From: an uncultured Actinomycetes bacterium
GTDB lineage: Bacteria; Actinomycetota; Actinomycetes; Streptosporangiales; Streptosporangiaceae
Length of the DNA stretch: 64,000 bases
Direction: 5' to 3'
Assembly: GCA_963832095.1 (NCBI GenBank)
Contig: CAWHSW010000009.1
Coordinates: 14,994 to 78,993, forward strand
Shown here: positions 1-64,000 of the stretch, in pieces
Position numbering within the stretch: position 1 is the first letter of the stretch
Layout of the letters: each line of letters opens with the position of its first letter
Position numbers and translations under genes: made by a program
The notes under the pieces: model-generated
What the model was told of the DNA's origin: nothing
Databases searched by the model: none
Seen by the model: only the letters and a program-made list of their open reading frames with translations

Positions 1-854
1 GGTTGTGCTGGCAGGCGGCCGCTGGCCCGGCGGCCCAGTTGGATACCTCGTACCAGGTCAGGCCCGCGCTGGAGAGCAGATCATCGGCGCGCAGATAGCG
101 TTCGGCCATGGTGTCGTCGTCTGGTGCGGGCACCTGGCCGCGGCGGATCCGGGCGGCCAGCCGGGTGCCCTCCTCGATGATCAGCGCGTACGCGGAGATG
201 TGGTCCGGGCCGGCCGCCAGCGCGGCCTCGACCGAGGCGCGCCAGTCCGCCTCGGTCTCGCCCGGGGTGCCGTAGATGAGGTCCAGGCTGACGTGCTCGA
301 AGCCGGCCTGCCGGGCCCACCGGGCGCACTGCGCGGGCCGGCCCGGCTGGTGCTCGCGGTCCAGCACGGCCAGCACGTGCGGTGCGGCGCTCTGCATGCC
401 CAGCGAGATGCGGGTGAGGCCGGCCGCGCGCAGCCCGGCCAGCGACCGCTCGTCCACGCTCTCCGGGTTGGCCTCGGTGGTCACCTCGGCCCCGGGGGCC
501 AGGCCGAACTCGCCGTCGATGACCCGGAGCAGCTCGCCGAGCTGGCCCGGGGCCAGCAGCGTGGGGGTGCCGCCGCCGAAGAACACGGTGCGCACCGGCG
601 GGCACTGCGTCCCCCAGCACCTGCCGGGCCAGCCGGAGCTCGGCCGTGGCCAGGCCGGGATAGCTGTCCCGGGACGCCCCGCCGCCCAGCTCGGCGGCGG
701 TGTAGGTGTTGAAGTCGCAGTACCCGCAGCGGGTGCGGCAGAACGGCACGTGCACATAGATGCCGAAGGCCGGCCCGGCCAGGCCGGCCAGCGCGCTGTC
801 CGGCAGCCGTCCGTCGGCAGGTACCGGCTGGCCAGCCGGCAGCGCCCCGGGCAT
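1..854 (-). CDS. hemW: HemW/HemN-family radical SAM protein (heme chaperone / coproporphyrinogen III oxidase-like). The C-terminus lies beyond the left edge and the frame is broken at ~600-602.
   Basis: ATG at 854. The N-terminal motif YVHVPFCRTRCGYCDFNTY (radical SAM CxxxCxxC) is in the frame of ORF 81..1301. The conserved continuation RTVFFGGGTPTLL...EANPESVDERSLAGLRAAGLTRISLGMQS...LIYGTPGETEADW...WYEVSNW reads in another minus-strand frame from ~600 to position 1. Removing one G of GGG 600-602 gives ...GDAVPPVRTVFFGGG. Confidence 0.85.
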
Positions 855-856
855 GG

Positions 857-1516
857 TCAGCCTGCCTGCCTGCCGAAAACCTCGGCCGCCACGTCGTCCC
901 ACTTCGGGTCGCGGTCCGGGACGGCGACCAGACGGCGCATCAGGTCGGTGTCGCCGTAGAAGGCCCGCATCGCCTCGGCCACGGTCACGCTGGCCGCGGG
1001 CCGGTGCAGCACCTCGACCGGGTCGCCGGCCGCGGCGGTGCCCTCGGTGAGCACTTTGAGGTAGGCGCCGGGGCGGCCGGCCGCGGCGAACCGCCGGACC
1101 CAGCCGCGCTGGGCCGCGTACTGCTCGCCCATCCAGGCCGCGAACACGCCACACGGGATGCGCACCGAGCGGACCTGGAGGACGGCCGTGCCAGCCCGCC
1201 AGGTCTCGCCGAGCAGCGCGCCGGACACGTCCAGCCCGGCCGTGGTCAGGTTCTCGCCAAACGTGCCGTTGGGCAGCTCCAGGCCGAGCTGCTCCACCCA
1301 CCAGTCCAGGTCTTCCCGGGCGTAGGCGTACACGGCCTGCTCCACGCCGCCGTGGTACTTGGTGTCCGCCTGCTCATCGCCCTGCACGCCGAGGCGGCCG
1401 ATGGCCAGCCGCCCGGCGGCGGGCCGCTTGTCGATCGCGCTGCGCTGGGTCCGGCCCGCCCAGCCCACAGCCTGGGCGCGGCCGGTGTTCACCGAGATGA
1501 CCAGTGCGTTCGCCAC
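857..1516 (-). CDS. MOSC domain-containing protein
   Basis: 219-aa ORF with good GC3 and MOSC-like sequence (KYHGGVEQAVYAY, GTFGENLTT, IPCGVF). Its stop lies 2 nt before the hemW ATG. Confidence 0.75.
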   Translation of the reverse strand: MANALVISVNTGRAQAVGWAGRTQRSAIDKRPAAGRLAIGRLGVQGDEQADTKYHGGVEQAVYAYAREDLDWWVEQLGLELPNGTFGENLTTAGLDVSGALLGETWRAGTAVLQVRSVRIPCGVFAAWMGEQYAAQRGWVRRFAAAGRPGAYLKVLTEGTAAAGDPVEVLHRPAASVTVAEAMRAFYGDTDLMRRLVAVPDRDPKWDDVAAEVFGRQAG

Positions 1517-1614
1517 CCCTGCACGCTAATGGACGTGCCGCACCGGGTCGAACGAATTGGCGGGGGCGAAAGCACGGCTATCCTGGCCAAAGGGTGCGCG
1601 ACGGGGAGGCTGCG

Positions 1615-2115
1615 ATGACGATGGGGCCGGGGTACGGGCTGGCGGCCGGCGGGCAGGGCGGCATGCGCGCCTCCGACGCGGACCGGGAGCGGGCCGCCGA
1701 GGTGCTCCGGACCGGGTTCGCCGAGGGCAGGCTGGACAAGGACGAGTACGACGCCCTGCTCGGCCAGGTGTACACGGCTAAGACGTACGGCGAGCTGGCC
1801 ACGCTGACCAGCCAGCTGCCGGGCGGCGGCAGCATGCTCTACGCGGCGACCGCCCCGGCACCGGCCCGCTACGCCCCGCCTGCGGAACGGACCAACCGAC
1901 TGGCCGTGGCGTCGCTGGTCTGCGCCCTCGCGGTGTTCGTCATCCCGCTGCCAACCTCAATCCTGGCCATCGTGTTCGGCCACATCGCGCGCGGCCAGAT
2001 CAGGCGGACCGGGGAGAAGGGCGACGGGCTGGCCCGGGCCGGGCTGGTGCTGGGCTGGGCGGAAGTCGTGCTGGTCGTGGTGGCCCTGGTGGCGTTCACC
2101 ATGCTGCGCGGGTGA
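1615..2115 (+). CDS. DUF1707 (N-terminal) / DUF4190 (C-terminal membrane) protein
   Basis: ATG 1615 is preceded by GGGGAGG. The sequence has RASDADRERAAEVLRTGFAEGRLDKDEYDALL (DUF1707 signature) and a C-terminal hydrophobic IFGHIARGQIRRTGEKG segment. Confidence 0.8.
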   Translation: MTMGPGYGLAAGGQGGMRASDADRERAAEVLRTGFAEGRLDKDEYDALLGQVYTAKTYGELATLTSQLPGGGSMLYAATAPAPARYAPPAERTNRLAVASLVCALAVFVIPLPTSILAIVFGHIARGQIRRTGEKGDGLARAGLVLGWAEVVLVVVALVAFTMLRG

Positions 2116-2172
2116 CCGTTCGCCGCGGTCCACGGGTACCGTGAAAGCTGGGCACGCCGGCGGGAGGCTTCC

Positions 2173-2712
2173 ATGACGTACTACCCGGGACCTGGATACC
2201 GGATGGCGGCCGCGGCGCGCGGCGACCTGCGGGCGTCCGACCAGGACCGGGAACGCGCGGCCGAGGTGCTCAAGACCGGCTACGCCGAGGGCCGGGTCAG
2301 CAAGGACGAGTACGACGAGTATCTGAACCAGATCTACGCGGCCCGCACGGTTGGCGACCTGGCCACGCTGACCAGTCAGCTGCCCGGCGGCGGCGCGGCC
2401 CTGCTGCCGGTGCCGGCCGGCCCGCCGAAGACCAACTCGATGGCCGTGGGCGCGATGATCTGTGGCTTCGCCGAGTTCTTCACGTTCGGGCTGACCTCCA
2501 TCCCGGCGGTCATCCTCGGCCACGTCGCCCGCGGCCAGATCCGGCAGACCGGGGAGACCGGCTCGGGGATGGCCATGACCGGGCTGGTCCTGGGCTGGCT
2601 GGCCATTGGCCTGTGGGTGCTGTTCTGGGCCGGGGTGCTGGTGGCCGGGGTAGCCCTGGGGCACGGCACCGTACACACCGTGCACATCGGCCCGGGCGGC
2701 CAGCCCGGCTGA
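2173..2712 (+). CDS. DUF1707 / DUF4190 protein, tandem paralog of 1615..2115
   Basis: RASDQDRERAAEVLKTGYAEGRVSKDEYDEYL and ILGHVARGQIRQTGETG; same architecture as the upstream gene. Confidence 0.8.
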   Translation: MTYYPGPGYRMAAAARGDLRASDQDRERAAEVLKTGYAEGRVSKDEYDEYLNQIYAARTVGDLATLTSQLPGGGAALLPVPAGPPKTNSMAVGAMICGFAEFFTFGLTSIPAVILGHVARGQIRQTGETGSGMAMTGLVLGWLAIGLWVLFWAGVLVAGVALGHGTVHTVHIGPGGQPG

Positions 2713-2737
2713 CCGGGCGCGCTGCGACTCCGGCCGG

Positions 2738-4696
2738 TTAGCGCGGCCGGTCGGGCTGGGTGGACAGCGCGGCCACGAAGGCTTCCTGCGGGACCTCGAC
2801 CCGGCCGATGGTCTTCATCCGCTTCTTGCCTTCCTTCTGCCGCTCCAGCAGCTTGCGCTTCCGGGTGATGTCACCGCCGTAACACTTGGCCAGCACGTCC
2901 TTGCGCAGCGCGCGGATGTTCTCCCGGGCGATGATCTTCGAGCCGATGGCCGCCTGGATCGGCACCTCGAACTGCTGCCGTGGGATCAGCTCGCGCAGCC
3001 GCGACGTCATGGCCAGGCCGTACTCCCGGGCCTTGTCGTCGTGCACGATCTGGCTGAACGCGTCCACCGGCTGGCCCTGCAGCAGGATGTCCACCTTGAC
3101 CAGGTCGGCTTCCTGCTCGCCGTCCGGCTCGTAGTCCAGCGACGCGTAGCCGCGGGTGCGCGACTTGAGCTGGTCGAAGAAGTCGAAGATGATCTCCGCG
3201 AGCGGCATCGTGTAGCGGATCTCGACCCGGTCCGCGGACAGGTACTCCATGCCGAGCAGCACGCCACGGCGGCCCTGGCACAGCTCCATGATGGTGCCGA
3301 TGTACTCGGCCGGGGCCAGGATGGTGGCCCGGACCACCGGCTCGAAGACCTTCGCGATCTTGCCCCCGGAGGGGTGCCCGGACGGGGCAGCGGACCCGGG
3401 GGTGCCGCTCGGGAAGTCGCTGGGGTTGGTGACCCGCAGTTCGGTCCCGGACTCCAGAACCACCCGGTAGACCACGTTGGGCGCGGTGGAGATCAGCGAC
3501 AGGCCGAACTCGCGTTCCAGCCGCTCCCGGACGATCTCCATGTGCAGCAGCCCGAGGAAGCCGCAGCGGAAGCCGAAGCCCAGTGCGGTGGACGTCTCCG
3601 GCTCGTAGACCAGGGCCGCGTCGTTCAGCCGGAGCTTGTCCAGCGCGTCGCGCAGTTCCGGGTAGTCGTCGCCGTCCAGCGGGTAGAGCCCGGAGAACAC
3701 CATCGGCCGCGGGTGGTCATAGCCGGGCAGTGGCCCGGCCGCGGGCCGCGCGGCGCTGGTCACCGTGTCGCCGACGCGGGCCTGCCGGACATCCTTGACC
3801 CCGGTGATCAGGTAGCCGACCTCACCCGCGCCCAGGCTCTCCGACGGCACCGGCTCCGGCGAGATCACCCCCACCTCGAGCGTGTCGTGGGCCGCCCTGG
3901 TGGACATCATCAGGCTCTTCTCGCGCCGGGTCAGCCGGCCGTCCACCACCCGCACGTAGGTGACCACGCCCCGGTAGGTGTCATAGACCGAGTCGAAGAT
4001 CAGTGCCCGGGCCGGCGCGTCCGGGTCGCCGGTGGGCGGCGGCACCTGCCGCACGACGGCGTTGAGCAGGTCCTGCACCCCGTCGCCGGTCTTGGCCGAG
4101 ACGCGGAGCACATCGCCCGGCGCGCAGCCGATGATGCCGGCCAGTTCCTCGGCGTACAGGTCCGGCTGGGCCGCGGGCAGGTCGATCTTGTTCAGCACCG
4201 GGATCAGGTGCAGGTCCGCTTCCAGCGCCAGGTACAGGTTGGCCAGCGTCTGCGCCTCGATACCCTGGGCCGCGTCCACCAGCAGGATGGCGCCCTCACA
4301 GGCGGCCAGCGACCGGGACACCTCGTAGGTGAAGTCAACGTGCCCCGGGGTGTCGATCAGGTTGAGCACGTAGCGGCGGCCGTCCGGGCCGGTCCACGGC
4401 AGCCGGACCGCCTGGCTCTTGATGGTGATCCCGCGTTCCCGCTCGATGTCCATCCGGTCCAGGTACTGGGCCCGCATCTGCCGGTCGGTGACCACGCCGG
4501 TGAACTGCAGCATCCGGTCGGCCAGGGTCGACTTGCCGTGGTCGATGTGCGCGATGATGCAGAAGTTCCGGATTATGCTCAGGTCGGTATGACCGGGGCT
4601 GGTCGCGGGCTGCGCGCCATCCGGGAGGACCTGCTCGGGCACTGCTGGCACAGAAATCCGCCTGGTTCGAATCGGCTTGGTTCTCCATGGTCGCAT
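2738..4696 (-). CDS. lepA: Elongation factor 4 (LepA)
   Basis: [36 protein letters not shown] GTPase motifs and a LepA C-terminal domain. The start is chosen at ATG 4696 (MRPWRT...); the track ORF extends to 4861, so the exact start is uncertain. Confidence 0.9.
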
Positions 4697-4890
4697 GAGG
4701 CCGCCGATGCCCGGTCCCGCGGCTGCCTCACCCGGCCCTGCTTTAGCCGCGCCAGTTTGGGGCCTTGGCCACGGGTAGGCTATCCTGCTTCGTCGGAGCG
4801 TACGCGCTGCCGCCACCGTGCGGAGGCGCTGCCGGGGCGATCGCGCACCGGCCCCCGGCACCCAGACCAGATCCCGAGCGAGGCTTTCGC

Positions 4891-5157
4891 GTGGCGAACA
4901 TCAAGTCCCAGATCAAGCGCAACCGGCAGAACGAGAAGGCCCGGCTGCGTAACAAGGCGGTCAAGTCCGAGCTGAAGACGTCGGTGCGCAAGTTCCGCGA
5001 GGCGGCCGACACCGGCGACGTGGACGCGGCCACCACCGCGATGCGGGCCGCCTGCCGCAGCCTGGACAAGGCGGCCAGCAAGGGCGTCATCCACAAGAAC
5101 CAGGCCGCCAACCGCAAGTCCGCGATCGCGAAGCGCGCCGCGGAACTCGCTGCCTGA
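4891..5157 (+). CDS. rpsT: 30S ribosomal protein S20
   Basis: GTG 4891; [30 protein letters not shown]... is a typical S20 N-terminus; 88 aa. Confidence 0.9.
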
Positions 5158-5191
5158 GGGCTGTCACCCTGCAGTCGTGATCATGACCTGA

Positions 5192-5209
5192 GTGCCGCTA
5201 GGACGGCAC
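5192..5209. terminator. Hairpin GTGCCG-ctagga-CGGCAC between convergent rpsT and holA
   Basis: 6-bp stem seen directly. It is flanked by the direct repeats AGTCGTGATCATGA (5174) and AGTCGTGATCACGA (5212). Confidence 0.4.
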
Positions 5210-5231
5210 CAAAGTCGTGATCACGATGTTT

Positions 5232-6251
5232 TCATGTCCGCTGCCGGGTGCTGGACTGGGCGCGGCTGGCCACTATCTCGCGGATGGCGACTTCCAGCGC
5301 GTAGGCGGCGCTGGTGCCTTCGCCTTTGACCTGGGCGTCGGCTTCGGCTACGGCGGCCAGGGCGCGGGCTACACCTTCCGGGGTCCAGCCGCGGAGCTGC
5401 TGGCGGACCCGGTCCACCTTCCAGGGCGGCGCGCCGACCTCGGCGGCCACGGCGGCGTCGGACTGGCCGCGGGCGGCGCTGCCCACCCGGCCGAGCAGCC
5501 GGACTCCCTGGGCCAGGCCGCTGGTGATCAGGACCGGGGACACCCCGATGGCCAGCGCCCAGCGGAGCATCTCCAGCGCCTCGGCCAGCCGCCCCTCGAC
5601 GGCCCGGTCGGCCACGCTGAACCCGCTGGCCTCGGCCCGGCCCCGGTAGTACCGGGCCACTACGGCCTGGTCGATTACCCCGGTGGTATCCGCGGCCAGC
5701 TGGGAGCTGGCCGCGGCCAGTTCGCGCAGGTCGTTGCCGAGCGCGTCGAGCAGGGCACGCACCCCGCTGTCCTCGACGGTCCGGCCGGCCGTGCGGAACT
5801 CGCCGCGGACGAACTGCATCCGCTCCCCCATCCGGGTGATCTTCGGGCAGTCCACCGTGGGCACCCGCTGTTTGCCCAGCGCGGCCAGCAGCGCCTTGCC
5901 CTTGGCCCCGCCCGCGTGGGTCAGCACCACTACCGTGTCCGGCGGCGGGTCGGCCGCGATGGCGGTGATCTCGTCGGCGACCGCCTTGACCGCGTCCTCG
6001 GTGCCGTGCAGCACCAGCACGCACCCGTCGCCGAACAGGGACGGCGCGGCCAGCATGGCCAGCTCGCCGGGCCGCAGCTCGGCGGCCCGCACGTGGCGCA
6101 CGTTGTCGGCCGGGCCCGCGGCGGCGACTAGGCGCGCCACGGCCCGCTCGGCCAGCAGTTCCTCCTCCCCCACGACCAGGGTCACCGGCCCAGCTGGGGT
6201 GGCCTGGGCGGTGGAACCAGCACGGGAGGCACGGGGCGTGGCTGAGGGCAT
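5232..6251 (-). CDS. holA: DNA polymerase III subunit delta
   Basis: 339-aa ORF: LVVGEEELLAERAV..., APSLFGD..., AQVKGEGTSAAYALE; holA-like, in the conserved position next to rpsT. Confidence 0.8.
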   Translation of the reverse strand: MPSATPRASRAGSTAQATPAGPVTLVVGEEELLAERAVARLVAAAGPADNVRHVRAAELRPGELAMLAAPSLFGDGCVLVLHGTEDAVKAVADEITAIAADPPPDTVVVLTHAGGAKGKALLAALGKQRVPTVDCPKITRMGERMQFVRGEFRTAGRTVEDSGVRALLDALGNDLRELAAASSQLAADTTGVIDQAVVARYYRGRAEASGFSVADRAVEGRLAEALEMLRWALAIGVSPVLITSGLAQGVRLLGRVGSAARGQSDAAVAAEVGAPPWKVDRVRQQLRGWTPEGVARALAAVAEADAQVKGEGTSAAYALEVAIREIVASRAQSSTRQRT

Positions 6252-6302
6252 AGCGGCAGCATGCCACGACGGGCCGGGTGGTTGTGCCGCGGCCGGCTCG
6301 TC

Positions 6303-7067
6303 TTACTGTGTCGCGGTGACGATGCAGCGGTGCAGCTCGGCCACGGCCGCCGGGTCACCCTGCACGGTCACCCGGCTCGGTGCGCCTGGGGTCTCCCGGT
6401 TCCACACCCAGCGCAGCACGTCCTGGGGCGGGCCGGTCACGGTCACGTCGGCCGCGCCGTCGCCGGCCCCGTCCGTCACGTCGAACCGGCCGGGGCTGGT
6501 GCGCACCTGCCAGGCCGCGCCGTCGGCGCGCACCACGTATGTGCGGCCCGGCGAGCTGCCCAGCGCGTCGGTGAAGTAGTCGCCCCACTCGGCCACGCTG
6601 AACGCCACGAACACTGTGAGCAGCTCGTCGATGCCGTCGATGGCGAGGTCGTCCGGCACCGGGCTGACCGGCTGCCCGGCACCCAGCTCGGCGTCGATGC
6701 GGTGGATGACGGTCTCCTGGGCCATCCGCCGGATCCAGAAGCCGACGGTCTGGTCCGGGGTGTACCAGGAGCCGGCCGGATCCTCCGGCCGCCGGGCGGC
6801 GAACTCGGCGCGCAGCCCGGCGTAGCTGCGGTCGAGCAGCGCGACCGGCTCCTCGCCGGCCAGTCCCTCTGGCGGGAACGTCTCGGGCTCGGCGCCGTCC
6901 CGCATGGCCAGGGTCTTGTGCAGGTAGACCTCGCCGACATGGCGGGTCAGGTCGGCCACGGTCCAGCCGGGGCAAGTCGGCACCGGCGCGGTCAGGCTGC
7001 CCGGCACGACGGCCCGCAGGCGGGTGAAGTCGGCGGCGAGGCAGTCGAGGTAGCGGGCATTGTCCAT
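6303..7067 (-). CDS. Maleylpyruvate isomerase-family mycothiol-dependent enzyme (DinB/MDMPI_N fold)
   Basis: N-terminal CPGWTVADLTRHVGEVY and IHRIDAELG motifs typical of the MDMPI N-terminal domain family. Confidence 0.7.
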   Translation of the reverse strand: MDNARYLDCLAADFTRLRAVVPGSLTAPVPTCPGWTVADLTRHVGEVYLHKTLAMRDGAEPETFPPEGLAGEEPVALLDRSYAGLRAEFAARRPEDPAGSWYTPDQTVGFWIRRMAQETVIHRIDAELGAGQPVSPVPDDLAIDGIDELLTVFVAFSVAEWGDYFTDALGSSPGRTYVVRADGAAWQVRTSPGRFDVTDGAGDGAADVTVTGPPQDVLRWVWNRETPGAPSRVTVQGDPAAVAELHRCIVTATQ

Positions 7068-7142
7068 ACCGGCCAGTTCAGCACATGCCCCGGACAGCCC
7101 GGCCGGGACGTGCCTGGCGGCCGCCCGGGCCCGGGTGCGGCG

Positions 7143-8357
7143 CTAGCTCAGCGCCACCGGCTCGCCGCCGAGCCACACCCGGCTCGGCTTGAGGCCATAG
7201 GACCAGGCGAACGCGCCTTCGTGGTCGGCGTCCCAGAGCACGATGTCGGCGAACCGGCCGCGGACCATGCCACCCCGGTCCGGCGCGCGCAGCGCCTGGG
7301 CACCGCCCAGCGTGGCGGCGCGCAGCGCCTCGGCCACGCTCAGCCCGAACTGGGACACGGCCAGCGCGACCACCAGCGGCATGGAGGTGATCCCGGTGCC
7401 GCCCGGAGTGTGGTCGGAGCCCAGCGCGACCGGCACGCCCTTGTCCAGCAGCGCCCGGACCGGCGGGTTCTTGCCCAGCCGCAGCGCGGTCCCGGGGCAG
7501 ACCACCGCGGCCACACCCGCCCGGGCAAGCGCGGCCACGTCCTCGTCACCCGCCTGGTGCAGCACGTCCGCGGAGGCACAGCCGAGTTCGGCGGCCAGCC
7601 TCGCCGCACCGGTCCGGGTCTCACCGCAGGCGTGCACCCGGGGCAGCAGCCCGGCAGCCCGGCCTGCGCTGAGGATCCAGCGCGCCTCCCGCTCGGTGAA
7701 CCGGCCCTCCTCGCAGTACACGTCCACGCTGTCCGCGCCGACCGCGGCCGCGTCCGAGCACCAGGTGCCGACCGCGTCGATGTAGTCATGGCGGCGGCCG
7801 AAGTACTCCGGCGGCACCGCGTGCGCGGCCAGGAACGTGACGTGCACCCGCGGCATGCCCGGCTCACCCTCCAGCGAGCGCAGCATGCGCACGTCGGCCA
7901 GTTCGCCGTCGCGGGTCAGGTGGTAGCCGGTCTTGGCCTCGATCGTGGTGGTGCCGGACCGCAGCCACTCACGCAGCCGGGCCCGCACCCCGTTGCACAG
8001 GGTCCAGGGATCGGTGCCCCGGGTCACCGTGACGGTGGACGCCATCCCGCCACCGGCCGCGGCGATCTCGGTGGGCGACGCGCCGCCGGCCTCCATGGCC
8101 AGTTCGGCCCAGCGGTTCCCGGCGTAGACCGGATGGGTGTGCGCGTCGATGAGGCCCGGCGTGACCAGGCCGCCGCCCAGATTCTCCACCGAGTCGACGT
8201 CGACGATGTCCTCGACCACGCCGGGCAGGCTGGCGGGCAGCTCTGAGGCCCGGCCGACCCACGCGATCCGGTCGTTGTGGGTGAGGATGGCCGCGTTGCT
8301 CCAGATCTCGGACCCGGTCCAGAGACGGCCAATGTTAGTCAGCAGGCGTACGGTCAC
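7143..8357 (-). CDS. Imidazolonepropionase-like amidohydrolase
   Basis: GLIDAHTHPVY metal-binding motif, then TTIEAKTGY, HACGE and LGSDH. The track ORF runs to 8477, but codons 8358-8477 have poor GC3, so GTG 8357 (VTVRLLTNIGRLW) is preferred. Confidence 0.8.
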   Translation of the reverse strand: MTVRLLTNIGRLWTGSEIWSNAAILTHNDRIAWVGRASELPASLPGVVEDIVDVDSVENLGGGLVTPGLIDAHTHPVYAGNRWAELAMEAGGASPTEIAAAGGGMASTVTVTRGTDPWTLCNGVRARLREWLRSGTTTIEAKTGYHLTRDGELADVRMLRSLEGEPGMPRVHVTFLAAHAVPPEYFGRRHDYIDAVGTWCSDAAAVGADSVDVYCEEGRFTEREARWILSAGRAAGLLPRVHACGETRTGAARLAAELGCASADVLHQAGDEDVAALARAGVAAVVCPGTALRLGKNPPVRALLDKGVPVALGSDHTPGGTGITSMPLVVALAVSQFGLSVAEALRAATLGGAQALRAPDRGGMVRGRFADIVLWDADHEGAFAWSYGLKPSRVWLGGEPVALS

Positions 8358-8600
8358 CGGCGCGCCCCCCGTGACGCGTTCCTGGCCAGCATCAATGCTC
8401 CGATCGTGGCGATCGCCGCCGTGGGCAGGCAGAAGGGTGCGTGCATGATGGGGCGTACCTGCGTCATCCGCGGTCACCTGCCATAGCTCGTCCCTACTGG
8501 CCCCCCCGCCAGGGCCCGGTCAAGCGGGCCGCACGGCGGCCGACAGCTGGTGCTGTACGGATGCGGCAACCAACATATCGGTTCAGTTACGGTATTGCAC

Positions 8601-8615
8601 TACAGGGTCCCTGTA
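8601..8615. promoter_or_regulatory. Perfect palindrome TACAGGG-T-CCCTGTA (candidate operator); an identical copy lies at 9417..9431
   Basis: Seen directly. In unit 1 it overlaps a minus-strand promoter-like pair: TGTACA at 8612-8617, a 17-nt spacer, then TACCGT at 8589-8594. Confidence 0.35.
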
Positions 8616-9416
8616 CAGGCACTATCACAAAGAAGTCAGACCAGAAATTAACAGCCTTTCCCGAATCTCACCGTGCGTGGCGGTCTGAGTTGCCCTGACT
8701 TCCGTACGTGTCGGTAACTTCCGTTGACGTAGTACGTTCGGAAACCGGCCGGCCAGGCCCCCGCGAGCCCGGGGTGGCCGCGCCGCCGGGCCACCCCCGG
8801 CGGGGGCCGGCCGCCCCGGGCACGAGCCCATTGGACACCCGCCAGCCGCCTGCCCGGCTGCCGGTCGTCCGCTCGTTCAGCGCTGTTCGCGTGCTGTTCA
8901 GCGCCGGTACGGCCGGGGGACGGGCGCGGGCCGGCCGGGTCTGGCGGCCCGCGCTCAGTGGCCCAGCGGCGGCCCGGCCGGCCGCCCCGGCGGCGGCTCC
9001 GGCGGCGCCATCCGGCGCCGCCGGCGGCGGTCCCGCGCGGCCGTCCCGTGCCGCTTCATGCGGCCCGTCCCGGGACCAGGCGCCGGCCGGCCTGGACCGG
9101 GCCAGGACCAGCGGCCGGGCCGCCCGCTCGACCGCTCACCAGGGAAAATGCCGCGCAGCCGGGCTAGTGCCGCACAGCCGCGCAAAACATGTCAGGCTAG
9201 ATACCACGGCGGACAATGCAAACCATTGCATTTACCGCTTACGGCACCGTTCGCTTTACCGGATAAGGCTGTGCAAATTGCAGCGCTTCGATATCCAGCG
9301 CAACGCGCCGGGCAACCGCGGGCTCGGTTCGCCGGTTAGTGATGAACCTGATATGGTGCCGCCGCTTGGCAACAGCAGACGATTGATCATCGAGACGGCG
9401 AGCAGGCGGGGCACTC
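8601..9416. repeat. Tandem duplication unit 1 (~816 bp), apparently non-coding
   Basis: Aligns head-to-tail with 9417..10232. It starts with the 15-bp palindrome TACAGGGTCCCTGTA. The first ~160 nt differ from unit 2 at only 7 positions by eye; the G+C-rich core has many indels. Confidence 0.9.
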
Positions 9417-10232
9417 CTACAGGGTCCCTGTACAGGCACTATCACAAAGAAGTCAGACCAGAAATTAACAGCCTTTCCCGGATCTCACCGTGCGTGGCGG
9501 TCTGAGTTGCCCTGACTCCTGTACGTGTCGGTAACTTCTGCTGACGTAGTACCTTCGGAAACCGGCCGGCGAGGCCACCGCCAGCCCGGGTGGCCGCGCC
9601 GCCGGAGCCACCCCACGGCGGGGGCCGGCCGCACCGGGCACGAGCCCCATTGGACACCCGACAGCCAGCCAGCCGGCCGCCCGTCGGCCACTCGTTCAGC
9701 GCCGTTCACGTGCTGTTCAGCGCGGGTGCGGCCGGGGAACGGGCGCGGGCCGGCCGGGGCTGGCGGCCGGGCACAGCCGCTCAGTGGCAGCCCGGCCGGC
9801 CGCCCCGGCGGTGCCTCCCGCGGCGCCATCCGGGGCCGCCGGCGGCGGCCCGCACGGCCGTCACCGGCCGCTCGGTGCGGCCTGTCCCGGGACCAGGCCC
9901 GAACCGGCCTGAACCGGGGCAGAACCACCTGCCGGACCGCCCACCCGGGCGCTCACCAGGGAAAATGCCGTACCGCTTGGCTAGTGCCACGCAGCCGCGT
10001 AAAACATGACGGGCAGATTCCGAAGCAGACAATGCAAACCATTGCATTTAGCCGTCACGGCACCGTTCGCTTTACCGGATAAGCCCCTGCAAATTGCAGC
10101 GCTTCGATATCCAGCGCAACCCACCGGGCCACCGCGGGCTCGCCTCGCTGGCTCGTGATCAACCGGGTGGGGCCGCACAGCCGCTCTGGCCACCGCAGCC
10201 GGCTGATCAGCAAGGCGGGAGCCAGCGGGCAC
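9417..10232. repeat. Tandem duplication unit 2 (~816 bp)
   Basis: Same module order as unit 1. It ends 20 bp before the hflX stop codon (10252). Confidence 0.9.
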
Positions 10233-10251
10233 GGGCGTTCGGCAGAGAAGG

Positions 10252-11715
10252 TCAGCTGGTGGCGGGGACGGCGATGCTGTCGATCTCGGCGGCCAGGTCG
10301 GGCGGGACCCGGGCGGTCAGCTCGGTGCCGGCCGCGCCATGCCGGACCGCGAGGACCTCGCCCTCCTGGTGGGCGCGGGCCACCAGGTCGCCACGCACGT
10401 AGGGCACGACGGCGCTGACCTCGCGGTCCCGCTGCGGCAGCGCGGCCTCGATGGCGGCCAGCAGGTCGTCAAGCCCGGCCCCGGTCCGGGCCGAGACGAC
10501 CACGCTGTGCGGCTCGCGGAGCTGGAGCGCCTTGAGCTCGATCGGATCGGCCGTGTCGGCCTTGTTGATCACCACCAGCTCGGCGACGTCCCCGGCGCCG
10601 ATCTCGCCGAGCACCTCGCGCACGGCCGAGAGCTGCGCCTGCGGGTCCGCGTCGCTGCCGTCCACCACGTGCAGGATCAGATCGGCCTCGGCCACTTCCT
10701 CCAGCGTGGACCGGAACGCCTCGACCAGCTGATGTGGCAGGTGCCGGACGAAGCCGACGGTGTCGGTCAGGGTGAACCAGCGCCCGGCCGGGGTGCGCGC
10801 CTTGCGCACCGCGGGGTCGAGCGTGGCGAACAGCGAGTCGTCCACCAGCACGCCCGCCCCGGTCAGCCGGTTCAGCAGGCTCGACTTGCCCGCGTTGGTG
10901 TAGCCGGCGATGGCCACCGCCGGGACGGCCCGGCTGCGCCGCTGCTGGCGCTGCACCTGGCGGCCGACCGACATCTCGGCCAGCTGGCGGCGCAGCCGCG
11001 CGGTCCGGGTCCGGATCCGGCGCCGGTCGGTCTCGATCTTGGTCTCGCCCGGGCCCCGGGTGCCGATGCCGCCGCCGCCGGCCACCCGGCCACCCGCCTG
11101 CCGGGACAGCGACTCACCCCAGCCACGCAGCCGGGGCAGCAGGTACTCCAGCTGGGCCAGCTCGACCTGGGCCTTGCCCTCCTTGCTCCGGGCGTGCTGG
11201 GCGAAGATGTCCAGGATCAGCGCGGTCCGGTCGATGACCTTCGTCTTGACGACGCCTTCCAGGCGGCGCAGCTGGCTGGGCGTCAGCTCGCCGTCGCAGA
11301 TCACCGTGTCCGCGCCGGACGAGGCGACCAGGGCGGCCACCTCGGCGGCCTTGCCCGCGCCGATGTAGGTGGCGGCGTCCGGGCGGCCGCGCCGCTGTAC
11401 CAGGCCGTCCAGGATGACCGAACCGGCCGTCTCGGCCAGCCGGGACAGCTCGCGCAGTGAGTTCTCCGCGTCGGCCAGCGTGCCCTCGGTCCACACGCCG
11501 ACCAGGATGACCCGCTCCAGGCGGAGCGCGCGGTACTCGACCTCGCTGACGTCCTGGAGTTCCGTGGACAGGCCGCCGACCCGGCGCAGCGCGTGCCGGT
11601 CCAGCAGGTCCAGTTCGCCGACGTCGCTGTGGCCGGGTGCGCCCTGCGTCTCGGCGGGGCTGACTGGCTGCCCGGCTTGCTCAGCGTGCTCGGCGTGCTC
11701 GGCGGGACGGGTCAT
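10252..11715 (-). CDS. hflX: GTPase HflX
   Basis: VAIAGYTNAGKSSLLN, DTVGF, NKAD G-motifs plus the HflX N-domain. ATG 11715 (MTRPAEH...) is preferred over the track start 11883. Confidence 0.9.
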   Translation of the reverse strand: MTRPAEHAEHAEQAGQPVSPAETQGAPGHSDVGELDLLDRHALRRVGGLSTELQDVSEVEYRALRLERVILVGVWTEGTLADAENSLRELSRLAETAGSVILDGLVQRRGRPDAATYIGAGKAAEVAALVASSGADTVICDGELTPSQLRRLEGVVKTKVIDRTALILDIFAQHARSKEGKAQVELAQLEYLLPRLRGWGESLSRQAGGRVAGGGGIGTRGPGETKIETDRRRIRTRTARLRRQLAEMSVGRQVQRQQRRSRAVPAVAIAGYTNAGKSSLLNRLTGAGVLVDDSLFATLDPAVRKARTPAGRWFTLTDTVGFVRHLPHQLVEAFRSTLEEVAEADLILHVVDGSDADPQAQLSAVREVLGEIGAGDVAELVVINKADTADPIELKALQLREPHSVVVSARTGAGLDDLLAAIEAALPQRDREVSAVVPYVRGDLVARAHQEGEVLAVRHGAAGTELTARVPPDLAAEIDSIAVPATS

Positions 11716-11915
11716 CGGCTGCTCACGTGGGATCGGCGGTCTGGTCTGGGCTGGTGTGTCAATGCTGTCATGCCTCCGGGTTACGCTCACCTCAATAAAC
11801 ATCCGGACCGCGCGGGTTGTGCCCCGGATGTGGCCGGGAACACTGGAATGCTCGGGCGCGCCGCCATTACTCGCTAGTAACATGGCGGCTGACCGATGAC
11901 CGGGAGGAGCGCGGC

Positions 11916-13532
11916 ATGGCCAGCGACGGTGTGCAGATGACCGGTGTGCAGATCACCGGCCCGCGGGGAGACCGCTTCGACGAGGTACTCACCCCGCAGG
12001 CCATCGACCTGGTCGCGACGCTGCAGCGGGAGCTGGGCGGCCGCCGCGCCGAGCTGCTCGCCGCGCGGGCGGCCCGGCAGCAGGAACTGTCCGCCGGGGC
12101 GATGCTGGACTTCCTGCCCGGCACCCTGGCCATCCGGGAAGACCCGGACTGGCGGGTGGCCGCGCCCGCGCCCGGGCTGGTCGACCGCCGGGTCGAGATC
12201 ACCGGCCCGACCGACCGGAAGATGACCATCAACGCGCTCAACTCCGGGGCCAACGTGTGGCTGGCTGACTTCGAGGACGCCAACACGCCGCTCTGGGAGA
12301 ACATGGTCACCGGCCAGCTCAACCTGATCGGCGCGCTGGACCGGACGCTGGACTTCACCAGCGAGGAGGGCAAGTCGTACCGGCTGGGCCCGGACAGTGA
12401 GCTGGCAACCATCGTGGTCCGGCCGCGCGGCTGGCACCTGGACGAGAAGCACGTCCTGGTGGACGGGCAGCGGGTGTCCGGCAGCCTGTTCGACTTCGCG
12501 CTGTACTTCTTCCACTGCGCGCGGCGCCAGCTGGACAAGGGCTCCGGGCCGTACTTCTACCTGCCCAAGATGGAGAGCCACCTGGAAGCCCGGCTGTGGA
12601 ACGACGCGTTCGGGCTGGCCCAGGACCGGCTGGGCATCCCGCGCGGCACGATCCGGGCCACGGTGCTGATCGAGACCATCCCGGCCGCGTTCGAGATGGA
12701 CGAGATCCTGTACGAGCTGCGCGAGCACAGCGCCGGGCTGAACGCGGGCCGCTGGGACTACCTGTTCAGCGTGATCAAGAAGTTCCGCAGCCGGGGCCAG
12801 GAGTTCGTGCTGCCGGAGCGCAACTCGGTGACGATGACCGCCCCGTTCATGCGGGCCTACACCGAGCTGCTGGTCAAGACGTGCCATGCCCGCGGCGCGC
12901 ACGCCATGGGCGGGATGGCCGCGTTCATCCCGAGCCGCCGCGACCCGGAGGTGAACGCGGTGGCCATGGCCAAGGTGCGGGATGACAAGACGCGCGAGGC
13001 CGGGGACGGCTTCGACGGCTCCTGGGTGGCACACCCGGACCTGGTGCCGCTGTGCCGTGAGGTGTTCGACGCCACCCTGGGCAGTTCGCCGAACCAGCTC
13101 AGCAAGCAGCGCCCGGAGGTCAGCGTGTCCGCCTTCGACCTGCTTGCGGTGGACAAGACGCCGGGCGTCATCACCGAGGCCGGGCTGCGCAACAACGTCA
13201 GCGTCGGTTTGCAGTACCTGGCGTCCTGGCTGGGCGGCAATGGGGCGGTGGCCATCTTCAACCTGATGGAGGACGCGGCTACGGCGGAGATCTCCCGGTC
13301 CCAGGTGTGGCAGTGGCTGCACAACAACGTCCGGCTGGACGACGGCCAGCTGGTGACCACCGACCTGGTGCAGCGGATCATCGGCGAGGAACTGGCCACC
13401 ATCCGGCAGGCCGCCGGGGACGGCTACGACGCAGCGCGCTACGACCAGGCGGTCGGGCTGTTCAGCCAGGTCGCGCTGGCCGACGACTACGCTGAATTCC
13501 TCACCCTGCCGGCCTACGAGGAGATGCCGTAG
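11916..13532 (+). CDS. aceB: Malate synthase A
   Basis: ATG 11916 after GGGAGGAG. The sequence has [48 protein letters not shown] and [17 protein letters not shown]; 538 aa. Confidence 0.92.
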
Positions 13533-13698
13533 CACCGGTGCAGCGCTGGTGCAGCGCCGCGACACGGCCCGCGGGCAGCATGGACTCCCGGGCGCCGGGA
13601 AGGCAGTCTGGGAGCAAGGGAGCACGCGGGCGGCGGTAGCGAGCACCGGACGGCGCGGTGTGGTCGGCGGCCTGGGCGGGCCCCTGATGGGAGGCGCG

Positions 13699-15156
13699 AT
13701 GACGGCCGAGGCGCTGGTGCCCCGGATGACCGAGATCTGCGGCCCCGGTGGGGTGATCTCGGATCCAGCCGAGCTGCGCACCTATGAATGCGACGGGCTG
13801 ACCTCGCACCGGGCGGCGCCCGCCCTGGCCGTCCTGCCGGAGACGGCCGAGCAGGTCGCGGCCGTGGTCACCGAGTGCGCCCGGGCTGGTGTGCCGTTCG
13901 TGGCCCGCGGCTCGGGCACCGGGCTGTCCGGCGGCGCGCTGCCGCGCACCGACGGGGTGCTGATCGTCATGTCGAAGATGCGCCGGATCATCGCGATCGA
14001 CCCGGTCAGCCAGCGGGCCATCGTGGAACCCGGGGTGACCAACCTGGCGGTGAGCACCGCGGCCCGGCCGTACGGCTACTTCTACGCGCCGGACCCGTCC
14101 AGCCAGGTGATCTGCTCGGTGGGCGGCAACGTCGCGGAGAACTCCGGCGGCGCGCACTGCCTGAAGAACGGCTTCACCGTGCACCACGTGATGGGGCTGC
14201 AGATCGTCACCCCGGCCGGCGAGCTGACCTGGCTGGGTGATGGCACCGGCAGCGCGCCCGGCTACGACCTGGTCGGCGCGTTCACCGGCTCGGAAGGCAC
14301 GCTGGGCATCGTCACCAAGATCGTGGTCCGGCTGACCCGGATCCCGCAGGTGATCACCACCCTGCTGGCCGGCTTCCGCAGCACCGGCGCGGGCGGCGTG
14401 GCGGTGTCCGCGATCATCGGGGCCGGCATCCTGCCCGCGGCCATCGAGATGATGGACGCGCTGGCCATCGAGGCAGCCGAGGCCGCGGTGGCCTGCAACT
14501 ACCCGGCCGGGGCCGGGGCGGTGCTGGTGGTCGAACTGGACGGGCCCGAGGCCGACGTCCGCCGGGACGTGGCCGCGGTGCGGGCGCTGTGCGAACAGGC
14601 CGGCGCGACCGAGATCCGGGCCGCGGACGACCCGGCTGAGCGGGCGGCGATCTGGGCCGGGCGCAAGTCCGCGTTCGCCGCGGTGGGCCGGATCAGCTCG
14701 GCCTACATCGTGCAGGACGGCGTGGTGCCGCGGACCGCACTGGGCGAGGTGCTGGACAAGATCGCCGCGCTGTCCAGCGAGTCCGGCATCCGGGTGGCCA
14801 ACGTGTTCCACGCCGGGGACGGCAACCTGCACCCGCTGGTGCTGTACGACGACGCCGTGCCAGGTGAGGAGGCGGCGGCCGAGAAGCTGTCCGGCGCGAT
14901 CCTGGACCTGTGCATCGAGCACGGCGGCTCGATCACCGGCGAGCACGGCGTGGGCACGGACAAGGCCAAGTACATGCCGAAGATGTTCAGCGCCGAGGAC
15001 CTGGACACCATGCAGTTGCTGCGCTGCGCGTTCGACCCGGCCGGGCTGTGCAACCCGGGCAAGATCTTCCCCACGCCGCGGCTGTGCGGCGAGGTGCCCG
15101 GGCCGCGCCGCGGCGTGCATCCGGCGGTCGCGGCGGGCTTGGCGGAGCAGTTTTGA
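13699..15156 (+). CDS. glcD: Glycolate oxidase subunit GlcD (FAD-linked oxidase)
   Basis: PFVARGSGTGLSGGA FAD-binding motif and C-terminal GSITGEHGVGTDKAKYM; ATG 13699 after GGAGG. Confidence 0.88.
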   Translation: MTAEALVPRMTEICGPGGVISDPAELRTYECDGLTSHRAAPALAVLPETAEQVAAVVTECARAGVPFVARGSGTGLSGGALPRTDGVLIVMSKMRRIIAIDPVSQRAIVEPGVTNLAVSTAARPYGYFYAPDPSSQVICSVGGNVAENSGGAHCLKNGFTVHHVMGLQIVTPAGELTWLGDGTGSAPGYDLVGAFTGSEGTLGIVTKIVVRLTRIPQVITTLLAGFRSTGAGGVAVSAIIGAGILPAAIEMMDALAIEAAEAAVACNYPAGAGAVLVVELDGPEADVRRDVAAVRALCEQAGATEIRAADDPAERAAIWAGRKSAFAAVGRISSAYIVQDGVVPRTALGEVLDKIAALSSESGIRVANVFHAGDGNLHPLVLYDDAVPGEEAAAEKLSGAILDLCIEHGGSITGEHGVGTDKAKYMPKMFSAEDLDTMQLLRCAFDPAGLCNPGKIFPTPRLCGEVPGPRRGVHPAVAAGLAEQF

Positions 15157-16567
15157 GCACTACTTCCATCCCCGGCGCGCTGGCCAAGGCCTGCCGCACG
15201 GTCCGGCCGGCCGGGCCGCGGGACGCGGTCGCCGGGGTGGTGCCGGGCTGGGTCGCGGCCCCATCCGGGACGGACGAGGCGAGCGCGCTGCTGGCGGTGG
15301 CGGCCGAGCACGGCCTGGCCGTGGTACCGCGGGGCAGCGGCACCCGGATCGGCTGGGGCGCCCCGCCACGGCGCTGTGACCTGATCATCGACACGCAGCG
15401 GCTGAACCAGGTGATCGAGCACGCCGCTGGCGACCTGGTCGTCCGGGTGCAGGCCGGGGTCACCCTCGGGCAGCTGGCCGGTGTGCTCGGCGCGGCCGGG
15501 CAGCAGCTGGCCCTGGACCCGCCGCCGGCGCTGGCCAACGGCTCGGACGGCGGCGCGCCGACGATCGGCGGGATGCTGGCCACCGGCACGGCCGGGCCGC
15601 GGCGGCTGCGCTACGGCACCCCGCGGGACCTGGTCATCGGCATCACCGTGGTGCGGCCGCCCGGGACCGTGGCCAAGTCCGGCGGCAAGGTGGTCAAGAA
15701 CGTGGCCGGCTACGACCTGGGCAAGCTGTACGCCGGCTCGTACGGCACGCTCGGCCTGATCACCGAGGCTGTGTTCCGGCTGCACCCGGTACCGGCCGCG
15801 GCCATGTTCGTCACCGCCGCCTTCGCCGACACCGCGGCGGCCAGCCAGGCGGTCGCGGCCGCGGCCGGCACCGACCTCGCGCCGGTGGCGGTGGAGATCG
15901 ACCGGCCGGGCCGGGACGGCCTGGTCCGGGTGGCGGTGCTGCTGGAAGGCGACCCAGCCGGGGTGGCGGGGCGGTCCGCGCTGCTGCGCGATGTGCTCGG
16001 CGCGGGCACGGCCAGCTCGGACAGCGCGCCGCGGTGGTGGGGGTCGGCCCGGCCGGCCCGGCTGGTCACCGGGCCGCATGGCCCAGCCGAGCCCACCGTG
16101 CTGCGGATCAGCTTCTGGGCCGCCGCACTGCCCGGCGTACTGGCCGCCATCGACGCCGCGGGCAAGGACGCCGGGCTGGATCCCGCCGTGAACGGCTCGG
16201 CCGCCGCGGGCGTGCTGTACGCGGTGCTGGGCGGCGACGCCGACCCGGCCTCCGCCGCCCAGTTTGTGGCCGGCCTGCGGGACGGCCTGGCTCAGGCCAC
16301 CGTGGACCAAAGCACGGGGGACCAAAGCACGGGGGACCACAGCAGGGGGACCACAGCACGGGGGACCACAGCACGGGCCAGGACTTCGCCGGTGGCGAGG
16401 CGCCGCCCAGCCGGGCCAGCGCGGTGGTGCTGACCGCGCCGGCTGCGGTCCGCGACACGGTGGACATGTGGGGCCCAGTGCCCTCGGTCAGCCTGATGCG
16501 CGCGGTCAAGGAGCAGTTCGACCCCGGGTACCTGATGGCGCCCGGCCGCTTCGCCGGAGGGCTGTAG
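15153..16567 (+). CDS. glcE: Glycolate oxidase FAD-binding subunit GlcE; frame broken at 16344/16345 inside a 15-nt tandem repeat
   Basis: TTG 15153 overlaps the glcD TGA. The sequence has VVPRGSGTRIGWG and VKNVAGYDLGKLYAGSYGTLG. The conserved C-terminus VVLTAPAAVRDTVDMWGPVPSVSLMRAVKEQFDPGYLMAPGRFAGGL is in the frame of ORF 16034..16567. Confidence 0.82.
16304..16377 (+). repeat. 15-nt tandem repeat GGACCA(A/C)AGCACGGG x5 inside glcE, encoding (G-D-Q/H-S-T)n
   Basis: Units are 16304-16318, 16319-16333, 16334-16347 (14 nt, lacking a C), 16348-16362 and 16363-16377. Confidence 0.9.
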
Positions 16568-17974
16568 ATGACCGCATCGCCGATCGATCCCACCGGTGAG
16601 CTGCGCGAGCTGGCCTCCGACTGTGTGCACTGCGGGTTCTGCCTGCCCGCCTGCCCCACCTACCAGCTGTGGGGCGAGGAGATGGACTCGCCGCGCGGCC
16701 GGATCCACCTGATCACCCAGCTGCTGGACGGCGGGCAGGCCAGCGAGGCGGCAGCCAGCCACCTGGACCGCTGCCTGGGCTGCATGGCCTGCGTGCCCGC
16801 CTGCCCGTCCGGGGTGCGCTACGACCGGCTGATCGAGGCGGCGCGCAGCTGGCAGGAGGACCCGCCGCGCGGCGCGGCCGGGCGGCCGGCGCCGGTACCG
16901 CCACGGTCGGCGCGGGCCAAGGCCGCCCGGGCGGCGATCTTCGCGACGTTCCCGTACCCGCGCCGCCTCCGGCTGCTCGCCGGGCCGCTGAAGCTGGCCC
17001 AGCGCACCGGGCTGAACCGGCGGATCGGCCGCAGCCCGCTGGCCAGCCGGCTGGCCCCCGAGCTGGTCGCCTCGCTCCGGGTGGCCCCGGCGCCGGGCAG
17101 CGGGCACCGGCTGGCGGCCGGCCGGGTGCCCGCGGAAGGCCCGCGCCGCGCCGTGGTGGGCATGCTGACCGGCTGCGTGCAGCAGGTGTTCTTCCCCGGG
17201 GTGAACGAGGCGACCGCCCGGCTGCTCGCCGCCGAAGGCTGCGACGTGGTCATCCCGGCCGGGCAGGGTTGCTGCGGCGCGCTGTCCCTGCACAGCGGGC
17301 GGGTGGCCGAGGCGGCCCGGTTCGCCAAGCGGACCATCGCCACGTTCGAGGCCGCGAACGTGGACGTGATCGTGGTGAACTCGGCCGGCTGCGGGTCGGC
17401 CATGAAGGAGTACGGCGAGCTGCTGCGGAACGCGTCGGAAGGCCCGGATGGGGGTGACTGGGCGGTCCGGGCGGCGCAGGCGGCGGCCAAGGTCCGTGAC
17501 CTCAGCGAGTACCTGGCCGAGCTGGCCGCCAGCGACGAGGGGGCGCGCGGCGCCCGGCACCCGCTGCCGGTCACCGTGGCCTACCACGACGCCTGCCACC
17601 TGGGCTACGCCCAGCGGATCAAGCAGCAGCCGCGTGACCTGCTGCGCGCCATCCCGGGGCTGCAGCTGGCCGAACTGGCCGATGGCGGCACCTGCTGCGG
17701 CTCGGCCGGCGTGTACAACCTGCTGGAGCCCGAGGCGGCCGGGGAACTCGGCGCCCGCAAGGCCGCCGCGGTGCTGGCCACCGGCGCGCCGCTGGTCGTG
17801 TCGGCCAATCCGGGGTGCAGCCTGCAGATCGCTTCGGCCATGGCCACGGCCGGCGCCGAGCAGCCACCGGCCGTGCTGCACATCGCCGAGGTGCTGGACG
17901 CGTCGCTGCGCGGCCTGCCGGTATCCAGCCTGACCGCGCGCGCGCCCAGCGCGCCGGCGCCGGGCGGGGACTAA
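16568..17974 (+). CDS. glcF: Glycolate oxidase iron-sulfur subunit GlcF (CCG-domain Fe-S oxidoreductase)
   Basis: CVHCGFCLPACPTY and CLGCMACVPACPSG ferredoxin-type clusters, plus two CCG motifs (GCCGALS, TCCGSAG). Confidence 0.88.
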   Translation: MTASPIDPTGELRELASDCVHCGFCLPACPTYQLWGEEMDSPRGRIHLITQLLDGGQASEAAASHLDRCLGCMACVPACPSGVRYDRLIEAARSWQEDPPRGAAGRPAPVPPRSARAKAARAAIFATFPYPRRLRLLAGPLKLAQRTGLNRRIGRSPLASRLAPELVASLRVAPAPGSGHRLAAGRVPAEGPRRAVVGMLTGCVQQVFFPGVNEATARLLAAEGCDVVIPAGQGCCGALSLHSGRVAEAARFAKRTIATFEAANVDVIVVNSAGCGSAMKEYGELLRNASEGPDGGDWAVRAAQAAAKVRDLSEYLAELAASDEGARGARHPLPVTVAYHDACHLGYAQRIKQQPRDLLRAIPGLQLAELADGGTCCGSAGVYNLLEPEAAGELGARKAAAVLATGAPLVVSANPGCSLQIASAMATAGAEQPPAVLHIAEVLDASLRGLPVSSLTARAPSAPAPGGD

Positions 17975-18810
17975 CCGACGGGGCTGCCGACCAGCCAGCC
18001 GGGGTCCAGGTCGCCTTCGGCGACGATCACGGCCGGGCCGGTCAGCCAGCTCGTCCCGGCCTCCAGCCGCACGGTCAGCTCGCCGCCGGGCACGCTGACC
18101 TGCCAGCAGCCGGTGCCGGGGCCGGTGGGGGCGGGGAACCGGGCGGCCGCCGCGGCCGCCGCCGCGACCGCCCCGGTGCCGCAGGACCGGGTCTCCCCGC
18201 TGCCCCGCTCGTGCACCCGCATGCTGATCGCGGAGCTCCCGGTGACCCGGACCAGTTCCACGTTGCCGCCGTCCGGGAAGTCGGCCGGGTCCAGCCCGGG
18301 CGGCACGGACAGGTCGAACTTGTCCAGCTTGCTGTCCACCAGAAAGGCCAGGTGCGGGTTGCCCACGCTGATCCGCAGCCCCTCCAGCACCACGCCGCCG
18401 AGGACGGCCCGGCTGGCCCCGAGCACGGTGACCGGGCCCATGTCCACGGTGATCCGGCCGTCCGGCTCGACGTGCACCTGCTTGATCCCGCCCCGGGTGG
18501 CCACGCCGAAGTCCGGCCCGCTGGCCAGGCCGTGGTCGAGCAGGTAGCGGGCGAACACCCGGACGCCGTTCCCGCACATCTCCGCGATGCTGCCGTCCGC
18601 GTTGCGGTAGTCCATGAACCACTCCGGCGCGTCGCCCCGGCCATCGGGCAGCTCGGCGGTGCGCACCACGCGCAGCACCCCGTCGGCGCCCAGGCCGGCC
18701 CGCCGGTCGCACAGCCGGGTGACCAGGCCGGTCCGCAGGTCGAGGGTGTTGCCGGGGTCGGGCAGGATCACGAAGTCGTTCTCGGTGCCATGCCCCTTGC
18801 CGAACCGCAT
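17971..18810 (-). CDS. dapF: Diaminopimelate epimerase
   Basis: MRFGKGHGTENDFVIL, EMCGNGVR and ETRSCGTG catalytic Cys motifs. The 3' end overlaps the glcF stop by 4 nt. Confidence 0.92.
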   Translation of the reverse strand: MRFGKGHGTENDFVILPDPGNTLDLRTGLVTRLCDRRAGLGADGVLRVVRTAELPDGRGDAPEWFMDYRNADGSIAEMCGNGVRVFARYLLDHGLASGPDFGVATRGGIKQVHVEPDGRITVDMGPVTVLGASRAVLGGVVLEGLRISVGNPHLAFLVDSKLDKFDLSVPPGLDPADFPDGGNVELVRVTGSSAISMRVHERGSGETRSCGTGAVAAAAAAAARFPAPTGPGTGCWQVSVPGGELTVRLEAGTSWLTGPAVIVAEGDLDPGWLVGSPVG

Positions 18811-19751
18811 GTGCTGATCGTAGCCAGCGCCAGCCGATGAGGATCCGCCCCGCGCCCGGCGTCCAGCCAGGTCACCCGGGGATCACGGCGGAACCAGGCT
18901 TCCTGGCGGCGGGCGAACCGCCGGGTGGCCTTGATCGTTTCCTCGCGGGCCTGCTGCTCGGTCCACTCGCCGGCCAGGAAGCGGAGCACCTGCGCGTAGC
19001 CGAGCGCCCGGCTGGCCGTCCGGCCCGCGCGCAGGCCAGCCTGGTCGAGGCGGCGCACCTCGGCCACGAAACCGGCCTGCCACATCCGGTCCACCCGCGC
19101 GGCGATCCGCTCGTCCAGCTCGGCCCGGGGCACCCGCAGCCCGAGGTGCACCGCCGGGTAGACCGACTCGTACTGGGGCAGCGTGGCGGTGAACGGCCGC
19201 CCGGACACCTCGATGACCTCCAGCGCGCGGACGATCCGCCGCCCGTTCGAGGGCAGGATGCCGCGCGCGGCCATCGGGTCCAGCGCGGCCAGCCGGGCAT
19301 GCAGCGGTCCCGGGCCATGCCGGTCCAGCTCCTCCTCCAGCCGGTCCCGCACGGCCGGGTCGGTGCCCGGGAAGTCCAGCTCGTCCAGTGCGGCGCGGAG
19401 GTACAGGCCGGACCCGCCGGCCAGGATCGGCACCCGGCCGCGGCCAGTCACCTCGGCGATGGCCGCGCGGGCCAGCCGCTGGTACTCGGCCACGTTCGCC
19501 GGGTACCGGACATCCCACACGTCCAGCAGGTGGTGCGGGATGCCGCGGCGCTCCGCCGTGCTGAGTTTGGCCGTGCCGATGTCCATCCCCGCGTACAGCT
19601 GCATCGAGTCCGCGTTGATGATCTCGCCGCCAACGTCTTCGGCCAGCCGCAACGCCAGCTCTGACTTGCCGGCCGCGGTCGGCCCGAGCACCGCGATCAC
19701 CCGTTCTGCCACACCGCACAGTCTGCCGGTTCCGCCCGTAGACCCATGCAT
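18768..19751 (-). CDS. miaA: tRNA dimethylallyltransferase
   Basis: GPTAAGKSELAL P-loop, INADSMQLYAGMDIGTAK and GGSGLYLRA. The start is uncertain (ATG 19751, or GTG 19712 or 19697). The 3' end overlaps the dapF start by 43 nt. Confidence 0.88.
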   Translation of the reverse strand: MHGSTGGTGRLCGVAERVIAVLGPTAAGKSELALRLAEDVGGEIINADSMQLYAGMDIGTAKLSTAERRGIPHHLLDVWDVRYPANVAEYQRLARAAIAEVTGRGRVPILAGGSGLYLRAALDELDFPGTDPAVRDRLEEELDRHGPGPLHARLAALDPMAARGILPSNGRRIVRALEVIEVSGRPFTATLPQYESVYPAVHLGLRVPRAELDERIAARVDRMWQAGFVAEVRRLDQAGLRAGRTASRALGYAQVLRFLAGEWTEQQAREETIKATRRFARRQEAWFRRDPRVTWLDAGRGADPHRLALATISTCGSARGMAPRTTS

Positions 19752-19790
19752 CCTGCTTAACGCCAGCACCCGGCACTGGCGTTAAGCAGG
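19752..19790. terminator. Perfect 15-bp stem hairpin CCTGCTTAACGCCAG-cacccggca-CTGGCGTTAAGCAGG
   Basis: Seen directly. It lies 14 nt downstream of the DUF4232 gene stop and abuts a candidate miaA start. GGTTTTG follows on the plus strand. Confidence 0.5.
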
Positions 19791-19804
19791 ATGGGCGGTT
19801 TTGC

Positions 19805-20368
19805 CTACTGGCTGACCCCGGGGATGCCCACACCCGGCCGGACGACGCGGATATGCAGGTAGATGGGGCCTTTCCGGGAGCACGCGGGGAAGCTGAGCGG
19901 GACGAACGCGGGGTGCGCGCCGTTCGGCGGGATGACCCGCAGGGCCACCGCCGTGCGCATCCGGCACTGCCGGGCCGGGAAGTTGCCAGCTTCGGTGATG
20001 GTCAGCAGCGCGTGCGCGGTGCCGCCGCGGCGCAGGATGACCAGGCGCGGATGGAACGACGTGTCGCGGCCGGCCGGGCTGCCCAGCCGCTGGCCGCGGC
20101 GGCCGATGGCGGACACCCCGGGGTAGCCGAACAGGTGGCAGGCCCGGCCGGAGACGTTGGAGAACTCCAGCGGGTAGGCGACCGAGCCCGCCGCGGCGCT
20201 GCCCGGCACGCCGATCCAGACGTTGAGCCGGCTCAGCGTGCACCGCGGCGGGCCTGGCCGGGCGGCGTGGCCGGCCGCGGCCGACGCGGCGGTGGCGCTC
20301 AGCACGGTCGTGGCGGTGAGCCCCAGGACGGCGGCGGCGCGCCGGGCGGCGCGCAGTGATAGCGGCAT
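19805..20368 (-). CDS. DUF4232-like secreted protein
   Basis: ATG 20368 after AAGGGGGAT. There is a signal peptide MPLSLRAARRAAAVLGLTATTVLSATAASAAA, then CTLSRL...GSVAYPLEFSNVSGRACHLFGYPGVS. Confidence 0.7.
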   Translation of the reverse strand: MPLSLRAARRAAAVLGLTATTVLSATAASAAAGHAARPGPPRCTLSRLNVWIGVPGSAAAGSVAYPLEFSNVSGRACHLFGYPGVSAIGRRGQRLGSPAGRDTSFHPRLVILRRGGTAHALLTITEAGNFPARQCRMRTAVALRVIPPNGAHPAFVPLSFPACSRKGPIYLHIRVVRPGVGIPGVSQ

Positions 20369-20462
20369 TGATCCCCCTTGGTCGGTGCGGCCCGCAGGCC
20401 TCTCACCTGCTAGGACGCAGCATGTGCGAGCAAGGTTGGCCGCTCGGCGCAAGCTAACTCGA

Positions 20463-20485
20463 CATATGTAGACTATATATGTAGG
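20463..20485. promoter_or_regulatory. AT-rich direct repeat ATATGTAG-n5-ATATGTAG upstream of padR (candidate PadR operator)
   Basis: ACATATGTAGACTATATATGTAGG seen 10 nt upstream of the padR ATG; it contains ACAT/ATGT half-sites. Confidence 0.3.
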
Positions 20486-20494
20486 ATTAGGGTC

Positions 20495-20836
20495 ATGAAG
20501 CTCACCGGGCCGCTTGAGCGGGTATTGCGGGCCTTCCTGGCCGACCCTGCCGCGCCGCGTTACGGCTATGACCTGATGAAGGCGTCCGGGCTGCCCAGCG
20601 GCACGCTGTACCCGATGCTGTCCCGGTTGCAGGGGCAGGGGCTGGTCAGCTCGGCCTGGGAGCCGGCCGGCACCGACGCCAGCGGGCGGCCGGCCCGGCG
20701 GTACTACTGGCTCACCGACGAGGGCATCCAGACAAGCCGGGAGGAACTGGCCCGGGCCGACGTGGCCCGGGCGGGTGTGCGCGGCCGGGCCCGGGCCGGT
20801 GGGCGGCGCGCGGCCCCGGCCCGCGGGAGCACATGA
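20495..20836 (+). CDS. PadR family transcriptional regulator
   Basis: YGYDLMKASGLPSGTLYPMLSRLQGQGLVSSAWE...RRYYWLTDEG winged-helix PadR signature. Confidence 0.85.
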   Translation: MKLTGPLERVLRAFLADPAAPRYGYDLMKASGLPSGTLYPMLSRLQGQGLVSSAWEPAGTDASGRPARRYYWLTDEGIQTSREELARADVARAGVRGRARAGGRRAAPARGST

Positions 20837-21300
20837 TGCGGGGCGATGCGCTAGCCCAGCAGCTAGCTCAGCGGCTGGCCGGGTGGCTGATCGGCCGGGC
20901 CTGCCGGCACCTGCCCGCGGCGGCGCGGGAGGAGCGCGGCCGGGAATGGACGGCCGAACTGCCGGCCATCCTGGCCGACCCGGACGTGCGCTCCGGGCCA
21001 CTGCGATCGGCCCGCGCGCTGCGCTTCGCGGTGGGCACGATCCGGACCGCCCGCCGCGAGCACGGGGTCTTCCGCGGTCAGCTCTCCGGTGCCGACGCGC
21101 GGTCGGCTGGGGTGCGCCTGTTCGCCTTCGCGGGCCTGTGGCTGGCCGCGGTGTGCCTGGTGCGGCTCGGGGCCGTGCTGCATATCCCGCCGCTGCACGG
21201 CATCTGGATCGCGCTGGTCGTCGTGGCCGCCGCCGCTGCCGAGCTGTTCGCGCTGGCTCAGCTCATCAAGCTGCTCCGCTGGCTGTGCCAGCACGACTGA
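20833..21300 (+). CDS. Hypothetical membrane protein co-transcribed with padR
   Basis: ATGA start/stop overlap with padR; C-terminal hydrophobic segments (LFAFAGLWLAAVCLV, IWIALVVVAAAAAELFALA). Confidence 0.55.
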   Translation: MMRGDALAQQLAQRLAGWLIGRACRHLPAAAREERGREWTAELPAILADPDVRSGPLRSARALRFAVGTIRTARREHGVFRGQLSGADARSAGVRLFAFAGLWLAAVCLVRLGAVLHIPPLHGIWIALVVVAAAAAELFALAQLIKLLRWLCQHD

Positions 21301-21322
21301 TCTCCCCCGCGCCAACCACGTG

Positions 21323-21366
21323 GATGCTTCATTCACGTGGTCACAGATGCGCGTGAATGAAGCATT
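21323..21366. terminator. Hairpin with a 14-bp perfect stem ATGCTTCATTCACG / CGTGAATGAAGCAT (14-nt loop) between convergent genes
   Basis: Seen directly, between the membrane-protein gene (end 21300) and miaB (end 21427). Confidence 0.45.
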
Positions 21367-21426
21367 CATGGCGGTGCGGAAAGCGCGGGGTGCGCGGCGG
21401 GTGAAAGTTTGCTGCGGTTCCGGCGA

Positions 21427-22917
21427 CTACGCGGGGCGGCCGACGGCCGGCATGCCCAGCGGGACCGCGGCGGCGCCCGCCGCGGCCGGGACCAGCCCGT
21501 CCTGGCAGGCCTGCCAGGCGTCGCCGCCGCGGGTGCGGCGGACAGCCAGCGGCTCGCCGTCGGCCACCAGGTAGTGCGGGGCGGCCCGGGTCACCAGCGT
21601 GGTCACCAGGTCCCCCGGGCGCGGCCCGGTGCCGCCCGGCGCGAAGTGCACCAGCCGGTTGTCCCGGGCCCGGCCGGATAGCCGGTGCGTGGCCCCGTCC
21701 TTCCGCCCCTCCCCCTCGGCGACCAGCACCTCGACCTGGCGGCCGGTGAAGGCCTCGTTCTCGGCCAGGGTGATCTCCTCGACCAGGGCGGTCAGCCGCT
21801 GGTAGCGCTCGGCCACGATGCCCGGCGGGACCTGGGCGTCCATCGCCGCGGCCGGGGTGCCGGGCCGGGGCGAGTACTGGAACGTGAACGCGCCGGCGAA
21901 CCGGGCCCGCCGGACAAGGTCCAGGGTGTCCTGGAAATCCCGCTCGGTCTCGCCCGGGAAGCCGACGATGATGTCGGTGGTGATGGCGGCGCCCGGGATC
22001 GAGGCCCGGACCCGGTCCAGGATGCCCAGGTACTTGTCCCGGCGGTAGGCGCGGCGCATGGCCCGCAGCACCGCGTCCGAGCCGGACTGCAGCGGCATGT
22101 GCAGTTGCGGCATGACGTTGGCCGTCCCGGCCATGGCCGCGATCACGTCGTCGGTGAAGTCGCGCGGGTGCGGCGAGGTGAAGCGGACCCGGTCCAGCCC
22201 GTCGATGCCGCCACAGGCGCGGAGCAGCCTGCCGAACGCCTGCCGGTCACCGAAGCCGACCCCGTAGGAGTTCACGTTCTGGCCGAGCAGGGTGACTTCG
22301 ACCACGCCGTCGGCGACCAGCGCGCGGATCTCGGCCAGCACGTCGCCCGGGCGCCGGTCCTCCTCGCGGCCGCGCAGGCTGGGCACGATGCAGAACGTGC
22401 AGGTGTTGTTGCAGCCAACCGAGATGGCCACCCAGGCCGAGTAACTCGACTCCCGGCGGGCGGGCAGCACGGACGGGAAGCGCTCCAGCGACTCGACGAT
22501 CTCCACCTGGGCGGCCTGCTCGATCCGGGCGCGTTCCAGCAGGGCCGGCAGCGAGCCGATGTTGTTCGTGCCGAACACCACGTCCACCCACGGTGCACGC
22601 TGCGCTATGCCGGCCCGGTCCTTCTGGGCCAGGCAGCCGCCCACCGCGATCTGCATGCCCGGCCGGGACTGCTTGGCCGGCAGCAGGTGGCCCAGGTTCC
22701 CGTACAGCCGGTTGTCCGCGTTCTCCCGGACCGCGCACGTGTTGAACACCACGACGTCCGGGTCCTGGCCCTCCGGTGCGCGCTGATAGCCCGCGTCCTC
22801 CAGCAGGCCGGCCAGCCGCTCCGAATCGTGCATGTTCATCTGGCACCCGTAGGTGCGGATCTGGTACGTGCGGGAGGCGGTCATGTCGCCTCCGAGGGTA
22901 CGCGCAGTGCGCGTCAT
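21427..22917 (-). CDS. miaB: tRNA-2-methylthio-N6-dimethylallyladenosine synthase
   Basis: [28 protein letters not shown] radical-SAM motif and a TRAM C-terminus. ATG 22917 is preceded by GGGAGA; ATG 22884 is an alternative. Confidence 0.92.
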
Positions 22918-22995
22918 GTCCGGAATCTCCCTCCGCAGATCCGTGGCCCGTCCAGAATGTCTCCCCGCAGGTCCGGGCCATGTCCGGAATCTCCC
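22915..22995. repeat. Three ~32-bp tandem units in the miaB leader / divergent promoter region
   Basis: The perfect 17-mer CATGTCCGGAATCTCCC occurs at 22915-22931 and 22979-22995. A degenerate middle copy (AGAATGTCTCCCCGCAG) lies at ~22953. Confidence 0.8.
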
Positions 22996-23030
22996 GTGGC
23001 CAGACCCGCGGATGGTAGACGATATCCCCT

Positions 23031-25307
23031 ATGACAGACAGCGTGGCAGCTCCGCGAATCCCCTACGGCGCCTGGCCTTCCCCGATCTCCGCGGCCGACG
23101 TGGCCAAGGGCCAGGTAACCGTTTCCTTCCCGCTGGTCCGTGGGACCGACGTGTGGTGGCAGGAGGGCCGTCCTGAGGAGGGCGGCCGGGTGACCGTGGT
23201 GCACTGCGACGCGACCGGGAACCAGCGTGCCCTGCTGCCCTCGCCGTGGAACGCGCGGACCCGGGTGCACGAATACGGCGGCCGGTCCTACCTGCCGGTT
23301 CCACTGCCCGGCCCGGATGGCAAGGACCCGGACGGCCAGGCGGTCGTGTTCGCCAACTACGCGGACCAGCGGCTGTACCTGATGCCGGTCCCGCCGCCCG
23401 GTCCTGCGGGCCCGGCGTCCGGGGCCGCGGGCCGCGCGGTTGCGCCGCGCCCGCTTACCCCGGAGCCGGCTGGCGAGTCCGGGCACACCGCGCTGCGTTT
23501 TGCCGATTTCATTCTTTCGACCGATGAAAAAGAGGTGTGGTGCGTCCAGGAACGGCACGAGGACGGCAAGATCAGCCGGGCCATCGTGGCCATTCCGCTG
23601 GACGGCAGCGCCGCCAATGATCCGGGCGCGATCCGGGAACTCGTCACCGGCGCGGATTTCTTCGCTTTCCCCACGCTGTCGCCGGACGGCAGCAGGCTGG
23701 CCTGGATCTGCTGGAACCATCCGCGGATGCCGTGGGATGGCACCGAATTGCGGGTCGGCCGGATCGCCGACGGCGTGCCCGGCCCGGGCCGGCTGGTCAA
23801 GGGCGGCATGCGGGAATCGGTGCTCGCCCCGGTGTGGCGCGACAACACCAGCCTGTACGTGGTGTCGGACTGGCCCGGCTGGTGGAACCTGTACCAGGTC
23901 GGCCTGCTCGGTGAGCCAGCCCAGGCGCTGTACCCGGCCGAGGAGGAGTTCGCCGAGCCGTTGTGGCAGCTCGGTGACCGGCCGTTCGCGCGGCTGGGTG
24001 ACGGGCGGCTCGCGGTGCTGCACGGCCAGGGCGGCATGCGGCTCGGCCTGCTCGACCCGGAGACCGGGGAGCTGACCGATCCCAAGCTGCCGGTCCAGGA
24101 GTTCACCTCCGGGCTGGCCGCGGACAGCGAGACGGTGGTGGCGGTGGCCGGTGGCCCGGCCACGCCGCTGGCCGTGGTCCGGATCAACGTGGCCTCCGGC
24201 ACCTCCGAGGTGCTGCGCTGGGAGACCGAGGAGGTGCCGGACGCCGGCTACCTCCCGGTGCCCAGCCAGGTCCGGCTGGACGGCGTGTACGGGCGGAACG
24301 TGCACGCGCTGGTCTACCCGCCAACCCACCCGGACGCGGTCGCCCCGGACGGTGAGCTGCCGCCCTACGTGGTCTGGGCGCACGGCGGCCCGACCTCGCA
24401 CGCGATCGCGCTGTTCGACCTGGAAAAGGCCTACTTCACCAGCCGCGGCATCGGGGTCATCGACGTCAACTACGGCGGGTCCACCGGGTACGGCCGCAGC
24501 TACCGCGAGCGGCTGCGCATGCAGTGGGGCGTGGTCAACGTGGAGGACGTGGCCTCGGCCGCCCAGGCGCTGGCCGCGAACGGCGACGCGGACCCGGCCC
24601 GGCTGGCCGTCCGCGGCGGCTCGGCGGGCGGCTGGACCGCGCTGGCCGCGGTCACCACGCTCGCGGCCAGGCAGCGGGTGTTCAGCGCGGCGGCGTCCTA
24701 CTACGGCGTGGCCGACGTGCGTGAACTGGCGGCCCAGTCGCACGACTTCGAGTCGCACTACCTGGACGGCCTGATCGGCCCGCTGCCCGGCTTCCACTAC
24801 GTCTATGCCGAACGCTCCCCGGCGGGCCATGTGAGCGACGCGACCGCCCCGGTGCTGCTGCTCCAGGGCCTGGACGACCCGATCGTGTCGCCCGCCCAGG
24901 CCCGGGGCATCGCGGCCGACCTGACCGCGCATGGGATCCGGCATGCGTTGCTGATGTTCAAGGGCGAGTCGCACGGGTTCCGCCGGGCGGACACGATCGC
25001 CGCCGCGCTGGAAGCGGAACTCTCCTTCTATGGGCAGGTGCTGGGCTTTACGCCGCCCGGCATCTCGCGGCTGAAGCTGACCGAGCCGGGCAAGGCGGCC
25101 GAGCCGGCCGCGGAGGGCGAGCCTGCGCAGCGGGGCGAGCCGGCTGGGGAGGGCAAGCCGGCGCAGCAGGGCGAGCCGGCCCCGGGCGACGCGCCGGGGA
25201 AGACCGCCCAGCCTGGCGGGGGTGGCAACGTCAGCGTGCTGCCCAGTGGGAGTTCCGCGGATACCCAGGGCCGGCCGTCCAGCCCAGCCAACGCGGCGTC
25301 GAGCTGA
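23031..25307 (+). CDS. S9 family (prolyl oligopeptidase / acylaminoacyl-peptidase type) serine peptidase
   Basis: N-terminal beta-propeller region, a GGSAGGW nucleophile elbow and a QGLDDPIV...HGF C-terminal catalytic region. The tail is a low-complexity E/P/A/G repeat. Confidence 0.85.
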   Translation: MTDSVAAPRIPYGAWPSPISAADVAKGQVTVSFPLVRGTDVWWQEGRPEEGGRVTVVHCDATGNQRALLPSPWNARTRVHEYGGRSYLPVPLPGPDGKDPDGQAVVFANYADQRLYLMPVPPPGPAGPASGAAGRAVAPRPLTPEPAGESGHTALRFADFILSTDEKEVWCVQERHEDGKISRAIVAIPLDGSAANDPGAIRELVTGADFFAFPTLSPDGSRLAWICWNHPRMPWDGTELRVGRIADGVPGPGRLVKGGMRESVLAPVWRDNTSLYVVSDWPGWWNLYQVGLLGEPAQALYPAEEEFAEPLWQLGDRPFARLGDGRLAVLHGQGGMRLGLLDPETGELTDPKLPVQEFTSGLAADSETVVAVAGGPATPLAVVRINVASGTSEVLRWETEEVPDAGYLPVPSQVRLDGVYGRNVHALVYPPTHPDAVAPDGELPPYVVWAHGGPTSHAIALFDLEKAYFTSRGIGVIDVNYGGSTGYGRSYRERLRMQWGVVNVEDVASAAQALAANGDADPARLAVRGGSAGGWTALAAVTTLAARQRVFSAAASYYGVADVRELAAQSHDFESHYLDGLIGPLPGFHYVYAERSPAGHVSDATAPVLLLQGLDDPIVSPAQARGIAADLTAHGIRHALLMFKGESHGFRRADTIAAALEAELSFYGQVLGFTPPGISRLKLTEPGKAAEPAAEGEPAQRGEPAGEGKPAQQGEPAPGDAPGKTAQPGGGGNVSVLPSGSSADTQGRPSSPANAASS

Positions 25308-25335
25308 CCGGCTGCGCCGCGGTGGCGCGGCCCGG

Positions 25336-26956
25336 TCAGCGGGCGAACTCGGTGGCGCGGGACTCCCGGACCACGGTGACCCGGATCTGCCCCGGGTAGG
25401 TCAGCTCCTCCTCGACCTGCTTGGCCACGTCCCGGGCGATGACCTGGGCCTGGATGTCGTCCACCCGTTCCGGCTTGACCATGACCCTGATCTCCCGGCC
25501 GGCCTGCATGGCGAACACCTTCTCCACGCCGGGCTGGGCGGTGGCTATCTGCTCCAGCCGCTCCAGCCGCTTGACGTAGGCCTCCAGGGACTCACGGCGG
25601 GCACCCGGCCGGCCACCGCTGATCGCGTCCGCCGCCTGAGTGAGTACCGCCTCGACCGTGCGCACCTCGACCTCGTTGTGATGCGCCTCGATGGCGTGCA
25701 CCACGTCGGCCGACTCGCCGTAGCGGCGGGCGATCTCGGCACCGATCAGCGCGTGGCTGCCCTCCACCTCGTGGGTGAGGGCCTTGCCGATGTCATGCAG
25801 CACCGTGCAGCGCCGCATCAGCCCGGGATCCATGCCCAGCTCGCTGGCCATCATGGCGGCGATGTGCGCGGACTCGACCAGGTGGCGGAGCACGTTCTGG
25901 CCATACGAGGTGCGGTAGCGCAGCCGGCCCAGCAGCGTGACCAGTTCCGGGTGCATGTCGGTCAGGGACAGCTCGACCAGCGCGTCCTCCCCGGCGCGGA
26001 CACAGAGCTGCTCCACCTCACCCTTGCTCCGCTCATAGGCTTCCTCGATCCGCTGCGGGTGGATCCGCCCGTCCAGCACGAGCCGCTCCAGGGTGAGCCG
26101 CCCGACCTCGCGGCGGACCGGGTCGAAGCAGGACAGCAGGACGGCCTCGGGGGTGTCGTCGATGATCAGGTTCACCCCGGTGACGGACTCGAAGGCGCGG
26201 ATGTTCCGCCCTTCCCGGCCGATGATCCGGCCCTTCATCTCATCGCCGGGCAGGTGCAGCACCGAGACCACGGACTCGCTGGTCTGCTCGCTGGCCACCC
26301 GCTGGATAGCCAGCGTGACGATCCGCCGGGCGCGCTGCTCGCCGTCCCGGCGGGCCGCGTTCTCGGTCTCCCGGACCAGCAGTGCCGCCTCGCGCTTGGC
26401 CTGGTTCTGGATGCCGGCCACCAGCTCGCCCTTGGCCTGGTCGGCGGTCAGCCCGGCGGTCTGCTCCAGCACCGCGCGGCGTTCCTCATCGAGCCGGTCC
26501 AGGTCAGCGCGGCGGCCGTCCAGGTCCTGCCGGACCTTGTCCAGCCCCGCGGCGCGCTCATCGAGCTTGCCGAACTCGGTGTCCAGCCGGGCTTCCCGCT
26601 CGGCCAGCCGGGCTTCCCGGCGCTCCAGGTCAGCGCGCAGTTCCCGGGCTTCGTCGCGGACCGCGCGCAGTTCTTCGTCCGCGTCCCGGCTGGCCTGGGC
26701 GGCCTTGTCGGCGGCCAGCCCGGCCTCGCGCATCATGGCCGCGGCCTCGGTTTCGGCCCGCGTCCGGACCTGGTCGGCGTCCCGGCTGGCGTCATCGAAC
26801 GCGCGCTGCGCGTCGGCGGTGAGCCCGGGCCCGGCCCGGCCCGGAGTCGGTCACGGGCTCATTCCGGCCGGGCGACCTGCGCAGCACAACCACCAGCGCG
26901 AAAACGGCGGCCAGCAAACCAACGGCCCCGATCACGAGAGAGATTGTGCTGCTCAT
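25336..26956 (-). CDS. rny: Ribonuclease Y; the N-terminal membrane anchor is in a different frame (break within 26795-26850)
   Basis: KH (GRIIGREGRNIRAFE) and HD (VLHDIGKA, IEAHH) domains in ORF 25336..26736. ATG 26956 opens MSSTISLVIGAVGLLAAVFALVVVLRRS (TM helix) in the +1 frame, which stops at ~26792. Confidence 0.85.
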
Positions 26957-27298
26957 GGCACACCCCAATCCTGCTCGCTGGTCCCGGCACCTGGGTGTGG
27001 TGCCAGGGATAAACCCTGCAGCGAGGGGTCATGCCCGCCAGCCACCGGCTGCTGGCGCATCCGCCGGGCAGCATCGGCTGCCCGGCTGCTGCTCTCCAGC
27101 GGCCAGCTAGCCGCGCCGTCCAGCCCGCGTCAGCCGCACCGTTCGCGGCCGCCCGCGCGCCAGAAGGCACGCTGGACTTTCGTCCCGGCCAGGCTCGCGC
27201 CCAGCCGTCCTGCATGGCCCGCGGCCCGCAACGCGGGCCCGGTCAGGCCTATCGGCCAAGAGCGGGCGTCCCCGCCCTGACCAGCTAGCATCCCAAAT

Positions 27299-27324
27299 CT
27301 GTGACCAGCTCCTGCCGGTCACAG
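27299..27324 (-). terminator. Hairpin CTGTGACC-n10-GGTCACAG followed by AUUUGGGA on the minus strand, downstream of recX
   Basis: 8-bp stem seen directly, ~130 nt after the recX stop. Confidence 0.45.
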
Positions 27325-27454
27325 GCCGTTAAGACTCGTTTCGATCCGCATGGCACGGAGTAACACCTCGCTGCCGTGAGGTTAAGCGTAGATAACAGTT
27401 TGGGCAAGTAATCCGTTGCGATCTCCTCAAGTCTCACCCAGAGCAACTAGTTCG

Positions 27455-28249
27455 TTACCCTGCATCCAGATCGGCGTCCGGCGTTGCCCACGCCGCCTCA
27501 TCCAGATCGACTCCGGCACCGGCCGCGTCGATCCCTTCCTGCTCAATGGCCTCCCGGACGATCCGGTAAGCCACCGGAGCCGGGTAGCCCTTCCTGGCCA
27601 GCAGGCCGGTCAGCCGCCGGATCCGGGTGGGCAGCGGCTTGCCCCGGCTGGCCCGCATCGCCTTGGCCACCAGCCGCCGGGCGGTCGCCAGCTCGTCGGC
27701 CGGGTCCAGTGCGCTGACCGCCGCGTCGATGTGCTGGCCGTCCACGCCGCGCTGCTTGAGCTCCGCGGAGAGCGCCCGGCGGGCCAGTCCCCGGTTGTGG
27801 TGCCGGGACTCGACCCAGGCCCGGGCGAATGCCGCGTCGTCGATCAGGCCCGCGTCGGTGAACCGGGCCAGCACCGCCGCGGCCGCCTCGTCCGGCACGC
27901 CGCGACGGCGCATGGCGCTGGCCAGCTCGGTCCTGGTCCGCGGCCGGCTGGCCAGCAACCGCAGGCACAGCTCCCGGGCGCGCTGCACGGGGTCCCTGGG
28001 CTCCCCGGCTTGCTCCGCGCCACTCTCGGTGCCACCTGCTTCAGCCAGGGCGCGGTCACGGGCCGCAGAATCGCGCTTGGCCGGAGCGCCCTCCGCGACT
28101 GGAGAGTTGCCACGGGCCGTGGGCCGGTTCCGTGCCGCGCCGCCCGCTCCGGCCGTGGCGCTGCCGCTGGCCGCCGCCAGCGCGGCGGCCAGTGCAGCGC
28201 GGGCCGTCGCCTGGCGTTCGCTGGTCCCGGCCTCCCGGTCAGGCACCAC
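27455..28249 (-). CDS. recX: Recombination regulator RecX (with an Ala/Gly-rich N-terminal extension)
   Basis: [56 protein letters not shown]... three-repeat RecX core. The GTG start overlaps the recA end by 11 nt. Confidence 0.88.
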
Positions 28250-30506
28250 CGCGTGGGCCGGTGATGCTGGTCACGGACGCCCCGGGGGCCTTCCCGTTCC
28301 CGGCCTTGCCGGCCGGGGCGGTGCCTGGCGCCACGGGGGCCGCCGGGGGCACGGGAGGCGCGGCGCCGTCCTTGGTGGCCTCCGCGTCCAGGCGGGGCCC
28401 GACGCCGAGCTTCTCCTTGATCTTCTTCTCGATCTCGTTGGCCAGGTCGGGATTGTCCTTCAGGAAGTTCCGCGAGTTCTCCTTGCCCTGCCCGAGCTGG
28501 TCACCCTCGTAGGTGTACCAGGCACCGGACTTGCGCACGATCGACTGCTCGACCCCGAGGTCGATAAGGCCGCCTTCCCGGCTAATCCCAAACCCGAAGA
28601 GGATGTCGCATTCGGCGACTTTGAAAGGAGGTGCCACTTTGTTCTTCACGACTTTAATCCGGGTCCGGCTGCCCACTGCCTCGGTGCCGTCTTTAAGCGT
28701 TTCGATCCGGCGCACATCCAGCCGTACCGACGCGTAGAACTTGAGCGCCCGCCCGCCGCTGGTGGTTTCCGGGCTGTTATGCACCATGACGCCGTCGACG
28801 AAGTAGTTGTGCGATCCCTCGACCTCGATGTCGAACCGGTTCATCGACCTCGTGCGCGGCTTGACGTGGACGTCCAGGATCCTGGCTGGCACCAGGTGCA
28901 TCTCGGGCTCCGCGAATTCCGGCTCTACCCGGAACCGGCCACGGAATCGCGGCAGCAGCTTGTACTCCATCGAGGGGTGCACGTACGGCGCGATGAGCCG
29001 CTGGAATTTCGCCGAGGCCTCGGTGGTGAACTGGAGGACAGCCATGCCGCGCGCGCCCCGCTCGGTGAGCTTGACGTCGAGCCGGCGGGTGTCCCGCAGG
29101 TAGTCCACCAGCCGGTCCCGGGACCCTGGGCTCATCGCCTGCACGCAGATCTCTATCCGGCCGGTGCCACCCTGGGTGCGCTCCTGGACGCCCTTCGACC
29201 GGAGCGTGAAGCACCCGTCGTCCAGGTACCAGACCGCGAGGGCGAACGGGGTGAGTGCCTTCAGGTACTCCCAGCTGAGGTGCTTCTGGCCGTCCCCGAA
29301 GTACACCGCTTCCCGTAGCTCGGCCAGTTCCGGGAGCGGGCTCAGGTCGGCGAAGACCGCGCCCTTGGCGTTGGCCGTCCGGGCGCAGCCGATGTTCCCG
29401 AGCAGGCTGACCTTCCAGTCCAGGTAGTCCGCCTGGGCGGCGCCGTGCCCCATCCGGAACCGGGTACCTGACCGGCCGCGGAGGTTCGGCGAGAGGCTGC
29501 CGTCCCCCATCAGCGCGCCCAGGATGAGCTGGATCTGCTGCCCGCTCAGCTTCCGCGGCCCGGCCAGCAGGACCCGGTCACCGGCGATCAGCTCGCCTGC
29601 CTCGTGCCAGCCGCCGGGGGTCCGGACGAGGTGGTTCTCCGTCGCGGCGAACTGGGCCCTCCCGTTCCCACCCGACTTGGCCACGGTGAACTGGAGGAAG
29701 CGCTCGGCCGGGCCGTTGTTGAACCAGTTGACGATGCGGCGCGGGACGGCGCGCCCGGTGTCCGGGTCGTAGGACAGCACCTCGACATCCCGGCGCTGGT
29801 TAACGATCTTGCCGATCTTCTCCTGCGTGCCGTCGGCCAGGGTCACCCTGGTCGAGTACGACATGCAGCCGAACATGACGCCGACCTTCTCCCGCAACTG
29901 GTTGATGAAGATGGCGGTGGTCTTGGTCTGGTTCAGCGCGCCGGCGAGCTTGCGCAGGGCCTGCGACATCAGCCGGGCCTGCAGGCCGACGTGGCTGTCT
30001 CCCATCTCGCCCTCGATCTCCGCCCGGGGCACCAGGGCGGCCACCGAGTCGATGACGATGACGTCGACCGCCCCGGAGCGGATCAGCATGTCCGCGATCT
30101 CCAGGGCCTGCTCGCCGGTGTCCGGCTGGGAGACGAGCAGCGCGTCGGTGTCCACCCCGAGGTTCTTGGCGTACTCCGGGTCCAGGGCGTGCTCGGCGTC
30201 GATGAACGCGGCGATCCCGCCCGCCTTCTGCGCGTTGGCCAGGGCGTGCAGCGCGAGGGTGGTTTTCCCGCTCCCCTCGGGCCCGTAGATCTCGACCACC
30301 CGGCCGCGGGGCAGGCCGCCGATGCCCAGCGCGACGTCCAGCGCGATGGACCCGGTCGGGATCACCTCCATCGGGGGCCGGCCCTCTTCGCCGAGCCGCA
30401 TGATCGACCCCCGGCCGAACTGCCGCTCGATCTGGGCCAGCGCGGTCTCCAGGGCCTTATCCCTGTCACCCCCGGTCCTGCTGACCATCCTGTCGCTGCC
30501 TGCCAT
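28239..30506 (-). CDS. recA: Recombinase RecA precursor (213-aa N-extein + 364-aa intein + 178-aa C-extein)
   Basis: [12 protein letters not shown] Walker A, ...[13 protein letters not shown] | C...VHN | [23 protein letters not shown]. The exteins are collinear with canonical RecA. Confidence 0.95.
28776..29867 (-). mobile_element. RecA intein with a LAGLIDADG (dodecapeptide) homing-endonuclease domain
   Basis: Block [14 protein letters not shown]; block B TENH; LAGLIDADG motifs [11 protein letters not shown] and [10 protein letters not shown]; block [22 protein letters not shown] followed by Ser+1. 1092 nt, in frame. Confidence 0.9.
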
Positions 30507-30557
30507 GGAAACTCCCGTCCGGGTTCAGGGATGCTTGCTGGTTCAGTGCCGGTCCAG

Positions 30558-30579
30558 ACGCTACGCGGCAGCACCGACA
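30558..30579 (-). promoter_or_regulatory. RecA-NDp-type (PafBC-dependent, LexA-independent) promoter motif upstream of recA
   Basis: The minus strand reads TGTCGGTG-ctgccgcg-TAGCGT. This matches the mycobacterial consensus tTGTCRgtg-N8-TAnnnT, 52-73 nt upstream of the recA ATG. Confidence 0.6.
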
Positions 30580-30656
30580 GTTCCGCCGCACCGGGCCTGT
30601 GACACCCGGCTGTGCAGCCGCGCAGGGGGCTACGCCGCCCAGGCCCCTACCTTAGG

Positions 30657-30670
30657 CGAACAACTGTTCG
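30657..30670. promoter_or_regulatory. LexA SOS box (actinobacterial type)
   Basis: CGAACAACTGTTCG palindrome (consensus TCGAAC-N4-GTTCGA) ~150 nt upstream of recA, between the DUF3046 gene and recA. Confidence 0.75.
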
Positions 30671-30718
30671 ACCATGAACCCAACACGCCGGATCCGGGCC
30701 CGGAATTCTGCCGCGGGC

Positions 30719-30913
30719 TCAGCGCAGCGACGGCGGGACATCGAACTCTTCGGCGACCGCCCGCCAGACCCTCTTGGCGTCCTCCCCGTCGGCCAGCGCC
30801 TGCTCCACCGTCCGCCCGCCCAGCTCGGCCAGGACATGGTCCTTGGCGACGCTGGTCGCGTAGGTGTCGCCGAACTGCGCCCGCATCCGCTGCCAGAACT
30901 CGCTGAGCCGCAC
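30719..30913 (-). CDS. DUF3046 domain protein (Rv2738c-like, recA-associated)
   Basis: MRLSEFWQRMRAQFGDTYATSVAKDHVLAELGGRTVEQAL; GTG start after GGGAGG; conserved position upstream of recA. Confidence 0.8.
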   Translation of the reverse strand: MRLSEFWQRMRAQFGDTYATSVAKDHVLAELGGRTVEQALADGEDAKRVWRAVAEEFDVPPSLR

Positions 30914-31128
30914 GGTCCTCCCCTGCCGTCCACGCTGCCTGCCGGTGAGGCTACCGGCGGCCGGGCGGCGAGCCCAACCTCGGAGCTAATCCGGAGCAAA
31001 ATCAGAGGTATGTGAGCAGCCTGGTGGGGAAGGGTCATAGCGGGTGCCCCGTAGCGGAGTCAGGCAGGTCCTGGGCACATCGGATTGGCCTGGCCGGCCC
31101 GGCCGGGCCTGACCCGCCTGGAGTGCAG

Positions 31129-31803
31129 ATGGATCCAGCAGGCAGCGGCGGCCCGCCCACCGCGGTGGCGCGAGGCGCCGGCCAGCCAGCTGGATCCGGG
31201 ACTGAACCAGGACAGCCGCGGCACACCGACGGGTTCGCGGTGGCCACCCTGGTCTCCGGCATCGTGCCGGCCGTGCCGCTCACCCTGATCCTCGGCCCGG
31301 TGGCGCTGATCCGGATCAGCCGGACCCGGGCCCGGGGCCGGTCGCTGGCCATCACCGGGCTGGTGCTGGCCGGCCTGTGGACCATCGCCGCGGCTCTCGG
31401 CGGCGCCGTGTACCTGACCCGGCACCACCAGCCGCCCCGGCCGGCCGCGCTGCCCGGCGTGTTCAGCCTGCGCACCGGGCAGTGCGTCGATTCCGGGCCG
31501 AACGGGATCAGCAGCCCGGCCGTGGTGTCCTGCAACCAGCCGCACGACGCGGAAGTGTTCGGCACGTTCCCGCTGGCGGGTCACCGTTACCCGGGCGCCG
31601 CCCCGGTCCGGCAGCAAGCGGACCAGGGCTGCGCCGCCCGGCTGAGCGGCTACCTGAACCCGCAGCTCTCGCTGTCCTCGCTGACCGAGTCCTACGTCTA
31701 CCCGGACGCGGGCGCCTGGGCGGCGGGCGAGCGGACCGTGGTCTGCACCGTGCGCAGCGCGTCCGGCCAGCTCACCGGTTCGGTCCGGGACGCCCCTGGC
31801 TGA
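31129..31803 (+). CDS. DUF4190 membrane domain + septum-formation-family domain protein
   Basis: TM region FAVATLVSGIVPAVPLTLILGPVALIRISRTRARG, then CVDS...VSCNQPHDAEVFG...GCAARLSGYL...TVVCTV. The start at ATG 31129 is uncertain. Confidence 0.7.
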   Translation: MDPAGSGGPPTAVARGAGQPAGSGTEPGQPRHTDGFAVATLVSGIVPAVPLTLILGPVALIRISRTRARGRSLAITGLVLAGLWTIAAALGGAVYLTRHHQPPRPAALPGVFSLRTGQCVDSGPNGISSPAVVSCNQPHDAEVFGTFPLAGHRYPGAAPVRQQADQGCAARLSGYLNPQLSLSSLTESYVYPDAGAWAAGERTVVCTVRSASGQLTGSVRDAPG

Positions 31804-31865
31804 CCCGGCCGGCCCCGCGGGCCGGGCGGTCAATCCTGTCGGCACCGCCAGGCAGTATTAAAGAC

Positions 31866-34800
31866 ATGTCCGCTTCCCCCGGCCGGGATCCCATGGAGGG
31901 ATTCAGCGCGGTCACCCGCGACTGGTTCACGGCCGCCTTCGCCGCGCCCACCGAGGCGCAGGTTCAGGCCTGGGCGGCCATCGGCAAGGGCGAGAACACG
32001 CTGGTGATCGCCCCGACCGGGTCCGGCAAGACGCTGGCCGCGTTCCTCTGGGCACTCGACCGGCTGGCGGCCGCACCAACCCCTTCCGATGCCGAACGCC
32101 AGTGCCGGGTGCTGTATATCTCGCCGCTCAAGGCCCTTGCGGTGGACATCGAGCGCAACCTGCGCGCCCCGCTGACCGGTATCCGGCACACCGCGCAGGC
32201 GATCGGCGGCAGCCCGCCCGACATCCAGGTCGCGGTGCGCACCGGGGACAGCAGCCCGGAAGAGCGCCGCCGCCTGGCCGCCCACCCGCCGGACATCCTG
32301 ATCACCACGCCCGAATCCCTGTTCCTGCTGCTCACCTCCAAGGCGCGGGACGTGCTGCGCGGCGTGGACACGGTCATCGTGGACGAGGTGCACGCGCTGG
32401 CCGGCAGCAAGCGCGGCGCGCACCTGGCGCTGTCGCTGGAGCGGCTGGACGCGCTCGAGCCGGGCCGCGCGCCCGCGCAGCGCATCGGCCTGTCCGCGAC
32501 CGTCCGGCCGGCCGGGGTGGTCGCGTCGTTCCTCGGCGGGGCCCGGCCGGTCACGGTGGCCGCGCCGCCCAGCAGCAAGCGGCTGGACCTGCGCATCGTG
32601 GTGCCGGTCGAGGACATGACCGACCTGGAGACGGCGGCCGGCCCGGAGACCCCGGACGGGCAGGCGCCGCGCCGGTCCATCTGGCCGCACGTGGAAGAAC
32701 GGGTGCTCGACCTGATCGAGCAGCACCGGTCCACGATCGTGTTCGCCAACTCGCGGCGGCTGGCTGAGCGGCTCTGCGCCCGGCTCAACGAGCTCGCCGC
32801 CGAGCGCGCCGAACTGCGGGCCTCCCCAGGCGGTGGGCCGGCCGGCGCAATGACACTGCCGGCCCAGATCATGGCCCAGGCCGGGGCCACCGGCGGAGCG
32901 CCGCCCGAGGTGGCCCGGGCGCACCACGGGTCGGTGTCCCGGCAGGAGCGGGCCCAGATCGAGGAAGCGCTCAAGGCTGGCCGGCTGCCCGCGGTGGTGG
33001 CCACGTCCAGCCTGGAACTGGGCATCGACATGGGCGCGGTGGACCTGGTCGTCCAGGTGGAGTCGCCGCCGTCGGTGGCCAGCGGACTGCAGCGCACCGG
33101 CCGGGCCGGGCACAACGTGGGCGACGTGTCCCGCGGCGTGATCTTCCCCAAGTACCAGGGCGACCTGGTGCAGGCCGCGGTGGTGGCCCGGCGGATGCGC
33201 GCGGGCCAGATCGAGGAGCTGAGCGTCCCGCGCAACCCGCTCGACGTGCTGGCCCAGCAGATCGTGGCGATGACCGCGATGGATGACTGGGCGGTCGCCG
33301 ACCTGGAGCAGGTGATCCGGCGGGCCGCCCCGTTCGCCAGCCTGACCCGGCCGGTGCTGGAAGCCGTGCTGGACATGCTGGCCGGCCGCTACCCCAGCGA
33401 GGAGTTCGCGGAACTGCGCCCCCGGCTGGTCTGGGACCGGACCACGGGCACGCTGCACGGCCGGCCAGGCGCCCAGCGGCTGGCCGTGACTAGCGGCGGC
33501 ACCATCCCGGACCGCGGCCTGTTCGGCGTGTTCCTGGCCACCTCGCAGCGCGAAGCCAACGGCCGCAACTCGCACCGGGTCGGTGAGCTGGACGAGGAGA
33601 TGGTGTACGAGTCGCGGGTCGGCGACGTGTTCGTGCTCGGTGCCAGCTCCTGGCGGATCGAGGACATCACCGCCGATCAGGTGCTGGTCTCCCCCGCGCC
33701 GGGTCAGCCGGGCAAGCTGCCGTTCTGGCACGGCGACGCGCCCGGGCGGCCGGTGGAGCTGGGCCGCGCGCTCGGTGCCTACTGCCGGGAGCTGGCCAGC
33801 GCCACCGAGCAGGACGCGGTCGGCCGGCTGCGCGCCGACGGCCTGGACGAGCTGGCCGCGGCCAACCTGGTCCGCTACCTGGCCGACCAGCGTGAGGCGA
33901 CCGGGTACGTGCCGGACGACCGCACCCTGGTGCTGGAACGGTTCCGGGACGAGCTGGGCGACTGGCGGCTGGTGCTGCACAGCCCGTTCGGCGCGCCGGT
34001 GCACGCGCCCTGGGCGCTGGCCATCGCGGCCCGGCTGCGCGAGCGCTACCAGGGCATGGATGTGCAGGCCATGCACACCGACGACGGGATCGTGATCCGG
34101 GTACCGGACAGTGACGAGCCGCCGCCGGCCGGCCTGGCCGAGCTGGCCCCGGAGGACGTGGAACAGCTGGTCACCGGCGAGCTGGGCAACTCGGCGCTGT
34201 TCGCGTCGCGGTTCCGCGAGTGCGCGGCCCGCGCGCTGCTGCTGCCCCGGCGCACGCCGGGCCGCCGCAGCCCGCTGTGGCAGCAGCGGCAGCGGTCCGC
34301 GCAGCTGCTGTCGGTGGCCCGCAAGTACGGCACGTTCCCGATCGTGCTGGAGACGGTGCGGGAATGCCTGCAGGACGTGTTCGACGTGCCTGGCCTGGTC
34401 GGCCTCATGCGGGAGCTGGCCACCCGGCAGATCCGGCTGGTCGAGGTGGAGACGGCCACGCCGTCCCCGTTCGGCCGGTCCATGCTGTTCCGTTACGTCG
34501 GCGCGTTCATGTACGAGGGGGACGCGCCGGTCGCGGAACGCCGCGCCCAGGCGCTGGCGCTGGACTCGGCGCTGCTCGCCGAGCTGCTCGGCCAAGCCGA
34601 CCTGCGCGAACTGCTCGACTCGGCGGTGGTCGCCGAGACAGAGCGGGAACTGCAGCGGCTGCTGCCCAGCCGGGCCTGCCGGGACGCCGAGGGCGTGGCC
34701 GACCTGCTGCGTGGCACCGGGCCGCTGTCCGCGGCCGAGGTGGCGGAGCGGTGCCAGGACCCGGCGGCCGCGGACGGCTGGCTGGCCGGCCTGCTGGCCC

Positions 34801-36765
34801 AGCGCCGCACGCTGCAGATCCGGGTGGCGGGCGAGGCCCGCTGGGCCGCCATCGAGGACGCCGGGCGGCTGCGTGACGCGCTCGGCGTGCCGCTGCCGCC
34901 CGGCGTGCCGGCCGCGTTCACCGAACCGGTGGCCGACCCGCTCGGCGACCTCACCGCCCGGTACGCCCGCGGCCACGGCCCGTTCACCACGGCCGACGTG
35001 GCGGCCCGGTACGGGCTCGGCGTGGCCGTGATCACCGGGACGCTGCGCCGGCTGGCCGCCGACGGACGGGTCGCCGAGGGCGAGTTCCTGCCCGGGCGGC
35101 GCGGCACGCAGTGGTGCGACACCGGCGTGCTGCGCCTGCTGCGCCGCCGCTGCCTGGCCAAGCTGCGCAAGGAGGCGGAACCGGTCCCGGCCGCCGCGCT
35201 GGCCCGGTTCCTGCCTGCCTGGCAGCAGGCCGGGCAGCCGCTGGCCGGGGCTGGGGCGGTGCCGGGCAGCCGGACCGGGCGGCGGCACGGCGGGCCCGGA
35301 CCAGGTGTACGAGGCCATCGACCAGCTGGCCGGGGCGGCGGTGCCCGCGTCCGCGCTGGAGACGCTGATCCTGCCCGGCCGGGTGCCGGGTTACCAGCCC
35401 GCCATGCTGGACGAGCTGACCGCCGCGGGCGAGATCGTCTGGACCGGGGCAGGTGGCCTGCCCGGCGGTGATGGCTGGCTGGTGCTGGCGCCCGCCGACA
35501 CCGCGCCAGTGCTGCTGCCCGCGCCCGGCGAGATCACCCTGACCCCGCTGCACCAGGCCGTGCTGGCCGCGCTGGACGGCGGCGGCGGGCTGTTCTTCCG
35601 GATGCTCGCGGACCGGGCCATCAGCCTGCTGCCGGAGCCGGAGCGGGCCGCGGCCAGCGACGCCGCGCTGGCCGCGGCCATCTGGGACCTGGTCTGGGCG
35701 GGCCGGCTGAGCAACGACACGCTGGCTGCGCTGCGCACGGTGCTGAGCACCGGCCGGCCGATAGCGCCCGACGACGGGCCCGCCGCTGCCCAGCCCAGTG
35801 CCGGGCTCGCTGGCGCGGAGCCGGCCGGTGCCGGGCTGACCGGTGCCGGGCTGAATGGTGCCGGGCTGAACGGCTCGGGGATTGCCCGCCCGAGCTTGGG
35901 CGGCGCTGGTTTCGGCAGTACCGGATCGCGCCGTCGCGGCACCGGCCGCCCAAGCACGGGCCGGATGGGCGCCCGCCGGCCCGGCTCCGGCCGCCCGGCG
36001 ATGCCCAGCCGGACCGGGCCGCCGACCGTGTCCGGCCGCTGGTTCCTGGTGCCGCCCGCCGACCCGGACCCAACCCGGCGGCTGCACGCGGTGGCCCGTA
36101 CCCTGCTCGACCGGCACGGCATCCTGATCCGCGGCGCGGTGGCCAGCGAACGGGTCCCGGGCGGCTTCGCCGCCATCTATCCGGTGCTGCGCGCGATGGA
36201 AGACGCCGGCCAGTGCCGCCGCGGCTATTTCGTCGAGGGCCTGGGCGCGGCGCAGTTCGCGCTGCCCGGCGCGGTGGACCGGATGCGCGCGATGGCGGCC
36301 GACGCCGAGCAGGGTGAGCAGGCCGACCCGTGGAGCCGGCCCGCGCCGGGGCAGCAGGCCGGTTCCGGCCAGCCCAGCCGGGCCGCCGGGCCCGCCCCGG
36401 TCGTGCTGGCCGCCGGGGACCCGGCCAACCCGTTCGGCGCGGCGCTGCCCTGGCCGGACCGGCCGGACGAGACGCCGGGCGGCCACCGGCCGGGCCGCAA
36501 GGCCGGGGCCCTGGTCGTGCTGACCGGCGGCCACCTGGTGCTCTACGTCGAGCGCGGCGGCAAGACCATACTGTCCTGGACCAGCGATCCGGCCGTGCTC
36601 GGCCCGGCGGCCGCGGCGCTGGCCGGCGTGGCGCGCGGCGGGGCGCTGGGCCGACTGACCATCGAGCGGGCTGACGGGGAAACCGTGCACGGCTCACCGC
36701 TGGCCCATGCGCTGGAGGAAGCCGGCTTCCGGGCCACCCCGCGTGGCCTGCGGCTACGCCGCTAA
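31866..36765 (+). CDS. lhr: ATP-dependent helicase Lhr (~1630 aa); frame break within ~35215-35300
   Basis: APTGSGKTLAAF, VDEVHAL and HHGSVSRQER helicase motifs in ORF 31377..35471. The Lhr C-terminal domain continues in ORF 35305..36765 (+1 frame), and the N-frame tail after ~35290 is Arg/Gly-rich nonsense. Confidence 0.88.
35827..35871 (+). repeat. 15-nt tandem repeat GGTGCCGGGCTGA(CC/AT/AC) x3 inside lhr, encoding GAGLT-GAGLN-GAGLN
   Basis: Seen directly. Confidence 0.85.
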
Positions 36766-36921
36766 CGGCTGGTCCATTATCGGAACGAAATACGCAAACT
36801 ACCTATAACGCCAAAAAGTTATCCCGGCTCCCCGGCGTTCGCTGCCAATGGCGGCGGCCTGGGCACTATCCTCCGTAGGCACCGTTGCCACGGCAGGGGC
36901 GGCACGGAACGGGAGGATGCG

Positions 36922-37827
36922 GTGGCCAACGCGCAAGGCATTGACGTGTCGAGCTTCCAGGGCGCGTTCGACTGGGCGGCGAAAAAGGGGGTCATCTCCT
37001 TCGGCTTCGCGAAGGCGACTGAGGGGACGACGATCACCGACCCGGAATTCGCCCGGAACTGGGCGCAGATCAAAGCCATGGGGTTCGTCCGCGGCGCGTA
37101 CCACTTCGGGCATCCCAAGGACGGCGCGGCCGCCAATGCCCAGGCTTTCCTGGCCGCGGTCCGCGCTCAGGGCCTGGAGCGTGGCGACCTGCTCGCGCTC
37201 GACCTGGAGACCACGGACGGGCTGGGCCCGGCGCAGGTCGCTACGTTCGCGCAGAACTGGTGCGCGGAGGTCGGCGCGGCCACCGGGCGCCAGCCCATCG
37301 TCTACACGTTCATCAGCTTCGCCGAGGAAGGCAACTGCGCCGGCCTCGGCGGCTACCCATTGTGGATCGCCGACCCGTCCAGCCCGGCCGGGCACCCCAC
37401 CGTGCCACGCCCGTGGACGACGTGGGCCTTTCACCAGTACGCGACCACGCTGGTAGACCAGGACGTGTTCAACGGGGACACGGCCGCACTGAAGAAGTTC
37501 GCCAACCCAGCCCGAGCACCTCAGCAGGAGGACGAAGTGCAGACCGGAACCCTCGTCAACGGCGCGAACGCGGTCACGCCGATCTCGATACCGTTCGGCA
37601 GCGCCAAGGAGATCGGTTTCGCCTGTGACAACGGTCTGCAGAAGCTGCCCGCGGCGGAACTCCGGGTCGCGGTGTATGACGGCGGCTGGGCCGTGCACAG
37701 TTCGGTGCAGGTGGACAGCACCAAGGGCCAGACCGTGATCAAGTTCAGCAAGCCCGCGTCCACTTCCGTGGTGTCGGTGCAGCGCCTGGACGCCGGCGAC
37801 GTCAACGTGAGCTTCCAGGTCTCCTGA
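36922..37827 (+). CDS. GH25 family muramidase (lysozyme) with an uncharacterised ~100-aa C-terminal domain; no signal peptide
   Basis: GTG 36922 after GGGAGGA. The protein starts directly with GIDVSSFQGAFDW...KATEG...GAYHF...LALDLE (GH25 catalytic signature). Confidence 0.8.
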   Translation: MANAQGIDVSSFQGAFDWAAKKGVISFGFAKATEGTTITDPEFARNWAQIKAMGFVRGAYHFGHPKDGAAANAQAFLAAVRAQGLERGDLLALDLETTDGLGPAQVATFAQNWCAEVGAATGRQPIVYTFISFAEEGNCAGLGGYPLWIADPSSPAGHPTVPRPWTTWAFHQYATTLVDQDVFNGDTAALKKFANPARAPQQEDEVQTGTLVNGANAVTPISIPFGSAKEIGFACDNGLQKLPAAELRVAVYDGGWAVHSSVQVDSTKGQTVIKFSKPASTSVVSVQRLDAGDVNVSFQVS

Positions 37828-37830
37828 GCG

Positions 37831-39060
37831 TCATCCGGCGTCCCAGCGCACCGGCAGTGCGGCCGGCTTGCGGAACACCAGGCCCGTCGGCGGGGCGGTG
37901 GGCTGGTCCGGGTCGAGGCGCAGCCCGGGCATCGGGAGCAGCGCGCTGAGTGCGGCGCGGGCCTCCAGCCGGGCCAGGTGCACGCCCAGGCAGAAGTGCG
38001 GGCCGCGGGCGAAGGCCAGGTGCCGGCTCGCGTTCTCCCGCCGGACCGCGAACCGGTCCGGGTCGGCGAACACCGCCGGGTCACGGCCCGCACCGGCCAG
38101 CGACACGGTGACCAGGTCGCCCTGGCGCACGATCGCGTCGCCGAGCGTGACGTCCCGGGTGGCGTAGCGATCCACCACGGCCGCGGCCGGCTCCAGCCGC
38201 AGTGATTCCTCGATGGCGTTGGGCAGCAGCTCCGGGTCGCCGCGGACCAGCCGGAGCTGGTCCGGGTGGCCGAGCAGGTGCCAGGCCGCGTTCGTGATCA
38301 TTCCCTCGGTGGTCTCGATGCCGCCGAACATCAGCACCGCCGCATTGGACACCGCCTCGTCGGTGCTCAGCGCACCGGACCGGCCGACATGCTGGGCGGC
38401 CGCGGCCAGCAGCGACTGATCCGGGTCGTCGGCCGCGATCACCCCGCGAAGCCGTTCCGCCAGCTGGCTGAAGGCGGCCATGCCCGCTGCGCCCGGCTCG
38501 GCCCCGGGCGCGCCGGCCAGCTCGGAGACGGCGGCCACGATCGCGTCGTACCAGGCCAGGATCACCTCGGGCGGAGTGGCCACGAGGCCGAGCATCCGGG
38601 CCACCACCACGGTGGCCAGCGGCCCGGCCAGGCTGCGCCGGAGTTCGGCCTGCCCGGCCGGGCGGACCGCGGCGGCCAGCCGGGCCGCCTCCGCGGTGAC
38701 GAACCCGGCCAGCCGGTCCCGCACCTCGGCCTGGCTGAACGGGCCGCCGAACGGCCGCCGGTGCCGGTCGTGCGCGGCCCCGTCCAGCGACAGCATGCTC
38801 GGCCCGACCACCCGGGCGGTGGAGAACCGCGGGTCGTCCACGGTGAACGCCGCGCTGTCCCGGAGCACGCGCACGGCCAGGTCGTAACGGGTCACCAGCC
38901 AGCCGTCCAGCACCGGCAGCCAGGACACCGGCTCGGCCGCGCGCAGCCGGGCCAGCACCTGGTGCAGGCCCGGGCCGGCCAGCTCGGCCACCCGGACTGC
39001 CTGCCCCACCGGGTAGCCGCCGCGGCCCGCCGCGGGCACATCCCGGGAAAGCCCAGTCAC
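37831..39060 (-). CDS. Cytochrome P450
   Basis: FGGIETT I-helix, ESLRLEP (ExxR) and FARGPHFCLGVHLA heme-Cys loop. Confidence 0.9.
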   Translation of the reverse strand: MTGLSRDVPAAGRGGYPVGQAVRVAELAGPGLHQVLARLRAAEPVSWLPVLDGWLVTRYDLAVRVLRDSAAFTVDDPRFSTARVVGPSMLSLDGAAHDRHRRPFGGPFSQAEVRDRLAGFVTAEAARLAAAVRPAGQAELRRSLAGPLATVVVARMLGLVATPPEVILAWYDAIVAAVSELAGAPGAEPGAAGMAAFSQLAERLRGVIAADDPDQSLLAAAAQHVGRSGALSTDEAVSNAAVLMFGGIETTEGMITNAAWHLLGHPDQLRLVRGDPELLPNAIEESLRLEPAAAVVDRYATRDVTLGDAIVRQGDLVTVSLAGAGRDPAVFADPDRFAVRRENASRHLAFARGPHFCLGVHLARLEARAALSALLPMPGLRLDPDQPTAPPTGLVFRKPAALPVRWDAG

Positions 39061-39139
39061 CCAGCCGACGCTACCCGGTCACGGCCGTGCCGCAGGCACG
39101 GTGATCCGCAGGGCGCCGGGTCGGCCAATGTGGCCCAAC

Positions 39140-39471
39140 ATGAGTGTTTCAGCCATCCGCACCGGACGCAACGCCGCTGACTTAAGGCCGTCGCCAGCCG
39201 CGGGCCACGAGCCGCAGCGGCGACTCTTCACGTGTTTGGCCCGGCAGAACCGGGACAAATCGGTCAGGGACCGTACCAGCTCCGTGAAGAGTGGCCAGGC
39301 GCATGATCGATGTGGCTGATGGGACTGGAGTTGGGAAATCAGGGCCGCCGTCTGGGAACGTCCCGACTGTTAAGTCAGCGGCATTGCCACCGGACTACAG
39401 GATGACTCAACGTCCCGACTGTTAAGTCAGCGGCATTGGCACCGGACGACATGGATGATTCATTCACGCGC
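39140..39471. repeat. Nested inverted/direct repeat cluster between the P450 start and the MFS gene stop
   Basis: ~52-nt units R2 (39357-39408) and R3 (39410-39461) are direct tandem copies with the core CCGACTGTTAAGTCAGCGGCATTG. R1 (~39140-39190) is an inverted, diverged copy with the core GCCGCTGACTTAA. There is also an inner 10-bp inverted repeat, ACTCTTCACG (39223) / CGTGAAGAGT (39283). Confidence 0.85.
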
Positions 39472-40783
39472 TAGCCGCGGCGGCGCCGCCCGCGAGCTGG
39501 CGGGCCGCCAGCGAGCGGCGCAGGCAGCAGGTGGCCAGCACGGTGGCTGCCCCGGTGGCGGCCATGGCGGCGGCCGGGCCAGCGACCGCGGCCACCGCAC
39601 CGGCCAGCGGCGGAGTCAGTCCCTGCCCGCTCATCAGCCCGGTCGAGAGCAGGCCGAAGCCCTGGCCGCGCAGGCCCGGCGGCAGGCTGTCCAGGAACGC
39701 TTGCTGGATCCCGAGCTGGTAGCCGAACCCGAGCCCGCAGCCGAACAGGGCCGCGGCCACGACCAGCCAGGGCGGGTGCAGGATCAACGCCAGCAGCGGC
39801 GCGCCGGTCATCAGGGCCAGCGGGAAGACCAGCCGCCGCCGCATGAGCGGGCGGCAGAACCGGCCGATGACCACGTCACCGGCGAGCATGCCGGCCGGCA
39901 CCGCCGCGAGCAGCGGGCTGGCCGCGGCGGCCGGGTGACCCAGCGACTCGGTGTACGGAACGATGAGCGACTCCGCGCCGGCCACGAACATGCCCGGCAG
40001 CCACTGGGCCAGCAGCAGCGCCCGCACCCGGCGGTTGGCCAGCAGTTCCGCGTTGCCCGCGAGGCTGGCGCGCACCGCGCCCCGGCTGGCTGACCGGGCC
40101 GGGCCGGACGGCGCACCAGACGGCGCACCAGACGGCGCACCGGACGGCGCACCGGACGGCGCGGCATCGGGTACTGGTGCCGCGGCCGGCCGCAGGCCGA
40201 GCCGGACGAACGCGGACAGCACCAGCGCGCAGCCGGCCGACAGCAGCAGCCAGCGCCCGGACAGCACAGCGAGGACCGCGCCACCCAGGCCAAGCCCGAC
40301 GATCTGCGTGCCGGCCGCGGTCAGGCTGAGCACCGACCGGCCGAGCACGTACCGGTCGCCGTCCAGCACATCGGGCAGCATCCGGGACACCGCGGCACTG
40401 AACACCGGCGCGATCATCGCGGCCAGCGCCACCAGGACCAGCATCGCGGCCACCGGGAGCCCCGGCGCGAGCCCGATCAGCACGCCGGGTACCGCGCGGA
40501 GCAGCATGCCGCCGGTGATGACGGCCCGCGGGGGCAGCCGGTCGGCCAGCGAGGTGAACAGCGCGCCGCCGATGGCCTGCGGCCCGAACCCCATCGCGAA
40601 CGCGAGCGCGGCCAGGAACGCCGACCTGGTCTGCGCGTACACCACGACCGACAGGCCGAGGATCTCGAACTCGAAGCCCAGGACGTACAGGAACGTGCCC
40701 GCGCACAGCACCCGGAACTGCCCGACGGCGAACACCGACCGGTACGTGGTGCGCGGCGCGGGCGCGGCGGCCGTGGTAGTCAT
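39464..40783 (-). CDS. MFS transporter
   Basis: 439 aa starting at ATG 40783 (MTTTAAAP...), with ~12 hydrophobic segments. The rest of track ORF 39464..42124 is antisense shadow. Confidence 0.8.
   Translation of the reverse strand: MTTTAAAPAPRTTYRSVFAVGQFRVLCAGTFLYVLGFEFEILGLSVVVYAQTRSAFLAALAFAMGFGPQAIGGALFTSLADRLPPRAVITGGMLLRAVPGVLIGLAPGLPVAAMLVLVALAAMIAPVFSAAVSRMLPDVLDGDRYVLGRSVLSLTAAGTQIVGLGLGGAVLAVLSGRWLLLSAGCALVLSAFVRLGLRPAAAPVPDAAPSGAPSGAPSGAPSGAPSGPARSASRGAVRASLAGNAELLANRRVRALLLAQWLPGMFVAGAESLIVPYTESLGHPAAAASPLLAAVPAGMLAGDVVIGRFCRPLMRRRLVFPLALMTGAPLLALILHPPWLVVAAALFGCGLGFGYQLGIQQAFLDSLPPGLRGQGFGLLSTGLMSGQGLTPPLAGAVAAVAGPAAAMAATGAATVLATCCLRRSLAARQLAGGAAAASA
40106..40165 (-). repeat. 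12-nt tandem repeat x5 in the central loop of the MFS gene, encoding (APSG)5
   Basis: Plus strand reads GGACGGCGCACC AGACGGCGCACC AGACGGCGCACC GGACGGCGCACC GGACGGCGCGGC. Confidence 0.9.
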
Positions 40784-40820
40784 GCCGCCATCGTCGGGAG
40801 CGCACCCCCGCAGCAGTAAT

Positions 40821-40840
40821 CTTTCGGTCCAGGACGAAAG
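40821..40840. promoter_or_regulatory. Imperfect palindrome CTTTCGGTCC-A-GGACGAAAG in the MFS / ArsR-like divergent region (candidate operator)
   Basis: Seen directly; one bulged base. Confidence 0.3.
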
Positions 40841-40873
40841 GTCCGCCACGGCCGGCGCGGGAAGGACACGGTT

Positions 40874-41887
40874 ATGACGCTGCGCATCGACGTGGCCCAG
40901 CAGGATCTGGTGACCAGCCGCTTCGCCATCTCCCCGCTGTGGGAGCTGACCCAGGCGCTGCGCACGCTGGCTGGGCCGCCGTCGCGCGACGACGCGGCGC
41001 TGCGGCCCTGGCTGGCCCGGGTCCGGGACCGCTATCAGCGGCTGGCCCGCGACGCCGACCTGGCCGTGCTGCACGCGCTGCAGCCGCCGAGCTGGGGCGC
41101 GGACTTCCTCTCCCCGGTGCCGGCCAGCGTGTCCACCACCATCGACGACCTGCTCGCCCAGGTCAGGGCCACGCCCATCGACGAGGTCCGGCATGAGGTC
41201 GGCGAGGCGCTGAGCCGGCAGCCGGACATCGGGACCCGGGTGCGGCGCATTCTGACCGGCGGCCAGGCCGCGGCCTACTGCGCGGACATCCTGGCCGCGG
41301 CCTGGCAGGCGCTGCTGGAATCCGAGTGGCCCACGCTGCGGGCCATCCTGGAACGCGACGTGATCCACCGCGCCGGGCAGCTGACCTCCAAAGGCTGGGC
41401 CGCCGCGCTGGACGGGCTGCATCCGCAGCTGGCCTGGCAGCCGGGCCGGATCGAGCTGACCCGCTGGCCCGGCGAGCAGGACGCGGCGCTGGCCGGCCGG
41501 GGGCTGCTGTTCGTGCCGTCGGTCTTCATCTGGCCCCGGCTCGCGGTCAGCCTGGAACCGCCCTGGCCGCCGGCCCTGATCTACCCGGCGCGCGGGGTGG
41601 CCGCGCTGTGGGAGACGGCTCCGCCCGGCCGCGGGCCGGCCGCGGATGGCGGCGCGCTCGGCCCGCTGCTCGGCACCTCCCGGGCCGCCATCCTGCGTGC
41701 CCTCGACGAGCCCGCCAGCACCACTCAGCTGGCCGCCATCCTGGGCCAGTCCCTCGGCGGCCTGGGCGGCCACCTCGCGGTCATGCGCCGGGCCGGCCTG
41801 CTGGCCCGGGCCCGGTCCGGCCGCTCCGTGCTGTACTGGCGGACAGCCGTGGGCGACGCCCTGGTCGCGGCGTCCGGACCGGACTAG
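40874..41887 (+). CDS. ArsR-type winged-helix regulator with a long N-terminal (DUF5937-like) domain
   Basis: C-terminal SRAAILRALDEPASTTQLAAILGQSLGGLGGHLAVMRRAGLLARARSGRSVLYWRT HTH. It is divergent from the MFS gene. Confidence 0.7.
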   Translation: MTLRIDVAQQDLVTSRFAISPLWELTQALRTLAGPPSRDDAALRPWLARVRDRYQRLARDADLAVLHALQPPSWGADFLSPVPASVSTTIDDLLAQVRATPIDEVRHEVGEALSRQPDIGTRVRRILTGGQAAAYCADILAAAWQALLESEWPTLRAILERDVIHRAGQLTSKGWAAALDGLHPQLAWQPGRIELTRWPGEQDAALAGRGLLFVPSVFIWPRLAVSLEPPWPPALIYPARGVAALWETAPPGRGPAADGGALGPLLGTSRAAILRALDEPASTTQLAAILGQSLGGLGGHLAVMRRAGLLARARSGRSVLYWRTAVGDALVAASGPD

Positions 41888-41954
41888 CCGCGATCCGCAG
41901 GCAACCCCGGGCGCGGCTCGTTCGTCATGAGCGGGCGACAGAGGAGGCGGTGCG

Positions 41955-42494
41955 ATGGGCGGCACGCCGACCGGAGCCGACCTGGAGCGGCTGCTCGCCG
42001 AGCGCGGCACCCCGCTGATGCGGGTGGCCATCGCGCTGGCCGGCGGCCGCGAGGCCGGTGAGGACCTGCTGCAGGCCGCCCTGGAGCGGGTGCTCAGGAA
42101 GCCCCGGCAGGTGCACCAGGACACCGAGGGCTACCTGCGCCAGGTGCTGTACAACCTGGCCGCGGACGGCTGGCGGCGGCGCGGCCGGTGGCGGCAGCGG
42201 CTGCCGCTGCTGCGGGCCCAGGCCAGCAGCCAGGCCGCGCAGGCCAGCGACGGCGCCGACGTGGTCGACCTGCGCGACGCGCTGGTCCGGCTGCTCCGCC
42301 AGCTGCCACCGCGGCAGCGCGCGGTGATCGTGCTGCGGTACTGGGAGCAGCGCACCGAGGCGGAGACCGCGGCGCTGCTCGGCTGCTCGGAAGGCACGGT
42401 CAAGTCGGCCGCGTCGCGGGGGCTGCGGCAGCTGCGTGAACTGGCCGGCGCCCGCACCGACCTGGGCTTCGAGCTGGCGGAGGGAACGTCATGA
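41955..42494 (+). CDS. ECF (SigE-family) RNA polymerase sigma factor
   Basis: Region 2 (GEDLLQAALERV) and region 4 (LPPRQRAVIVLRYWEQRTEAETAALLGCSEGTVKSAASRGLRQLR). Confidence 0.85.
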   Translation: MGGTPTGADLERLLAERGTPLMRVAIALAGGREAGEDLLQAALERVLRKPRQVHQDTEGYLRQVLYNLAADGWRRRGRWRQRLPLLRAQASSQAAQASDGADVVDLRDALVRLLRQLPPRQRAVIVLRYWEQRTEAETAALLGCSEGTVKSAASRGLRQLRELAGARTDLGFELAEGTS

Positions 42495-43500
42495 GCACCG
42501 ATCTGCAGGATCTGCTGCGCGAGGGCCTGGACCGGCTGACGGCCGGCGCGAGCGCGCCAGACGGTCTGGTCGGCCGGGCTCAGCAGCACAACCGGCAGCG
42601 CCGGATCAAGATCCGGGCGGCCATCGCTGCGGGCACCGCGGTGGCCGCCGCGGCCGCTGGTCACCGTCAGCCTGGCCGCCACCGGTAACAAGCCCAGCAG
42701 TGCTCCCGTGCATACCCAGACCATCGCCGACGTGGCCACCCGCACCGAGCGGGCACTGGTGGCCGCGGTCGATAAAGGCAAGGCCATTCAGGTGGAACGG
42801 GCCACCGGCCAGAACCTGACCTTCGGGCTGACCCTGGTCGTGCAGAGCGGGCCGCCGAGCCAGCTAGGCGTCGTCTCCGTCCCGCCCGACGGGCTCGGCC
42901 GGGTGACCGCGCAGCAGCAGGTCACCTGGAGGTACCGCGATGTGTTCATGGAACAGGGCTTCTCGGCCACCGGACGGCTCGTTTACGTGAACTCCAATAG
43001 CGTCGATGGCGCGCCCATCCGGTAAACGGGTGCCCGAGAACTACGGCGCGGCGTATCCGGCCCGGATCCGGTGGCGTACTGCCATCGGCGGGGTATCAGG
43101 CCCGGGACCTGGGCTGAACTGCCAGAACGTGCCATCCCCGTACCCGAGCTGGCCTGCCAGCATCACCAAGGCGCTGTCTTGCGGGCTGTTCACGCTCGGC
43201 GGGCGGCAGCAGGTGGACGGAGTGAACGCGATGACGCTGCTGTCCCGGCCCCAGCGCGGCGAGGACTTCCGGCTGGCGCTGTGGGTCAACCCGGTGACCT
43301 ACCTGCCGGTGCGGATGATCGTGACGTTCCAGCCCGGGTCGGTCCGGGCCCAGCAGCTGGTGTACAACTTCCGCTTCCTGCCGCCGACTCCGGCCAACCT
43401 GGCCCAGCTGCGCGCGGCCATCAGGCGCGGCACGATCCCGGCTAGCTTCCACCGGCTGCCGTCGAAGTACCTGGTACTGGCCGGGGGCAACGGACGCTAG
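42491..43500 (+). CDS. Membrane-anchored hypothetical protein coupled to the ECF sigma gene (possible anti-sigma/sensor); two frame breaks
   Basis: ATGA overlap with the sigma gene. Three consecutive ORFs (42491, 42708, 43006) read as one protein if 1 nt is corrected at ~42641-42660 (restoring the TM helix AAIAAGTAVAAAAALVTVSLAAT) and at 42991-43025. Confidence 0.6.
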
Positions 43501-43507
43501 GGCCCCG

Positions 43508-44692
43508 TCAGGAGCTGGCCACCGAGGCGAGCAGGCCCGCCCGGGCTTGCTCGACCGCGGCCAGGATCGCGCCGCGCAGCACCGGCCGGCCGGTCACCCC
43601 GGTCGGCACCACGGTGGGCCGGGCCGGGCAGATCCGGCCCACCTCGGCCGCGACCCGGCCGGCCAGCGCGGTCCCGCCGGCCAGCCCGACCTCGCCGCCC
43701 AGCACGACCAGGCCGGGGTCGAGCACCACGCAGATCGCGGCCGCGCCAGTGGCCACCCGCCCGGCCAGCTCGGTGAGGAACGCGCTGCCCCGCTCGTCGC
43801 CGCCCTCGGCCGCGGCCACGGCGGCGGACACCGCGGCGGCCGCGGTCGGCGCGGCGAACCCGTACTCCGCGGCCAGCGGCCGCAGCGCCTGCGCGCCGAC
43901 CAGGGACTGGAACGCGCCGGTGGCCGGATGCCCGATGTCCTGTGGCAGCGGCACCCCGGGCACCGGCAGGTAGCCGATCTCACCGGCCGCGCCAGCGACG
44001 CCGCGGTGCACCCGGCCGCCGATGATGGTGGCCAGGCCGAGGCCGACCCCGATCCACATCAGCACGAAGTCGTCGGCGCCCTCGGCCACGCCGACCGCGC
44101 GCTCGGCCATCGCGGCCAGGTTGACGTCGTTCTCGATCGTCACCGGCTGGCCCAGGTCGGTGCGCAGCGCGTCCAGCACTCCCTCGTGCCAGGCGGGCAG
44201 GTTGACCGCCAGCCACGGGTCGCCGGTGCGCGGGTCCAGCACCCCGGGCGTGCCGATGACCAGCGCGCTGAGCTGGGATATCGCCACCCCGGCGGCACTG
44301 CACGCGGTGGCCACCGCGCCGCGGACCAGTTCGACCGGGTTGCTGGTCCCGTTCGGGTCCACGCTGACCTGGGTGACCACCTGGCCGGTGATGTCGGCCA
44401 CGCCGGCGCTGACCTCGTCGTGCTCGACGTGCAGCCCGGCCACGTAGGCGCTGGACGGCACGACCGCGTACAGTGCGGCATTCGGCCCGCGGCCGCCGGC
44501 CTGCTCGCCCACCGTGGCCACCAGCCCGCGTTCTTCCAGCCGGCCCAGCAGCTGCGACGCGGTCACCTTGGACAGCCCGGTCCGCTCGCCGATCTGGGCC
44601 CGGGTCATCGGGCCACTGGCCAGCAGCAACTCCAGCGCGGCGCGGTCGTTCAGCTCGCGCAGCAGCCGCGGTGTGCCGGGCCGTTGTTCCAT
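43508..44692 (-). CDS. ROK family transcriptional regulator
   Basis: N-terminal HTH (MTRAQIGERTGLSKVTASQLLGRLEERGLV) plus a ROK sugar-kinase-like fold (GEIGYLPV). ATG 44692 after GGAGG. Confidence 0.85.
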   Translation of the reverse strand: MEQRPGTPRLLRELNDRAALELLLASGPMTRAQIGERTGLSKVTASQLLGRLEERGLVATVGEQAGGRGPNAALYAVVPSSAYVAGLHVEHDEVSAGVADITGQVVTQVSVDPNGTSNPVELVRGAVATACSAAGVAISQLSALVIGTPGVLDPRTGDPWLAVNLPAWHEGVLDALRTDLGQPVTIENDVNLAAMAERAVGVAEGADDFVLMWIGVGLGLATIIGGRVHRGVAGAAGEIGYLPVPGVPLPQDIGHPATGAFQSLVGAQALRPLAAEYGFAAPTAAAAVSAAVAAAEGGDERGSAFLTELAGRVATGAAAICVVLDPGLVVLGGEVGLAGGTALAGRVAAEVGRICPARPTVVPTGVTGRPVLRGAILAAVEQARAGLLASVASS

Positions 44693-44788
44693 GCCTCGCC
44701 TCGCCTCCGTGACAGTTCCCCCCAGCACCGACCGGGGCCGAACAGGCACCTGGGCTGAATTCTGTCTCAATCTCGCAACAGGGTCTAT

Positions 44789-44811
44789 CTAATAGGAAAC
44801 TTTACTGTTAG
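44789..44811. promoter_or_regulatory. 23-bp imperfect palindrome CTAATAGGAAAC-TTTACTGTTAG in the ROK / ABC divergent region (candidate ROK operator)
   Basis: Seen directly in the only AT-rich stretch of the intergenic region; 9 of 11 arm positions are complementary. Confidence 0.4.
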
Positions 44812-44945
44812 TTTCAGCGCAGAGTTCCCTCAGGGTTGACCCCAGACAACCGCCAGCCTAGACGGCCGACGGCGGCGGAGCGCCCTGAGACCACTACGTA
44901 GCTGCGAGAAGTGCTCAGGGTCGAAGCCGGAAGGGAGATCCAGCA

Positions 44946-46298
44946 GTGAAATTGACCAGACCGGCGGTCGCGTTCGGCGCGGCCGCCATACTCGCCGGGG
45001 CGGCGGCGGGCTGCGGCTCAGGGAGCGGCAGCTCATCCGGCGGCTCGGCCGCGGTACCCAGCAAGCTCGTCGTCTGGCGGATGGGCGCGTCGGTGCCGTC
45101 CCAGGTCACCTGGATGAACGGGGTCGTCACCGAGTTCCACCAGAAGTTCCCGCAGTACAAGAACACCAAGGTGACCGTGGACTGGATCCCGTGGACCAAC
45201 CGGGTCACCGACTGGACCAACGCGCTGTCCAGCGGCAAGGGTGGTCCGGACATCACCGAGCTGGGCAACACGGACACCCCGGGAATCGCCGCCCAGGGCG
45301 GGCTGGCCGACGTGAGCAGCAACGTGAAGGCGTGGTCCTACGGGTCCGGGATCATCGCCGGCAACCTGGCCAACGACACGGTGAACGGGCAGACCTACGC
45401 GGTGCCCTGGTTCGGCGGCGTGCGCGGCATCTGGTACCGCAAGGACCAGTTCGCCAAGGCCGGCATCACCGCGGCCCCCACCACCTGGGCGCAGCTGATC
45501 AGCGACGCCAAGCTGCTGGAGAAGAAGTACCCGGGCACCAATGGCCTGGGCGCGCCGAGCGACTACACCAACGCGATCGTCAGCTTCATCTGGGGCGCGG
45601 GCGGCCAGGTGGCCACCGAGAGCGGCGGCAAGTGGACGGCCGAGCTGACCACGCCGCAGGCCGAGGCGGGTATCAAGTTCTACGCCGACCTGTACCTGAC
45701 CCAGCACCTCTCGCCGTCGAAGTACATCGGCGAGACCGAGCTGGGCGCGCCCGGCGCCACCTCGGGCGGGTCCAACGAGGACTTCGCCCTGGGCAAGCTG
45801 GACATGTACATCGACGGCCCGTGGGCGGAGTCCGAACTGACCGCGGTGAGCAAGAAGTACGAGTCGCAGTGGGCCTCGTTCCCGATCCCGAGCGAGAGCG
45901 GGCCGAACCCGGCCCCGGCCTTCTCCGGCGGCTCCGACCTCGGTGTCTGGGCCAAGAGCAAGTACAAGCAGGCCGACTGGGACCTGATCTCGGTGATGGA
46001 CAGCCCGTCCAACGCGACCACGTTCGCCAACTCGCAGGGCTTCTTCCCCGAGTTCACCGCGCAGCTCAAGGGCGGCGCGTACGCGGGCAACCCGGTGATG
46101 GCCGGCTTCGCCAAGGCGGCTGCCTACACCCAGATCTCCCCGTTGAACTCGAAGAACTGGGCCACCGCGGACGCTACCGACGCGATCATCCCGACCATGA
46201 TGAAGGCACTGATGCAGGGCGCGAACTTCAGCGCCACGGTGGCCAAGGCCAACACCGAACTGCAGAACGTGCTCAACACCGGTAACGAGAACGGCTGA
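44946..46298 (+). CDS. ABC transporter sugar-binding lipoprotein (CUT1 family, NgcE/DasA-like)
   Basis: GTG after GAAGGGAG; lipobox LAGAAAGC; family 1 extracellular solute-binding sequence. Confidence 0.85.
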   Translation: MKLTRPAVAFGAAAILAGAAAGCGSGSGSSSGGSAAVPSKLVVWRMGASVPSQVTWMNGVVTEFHQKFPQYKNTKVTVDWIPWTNRVTDWTNALSSGKGGPDITELGNTDTPGIAAQGGLADVSSNVKAWSYGSGIIAGNLANDTVNGQTYAVPWFGGVRGIWYRKDQFAKAGITAAPTTWAQLISDAKLLEKKYPGTNGLGAPSDYTNAIVSFIWGAGGQVATESGGKWTAELTTPQAEAGIKFYADLYLTQHLSPSKYIGETELGAPGATSGGSNEDFALGKLDMYIDGPWAESELTAVSKKYESQWASFPIPSESGPNPAPAFSGGSDLGVWAKSKYKQADWDLISVMDSPSNATTFANSQGFFPEFTAQLKGGAYAGNPVMAGFAKAAAYTQISPLNSKNWATADATDAIIPTMMKALMQGANFSATVAKANTELQNVLNTGNENG

Positions 46299-46388
46299 GC
46301 ACCCCGACGACCCCGGCCGGCCGCTTCCCTCGGTGCCGGCCGGCCGGGGCACTCTGGCGACACTCAGCCGAGGAGAGGGCCGCGAACC

Positions 46389-47402
46389 ATGGTCGAAACC
46401 GTCACCAGCCAGCCGTCCGCGCGGGCGCCCAGCACGGCCCGGCCGCCGCGGCGCCGGACCGGCCCGGCCGCCGGGGCCATGGCGCTGATCCGCCGCCACC
46501 GGCTGGCGCCCTACCTGCTGCTGCTCCCGTCGGTGGCCGCGATCGCCCTGGTCCTGCTGTGGCCGGTGGTGCAGGTGGCGCTGTACTCGTTCCAGAACTA
46601 CGGGCTGCCGCAGACCGATGGGGCCGCACCCACCCAGTGGGTCGGGCTGAGCAACTTCACCGCCACGTTCACCGACCCTGAGTTCTGGCTGGCGCTGCGC
46701 ATTACCGTGCTGTTCGCGGGGGCCGCGGTGACGCTGACCCTGCTGACCGGAACGCTGATCGGCCTGCTGCTGAACCGGCTCGGCCGCCTGATGGCGGCCT
46801 TGGTCAGCACGGCAGCGCTGCTGGCCTGGGCCACCCCCCCGGTTTCCGCCAGCGTTCTGTTCTATTGGCTTTTTAATCCGGATGGCGGGCTGGTGGACTG
46901 GAGCCTGGCCCGGCTGCCGCACTGGCTGGTGGGCAGCACCGACTGGGCCGGCTTCAACTGGACGACCACCGGGGCGCTGCCCGCCTACACGGTGGCCACG
47001 CTGCTGGTGGTGTGGCAGGCCTTCCCGTTCGTCGCGGTGGCCACGCTGGCCGGGCTCAAGACGGTGCCGGCCGAGCTGCTGGAAGCGGCCCGGGTGGACG
47101 GCGCCGGGGCCTGGCAGGGCTTCTGGAAGATCACCTACCCGCTGCTCAAGCCGATCTTCCTGGTGCTGCTGCTGTTCTCGGTGATCTGGGACTTCAACGT
47201 GTTCACCCAGACCTACCTGCTGACCGGCGACCTGGGCAACCGGGACGAGTACAACCTGTCGCTGTACCTGTACGACAAGGCGTTCACGTTCCCGCCCAGC
47301 TACGGTCTGGGCGGCGCGCTGGCCCTGATCCTCACCGTCATCCTGCTCATCGTGACCGTCGGCTACGTCCGCGCCTCGGTCCGGCAGGGGGCGCTGGCAT
47401 GA
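46389..47402 (+). CDS. Sugar ABC transporter permease (MalF/NgcF-like)
   Basis: Six TM segments and the EAA loop LEAARVDGAGAWQGFWKITYP. Confidence 0.85.
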   Translation: MVETVTSQPSARAPSTARPPRRRTGPAAGAMALIRRHRLAPYLLLLPSVAAIALVLLWPVVQVALYSFQNYGLPQTDGAAPTQWVGLSNFTATFTDPEFWLALRITVLFAGAAVTLTLLTGTLIGLLLNRLGRLMAALVSTAALLAWATPPVSASVLFYWLFNPDGGLVDWSLARLPHWLVGSTDWAGFNWTTTGALPAYTVATLLVVWQAFPFVAVATLAGLKTVPAELLEAARVDGAGAWQGFWKITYPLLKPIFLVLLLFSVIWDFNVFTQTYLLTGDLGNRDEYNLSLYLYDKAFTFPPSYGLGGALALILTVILLIVTVGYVRASVRQGALA

Positions 47403-48301
47403 CCGCCGCACCCATGACCGGACCACGGGCCCGCCCGCGCCCCCGGCGCCACGTGACCCGCCGTCACGCCAAGACTTTTTCCCTGAACGCCATCGCGGTG
47501 CTGGTCGCGCTGCTCACGCTGTTCCCGATCTTCTGGATGGTGTCAACCGCGTTCAAGCCATCCCAGGAGATCTACTCACTGACCCCGGACCTGTGGCCTG
47601 CCCACCCCACGCTGGGCAACTTCCACGCCGTGTTCAGCGGCCAGGCGTCCGGGATCGGGTCCTACTGGCTGTTCTTCCGGAACAGCATGCTGGTCACGAT
47701 CAGCACGGTCGTGCTGGCCTCGCTGGTGTCGCTGCTCGCCTCGGTCGCGGTGGCCCGGTACCGGTTCCGGTTCCGCGCCTCGTACCTGATCATGCTGCTG
47801 ATCGTGCAGATGATCCCGGCGCAGGCGCTGATCATCGCGCTGTTCCTCGACTTCAACCGGCTCAACCTGCTGCAGAGCCTGCCCGGGCTGATCCTGGTGT
47901 ACAGCGCGCAGGCGCTGCCGGTGTCGATCTGGATGCTGCGCAACTTCGTCGCCACCGTGCCCCGGGAACTGGAGGAGGCGGCCGCGGTGGACGGCGCCGG
48001 GCCGCTGCGGGTCTTCTGGCGGATCCTGTTCCCGCTGATCGTCCCGGGCCTGATCGCGACCAGCGTGTTCTCGTTCATCACCGCGTACAACGAGTTCATC
48101 GTGGCGCTGACGTTCCTCGGCCAGGCGCACGGCACGTACACGCTGCCGATCTACGTGACCTACTTCTTCGGCCGCGGGGGCGCGCAGTGGGGGCCGATCA
48201 TGGCCGCGTCCACCCTGTACACCATCCCGGTCGTGGTGTTCTTCCTGCTGGTGCAGCGCCGGATGACTGGCGGGCTGGTGGCCGGGGCGGTGAAGGGATG
48301 A
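47399..48301 (+). CDS. Sugar ABC transporter permease (MalG/NgcG-like)
   Basis: ATGA overlap with the upstream permease; EAA loop EEAAAVDGAGPLRVFWRILFP. Confidence 0.85.
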   Translation: MTAAPMTGPRARPRPRRHVTRRHAKTFSLNAIAVLVALLTLFPIFWMVSTAFKPSQEIYSLTPDLWPAHPTLGNFHAVFSGQASGIGSYWLFFRNSMLVTISTVVLASLVSLLASVAVARYRFRFRASYLIMLLIVQMIPAQALIIALFLDFNRLNLLQSLPGLILVYSAQALPVSIWMLRNFVATVPRELEEAAAVDGAGPLRVFWRILFPLIVPGLIATSVFSFITAYNEFIVALTFLGQAHGTYTLPIYVTYFFGRGGAQWGPIMAASTLYTIPVVVFFLLVQRRMTGGLVAGAVKG

Positions 48302-49812
48302 GCGCAGGGCTTTCTGACCCGGTCCTGGAGCGCTTGGCCGACGCGGTACTGATCCCGCCGTTTCCCGGGCATGACGCGCCGCGCTGGGTGCTGGACGCGC
48401 TGGAGCGCGGGCTGGCCGGGGTGACCATCTTCGGCCCGAACATCGCCGGGCCGGAGCAGCTGGCCGCGCTGACCGCGCAGCTCCGCCGGGCGGGCGGGCA
48501 GCCGCTGGTGGCCATCGACGAGGAGGGCGGCGACGTCACCCGGATCGACCACCTGACCGGCAGCCCGTACCCGGGCAACGCGGCGCTCGGCGCGGTGGAC
48601 GACGTGGCGCTGACCGCGGCCGTGCACCGGGCGCTCGGCCAGGACCTGGCCGAGCTGGGCATCACGGTGAACCTGGCCCCGTCGGTGGACGTGAACACCG
48701 CGTCGGACAACCCGGTCATCGGCATCCGCTCGTTCGGCTCCGACCCGGCCCTGGTGGCCCGGCACGCCGCGGCCGCGGTCAGCGGGCTGCAGGCGGCCGG
48801 GATAGCCGCGTGCGCCAAGCACTTCCCCGGGCACGGCAGCACCAGCGCGGACACCCATCACCGGATCGTCACCGTCGAGGCGGACCTGGACACGCTGCGC
48901 CGCCGCGACCTGGTGCCGTTCGCCGCGGCCATCGCGGCCGGGGTGAACGGGGTGATGCCCGGGCACCTGCGGGTGCCCGAGCTGACCGGCGAGCTGCCCG
49001 CGACGCTGTCCGCCGCGGCGCAGACCGGCCTGCTCCGCGGCGAGCTGGGCTTCACCGGGGTGATCATCTCCGACGCGCTGGAGATGCGCGCGGTGCGCGA
49101 GACATACGGGCTGGCCGAGACGGCGGTCCGCGCGGTGGCGGCCGGCACCGACCTGCTCTGCCTGGGCCGGGACGTGGGCCAGGACGGCTACCTGGCCGTC
49201 CGTGGCGCGCTGGCCGAGGCGCTGGCCAGCGGCCGGCTGCCCGCGCAGCGGCTGGAGCAGGCCAAGCAGAGCGTCGCCCGGCTGCGCGGCTGGCTGGCCG
49301 GGCAGGCCGGGATGCCCGTGGGGACGGGTCGGGACGGCGCAGATGGGGCGGACGGCCGGGCCGAGCGGGCCCGCATCGGGCTGGCCGCGGCGCGCCGGGC
49401 CGTCCGGGTGTCCGCCCCGCCGGGCCCGCTGCCCGACCCGGCCGTGCTGCAGCTCGGCGCGCCGGAGAACATCGCGGTGGGCAGCGTGCCGTGGGGGCTG
49501 GCGCCCTGGGTGCCGACCAGCCGCCTGCAGCGCGCCCCGGCCAGCCTGGCCGACAGCGAGACGGTGCCGGTCATCGACGCGGCGCTGGCCGCCTCGGCCG
49601 GGCGGCCGCTGATCGTGGTGGTCCGCGACGCGCACCGGTACCCGGCCGCACGGGCCGTGGTCACCGGCCTGCTCGCGGCCCGGCCGGATGTGGTGGTGCT
49701 GGACATGGGCCTGCCGTTCTGGCAGCCACCGGGCGGGGTGCACGTGGCCACCTACGGCGCGGCCCGGGCCAGCGCCCAGGCCGCCGCCGAGGTGCTCGGG
49801 CTGGCGCACTAG
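48298..49812 (+). CDS. GH3 beta-N-acetylhexosaminidase (NagZ-like)
   Basis: ATGA overlap with the permease gene. The sequence has IDEEGGDVTRI, NLAPSVDV and KHFPGHGSTSADTH motifs. Confidence 0.85.
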   Translation: MSAGLSDPVLERLADAVLIPPFPGHDAPRWVLDALERGLAGVTIFGPNIAGPEQLAALTAQLRRAGGQPLVAIDEEGGDVTRIDHLTGSPYPGNAALGAVDDVALTAAVHRALGQDLAELGITVNLAPSVDVNTASDNPVIGIRSFGSDPALVARHAAAAVSGLQAAGIAACAKHFPGHGSTSADTHHRIVTVEADLDTLRRRDLVPFAAAIAAGVNGVMPGHLRVPELTGELPATLSAAAQTGLLRGELGFTGVIISDALEMRAVRETYGLAETAVRAVAAGTDLLCLGRDVGQDGYLAVRGALAEALASGRLPAQRLEQAKQSVARLRGWLAGQAGMPVGTGRDGADGADGRAERARIGLAAARRAVRVSAPPGPLPDPAVLQLGAPENIAVGSVPWGLAPWVPTSRLQRAPASLADSETVPVIDAALAASAGRPLIVVVRDAHRYPAARAVVTGLLAARPDVVVLDMGLPFWQPPGGVHVATYGAARASAQAAAEVLGLAH

Positions 49813-49883
49813 CCGGGCGGCGGCGAGTCTGGGCCGGATAGCGAGCGAATGGGGGGAACGGGGAGAAAATACGGGAGGAAATC

Positions 49884-51044
49884 ATGACTGACGTGCGTCT
49901 TGAGAGCGCCCTGTCCATACTGAGCGGGTTCCGGTTCGGGGAGGTTTCGAGTCTGACCGCGGTGCGGGCGATGAGTGCGAAGGTGCCGAGCCTGGGGCCG
50001 CTCGCCGCCTTCGCGGGCGCGTGGACGGGTAACGGCTTCAACACGATCTTCCGGCCCGACAGCCCCCAGACGCCGACGCCACTGCCCACACCGGTGACCG
50101 GCAGCGACAACGTGCTGGAGCTGAATCTAACGTCAGGAGACACTATCTTTTTCGCCGAGCCTGGGCTCCGTTCCTAATCGGGGTGAAGTCCAGGGCGGAT
50201 GTCTTCTTGAATGGCGTTCCCTACCTGCAGGCGATCAGCGACGTGACCGTGCCCAGCCAGCCGGTCGGCATCCATGTTGAGCCCGGACTCTGGATGATCG
50301 TTCCATCGACGACCGATCCCGCCGAGGGGCAAACCCTGGTGCGCATGGCGTCGATCCCGCACGGAACGACGATCGTGGCCCAGGGCACGTCATCGGTCAT
50401 CAATGGGCCGCCGACGATACGCACCGATCGACATCACGCCGTTCACTGCCGGCCAGCCAGAATCAAGACCCGTTCCCCAGCCAGACGGCGACCACCAATA
50501 ACACGCCACGGATTCCCCAGGACCTGACAGCATTCATCAAGGCTGGCACCATCACTCAGGCGATCCTGACGATCCCAACACGATCTTGCGTAATCACATC
50601 GCCGGGCAGAAAATCGTTGCCACAACGGAAATCTCGATTTCCACCAATCCGGCCTCGCTGCTCTTCGGTGGCGGCACCGACAACATCGCATTTCTGTTGG
50701 GCAACCCGACCGCCAGCGCCCCAAACGCCCAGATACTGCAGATGACCGCGACATTCTTCATCGAAACAGTGGAACACGTGATTGAAGTGCCCATTTTCAG
50801 ACCTGGCCGGCCGCCACTGACGATCCTCGGCGAGAGCGGCGACGCCGGACAGCCTGTGCCGAAGTTCCTGGTGCACCCGCCGATCGAGATCAAGGCGCCG
50901 CGGCGGATCACGGTGGATGCGACGCAGATCCAATACACGCAGAAGGTCATGCTGAACTTCAACGGGCTGACCTGGCCGCACGTTTCGGTCGCCACATTGG
51001 TGCCGGCCAGCCCGGTGCCGGTGCCGGCGTCCGCGTTCAGCTGA
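49884..51044 (+). pseudogene. Conserved-hypothetical gene (family not recognised) broken by ~5 single-nt indels; lower G+C than its surroundings
   Basis: ATG after GGGAGGA. A coherent protein can be followed only by switching frames at ~50148-50152 (T5 run), ~50193-50195 (G3), ~50420, ~50457 and ~50568. The segments read ...FAGAWTGNGFNTIFRP..LELNLTSGDTI / SPSLGSVPNRGEVQ / ADVFLNGVPYLQAISDV..GIHVEPGLWMIVP / APIDITPFTAGQ / QNQDPFPSQ..PRIPQDLTAFIKAGTITQAIL / DDPNTILRNHIAGQ... Confidence 0.6.
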
Positions 51045-51059
51045 GCTGTCGGTGCGGCG

Positions 51060-51680
51060 GCAACGGGCCTGGCTGCGGACGATGCGCACCCGCCCGTTGC
51101 CGCCGTCGGCGATGACCAGGTCCCCGGACCGGTCCACCGCCACCCCTTCCGGGCTGGACAGCTCAGCCTGGACCGCCGGGCCGCCATCCCCGGCATCGCC
51201 GGACGGTGCCATCGCCAGCCACGGTGTAGATGTCCCCGGCCGTCAAGGCCTGCCCGTAGAACGTCCCGGTCTGGGCGGCCACCACCCGCACCCGGTTGTT
51301 GTCGGTGTCCAGGATGACGAGGTTGCCGGCGTGGTCCACGGTGAGCGCCCCCACCCCGCCGAGCAGGGCCGGGACCGCCGGGCCGCCGTCGCCGCCGAAG
51401 CCGGGCACGCCCTGGCCCGCGGTGACTCCCTCCCAGCTGCTGTTGGTGTCCAGCCTGCGCACCACGTACCCGTCGGCCACGTACACGCCCGCCCGGCGCT
51501 CGCCGCGACCGCCTGCGGCTCCTGGAAGACGTTGGTGGCCAGTCCCCGGCCGGGGCCACCGGCCACGGTGTAGATGGTTTCCGGTCCCGCGGCCGCGGCT
51601 GCCGGGGGCACCCCGGCCAGCAGCCCGCGGGCCAGGCCCGCGGCCGTCAGCAGCGCAGCTGCCGCAGACTGGCCGTCCAT
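51060..51680 (-). pseudogene. NHL-repeat (beta-propeller) secreted protein fragment with at least 2 frame breaks and no clean 3' end
   Basis: MDGQSAAAALLTAAGLARGLLAG signal-like N-terminus. NHL-type repeats follow (IYTVAGG.., GVYVADGYVVRRLD, GFGGDGGPAVPALLGGVGALTVDHAGNLVILDTDNNRVRVV, IYTVAGDG..SGDAGDGGPAVQAELSSPEGVAVDRSGDLVIADGGNGRVRIV), spread over three frames with switches at ~51485-51497 and ~51195-51215. Confidence 0.55.
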
Positions 51681-51837
51681 ACATCTCTCCGCCCCCCTGT
51701 GTCGAGACGGACGCCACCTTAGGCAGCCGCTGCGCGGGCCGGAAGGACGCGGTCAGCTGTGCGATTCCCTACTAAATGGGGGCGCAATCGGCCCCGCCTG
51801 GCCCGGCCACCCCTCGGCAAGCTGCATAATGCTGGAC

Positions 51838-52287
51838 ATGAGGCTGTCTGCCCGTGCTGACTACGCGCTGCGCGCCGCGGTCGAGCTGGCCGCCGCCGAA
51901 GGCGGCCATGTCACCGCCGAGCAACTGGCGCGCTCCCAGCACATCCCGGGGAAGTTTCTGGAGGCGATCCTGACCCAGCTCCGCCGGGCTGGCCTGGTGC
52001 GCAGCCAGCGTGGCCCGGAAGGTGGCTTCTGGCTGGCCAAGCCGGCCGCCGACATCGCGCTCGCGGACATCATCCGGGCCATCGATGGGCAGCTGGTCGG
52101 GGTGCGCGGCGAGCGCCCGGAGAACATCGGCTACATCGGCGTGGCCGAGCCGCTGCAGAGCGTCTGGATCGCGCTGCGCGCCAACGAGCGGGCCATCCTG
52201 GAAGAAGTCACCCTGGAGCACATCGCGACCGGGCGGCTGCCGGAGCGCGTCCTCGAGCTGACCAACGACCCGCGCGCCTGGGCCTGA
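51838..52287 (+). CDS. Rrf2 family transcriptional regulator
   Basis: MRLSARADYALRAAVELA...IPGKFLEAILTQLRRAGLVRSQRGPEGGFWLAKP. Confidence 0.88.
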   Translation: MRLSARADYALRAAVELAAAEGGHVTAEQLARSQHIPGKFLEAILTQLRRAGLVRSQRGPEGGFWLAKPAADIALADIIRAIDGQLVGVRGERPENIGYIGVAEPLQSVWIALRANERAILEEVTLEHIATGRLPERVLELTNDPRAWA

Positions 52288-52542
52288 GCTAGCTTTGCGC
52301 TCTGCTTCCTTGCGCCTCCGGGCGCGCTGAATCCGCCGAGCTTCCCTCGTCGCTCACTCGCTCGTTCCTCGCTCCCTCGACTCCTCAGTCCAGTCGGCGG
52401 CGCGCCCCCTTTGGCGCGGGCGCCCTCCCCTCCTCACTCGTTCCTCGCTCGTCAGTGCGGTCGCAAAGCCCTTGCGGGCCGGTCCGGTTACGCTCGCGAA
52501 TACCCGGTTGGCTGGGCCGGGCGGAGCTGTCAGCATCCAAGG

Positions 52543-53560
52543 GTGAGTGGGCCAGCCTGGAGTGACGATGTCGGGGCGGCCGACTGGATCGGGCCACGGC
52601 TGGCGCCGCGGGACGCGTTCCAGGTGACGTCGGTGGTGCCCGCCGGGTTCGAGGCTTATGCCCGGGTGCTGCATCCGGCCGAGGAGCCGGGCACCGGCGA
52701 GCCGCCTGGTCCGCTGGGCCGAGGTGGCCGCGTGGAGCGGGCAGCCGCTGCGCCCGGACGCCCAGTTCCATTCGATCGCGCTGCCGCCGGTGCGGCCCAG
52801 CGGGCCCGCCCCGTGGGCCAGCCAGGGGCCGCGGCAGGGCAGCCTGTACCCGCCGGACGCCGAGGTGCTGGCCAGCCTGGCCCGGGACTGGACCGCGACC
52901 CCGGACCGGTGCTGGTTCTGCGTGTGGGGCGGCTATGGCTGGGCCGCGGTCATGCTCACCCCCGCGGGCCAGCCTGCCGAGCCGGTGCCCGACCCGCTGC
53001 CCGCCGAGGTCCGGTCCGGGCCCCGGGTCCGGCTGCCGGACCGCGAGTACCTGCTGTACACCGGGCGGGCCGAGGATGTGACCGCCCCGGGCCTGCTGGG
53101 CGATGACCTGCCGGGCGAGGACCAGACGGCCAACCTGTGGTGGCCCGACGACCAGGCCTGGTGCGTGGCCAGCGAGATCGACCTGGGCTGGAGCTATGTC
53201 GGCGGCCCGGCGGGCCTGATCGAGCAGGTCCTCGCGGACGAGCGCATCGAGGCGCTGCCGGCCAGCCCAGATGACCCGGTGAGCCGGGTGGAGGACTGGG
53301 TGGACGCCTGGGCGGAGACCGCGACGGAGCAGCTGATGACGGCGGGCACCGCCACCGTGGACACGTCACGCGGCACGATCCGGGCCACGCTGCGCCGCCC
53401 GTCCTGGCACGGTGCCGGGTGGCTGGAGACCAGCAGTTCCGGGGATAACGGGGTCAGCGGCAGCAGCAGCACGCGGCTCAGCCGGGGCACCGACGCAGAC
53501 CTGCGTGACGAGGTCTGCGTGTACCTCACCTGGCAGCTGATCGATCTGGTCGGCGGCTAA
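52543..53560 (+). CDS. Hypothetical protein; frame break at ~52701-52709
   Basis: GTG 52543 frame (VSGPAWSDDVGAADWIGPRL...HPAEEPGTGEP) joins ORF 52658..53560 (LVRWAEVAAWSGQPL...CWFCVWGGYGW...ANLWWPDDQAWCVASEIDLGWSYVGG) if one C is removed from GCCGCCTGG. Confidence 0.55.
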
Positions 53561-53575
53561 CGGTGGGCTCTAACG

Positions 53576-54058
53576 TCAGACCGGGACCATGTCGGTCATG
53601 TCGCGGACCCGCCTGGTTACCTCGTCGAAGGCCGGGTGGTCCTCGTTCACGCCGACCGGGCGGAGCACCGGCTCGGAGTCCATGCCACGGGTGTGCCCGG
53701 CCGGCACCCGGAGCTCGGGCCGGACGCCGAACGCCCGGGCCGCCGGGAGCTGGTCCAGGCTGCGCTCGCCGTTGCCGGCCGGGGCCGCACCCGCCGGGGT
53801 GAGCACGGCCGACTCGTTCTGCAGCTCGGCCAGGGCGAAGCTGTCCGAGACCTCACCGAGCACGTGGGACAGCGGGGTGTTCAGCGCCGAGCAGATCGCC
53901 GCGAGCAGCTCGGACGAGGCTTCCTTCTGGCCGCGCTCTACCTCGGACAGGTAACCGAGAGACACCCGGGCCGCGGCAGACACCTCGCGGAGGGTGCGAC
54001 CCTGCCGCTGACGTAGCCGCCGCAGCACGTCACCAAGCAAGTGACGAAGCAGGACCAT
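53576..54058 (-). CDS. clgR: ClgR-like XRE-family transcriptional regulator with a ~60-aa C-terminal extension
   Basis: [59 protein letters not shown] closely resembles actinobacterial ClgR; conserved position next to cinA-pgsA. Confidence 0.8.
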
Positions 54059-54169
54059 CGCCGCACTCCCTTCCGCGAAGTGTCTCTTTCATTAGCACCA
54101 CCGTACCCGTCCTTACCGACAGTAGGGACAGCGCCCGGTGCCGTGTTCGCTGCTAACGTAACACTGTAA

Positions 54170-54661
54170 TCATCGGGTCTCTTCCCGCATCATGACAAGG
54201 AGCAACGCCAGGGCATCGGTGACAGTTTGGCCGCGGATGTCGTTCCTGCTCCCAGCCAGGTCCAGCCGCCGGATGAGGTGGTCACGCTGGCCAGTCTGCC
54301 TGGCGCCCGGCCCGGTGTCCCCCCGGGTAGCTGCAATGTACACCGTGCCCACCGGCTTCCCCTCGGCCGGATCAGGGCCGGCCACCCCGGTGGTGGCCAC
54401 CCCGAACGTGGCGCCCAGCCGGGCCCGTACCCCCTCGGCCATGGCCAGCGCGGTCTCCGCCGAGACCGCGCCGCAGGTGTCCAGCACGGCCTGGTCCACG
54501 CCGAGCAGGCTGGCCTTGAGGTCGGTCGCGTAGGCCACGATGCCGCCGCGCAGCACCACCGAGGCGCCCGGCACGCTGGCCAGCGCCGCGGCCAGCAGCC
54601 CGCCGGTCAGCGACTCCGCCACCGCGACCAGCTGCCGCCGCGCGGTCAGCTCGGCCACCAC
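54170..54661 (-). CDS. CinA-family nicotinamide-nucleotide amidohydrolase domain protein (PncC-like)
   Basis: VAVAESLTGGLLAAAL...GGIVAYATDLKASLLGV...VATTGVAGP. Confidence 0.85.
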   Translation of the reverse strand: MVAELTARRQLVAVAESLTGGLLAAALASVPGASVVLRGGIVAYATDLKASLLGVDQAVLDTCGAVSAETALAMAEGVRARLGATFGVATTGVAGPDPAEGKPVGTVYIAATRGDTGPGARQTGQRDHLIRRLDLAGSRNDIRGQTVTDALALLLVMMREETR

Positions 54662-54706
54662 CTGCTGCGCGGCGGCGGCCCGCCGGCGGCCCGCCGTCCG
54701 GTCCGG

Positions 54707-55345
54707 TCACCGGCCGTCCCCGGCGGGCTCGTGCGCGGCCCGGCTGCGGCTGCGCAAGTGGATCGCGCGGATCGCGTAGTCCGCCCCGGTGACCAGGGTG
54801 ACGGCCACGGCCAGCCCCATCACCACCTCGCGGAGCAGCGCCGGCGGCCCGGGGACCACGTACAGCGCGATCGCCAGCACCTGCAGGATGGTCTTCACCT
54901 TGCCGCCCCGGCTGGCCGCGATGACCCCGTGCCGGAGCACCCAGAACCGCAGCCCGGTGACCGCGAGTTCGCGGGCCAGGATGACGGCCGTGACCCACCA
55001 GGCCAGTTCGCCCTGAGCGGACAGGGTGACCAGGGCCGCCCCGGTCAGCGCCTTATCCGCGATCGGGTCGGCGATCTTCCCGAAGTCGGTGATCAGGCCA
55101 CGCCGCCGGGCGATCCGGCCGTCCAGCATGTCGGTCGCCGACGCGGCCAGGAACACCAGCAGCGCGGTGATCCGGGCGCCGGTGCCGCCCGCCACCAGGA
55201 ACAGCACGAACACCGGGACCAGCAGCAGCCGGAGCACGGTCAGCGCGTTGGCCAGGTTCAGCACGCTGGGCGCCGGGACGGCACCCGGCGGCGCGGCCCG
55301 CCGCGGCGGCGTTCCGCCGCTGGTGCCTGCGGCGGGCTGGCTCAA
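54707..55345 (-). CDS. pgsA: CDP-diacylglycerol--glycerol-3-phosphate 3-phosphatidyltransferase
   Basis: CDP-alcohol phosphotransferase motif [31 protein letters not shown] start at 55345 overlaps the rimO TGA; the start is uncertain. Confidence 0.85.
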
Positions 55346-56832
55346 TGCGCGCCCGCACGCCCAGGCAGCGCCCGGGGCGCGGCGAGCGCGTCGGCCACCA
55401 GGTCCACCCCGTCGCCCTCGGTGACCCGGGCGGAGACGATCTCGCCGATGGCCGTGCCCGGCGCGCCGAGCACGGTCGTGGTCCCGTCCACCTCGGGTGC
55501 CTGATGCGCGGCCCGGCCCAGGTAGCGGCCGCCGCCGAGGTCTTCCTCGAGGAGCACCTCGACCACCTCGCCGACCCGGTCGGCGGCCCGCTGGGCCATC
55601 AGCTCGTCGGCCAGGCCCGCCAGGTCGTCCACCCGGCGGGCGATCTCGGCCGGGTCCAGCTGGCCGTCCAGCGTGGCCGCCTCGGTGCCGTCCTCGTCGG
55701 AGTAGCCGAACACGCCGATCGCGTCCAGCCCGGCCTCGGACAGGAAGCGGTGCAGCTCGGCCACGTCGGCCTCGGTCTCGCCGGGGAAGCCCACGATGAA
55801 GTTGGACCGGACGCCCGCGTCCGGGCAGGCCCGCCTGATCTCCGCGATCAGCCCGCCGAACCGCTCCCGGTCGCCGAACCGGCGCATGGCCCGCAGCACC
55901 CGCCCGCTGGCGTGCTGGAACGAGAGGTCGAAGTACGGCGCCACCCCGGGGGTCGAGGTCATCACCTCGATCAGCGCCGGGCGCATCTCGGCGGGCTGCA
56001 GGTAGCTGACCCGGACCCGGCTGATGCCGTCCACCGCGGCCAGCGCGGGCAGCAGCTCGTCCAGCAGCCGGGGGTTGCCCAGGTCCTTGCCGTACGAGGT
56101 GGAGTTCTCGCTGACCAGGACGAGTTCGCGGACGCCCTGGCCGGCCAGCCAGTGCGCCTCGGCCACCAGGTCCTCCGGCGGGCGGGACAGGAACGCGCCA
56201 CGGAACGCCGGGATGGCACAGAAGCTGCACCGCCGGTCACAGCCGGAAGCGATCTTGAGCGGGGCGACCGGCCCGGTGGCCAGCCGGCGCCGCAGCGTCC
56301 GCGGCCCGGACGCGGGCGCGGCCCCCGGCGGCAGGTCCGGGATCCCCCCGCCAGGCTGGACGGCCGGGGTGCGGGCGCCGTCGCCGTGTCCCGGCGGGCG
56401 GGCCGCCGTGCCACCCGGCCGGCTGGCCGGGGAGATCGGCAGCAGGCGGCGCCGGTCCCGCGGCTGGTGCGCGGGCCGCCGCTGGCCGGCCAGCACCTCG
56501 TCCAGCCGGGCCCCGATGTCGCCGTAGTCGTCGAAGCTGAGCACCTGGGCCTCGGGCAGCTCGGCGGCCAGCGTGTCGCCGTACCGCTCGGCCAGGCAGC
56601 CGGCCGCGACCACCTTCGCGCCGCCGTCGGCCGCGTCGAGCAGTTCGCTGACCGACTCCTGCTTGGCCGCCTCGATGAACCCGCACGTGTTGACCAGCAC
56701 CACGCTGGCCGAGTCGCGGTCGGCCAGCGTCCAGCCGGCCGCCTCCAGCCGGGCCGCGAGTTCCTCGGAGTCCACCTCGTTGCGGGCGCAGCCGAGGGTG
56801 ACCAGGCTGACAGTACGCTCGTTCGACGGCAC
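55342..56832 (-). CDS. rimO: Ribosomal protein S12 methylthiotransferase RimO
   Basis: [29 protein letters not shown] radical-SAM motif and a TRAM C-terminus. GTG 56832. The upstream part of track ORF 55342..57789 is read-through of the neighbouring gene in a wrong frame. Confidence 0.88.
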
Positions 56833-56858
56833 ACCGAGAAGCCTACGGTAAGGAGTTA

Positions 56859-57618
56859 CTAGCCAGTGACAGGCTTCCCCGGGCCCAGGCTCAGCGTGAC
56901 CGGCTGCCCGGCCGAGCCCGGCGAGCCGAGCTTCTTCCCGTTCACGGTGAGCACGATCCCGCCCGGGTTGCCGATGTCCATGTTCACCGAACGGTCGAAC
57001 GTCCACGACTTCGAACTGCCGCCGACGATGTACGCCTGGGTCAGGAACCGGCCGTCCGGTTTGGTGAACTCGACCCAGCAGTCCTGGATGGCGGTCAGGC
57101 TGATCACCACGTTCTGCGGCTGGGTCACGGACGGGGTGGCCGATGGCGTGGCCGCCGGGTGGCCGGACTTCGAGTGGTGATGCGACGCCGGTGAGTGGTC
57201 GATGTCGCTGGCCGCCGTGTTGCTGGCCGAGTGCGCCCCCGGACGAGCTGACCACGTGGTAGATCCCGTACCCGGCCACCACGGCCAGCACCAGGACCAT
57301 GGCCAGGGTCCAGTTCGGCCGCCGCCGTTCCTTGATCTTGATCGGGGTGGCCGGCTCGAAGACATCCGCCGCCCTGATGGCCTGCGGCGCGCCGTGCTGC
57401 GCGTCGTATTCGCGGATCAGCTCCTCATCGTCCGCGCCTACCGCCCGGGCAATGCTCCGGATATGGCCGCGCGCATAAAAGTCGCCCCCGCAGGCGGAGA
57501 AATCCCCGCGCTCGATCCCCCGGATGATTGTCTCTCTGATGCAGGTTCGCTGGCTTACCTGCGTAATGGTGAGACCCGCCTGGCGGCGCGCATCCGCCAG
57601 GGTGTCACCAATGCTCAC
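56859..57618 (-). CDS. RodZ-like HTH (XRE) + TM + DUF4115 protein; frame break at the C5 run 57236-57240
   Basis: GTG 57618 opens [40 protein letters not shown]... and the TM helix [21 protein letters not shown]. The DUF4115 part ([23 protein letters not shown]...[13 protein letters not shown]) is in ORF 56859..57365. Deleting one base of the run joins them. Confidence 0.75.
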
Positions 57619-57760
57619 GCCGCGCCTCCACTGCCATATTGCACTGCGGCCGCCCCGGGGTGCGGGAGCAGTAACCGGATGTGAGCAGCACCGGCCACGC
57701 CGGGCCACTACAAGTGTAGACATCCCCCCTGGCACACGGCATGGTGGCCGTGACCCAAGC

Positions 57761-60548
57761 TCAGTCCTGCCCGCCCCGGAGCGAATCAATCACGCTGTCC
57801 GCGTCCTCCGGCCGGACCAGCACGTCCCTGGCCTTGGAGCCCTCGCTCGGCCCGACGATGTTGCGGCTCTCCAGCAGGTCCATCAGCCGGCCCGCCTTGG
57901 CGAAGCCCACCCGCAGCTTGCGCTGCAGCATCGAGGTGGACCCGAACTGGGTGCGGATGACCAGGTCCGCGGCCTGCAGCAGCAGTTCCAGGTCGTCGCC
58001 GATGTCCGCGTCGATCTCCCGCTTGGCCCCTTCCGGGGCGGCCACGTCGTCCCGGTAGATGGGCTGCTCCTGGGCGGTGCAGTGCGCGACGACCTCGCGG
58101 ATCTCTTTCTCGGTGACGAACGCGTTCTGCAGCCGGATCGGCTTGCTCGCGCCCATCGGCAGGAACAGGCAATCGCCCTGGCCGACCAGCTTCTCCGCAC
58201 CGGGCTGGTCCAGGATGACCCGGCTGTCGGTCAGGCTGGAGGTGGCGAACGCCAGCCGGGACGGCACGTTGGCCTTGATCAGCCCGGTGACCACGTCCAC
58301 GCTGGGCCGCTGGGTGGCCAGCACCAGGTGGATGCCGGCCGCCCGGGCCAGCTGGGTGATCCGCACCACCGCGTCCTCGACGTCGCGCGGCGCGATCATC
58401 ATCAGGTCGGCCAGCTCGTCCACGATGACCAGCAGGTACGGGTAGGCGGTGAACACCCGCTCGCTGCCCGGCGGCGCGGTCAGCTTGCCCGCCCGCACCG
58501 CCTTGTTGAAGTCGTCGATATGCCGGAAGCCGAACGCGGCCAGGTCGTCATAACGGCGGTCCATTTCGCCGACCACCCACTGCAGCGCCTCGGCCGCCTT
58601 CTTCGGGTTCGTGATGATCGGCGTAATAAGGTGCGGTATGCCCTGGTAGATCGCGAGTTCCACCCGTTTAGGATCGACCAGGACCATCCGCACGTATTCC
58701 GGCGCCGCGCGCAGCAGCACCGACGTGATCAGGCCGTTGATGCAGGTTGACTTCCCCGCGCCGGTCGCGCCCGCGATCAGCATGTGCGGCATCTTGGCCA
58801 GGTTGGCCACCACCGTGCGGCCCTCGACGTCCTTGCCCAGGCCGACCACCATCGGGTGATGGTCGCTGACCGCTTTCGGCGAGCGCAGCACATCACCCAG
58901 GCTGACGATCTCCTTGTCCGCGTTGGGGATCTCCACCCCGATCGCCGACCGGCCCGGGATCGGCGAGATGATCCGCACATCCGCGCTCTTCACCGCGTAC
59001 GCGATGTTCTTGGTCAGCTGGGTCACCCGCTCGACCTTGACCGCCGGGCCCAGCTCGATCTCATACCGGGTCACCGTCGGCCCGCGCTTGAACCCGATCA
59101 CCCGGGCATCCACCTCGAACTGCTCCAGCACCTCGGTCAGCGCCGCGACCACCCGGTCATTGGCCTGCGTCCGCGCCTTGGGCGCGGTCCCCGGCTTGAG
59201 CAGCGCCACCGGCGGCAGCACGTAACTCGACTCGGCCGACCCGGCCAGGGTGAGCTGCTCACCCGGCGCACCCCGCCCGGCCCTGGCCGCGCCGTCCGGG
59301 CCCGCCGGAGTAGCCCGGTCAGCCACCGCGCCATCCGGGGCCGGCGGCTGGGCACCGCTTGAGCCGGACGGCCCGAAGCCCAGCGCGTCCAGCATCGACT
59401 CGTCCGGGTCCGCGGCCGGCTCGGCGCCGTCCTCGGCCGGCTTGGTCCCGGCACCGCCGCGGCGCGGCCGGGCGCCCGGGCCGTCGCCCACGATGGGCGT
59501 GTCGTACGGCCGGTGGTTGTCGCCCGCCTCGATGGCCTGCGGCCGTTTCCGGCCCCGGGTCAGCTGCCGGGTCAGCCCGCCGGGCGCGTCCTCGGCCCCG
59601 TCCGCCTCGCCCACGCCCGGCTCCGGGCGCTGGGTAAAGGCACGCAACTCGTTCAGCCGGTCCGGCACCCGGTGCAGCGGCGTGCCGGTGATGACCAGCA
59701 GCCCGAACCCGCTGACCAGGGCGAGCAGCGGGGCGGCCGCCCACGGGGTGAGCGCGGCCACCAGCGGCGCGGAGACGGCGAACCCGATCAGCCCGCCGCC
59801 GGAGCGCATGGCGATGGCGCCGGCGCTCGGGTGCGGGGTGCCCGCCGCGATGTGGATGAGGCCGAGCCCCCCGAGCATGAACGCGGTCCAGCCGATCACC
59901 ATCCGCCCGGTCTGCGCGTTCCGCTCCGGATGCCGCAGGTAGCGCCAGGCGAGCAGGCCGAGCAGGATGGGCAGCAGCCAGGCCGCCGAGCCGAACAGGC
60001 CCCGGATCACGTCGGACATGACCCGGCCGATCAGGTTGTCCATCCGGAACCAGGTGGTCGCGGCGACCACGATGGCGCCGGCCAGGTAGGCCAGGCCGAC
60101 CCCGTCCCGGCGGTGCAGCGGGTCCATGTCCCGCGCGTGGTTGCCGAACGCCCGGGCCACGCCGCCGACCGCGTGCGCGGCGATCATCCACAGCCCGGTG
60201 ATCAGGCTGCCCAGCCAGCCGAACAGGATCAGGATCGGGTCAGCCGTCCTCGGCTGCGCCGCGGGCCGGCTCCGGCCGCTGGCCTTGCCAGCCGGGCGGC
60301 GCTTTTTCGCGCTGCCGGATTTGCCCTGGCCATTTCGGCCCTGGCTGGGCCTGGCGCTGCGTGCTGCGCGCGGAGCTGGTCCGCGCGGGCATCGCGCTCT
60401 CACTGCGCACCCGCCCGCCGCTGCCGGAAGGGCGCACCGGACGGCTCTGACCTGCGGCGGAACGTCCCTGACCGCCAGCCGACCGACCCTGTCCAGCTGG
60501 CGTGCCGACCCTCGGCTGAGTAGTGCCCTTAGGGACACGAGTAGCCAT
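57761..60548 (-). CDS. ftsK: DNA translocase FtsK; the N-terminal tail is possibly in another frame (switch ~60345-60375)
   Basis: N-terminal TM segments, [13 protein letters not shown] Walker [14 protein letters not shown] Walker B and the gamma domain [24 protein letters not shown] 60548 opens [30 protein letters not shown]..., a typical S/G/R-rich FtsK tail, but in a different frame from the body. Confidence 0.88.
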
Positions 60549-60756
60549 GCTGCCAAAGTACCCAGCATTCCTGGGTGGCAGCCGTAACCGCCCAGGCGTG
60601 TCGCGGCGATCTTCCCGGGGCGCCGGGCGGGCCGGGTGAACAGCGGCTATCGCCGGTCTGGCGGGTCCGCGAATACTCGGCGGTTCCCATTGGCAGCCGC
60701 CGCCCGGCGAGCCACCCTGTAGAAAACCCGGCAGTGATGATCATGAACGGAGCCCG

Positions 60757-61878
60757 ATGGCCAGCCTGCCCGCCCGCACCGGCGCGGCCGGCCTGCCTGC
60801 CGTCTGGCTGCGGGACAACTGCCGGTGCGCCGACTGCCTCGACCCGGTCACCGGCCAGCGGCTGCGCGAGGTCACCGACCTGCCCGCCGGGCTCACCGTG
60901 GGCGACGTCTCGGTGGCCGGCCGCCAGGTGACGGTGCGCTTCCAGCCGGACGGCCACCAGGCCGTGTTCGACCAGGCCTGGCTGGCCCGGCACGCGGCCG
61001 GCCCGGGCGGCGCCGCCGACCCGCGCACCGAGGACGCCAAGCGGCTCTGGCCGGCGCCCGGGATGGCTGGGGCGCCGCCCGGCCCGCCGCCGCGGCTGTC
61101 CTGGCCCCGCTACCTGGCTGACCCGGGCTACCGCCGGGCCTGCCAGCAGGCGATCCTGGACGACGGGCTCATCCTGCTGTGCGGCGTGCCCACCGAGCCG
61201 GGCACCGTCCTCGCGGTCGCGGCGAGCATGGGCTACGTCCGGGAGACCAACTACGGCCGGCTGTTCGATGTCCGGGTCGAGGCGGCGCCAGCCAACCTCG
61301 CGTACACCAGCCGGCCCATCGCCCCGCACACCGACAACCCGTACCGGGACCCGGTGCCGACCGTGCAGTTGCTGCATTGCCTGCGCAGCGCGGCCGGCGG
61401 CGGCGACTCGGTCTTCGCGGACGGGTTCCGCGCCGCGGCCCGGCTGCGCGGGCAGGACCCGGCCGCGTTCCGCACCCTGGCCGGCACGCCGGTCACCTTC
61501 AGCTACCGCGACCAGCGCACCCAGCTGTCCGCGACCAGACCGCTGATCAGCCTGGACCCGCGGGGCCGGATCCGGGAGATCCGGTGCAACGGCCGTTCGC
61601 TGCAGCCGCCCTGCCTCAGCCCGGCCGAGGCGGCTGACTTCTACGCCGCCTACCGCGCGTTCGCCGCGCTGGCCGGCGATCCGGCGGCGCTGCGGACGGC
61701 CCGGCTGGCGCCGGGCGACTGCGTGATCTTCGACAACACCCGGATCCTGCACGGCAGGACCGGGTTCACCGGCCAGGGCGGCCGGCACCTGCAGGGCTGT
61801 TACGCCGATCTCGACGGGGTGGAGTCGGCGGTGGCCGTGGCAGGGCGCGAGCAGGAGAAAGGGAAGGACCGGTCATGA
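60757..61878 (+). CDS. Fe(II)/2-oxoglutarate dioxygenase of the gamma-butyrobetaine hydroxylase family (TmpA-like)
   Basis: N-terminal GBBH-like Zn domain (WLRDNCRCADCLDPVTGQR), HTD facial-triad motif (IAPHTDNPYRDPVPTVQLLHC) and distal His (FDNTRILHGR). Confidence 0.8.
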   Translation: MASLPARTGAAGLPAVWLRDNCRCADCLDPVTGQRLREVTDLPAGLTVGDVSVAGRQVTVRFQPDGHQAVFDQAWLARHAAGPGGAADPRTEDAKRLWPAPGMAGAPPGPPPRLSWPRYLADPGYRRACQQAILDDGLILLCGVPTEPGTVLAVAASMGYVRETNYGRLFDVRVEAAPANLAYTSRPIAPHTDNPYRDPVPTVQLLHCLRSAAGGGDSVFADGFRAAARLRGQDPAAFRTLAGTPVTFSYRDQRTQLSATRPLISLDPRGRIREIRCNGRSLQPPCLSPAEAADFYAAYRAFAALAGDPAALRTARLAPGDCVIFDNTRILHGRTGFTGQGGRHLQGCYADLDGVESAVAVAGREQEKGKDRS

Positions 61879-62477
61879 CATCTGCTGACCCGGTGCGGGT
61901 CATCGCGGACCTCTTCGCCGCGGAAGGGGCCAGCGAATATCTCGGTGAGCCGGTGAGCCAGGCTGCGCACATGCTGCAGGCCGCGGCGCTGGCCGAGGCG
62001 GCCGGCGCCGGGCCGGAACTGGTGGCCGCGGCGCTGCTGCACGACGTGGGGCACTTCACGGGGGCGGTGTCCGGCCACGAGCTGATGAGCGGGGCCCGGG
62101 ACAACCGGCACAGCGACGCGGGGGCGGACTGGCTGGCCCGGTGGTTCGGGCCCGGGGTGACCGAGCCGGTCCGGCTGCACGTGGCGGCCAAACGGTATCT
62201 GTGCACGGTGGAACCGGGGTACTTCGGTTCGCTGTCCGACGCCTCGGTCCACACGCTGCGGATGCAGGGCGGCCCGATGAGCCCGGCCGAGACGGCCGAG
62301 TTCGAGGGCAACCGGTGGTGCACCGCTGCGCTGCGGCTGCGCCGCTGGGACGACGCGGCCAAGGACCCGCACGCGCGGGTTCCGGCGTTCGGTTACTACC
62401 AGCCGCTGCTCCGCCAGCTCGCCCTGGTCCGGGCCCGGGAACTTGGCGAGGTCAAACCTCGATCACCACTGGGATGA
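61875..62477 (+). CDS. HD-domain protein of the PhnZ/TmpB type (putative diiron oxygenase cleaving the C-P bond)
   Basis: ATGA overlap with the upstream dioxygenase. The sequence has QAAHMLQAAALAEAAG...AALLHDVGH HD motif and further His/Asp ligand candidates (NRHSDAG, RLHVAAKRYL). Confidence 0.7.
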   Translation: MTSADPVRVIADLFAAEGASEYLGEPVSQAAHMLQAAALAEAAGAGPELVAAALLHDVGHFTGAVSGHELMSGARDNRHSDAGADWLARWFGPGVTEPVRLHVAAKRYLCTVEPGYFGSLSDASVHTLRMQGGPMSPAETAEFEGNRWCTAALRLRRWDDAAKDPHARVPAFGYYQPLLRQLALVRARELGEVKPRSPLG

Positions 62478-64000
62478 TCATCGGCCGCCGCCGGTAGCTG
62501 TCGTTCACCCAGCGGCCCACCGTGCGCCGGACCAGCTGGCCGAGCTGGTGCGCGTCGTTGATCCCGTCGGCTGCGGCGCGGACCAGGGCCTCCTCGACCC
62601 GCGGCCGCACCTCCTCGAACGAGGCGTCGTCGATGCCGGAACCGCGGGCGTGGATCTCCGGGCCGGCCACCAGCTTGCCGCTGGTCGAGTCGACCACGAT
62701 GACCACGGACACGAAGCCTTCCTCGCCCAGGATCCGGCGGTCCTTCAGCGACGTCTCGGTGACCTCACCGACGGACAGCCCATCCACGTAGACGTAGCCG
62801 CACGGCACCTTGCCGACCACCGACGCCTGGCCGTCGGCCAGGTCGACCACCACGCCATCCTCGGCGATCACGATGTTGCGGTCACTGATCCCGGTCAGCT
62901 CGGCCAGCCGGGCGTGCGCCCGCAGATGCCGCCACTCGCCGTGCACCGGCATGAAGTTCCGTGGCCGCACCAGGTTCAGCACGTAGAGCAGCTCGCCCGC
63001 GGGGGCGTGCCCGGACACGTGCACCAGCGCGTTGCCCTTGTGCACCACCCGGGCGCCCCACCGGGTCAGCTCGTTGATCACCCGGTAGACCGCGGACTCG
63101 TTGCCCGGGATCAGCGAGGAGGCCAGGATGACCGTGTCCCCCGCGGCGATCCGGATCGGATGATCCCGCCCCGCCATCCGGGACAGCGCGGACATCGGCT
63201 CGCCCTGCGAGCCGGTGCTGACCAGCACCACCTCACCGGGCGGCAGACCCTCCGCCTCCCGCGGGTCAACCAGCAGGCCGCCGCGGACCGAGGGCACCCG
63301 CAGGTAGCCCAGGTCACGCGCGACGCCCATGTTGCGCACCATCGACCGGCCGACGAACGCCACCTTGCGGCCGTGCGCCGCGGCCGCGTCCAGCACCTGC
63401 TGCACCCGGTGCACGTGCGAGGCGAAGCAGGCCACGATGATCCGCTGCTGGGTCTCGGCGAACATCTCGTTGAGCACCGGCGAGATGTCCCGCTCGCTGG
63501 TCACGAAGCCCGGCACCTCGGCGTTGGTGGAGTCGGCCATCAGCAGGTCGACGCCCTCGGTGCCGAGCCGGGCGAAGCCGCCGAGGTCGGTCAGCCGGCC
63601 GTCCAGCGGCAGCTGGTCCATCTTGAAGTCGCCGGTGTGCAGCACCACTCCGGCCGGGGTGGTGATGGCCACCGCGAGCGCGTCCGGGATCGAGTGGTTG
63701 ACGGCGAAGAACTCCAGCCCGAACGGGCCGAACGCCTGCCGCTCGCCTTCGACGACCTCCACCGTGACCGGGGTTATCCGGTGCTCGGTGAGCTTGCTGC
63801 GGATCAGGCCCAGGGTGAGCCGTGAGCCGATCAGCGGGATGTCCGGCCGCTGCCGGAGCAGGTAGGGCACGGCGCCGATGTGGTCCTCGTGCGCGTGCGT
63901 CAGGACCATCGCCTCGATATCGTCCAGCCTGCCCTCGAGGCTGGTGAAGTCGGGCAGGATCAGGTCCACGCCCGGCTGATCCGGCTCGGGGAACAGCACC
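62452..64000 (-). CDS. rnj: Ribonuclease J (N-terminus beyond the right edge)
   Basis: Metallo-beta-lactamase HAHEDHIG, beta-CASP and C-terminal domains (VHVSGHA, MPVHGEWRHL). The 3' end overlaps the HD-domain gene by 26 nt. Confidence 0.92.
   Translation of the reverse strand, partial: VLFPEPDQPGVDLILPDFTSLEGRLDDIEAMVLTHAHEDHIGAVPYLLRQRPDIPLIGSRLTLGLIRSKLTEHRITPVTVEVVEGERQAFGPFGLEFFAVNHSIPDALAVAITTPAGVVLHTGDFKMDQLPLDGRLTDLGGFARLGTEGVDLLMADSTNAEVPGFVTSERDISPVLNEMFAETQQRIIVACFASHVHRVQQVLDAAAAHGRKVAFVGRSMVRNMGVARDLGYLRVPSVRGGLLVDPREAEGLPPGEVVLVSTGSQGEPMSALSRMAGRDHPIRIAAGDTVILASSLIPGNESAVYRVINELTRWGARVVHKGNALVHVSGHAPAGELLYVLNLVRPRNFMPVHGEWRHLRAHARLAELTGISDRNIVIAEDGVVVDLADGQASVVGKVPCGYVYVDGLSVGEVTETSLKDRRILGEEGFVSVVIVVDSTSGKLVAGPEIHARGSGIDDASFEEVRPRVEEALVRAAADGINDAHQLGQLVRRTVGRWVNDSYRRRPMIIPVVIEV

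Follow-up and report, generated by a model that had tools for sequence, protein, structure and literature searches.

Promoter studies in Corynebacterium and Mycobacterium have described actinobacterial SigA-type promoters with an extended −10 element (TGnnnTAnnnT), and also upstream open reading frames (ORFs) that are translationally coupled to the gene they precede. The spacer between hflX and hutI in an uncultured member of the Streptosporangiaceae, contained in the 64,000-nt stretch of DNA that was analysed as a whole (the window), carries a putative control region of this kind. The −10 hexamer of its candidate hutI promoter, TAnnGT, has an invariant T, A and T with a TG three bases upstream and a −35-like element at 17–18 nt, and the stop codon of an upstream ORF overlaps the hutI start as xTGA, as in coupled upstream ORFs. 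Unlike SigA-type promoters in general, however, the hutI block has ~20 nt after the −10 that are nearly invariant across genera. The described forms of hut regulation, which are the HutC operators of Proteobacteria and the HutP antiterminator of Bacillus, are similar in that a hut gene is preceded by a control region with a dyad over the −35, but neither a HutC-type TGTA-N-TACA operator nor a HutP-type NAG-repeat RNA is present here.

Three other known systems were compared with the spacer. A palindrome in it, P2, resembles LacI/PurR-type or ArgR-type operators, and this likeness is used as a lead: P2 is a 14-bp dyad with invariant 5-nt half-sites (TGCAA-N4-TTGCA), and a central CG occurs in one lineage (TGCAATCGATTGCA, L056). 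It differs from such operators in its position, 56–250 nt past the stop of the upstream gene and 300–650 nt from the hutI promoter, and from duplex operators in the compensatory changes at its stem base, which a duplex operator would not need. The GC-rich core of the spacer is similar to REP/BIME-type palindrome clusters and long structured 3′UTRs in consisting of imperfect GC-rich palindromes between same-strand genes, in its folding z-score of −3 and in its variability between close relatives, but it is not dispersed (neither the window nor the fetched loci contain a further copy) and lacks a conserved REP-like consensus. Finally, the spacer is present twice in the manner of microhomology-mediated or homology-facilitated illegitimate recombination, with same-orientation copies, GCACT at both breakpoints and single-copy relatives, although the copies are 15% diverged, compared with 1.2–1.6% between the strains that differ in copy number. 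We propose, with moderate confidence, that the non-coding hflX–hutI spacer has been tandemly doubled as a strain-level variant and that its conserved modules act in cis on hutI.

Layout and junction of the tandem repeat

The features of the locus are as follows, with coordinates of the window and, where a feature is repeated, those of both copies.

7143–8357, minus strand: hutI (imidazolonepropionase), downstream of the spacer, with a GTG start at 8357.
8354–8467, minus strand: putative upstream ORF of 37 codons (MTQVRPIMHAPFCLPTAAIATIGALMLARNASRGARR), with an AGGTGA Shine-Dalgarno sequence at 8474–8479 and a TGA overlapping the hutI GTG (GTGA).
8573–8617, minus strand: putative hutI promoter block, with −35 TGTACA (8612–8617), a 17-nt spacer, extended −10 TGCAATACCGT (8589–8599) and invariant AACCGATATGT (8573–8583).
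8600–9416, no strand: U1, the hutI-proximal unit, extra with respect to the nearest strain; identity to the single L212 unit 85.6%.
9417–10232, no strand: U2, the hflX-proximal unit and the ortholog of the nearest strain's single unit; 95.4% (794/832) identical to the L212 unit.
9411–9418, no strand: duplication junction, GCACT-C-CT.
8600–8745 and 9417–9562, minus strand: left module, with the 15-bp palindrome P1 TACAGGGTCCCTGTA (8601–8615 and 9418–9432) carrying the −35 hexamer.
8632–8661 and 9449–9478, minus strand: left-module hairpin, followed by CUUCUUUGUG.
8746–9130 and ~9563–9945, no strand: GC-rich core, a hypervariable cluster of imperfect GC-rich palindromes, with GTTCAGCGC repeats at 8875–8904 and 9694–9723.
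9131–9300 and 9946–10116, minus strand: right module, with the palindromes P2 and P3, and TTTACCGGATAAG at 9255–9267 and 10071–10083.
9215–9232 and 10031–10048, minus strand: palindrome P2 AATGCAAACCATTGCATT of the right module.
9272–9282 and 10088–10098, minus strand: palindrome P3 TGCAAATTGCA of the right module.
9283 and 10099: motif GCGCT-N9-AGCGC.
9301–9416 and 10117–10232, no strand: right end; copy 1 is now internal and degenerate, and copy 2 is next to hflX.
10252–11715, minus strand: hflX, the upstream neighbour of the spacer (Pfam GTP-bdg_N, GTP-bdg_M and MMR_HSR1), with an MTRPAEH... start that matches L212.

Pairwise alignment, a repeat finder and BLASTN all resolved two head-to-tail copies of ~817 bp, which confirms the ~816-bp two-copy duplication reported in an initial annotation of this DNA. 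The copies are 85.1% identical (85.7% over 821 nt in BLASTN), and the repeat finder placed collinear repeat blocks at a spacing of 816–819 bp. The tandem copies were not detected by TRF, which is blind to this repeat because its maximum period is 500. The motifs named in that annotation are all present twice at the positions it gave, with no matches expected in shuffles of the window, and U2 ends, as it had noted, close to the hflX stop codon (19 nt from 10252–10254). Its description of the 1.9-kb gap as gene-free needs correction, as the conserved upstream ORF (8354–8467, minus strand) and the putative hutI promoter (8573–8617) lie within it. The mosaic conservation that it described is likewise present: identity between the copies falls from 96% in the left module to 85% across the core and right module and to 70% at the right end. 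It is not specific to the duplication, however, as the single-copy orthologous units of relatives show the same mosaic among themselves, which makes it a feature of the spacer.

The 5-nt microhomology GCACT is located just before U1 (8597–8601) and again at 9411–9415, thus at both breakpoints. Single-copy orthologs all end in ...GG(G)CACTGGC... before hflX, so GCACT stands at their hflX-side end. The in-register head-to-tail copies, the single copy in relatives and the short identical breakpoint sequence are the features by which a microhomology tandem duplication is recognized.

Copy number in relatives and origin of the extra copy

Among the relatives (loci and contigs numbered with the prefix L), all 15 of the distinct related assemblies that span the gap carried one copy; this set includes L001–L006, L010, L011, L090, L091, L212/L214 and L215. 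A pattern scan of metagenomes yielded two loci only, both single-copy. Two independent assemblies, L214 and L215, have one unit each between flanks that are 98.4–98.8% identical to those of the window, and the two-copy state was found in one assembly only, the window itself. The difference in copy number between assemblies with such similar flanks had not been foreseen in the initial annotation. That annotation had instead pointed to the position of the block at a junction between two gene neighborhoods, a remark that turned out to be irrelevant to the repeat: the hflX–hutI adjacency is ancestral across Streptosporangiales, and all other assemblies are single-copy.

The restriction of two copies to the window and the single unit in two independent assemblies with nearly identical flanks could also mean that the two-copy state is an assembly artefact of a multi-strain or multi-species long-read metagenome, the real genome having a single unit. 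In line with this, contig L213, which is 99.88% identical to the window, stops at 8597, that is, at the repeat boundary; the relatives derive from Nanopore soil metagenomes (PMC12313526), with indel noise in their fragmented genes; and related species co-occur in one sample, as L010, L011 and L021 are all from MFD09603. We nevertheless consider such an artefact decidedly unlikely. The 15% difference between the copies excludes a miscount of an identical repeat, and the junction of right end and left module at GCACT, which is found in no single-copy genome, cannot be made by an overlap of homologous reads. Two alleles joined as a chimera would yield a single hybrid unit rather than two in register, and both flanks come from one strain, differing from L214 by 1.2–1.6% without a divergent tract. 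The contig break at the repeat boundary is also what a real repeat would be expected to cause.

At the diagnostic sites, the L212 unit matched U2 at 122, U1 at 23 and neither at 8. The nearest strain thus carries a U2-type unit as its only one, indicating that U1 is the extra copy. The identity between U1 and U2 is within the between-species range of units (80–91%), and U1 itself shares 86.5% identity with L090 and 85.8% with L011. A recent duplication in place was accordingly rejected because the copies resemble each other no more than they resemble units from other species (85.1% for U1–U2 vs 86.5% for U1–L090) and because a divergence of 15% between the copies, against 1.2–1.6% between the strains, is not that of a fresh duplication. 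An imported tract reaching into hutI was also ruled out, since the flanks next to U1 have no excess divergence.

Two origins were considered for a tandem duplication with these properties. The observations fit a duplication ~3 times as old as the divergence from the nearest strain, and that strain would later have lost U1 by recombination within the near-identical left modules. Alternatively, U1 may be a recent acquisition from a related species, brought in by homology-facilitated illegitimate recombination, and we lean slightly towards this latter origin.

Coding potential and the putative control region of hutI

Substitutions showed no 3-nt periodicity in any of the four modules (chi-square p = 0.29–0.83), whereas those in hutI, used as the coding control, were distributed over the codon positions as 10/6/90 (p = 2.5e-28). 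Among the ORFs in ~70 gaps of relatives, none had a coding-like GC profile (GC3 >> GC2, which the genes of this genome show), their GC1, GC2 and GC3 being flat. ORFs of at least 60 aa are Pro/Arg/Gly-rich and shift frame between the copies, in agreement with the initial annotation, and the reading frames of the short "peptide tails" that it had recorded differ between relatives. A minus-strand small protein was rejected because the 74-aa ORF of L008 is in another frame than those of the window and L009 and no coding signal was observed. The junction-spanning ORF of 265 aa had one weak homolog among 5.8 billion proteins, and an exact-protein look-up of it returned no record. Taken together, the absence of codon periodicity, of a coding GC3 profile and of a conserved frame indicates that the repeat region is non-coding, and the preference of the initial annotation for a non-coding function over a gene is upheld with regard to non-coding status.

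These results bear also on the proposal that the units are a duplicated decayed protein gene or degenerate mobile element (a MITE, an IS remnant or a phage att remnant), which could be invoked for the long open frames in the GC-rich core, for the resemblance of the core to an insertion relative to L008-type relatives and for the palindromes near both unit ends. This proposal is largely refuted and highly improbable: besides the flat codon statistics and the single weak protein homolog, there is no further copy in the 64-kb window or in ~90 loci, no match among 72,556 plasmids or 50,697 phage genomes, and neither terminal inverted repeats nor a target-site duplication, and the unit occupies a fixed, syntenic position in every relative. 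A scan of viral contigs with a 15-base AT-rich pattern gave chance matches only, the pattern being too short.

The gene downstream of the spacer, labelled "amidohydrolase", is hutI of histidine breakdown, as judged from its match to the TIGR01224 hutI equivalog (306 bits vs a cutoff of 298). HutI is annotated as 404 aa in relatives; exact-protein look-ups found records for the 404-aa HutI and the S20 protein, and none for the 444-aa form of hutI or the 487-aa HflX.

The hutI-proximal ~250 bp (8354–8599) are outside the repeat and contain the putative promoter, leader and upstream ORF. Each of 53 loci across Streptosporangiales contains a single occurrence of the promoter pattern GCAMTAVSGTNWCNNRAHCGATAT, without exception on the strand of the gene. 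Cultured relatives such as Streptosporangium, Planotetraspora and Actinomadura are among the carriers of the block. In these loci, the T, A and final T of the −10 hexamer are invariant, its middle positions vary, and the −35-like element at 17–18 nt is TTGTA, TGTACA or TTTACA. A −10 element would be expected to be conserved in this way, which fits a SigA-type hutI promoter in which AACCGATATGT probably surrounds the transcription start, predicted near 8582 on the minus strand. A consensus sigma-70 scan of 8300–10350 reported no promoter, the hutI block included. The near-invariance of the ~20 nt just downstream of the −10 (ACTGAACCGATATGTTGG) is not shown by ordinary promoters and therefore suggests an overlapping operator or an RNA 5′-end signal. 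A riboswitch-like fold in the hutI leader was rejected, as RNAalifold predicted next to no structure in a set of 25 diverse leaders. A hairpin directly upstream of GTGCAATACCGT was rejected as a universal feature as well: the mean z-score over 51 loci was 0.0, the hairpin being present in some lineages and not in general.

An upstream ORF of 9–37 codons occupies the equivalent position in 50 loci and has the 4-nt overlap of its stop with the hutI start in 48 of the 50, although its peptide sequence is not conserved. With a Shine-Dalgarno sequence, a start codon, a stop overlapping the main start and a conserved position, it is predicted to be translationally coupled to hutI. A literature search on hut control in Streptosporangiales found nothing, and of the candidate regulators considered (GlnR, PhoP, sigma-28, HutC, RamB, ArgR and LacI), none fits well enough to be claimed.

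The −10 and the block downstream of it occur once (8573–8599), whereas the −35 and its palindrome occur twice. The breakpoint falls between the −35 and the −10, so the duplicated part of the hutI promoter is limited to its upstream half. The suggestion in the initial annotation of a duplicated promoter region was therefore not supported, the −10, transcription start and leader being single and only the −35 repeated.

Conserved modules, their folding and their possible role

The left module differs between U1 and U2 at 6 of 146 nt (95.9% identity), without indels, and its first 64 nt are identical, in accordance with the few substitutions, lack of indels and palindrome at the start that had been described for it. 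It is 94–96% identical to most orthologs and 82–92% identical to L003, L005, L010 and L091, with a four-fold-site identity of 81–91% for comparison. The part nearest the promoter (~50–87 nt) is also kept in L008, L009, L012–L014, L016 and L020–L021, and the last 26 nt are kept in L022. A relative-rate test counted 3 lineage-specific changes in U1 vs 3 in U2.

The core, which contains GTTCAGCGC twice per unit, reaches 88–91% GC over the longest such stretch in the window, as its earlier description as very G+C-rich implied. It is 75–85% identical to orthologs (58–61% to L091), which is at or below the four-fold-site identity, and it is absent from L008, L009, L012–L014 and L020; more distant relatives lack it and retain the left module and the promoter. 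As for the right module, P2 in the form TGCAAT-NN-WTTGCA was found 56–250 nt after the hflX stop in seven additional lineages, and no locus has it at any other place; its half-sites are invariant across genera, and its flanks diverge. In the 64-kb window, 5 of the 7 TGCAAT sites are within the hflX–hutI gap. The array of regulator binding sites that the initial annotation had offered as one possibility thus holds to the extent that operator-like palindromes are present and that one of them is conserved across genera, the binding of proteins itself being predicted. The right end has 21 U1-specific vs 8 U2-specific changes (relative-rate test with outgroups L001 and L006, p ~0.01), and the decay is asymmetric: in the internal copy it affects the right end, and in the copy distant from hutI the right module; these asymmetries are only marginally significant (p = 0.01–0.2).

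The same modules may alternatively be read as a minus-strand non-coding RNA, each unit being an RNA or a part of one, either a long hflX 3′UTR or a separate transcript of ~0.75 kb. The P2 hairpin region would then serve as the 5′ domain, the left-module hairpin with its U-rich run as the 3′ domain and the variable GC-rich hairpins as the stretch between them, and the window would hold two tandem copies. The 10-bp left-module hairpin argues for such an RNA: 92.7% of its cells are paired, three pairs are changed on both sides, 2 of 500 shuffles reach its score, and its G·U pairs exist on the minus strand only. This covariation comes from 11 related sequences, and in the tool's own trials such a measure arises by chance in 5–25% of unconstrained alignments. 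At the base of the P2 hairpin, the sequence differs and the complementarity is retained; the lower stem is rebuilt in L091 and L007 (CAGGACA/UGUCCUG vs GCGG/CCGC), and pairs are swapped between A-U and C-G in L017 and L023. These compensatory changes, together with the minus-strand G·U pairs, fit RNA better than duplex DNA sites. Moreover, the left module is equally well conserved in U2 and in U1, although that of U2 lies away from the −10, so a purely promoter-proximal role does not explain its conservation.

The core also folds better than shuffled sequence, with a z-score of about −3, and it is the only, and an unconserved, part to reach this value; the score is however equally good on the plus strand, and the core hairpins have uncompensated mismatches between copies and orthologs. 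In the conserved modules, the z-scores on the two strands were +0.16 and −0.03 (left module) and +0.06 and +0.05 (right module), that is, ~0. Rfam 15 gave no match in the repeat when positions 7500–11000 were searched at E ≤ 10, two weak chance matches being inside hflX, and no match in seven diverse relatives at E ≤ 1. No promoter-like or terminator-like site is present inside the unit (the terminator scan of 8300–10350 found 0 intrinsic sites, with 1.0 expected by chance), and relatives that retain the flanking modules lack the core. The initial suggestion of a non-coding RNA thus appears weak, with no Rfam family matched, no fold in the conserved modules and one short hairpin with modest covariation, and we regard it as rather unlikely. 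A clade-restricted version seems quite improbable to us; it would be an unannotated minus-strand RNA of ~0.75 kb, arising from the hflX 3′UTR or transcribed on its own, in a narrow clade of uncultured soil Streptosporangiales, with a conserved 5′ domain (P2 hairpin) and 3′ domain (left-module hairpin) around an expandable GC-rich hairpin array, present here as a two-copy array whose second copy came from another species.

We regard the repeat as an ordinary structural variant of a regulatory spacer, not as a new gene or RNA class. According to this preferred reading, the single-copy region 8354–8599 would be the working control region of hutI, with a SigA-type promoter, a leader of ~115 nt and a coupled upstream ORF, and the remaining stretch would be the hflX-to-hutI spacer, twice in tandem. 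From hflX towards hutI, each unit would consist of a poorly conserved tail, an operator-like module whose palindromes share the half-site TGCAA, a fast-evolving core of GC-rich palindromes without sequence constraint, and a conserved left module forming the upstream half of the hutI promoter, with the −35 in the 15-bp palindrome and a hairpin followed by a U-rich run. The palindromes of the conserved modules are probably bound by proteins that control hutI expression. The hairpins of the core and left module would terminate transcription, stopping or dampening read-through from hflX, and the left-module hairpin with CUUCUUUGUG may be the end of an upstream transcript. The duplication at GCACT would have placed a second set of upstream sites 0.8 kb farther away, with the −10, start, leader and upstream ORF staying single.

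No new molecular mechanism is implied by these findings, and no long-standing question is opened by them. The repeat represents a clean case of non-coding structural polymorphism within a soil actinomycete species, and its extra copy is much older than the strains it sets apart, or else more foreign. The analysis also brings to light unannotated regulatory features of histidine catabolism in Streptosporangiales, namely a candidate hutI promoter with its leader, both strongly conserved, an upstream ORF predicted to be coupled to hutI that recurs across the order, and a conserved TGCAAT-NN-ATTGCA dyad downstream of hflX. If read data confirm the repeat, it could document between-species illegitimate recombination in uncultured bacteria.

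The two spacer units and their coding potential

The minus strand of the window carries hflX (10252-11715), the gap, an amidohydrolase gene, an MDMPI-family gene and holA in this order, beyond which lie rpsT on the plus strand and then lepA. The amidohydrolase gene was identified as hutI (imidazolonepropionase) by the TIGR01224 equivalog, with 306 bits against a cutoff of 298, and the HflX homologs placed the organism among uncultured Streptosporangiales. The initial annotation had claimed two head-to-tail units with mosaic conservation within 8358-10251, and both the units and the mosaic were found again.

8600-9416: unit 1 (U1), hutI-proximal
9417-10232: unit 2 (U2), hflX-proximal

A repeat finder gave collinear blocks at a spacing of 816-819 bp, and BLASTN aligned the units at 85.7% identity across 821 nt. 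As a yardstick of constraint, we used the four-fold degenerate sites of hflX and hutI, which are 81-91% identical between the window and close relatives. The U1-U2 mosaic in the pairwise alignment simply mirrors that between orthologs (see table, in which L numbers are handles of related contigs).

Table. Identity and constraint of the modules, from the hutI side
Module; U1 vs U2; unit vs orthologs; reading
Left module; 95.9% (6 differences in 146 nt, 0 indels); 94-96% to most, 82-92% to L003, L005, L010 and L091; constrained
GC-rich core; 85.3%; 75-85%, 58-61% to L091; not constrained
Right module; 85.2%; 79-93%, ~73% to L091; weakly constrained
Right end; 70.2%; 54-79%, 45-57% to L091; not constrained

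The palindromes and repeats named initially are each present once per unit and are not found in shuffled sequence. The GC content of the core reaches 88-91%, with no longer stretch of that kind within the window. No further copy of the unit was detected in the window or the fetched loci, and the unit had no match among plasmids and phages.

The ORFs that reach 60 aa are rich in Pro, Arg and Gly and differ in frame between U1 and U2, as described earlier, and the proposed non-coding status was borne out by the lack of 3-nt periodicity, of a coding GC3 profile and of a stable frame. Among ten aligned units, a 3-nt periodicity of substitutions was absent in every module (p = 0.29-0.83), and in the control, hutI of these genomes over its first 900 nt, the substitutions were 10/6/90 by codon position. 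No ORF with the GC3>>GC2 profile of this genome's real genes was present in any relative's gap, the open frame of the minus-strand "peptide tails" reported initially differs between lineages, and a 265-aa ORF spanning the junction had one homolog, a weak one, among the proteins searched.

The spacer in relatives, palindrome P2 and RNA potential

A HutI scan with one genome per species yielded 80 loci, in most of which, from Trebonia to Actinomadura and Planomonospora, hutI lies directly downstream of hflX. The supposed junction of two gene neighbourhoods is thus ancestral in Streptosporangiales and has no bearing on the repeat. Ten related contigs (L001-L006, L010, L011, L090 and L091) contain one unit, collinear with those of the window, in an hflX-hutI gap of 927-1118 nt, and the gap is 125-1060 nt long in more distant relatives. 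By self-comparison of ~60 gaps, a large tandem repeat occurs in the window only; the gap of L056 holds a small internal direct repeat (positions 229-440, ~85 nt, 85% identical). Four loci (L008, L012-L014) have retained the TTATCCGGTAAAG motif and, of the left module, the half nearest the promoter, with the core and P2 absent; in L009, L020 and L021, the left module and P2 are both retained and the sequence separating them is unrelated, a pattern that marks the core as a lineage-specific filling of a variable spacer.

P2, the palindrome TGCAAT-NN-WTTGCA of the right module, recurs 56-250 nt past the hflX stop in seven further lineages, in which the sequence around it has otherwise diverged; it has no other occurrence in any of the loci or in the 64-kb window. 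In L017, L019 and L023, GCAATAAC and GCAATTAC repeats stand just after the dyad.

P2 dyad sites in related loci
L009: 7628-7641
L016: 3333-3346
L017: 3307-3320
L019: 3311-3324
L020: 3433-3446
L023: 3328-3341
L056: 3179-3192

Five of the window's seven TGCAAT hexamers fall in the gap, all gene-oriented. The half-sites of P2 are invariant, which suggests that they are putative protein recognition sites. Among the non-coding functions offered initially, the retained palindromes, with P2 kept across lineages, fared better than an ncRNA. An ncRNA on the minus strand has weak local support from the left-module hairpin at 8632-8661, in which 92.7% of cells are paired, three pairs are changed on both sides, and G.U pairs become A.C mismatches if read on the other strand; its score was reached by 2 of 500 shuffles. 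The lower stem beneath P2 likewise reads GCGG/CCGC in most close relatives versus CAGGACA/UGUCCUG in L091 and L007, and pairs six and seven of the P2 stem change from A-U to C-G in L017 and L023. However, these signals come from few, closely related sequences and are suggestive only; moreover, Rfam gave no match in the region at E<=10 or in seven diverse relatives at E<=1, and neither conserved module folded better than shuffled sequence, whichever strand was used (z ~0). The unconserved core folded at z ~-3 equally on both strands, as expected for a run of GC-rich palindromes, and its hairpins have uncompensated mismatches both between U1 and U2 and against orthologs.

Many relatives among the HutI loci are "MFD" MAGs, which derive from Danish soils that were deeply sequenced with Nanopore (PMC12313526). 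Indel noise was visible as fragmented genes in several related ENA contigs: the genes for lepA, the MDMPI-family protein, an FAD-oxidase and malate synthase are either split or cut short in some contigs (L002, L003, L005, L008) but intact in near-identical twins, indicating indel errors in these assemblies, and therefore single-base indels of the GC-rich core should not be over-read. L002 and L001 encode an identical HflX protein (P0013) and differ downstream of dapF by an IS insertion polymorphism (L002 1919-3658, compared with L001 2162-3730), with a 579-aa DDE transposase gene in L002 versus two small ORFs in L001. Elsewhere in the window, ARAGORN called an unusually long, 96-nt tRNA-Gln (anticodon TTG) at 60287-60382, within a 935-aa ORF of the minus strand (57761-60568), which implies a false tRNA call or an over-extended ORF.

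The probable hutI promoter block and upstream ORF

The most deeply conserved element begins just outside the repeat. A block with the gene-strand consensus cCTTGTAc - ~17 nt - GTGCAATAcCGTrACtgAACCGATATGTtGG occurs exactly once in each of 53 loci, 100-300 nt upstream of hutI, and its ~32-nt part (window 8573-8617, minus strand) is near-invariant across these loci from many genera. In its TAnnGT hexamer, the T, A and final T are constant and the middle positions vary; a TG stands three bases upstream, and a TTGTA/TGTACA/TTTACA element 17-18 nt further up. The block is probably an actinobacterial extended -10 promoter, and a simple consensus scan reported no promoter upstream of hutI.

8612-8617, minus strand: candidate -35 element
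8589-8599, minus strand: candidate extended -10
near 8582, minus strand: inferred transcription start
8474-8479, minus strand: Shine-Dalgarno AGGTGA, opening a short ORF with ATG at 8467
8354-8467, minus strand: short upstream ORF, its stop overlapping the hutI start codon (GTGA/ATGA)

The ~20 nt around the inferred start are unusually conserved and probably represent an operator or a 5'-end RNA signal; no conserved fold was found in the hutI leader. The stop-start overlap recurs in 48 of 50 Streptosporangiales loci, across which the length (9-37 codons) and peptide sequence of the short ORF vary, the peptide being hydrophobic in the window's clade (…APFCLPTAAIATIGALMLA…); the arrangement is that of a predicted translationally coupled upstream ORF. 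The duplication breakpoint, 8600, lies between the -35 and the -10, so that the repeat carries the 15-bp palindrome and the -35 without a complete promoter, contrary to the duplicated promoter region envisaged initially.

Origin of the second copy

Searching for identical HutI and ribosomal protein S20 sequences, we found the nearest strain in contigs of two other samples (L212=L214 and L215), which are 99.77% identical to each other and 98.4-98.8% identical to the window in their flanks. In each, a single unit lies in a gap of 1077 nt; this unit shares 95.4% identity with U2 and 85.6% with U1, and at 153 diagnostic sites it matches U2 at 122, U1 at 23 and neither at 8. The sister-strain unit is thus of the U2 type, and U1, adjacent to hutI, is the extra one. 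On either side of the repeat, the flanking sequence differs from L214 by a uniform 1.2-1.6%, with no divergent tract adjoining U1. A further contig, L213, 99.88% identical to the window, ends at 8597, the exact repeat boundary. That the two-copy state rests on one assembly could point to an artefact, which we regard as unlikely: the copies are 15% different, the junction is found in no single-copy genome, and a chimera of two alleles would give one hybrid unit, not two in register.

Two other differences from this strain were observed. A cluster of 10 differences at 11600-11800, the 5' end of hflX, includes MTRPAEHAEHAEQ at the HflX N-terminus in the window versus MTRPAEQAEHAEHAEQ in L212, a length polymorphism of an AEH/AEQ repeat. 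Between rpsT and holA, the sister strain has ~365 extra bases (L212 7163-7525, L214 8268-8714) relative to window 5158-5231, also absent from the short-read contig L216; this indel polymorphism is the second one here, and the repeat is within 5 kb of it.

GCACT occurs at 8597-8601, directly ahead of unit 1, and again at 9411-9415, at the junction, and every single-copy ortholog has ...GG(G)CACTGGC... at the end before hflX, which shows that the event made use of a 5-nt microhomology. U1 is no closer to U2 (85.1%) than it is to units from other species (L090 86.5%, L011 85.8%), and this rules out a recent in-place duplication. An old duplication remains, with an age ~3 times that of the split from the L212 strain; recombination inside the left modules, which are identical over their first 64 nt, would later have removed U1 from that strain. 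Complementary decay fits this origin: in relative-rate tests, the right end decayed in the internal copy U1 (21 changes vs 8), the right module in U2 (14-18 vs 4-8), and the core and left module were symmetric. At marginal p-values, this hints at a possible link of the right-end tail with hflX and of the right module with the hutI side. We lean slightly towards a recent import of another species' allele, which accounts without coincidence for a U1-U2 divergence equal to the between-species distance and does not need the long persistence of an unstable 817-bp tandem. Homology within the conserved left module or the promoter would have served as the anchor for this allele, with GCACT as the joining point, that is, homology-facilitated illegitimate recombination.

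Taken together, the feature is real but ordinary: in this strain alone, the non-coding hflX-hutI spacer has undergone a tandem duplication or the tandem insertion of an allele. The core of the spacer is unconstrained filler, and its conserved modules are most likely cis-regulatory for hutI.

Follow-up and report, generated by a model that had tools for sequence, protein, structure and literature searches.

Is the long insert in the recA gene of an uncultured, Streptosporangiaceae-like soil actinomycete an intact intein, to which of the known RecA inteins does it correspond, and does it still move between alleles? This question is raised by a recA reading frame of roughly twice the usual length, which lies within a 64,000-nt stretch of contig CAWHSW010000009.1, here called the window. 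In an initial annotation, made from the letters of the DNA, the insert had been described as a LAGLIDADG intein of the Mycobacterium leprae type. The analysis presented here leaves little doubt about the general picture. The insert is, with high confidence, a full-length class-1 RecA-b intein in loop L2 of RecA, built from a Hint domain with a nested I-SceI-like LAGLIDADG endonuclease, which is predicted to splice and to home and is gained and lost.

The interrupted recA gene and its splicing domain

The recA precursor ORF (28239..30506; ORF call, Pfam, NCBIfam) encodes 755 aa plus the stop and lies on the minus strand, as do its parts and motifs described below. The N-extein, RecA residues 1-213 (29868..30506), contains an unbroken Walker A motif GPEGSGKTT and ends with ...REKVGVMFG. 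It is followed by the RecA-b-type intein of 364 aa, reaching from Cys1 to Asn364 (28776..29867), and by the C-extein, corresponding to residues 214-391 of mature RecA (28239..28775), whose first residue Ser+1 is encoded by AGC at 28773-28775. Counted along the precursor, Cys1 and Asn364 correspond to residues 214 and 577; they are flanked by the end of GVMFG at residue 213 and by Ser+1 at residue 578. Here, the position and the length of the insert given in the initial annotation proved to be exact. Also its prediction that exteins of 213 and 178 aa join to a normal RecA was borne out, since the joined protein of 391 aa has the same length as the intein-free RecA P0121 and is 97% identical to it over 100% of the length. 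The Pfam RecA match (E 2.5e-134) is interrupted exactly at the insert by matches to LAGLIDADG_2 and Intein_splicing. By composition, the insert is indistinguishable from the exteins, the GC content at third positions being 0.94 for the intein and 0.91 for the extein. The 3' end of recA overlaps by 11 nt with recX (27455..28249, minus strand; NF001061, E 3.3e-71), and recA and recX are arranged in the same way in the intein-free syntenic locus L081.

The splicing domain consists of two parts. The N-terminal Hint subdomain, intein residues 1-110 (29538..29867), is recognized by TIGR01445 (intein N-terminal, E 4.6e-11) and matches the sequence of the M. tuberculosis (Mtu) RecA mini-intein with an E-value of 4e-10. 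The C-terminal Hint subdomain, residues 322-364 (28776..28904), is defined by TIGR01443 and by its alignment to blocks F and G of the Mtu RecA intein; both family models exceed the NCBIfam cut-offs. Block A is represented by Cys1 (29865-29867), block B by TENH, T76-E-N-H79 (29631-29642), block F by D346 and H353 (28800-28841) and block G by VDGVMVHN, residues 357-364 with H363 and N364 (28776-28799). The coordinates of all motifs were verified by back-translation. Furthermore, C1, T76, N78, H79, D346, H353, H363, N364 and Ser+1 are invariant in an alignment of 40 sequences.

An AlphaFold2 (AF2) model of the intein (pLDDT 84.7, pTM 0.78) was compared with known structures using Foldseek. The N-terminal part fits the Mtu RecA splicing domain with an rmsd of 1.6-2.0 Å over about 102 residues, and when the two Hint parts of the model, N- and C-terminal, are compared with the inteins of Mtu RecA, Ssp DnaB and Npu DnaB, the rmsd is 1.6-3 Å. 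The matches include the endonuclease-bearing inteins TliVMA, PI-SceI and PI-PfuI. An in-frame insert, the residues of blocks A, B, F and G, a serine at position +1 and the Hint fold, which are characteristic of a class-1 intein, are all present, and the intein is apparently intact and probably self-splicing. Every element named in the initial annotation, namely Cys1, TENH, two LAGLIDADG motifs, the terminal HN and Ser+1, was recovered with intact residues that are invariant in the 40 sequences. PF03161, TIGR01445, TIGR01443 and the structural comparison agree on a LAGLIDADG intein with similarity to known inteins, and the scores of the RecA, LAGLIDADG_2 and intein models greatly exceed what chance would produce.

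The source genome is metagenome-assembled, which would fit an insert created by misassembly or a chimera, and a splicing-dead intein would turn recA effectively into a pseudogene. Both are extremely improbable, as the ORF is unbroken, the splicing residues are intact and invariant, and dN/dS is far below 1 in the intein as well as in the exteins. Moreover, the intein is not an assembly artefact because near-identical contigs, with 0-1 mismatches over 900 nt, were assembled independently from the soil metagenomes of four studies. A 99%-identical copy is located on a contig of 3.5 Mb (L001).

Two motifs were read from the sequence upstream of recA, both on the minus strand. The element TCGAACagttGTTCG (30657..30671) is assigned as a LexA (SOS) box on the basis of the actinobacterial LexA consensus TCGAAC-N4-GTTCGA. 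The element TGTCGGTG-N8-TAGCGT (30558..30579) is a candidate motif, presumably of the RecA-NDp / PafBC type of damage promoter. A Shine-Dalgarno sequence GGGAG of recA was read at 30512-30516. From this putatively damage-inducible promoter region recA would be transcribed and the 755-aa precursor produced, which could not act as RecA because the DNA-binding loop L2 is split. Splicing would then start with an N-S acyl shift at Cys1, helped by Thr76 and His79 of block B, after which the N-extein would be passed to the hydroxyl group of Ser+1. Cyclisation of Asn364, together with His363 and Asp346 of block F, would free the 364-aa intein, and an O-N shift would result in the mature 391-aa RecA.

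The insertion into the critical loop L2, which implies an inactive precursor, and the LexA-box and RecA-NDp-like motifs upstream would also suit an intein that has been co-opted as a conditional RecA switch. Here, splicing would be held until a stress signal arrives, for example oxidation, metal or temperature, so that the SOS response would gain a further level of control. In this lineage the intein is long-lived and widespread, and the M. tuberculosis RecA intein as well as RadA and DnaB inteins have been reported to splice conditionally (PMC11377839, PMC4513877, PMC6195587). Nevertheless, no sensor is indicated by the sequence, and the non-catalytic cysteines C161, C219 and C241 are located in the endonuclease domain, away from the modelled splicing centre. 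Very close relatives with a 97% identical RecA live without the intein, which speaks against its being indispensable for regulation. Such a switch is therefore improbable, and an intein that splices and homes is the preferred reading.

The endonuclease domain and its inheritance

Intein residues 113-288 (29004..29531, minus strand) form a LAGLIDADG_2 (I-SceI-like) endonuclease domain (PF03161, E 2.9e-35). The first LAGLIDADG motif comprises residues 114-124 with D122 (29496-29528) and the second one residues 210-219 with D216/D217 (29211-29240). In the AF2 model, the predicted helices H109-120 and H207-217 run into G-D122-G and D216-D217-G, respectively, and G121, D122, G123, D216 and D217 are invariant in the 40-sequence alignment. 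The domain resembles I-SceI with a Foldseek TM score of 0.70. Motifs, modelled helices and the predicted alpha-beta-beta-alpha-beta-beta-alpha fold identify it as a double-motif monomeric LAGLIDADG endonuclease. For PI-MleI, the M. leprae intein, biochemical work reportedly placed the second catalytic aspartate at the equivalent of D192/193 and not in the WYxDDG motif. In the AF2 model, D192 lies in a beta-hairpin, away from the ends of the LAGLIDADG helices.

From these features we infer that the allele in the window is competent for splicing and encodes an active endonuclease. The enzyme, whose LAGLIDADG helices terminate in Asp122 and Asp216/217, would cut an intein-free recA at the site coding for GVMFG/SPETT, and the intein would be copied into the cut allele through recombinational repair.

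The dN/dS values are 0.17 for the N-terminal Hint part, 0.17 for the endonuclease domain, 0.08 for the C-terminal Hint part and 0.12 for the extein, and the endonuclease domain is thus under purifying selection. This selection could stem from a structural need of splicing and not from nuclease activity. In that case the intein would still splice but no longer home; it would be a vertical passenger whose endonuclease domain is conserved owing to folding or splicing constraint, and the empty alleles would never have had it or would have lost it by ordinary recombination. The pattern of inheritance agrees with such a passenger in several respects. The intein tree largely mirrors the taxonomy, and the dS of the intein tracks that of the extein (rho 0.48), is usually at least as large and almost never well below it, so that no clear case of recent long-range transfer was found in this comparison. 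A single outlier pair in dS, considered as a transfer, was traced to a P-loop intein in L017 and is an artefact. The only candidate for incongruence between families is the clustering of Streptomyces inteins with those of Acrocarpospora and Sphaerisporangium in the intein tree. This arrangement is not rejected by the exteins either (AU p = 0.21), and the clustering is therefore no proof of a transfer. The phages and plasmids searched contained no relative above 30% identity, and a phage or plasmid vector for the spread of the intein is rejected on present data.

On the other hand, the endonuclease domain matches the splicing domain in its low dN/dS, and its catalytic aspartates are invariant over 40 to 80 sequences. 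The endonuclease is dispensable for splicing, as mini-inteins lacking it do splice (Mtu mini-intein structures), and the homing-cycle model expects an endonuclease that does not home to decay (Gogarten and Hilario, 2006, PMC1654191). Furthermore, the presence of the intein changes repeatedly inside one tight clade, as described below. An intein that has ceased to home is therefore unlikely, and the proposal of an active homing element is retained.

Empty alleles and distribution among relatives

Within the clade of the window, empty and occupied alleles are interspersed, and intein-free alleles are up to 97% identical. Well-supported branches require at least four changes between presence and absence. 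Since the empty alleles are found among the occupied ones, gain and loss continue in this clade, with each change having a presumed direction. This pattern of presence and absence, together with one recombination footprint, suggests that homing is current. The element is an old and widespread resident of Actinomycetes, which mostly co-diverges with recA and is still being gained and lost in the clade of the window.

The footprint concerns two independent empty alleles, L081 and L087, which share a synonymously recoded, A/T-rich patch spanning the homing site, while the rest of L081 and of L087 is in each case closest to intein-bearing alleles (Fisher P = 1e-10). The patch is about 75-140 nt long and purely synonymous, with G/C replaced by A/T; 18 of 26 codons are altered and the clade-specific amino acids are unchanged. 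A possible, although doubtful, explanation is that the patch represents an 'empty-site cassette', immune to the endonuclease, which would move between recA backgrounds by gene conversion and erase the intein, as part of a continuing arms race between intein and host gene in this soil clade. A scan of metagenome contigs for the exact pattern of the patch yielded no match. A/T-rich flanks as such do not mark empty, immune alleles, because the occupied alleles L006, L012, L020 and L051 are A/T-rich as well; their flanks differ in sequence from the recoded patch.

The codon of Ser+1 was considered as a further marker. Among close relatives it is TCN in all empty alleles (11/11) and AGY in 72 of the 77 occupied ones. 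Across a broad background of empty alleles, this position is TCN in 15, AGY in 16 and Asn in 28 cases, and AGC is consequently not specific for the intein. The codon is retained as a linkage marker only, which shows that the empty alleles sampled here did not arise by precise deletion. Empty-site joints detected in soil runs were rejected as evidence of polymorphism within one population, as their anchors are short (22-37 nt) and probably derive from related organisms.

A relative of the window intein is encoded in at least 355 species genomes. The best 80 of these relatives are 76-99% identical and stem mostly from Streptosporangiaceae MAGs; all 80 are inserted at the same junction and 77 of them are exactly 364 aa long. 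NCBI already labels relatives as 'intein-containing recombinase RecA', and 56 RecA inteins have been counted over three phyla (Novikova et al., 2016, PMC4760082). The initial annotation had treated RecA inteins as classically mycobacterial, a view that does not hold against these counts. The RecA-b intein is an ordinary trait of many Streptosporangiaceae and other actinomycetes and not a mycobacterial speciality. The annotation had also remarked that a high frequency in this lineage would reduce the novelty and leave the call untouched, and this is the case: the finding in the window is correct and real, but ordinary and of low novelty. A separate scan of metagenomes for recA retrieved no close relatives, the best one having 88% identity. 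Values of 'extein identity' were lowered by unspliced P-loop inteins.

The locus represents a well-populated natural system, in which occupied and empty alleles, numbering in the hundreds and covering all levels of divergence, occur together in the same soils and at least one clear recombination footprint at the homing site. This makes it useful for studies on the homing cycle and on a possible immunity of the target site in free-living bacteria. For annotation, recA ORFs of 750-1,650 aa are to be expected in this lineage, and inteins should be removed before RecA phylogenies are calculated or marker-gene pipelines are applied.

Insertion site and known counterparts

The identity with the M. 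leprae type was tested on the database entries of M. lepromatosis (P0242), Mycolicibacterium flavescens (P0284) and Mycolicibacter heraklionensis (P0332), the last of which carries the NCBI name 'Mle RecA intein'. A sequence of the M. leprae intein was used solely as bait to fetch the mycobacterial entries, and none of the conclusions is based on it. The own full-length record of M. leprae is absent from the named matches; a Logan fragment of 446 aa (P0337) is 98% identical to this bait and lacks the C-terminal junction. The window intein aligns to the mycobacterial RecA-b inteins without gaps over 364 aa and with 68-73% identity. The entries from M. lepromatosis, M. flavescens, M. simulans and Mycolicibacter ('Mle RecA intein') all show the same junction GVMFG/C...HN/SPETT as the window intein. 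By insertion site and intein homology, the window intein is the RecA-b (M. leprae-type) allele, as stated in the initial annotation.

The annotation had also set the insert apart from the M. tuberculosis site, and correctly so. This site, VVKNK/VAPPF (28623-28652), is uninterrupted in the window, and in the NF007072 profile the insert is located at position ~209/210, whereas the Mtu intein is found at position 252. Both results exclude the RecA-a allele. At least nine related loci harbor inteins at the RecA-a and the RecA-b site together, and a single recA holds up to three intein sites.

The closest known system is the M. leprae-type RecA intein (RecA-b, PI-MleI), which has reportedly been known since the work of Davis et al. 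in 1994. Both share the host protein, the insertion point, the length of 364 aa, the chemistry of Cys1, TxxH, HN and Ser+1 and the LAGLIDADG_2 type of endonuclease. In the mycobacterial RecA-b proteins, Cys1 is residue 206. The hosts differ, being Mycobacteriaceae for the M. leprae type and an uncultured Streptosporangiaceae-like soil actinomycete here, the family being that given in the labels of its closest MAG relatives. Furthermore, the mycobacterial RecA-b inteins form a clade of their own (100/100), separate from that of the window, and about 30% of the residues differ, chiefly in the endonuclease domain and the linker.

The Mtu RecA intein (RecA-a, PI-MtuI; PDB 2IMZ, 2IN0, 3IFJ, 5I0A) resides in the same host gene, is also of class 1 and likewise has Cys1 and a terminal HN; the Hint domains are homologous at about 33% identity, with the E-value of 4e-10 given above. 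In contrast to the window intein with Ser+1 and 364 aa, it follows VVKNK, has Cys+1 and a length of about 440 aa, and its endonuclease is of the LAGLIDADG_3 type (PF14528) instead of the I-SceI-like LAGLIDADG_2 type.

I-SceI and I-WcaI (PDB 1R7M, 5A0M, 6X1J) have the same fold as the endonuclease domain (TM 0.70, 18-20% identity) and belong to the same family PF03161, and as in the window intein both LAGLIDADG helices end in an acidic residue. These enzymes are monomeric and encoded by mitochondrial group I introns, whereas the domain in the window is nested in a Hint domain and is part of a host protein. Among mobile elements, the UvsX-like recombinase of Erwinia phage pEa_SNUABM_17 carries an intein at exactly the homologous point (...AVMFG/C...VHN/SPE...). 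The intein of an Acinetobacter plasmid RecA is inserted three residues downstream (GVMFGDPT/C...HN/CTPGG) and uses Cys+1. Both have the same full-length architecture of Hint and LAGLIDADG domains as the window intein, but share only 25-26% identity with it.

The RecA-b intein and its endonuclease

On the minus strand of the window, the recA precursor ORF of 755 aa (28239-30506, read from the sequence) is confirmed to carry an insert of 364 aa at 28776-29867, and the coordinates proposed in the initial annotation, including exteins of 213 and 178 aa, were reproduced exactly. Here, the N-extein stops with REKVGVMFG at residue 213, the intein extends from Cys1 (residue 214) to the end of VMVHN (residue 577), and the C-extein opens with SPETTSGG, whose Ser+1 codon is AGC (28773-28775, minus strand). 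All motifs listed before were located as well: back-translation places TENH at intein residues 76-79, the two LAGLIDADG dodecapeptides at 114-124 and 210-219 ((LA)VWYLDDGC) and the terminal VDGVMVHN at 357-364. The P-loop of this recA is uninterrupted. The third-position GC content (GC3) is 0.94 in the insert vs. 0.91 in the exteins, thus the insert is fully adapted to the composition of this genome.

The Pfam RecA match (E 2.5e-134) is interrupted by the insert, RecA_C is also matched, and LAGLIDADG_2 (PF03161) covers precursor residues 326-501 with an E-value of 2.9e-35. Intein_splicing matched below threshold over residues 221-577, and both the N-terminal and the C-terminal intein models of NCBIfam exceed their cut-offs. 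A sequence search of the PDB revealed that intein residues 1-100 and the last 28 resemble the mini-intein of M. tuberculosis RecA (E 4e-10), and that the middle part weakly resembles I-SceI. An AlphaFold2 model made from a 40-sequence alignment (mean pLDDT 84.7, pTM 0.78) was compared with the PDB using Foldseek and matched the endonuclease-bearing inteins TliVMA, PI-SceI and PI-PfuI, I-SceI and I-WcaI (TM 0.70, ~211 columns) as well as the M. tuberculosis RecA splicing domain (rmsd 1.6-2.0 Å over ~102 residues). In this model, each LAGLIDADG motif closes a predicted helix (109-120 and 207-217), and the alignment shows no variation at the acidic residues D122 and D216/D217. The insert is thus an intein of the canonical two-part type, in which an I-SceI-like endonuclease is nested within a Hint domain. 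We infer that it splices and cleaves; no indication of an unusual mechanism was seen in this analysis of the window intein.

For the M. leprae intein, mutagenesis reportedly placed the second catalytic Asp at the D192-equivalent position (AVYFGDGQK; intein residues 187-195, window 29283-29309) and not in the WYxDDG motif (intein residues 210-219, window 29211-29240). In the model, D192 lies in the turn of a β-hairpin and, like in I-SceI, the second LAGLIDADG helix ends with the acidic residues, here D216/D217; in the alignment, D216 and D217 are invariant and D192 is found outside the invariant or near-invariant columns. The published assignment may be worth re-examining.

Upstream of recA, a LexA box (TCGAACagttGTTCG, 30657-30671, minus strand), a RecA-NDp/PafBC-type motif (TGTCGGTG-N8-TAGCGT, 30558-30579, minus strand) and a Shine-Dalgarno sequence GGGAG were read from the sequence. 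These motifs would be compatible with a damage-inducible expression of the precursor. The junction motif GVMFG(S/N)PETT(T/S)GG is the DNA-binding loop L2 of RecA, so that the unspliced precursor should be inactive; splicing would be an obligatory additional step preceding active RecA. Downstream, recX follows with an 11-nt overlap, which is also the mycobacterial arrangement (PMC3062782).

Insertion site, distribution and inheritance

The insertion point had been assigned to the M. leprae-type site RecA-b (GVMFG/SPETT) and not to the M. tuberculosis-type site RecA-a, and both parts of this assignment hold. Within NF007072, the model of the intein-containing RecA of M. tuberculosis, the window N-extein aligned at profile positions 5-209 and the intein N-terminus at positions 252-353, the place of the M. 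tuberculosis intein; the two inteins are thus homologous in their splicing domains and sit at different sites. Furthermore, VVKNK/VAPPF is without interruption in the window. An M. leprae intein sequence was used as a bait, solely to retrieve real entries, and yielded RecA entries of M. lepromatosis (sister species to M. leprae), of Mycolicibacterium flavescens and of M. simulans, as well as a Mycolicibacter heraklionensis protein named 'Mle RecA intein' by NCBI. In these entries, a 364-aa intein opens with Cys1 at residue 206 and is followed by SPETTTGG, the same insertion point as in the window, and the window intein aligns to them with zero gaps at 68-73% identity. The RecA-b assignment of the initial annotation is thus correct, and the window intein is of the same allele, beyond sharing the site.

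The initial annotation considered a RecA intein outside mycobacteria noteworthy and named a common occurrence in the lineage as an outcome lowering the novelty. This outcome was found. An intein-region search of 5.8 billion proteins gave more than 5,000 matches at E <= 1e-5, the best 120 of which are all RecA precursors (78-97% identity), some labelled Streptosporangiaceae. In GTDB, sampled with one genome per species, a relative is encoded in at least 355 genomes. The best 80 of these (76-99% identity) are in the majority Streptosporangiaceae or unclassified actinomycete MAGs and also comprise Acrocarpospora, Sphaerisporangium, Streptomyces, Amycolatopsis, Halopolyspora as well as Micromonosporaceae and Pseudonocardiaceae MAGs; all 80 carry the intein at G[VI]MFG/C...HN/SPETT, with exactly 364 aa in 77. 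The 99% identical intein of L001, a locus on a contig of 3.5 Mb in the MAG of an uncultured actinomycete, probably stems from the same species as the window. Moreover, 56 RecA inteins had already been tallied in Actinobacteria, Cyanobacteria and Proteobacteria by Novikova et al. (PMC4760082). The premise of novelty therefore fails. The interpretation of the insert is supported, and the element is a further instance of a well-known intein allele, widespread in the lineage. What remains of interest is the footprint of recombination and recoding at the homing site, as well as the recA genes with several inteins in related MAGs.

Median dN/dS values of the window against 72 related loci are 0.17 for the N-terminal Hint part, 0.17 for the endonuclease domain, 0.08 for the C-terminal Hint part and 0.12 for the RecA extein core. 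The equal values of 0.17 indicate that endonuclease and splicing domain are conserved to the same degree, which in the homing-cycle model is expected only while homing continues (PMC1654191). The dS of intein and extein are correlated (rho 0.48), with that of the intein mostly equal or higher. The intein tree is mostly in line with taxonomy, with the mycobacteria as a distinct clade (support 100/100). A possible incongruence is that Streptomyces inteins adjoin those of Acrocarpospora and Sphaerisporangium, but this grouping is not rejected by the extein data (AU p = 0.21). The RecA-b intein thus mostly moves together with its host gene. Searches of phages and plasmids found no relative above 30% identity.

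One relative (L051) lies on a contig of 2.7 kb in a MAG that bears the label Candidatus Dormiibacterota. Its intein and extein both cluster with the actinomycete MAGs L033, L043 and L054 in their trees; the contig is probably mis-binned and gives no evidence for a transfer between phyla.

Empty alleles and a recoded patch at the homing site

A search with the spliced RecA of 391 aa revealed RecA proteins without an intein that are 97, 95 and 94% identical over the whole length. The closest lies in a fully syntenic locus, L081 (lhr, DUF3046, recA, recX, rny), where RNase Y is called as a single 539-aa product; the Lhr gene there reaches 1,161 residues and continues past the locus end, so that of these two only RNase Y is complete. 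In the extein tree, empty and occupied alleles are intermixed: the clade of the window (support 97/95) contains five empty and six occupied alleles, and well-supported branches require at least four presence/absence changes. The window allele was found nearly unchanged in contigs from four independent soil studies, and empty-site contigs, probably from related organisms, occur in the same runs; occupied and empty alleles thus meet in the same communities.

The Ser+1 codon is TCN in 11 of 11 close empty alleles vs. AGY in 72 of 77 occupied ones. As this codon abuts the intein, it is just a tightly linked marker; it shows that a precise intein deletion was not the origin of any empty allele sampled. 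A general rule was rejected, because empty recA genes sampled more broadly have both codon families and often Asn.

Between the spliced window recA and that of L081, 53 of 1,176 nt differ, and 25 of these lie within -139..+61 of the junction. In the core alignment of 900 nt, the two are 87.1% identical inside -150..+60 and 97.4% identical elsewhere. Inside, L081 agrees with L087, an empty allele that is more distant and comes from another data source: 22 informative sites join L081 with L087 and 8 join it with the window, vs. 4 and 56 outside (Fisher P = 1e-10). Likewise, 27 of the 55 differences between L087 and its nearest occupied relative (L004) fall inside the patch, against an expectation of 12.8. 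The patch sequence is CTA AAT CAA ACT AAA ACC ACC GCC ATT TTC ATT AAC CAG CTT AGG GAA AAG GTA GGG GTC ATG TTT GGC/TCT CCT GAG. Here, 18 of 26 codons are unlike the normal sequence of the clade, every change being synonymous and nearly all replacing a third-position G/C by A/T (GC3 0.71-0.73 vs. 0.96). A distant low-GC recA was rejected as the source, since the amino acids LNQTKTT, EKV and TTSGG, which are specific to the clade, are kept. The patch, present in 2 of the 11 close empty alleles, is DNA that diverged under a constant protein and appears to have been carried by recombination from one background into another. The most economical reading would be that an intein-free segment displaced the intein by gene conversion, and the recoding may confer resistance to the endonuclease. 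Alternatively, the patch could be the scar of an error-prone break repair, a co-conversion tract or something else; the last would fit the A/T-rich flanks of different sequence seen in some occupied alleles (L006, L012, L020, L051).

Further inteins in recA genes and related recombinases

Related recA genes contain an additional P-loop intein (GPEGSGK/...HN/TT) of two types, one class-3-like with an Ala start (ALALDTPIPTP...CVPTHN) and one with a Cys start (CLTADTYVW...GVLSHN). P-loop and RecA-b inteins are combined in L011, L017, L019, L030, L064 and L070, and L015, L018 and L062 carry three inteins in one recA (P-loop, RecA-b and RecA-a). The RecA-a intein (~437 aa, VVKNK/C...HN/CAPPF) is present in at least nine loci (L006, L014, L015, L018, L020, L036, L057, L062, L065), at a site that follows the RecA-b intein at a distance of only 38 codons. 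Adjacent inteins are reported to hinder one another's homing (PMC10643990). In L011 and L017, the C-extein reads VVKNK/CSPPF without an intein at this site; in intein-free alleles, the position of the Cys is taken by V, M or L. This Cys is the +1 nucleophile needed by a RecA-a intein and may therefore be the scar of a lost one.

Outside these relatives, the UvsX-like recombinase of the Erwinia phage pEa_SNUABM_17 (L089) harbors a full-length intein of 26% identity at the exactly homologous point (AVMFG/C...VHN/SPE). In the recA of the Acinetobacter baumannii plasmid pA1296_1 (L088), the intein site lies three residues downstream (GVMFGDPT/C...HN/CTPGG), and this Acinetobacter L2-loop intein, 25% identical to that of the window, was found in 111 plasmids. 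The L2 loop is thus a target that inteins have reached repeatedly within the RecA/UvsX family.
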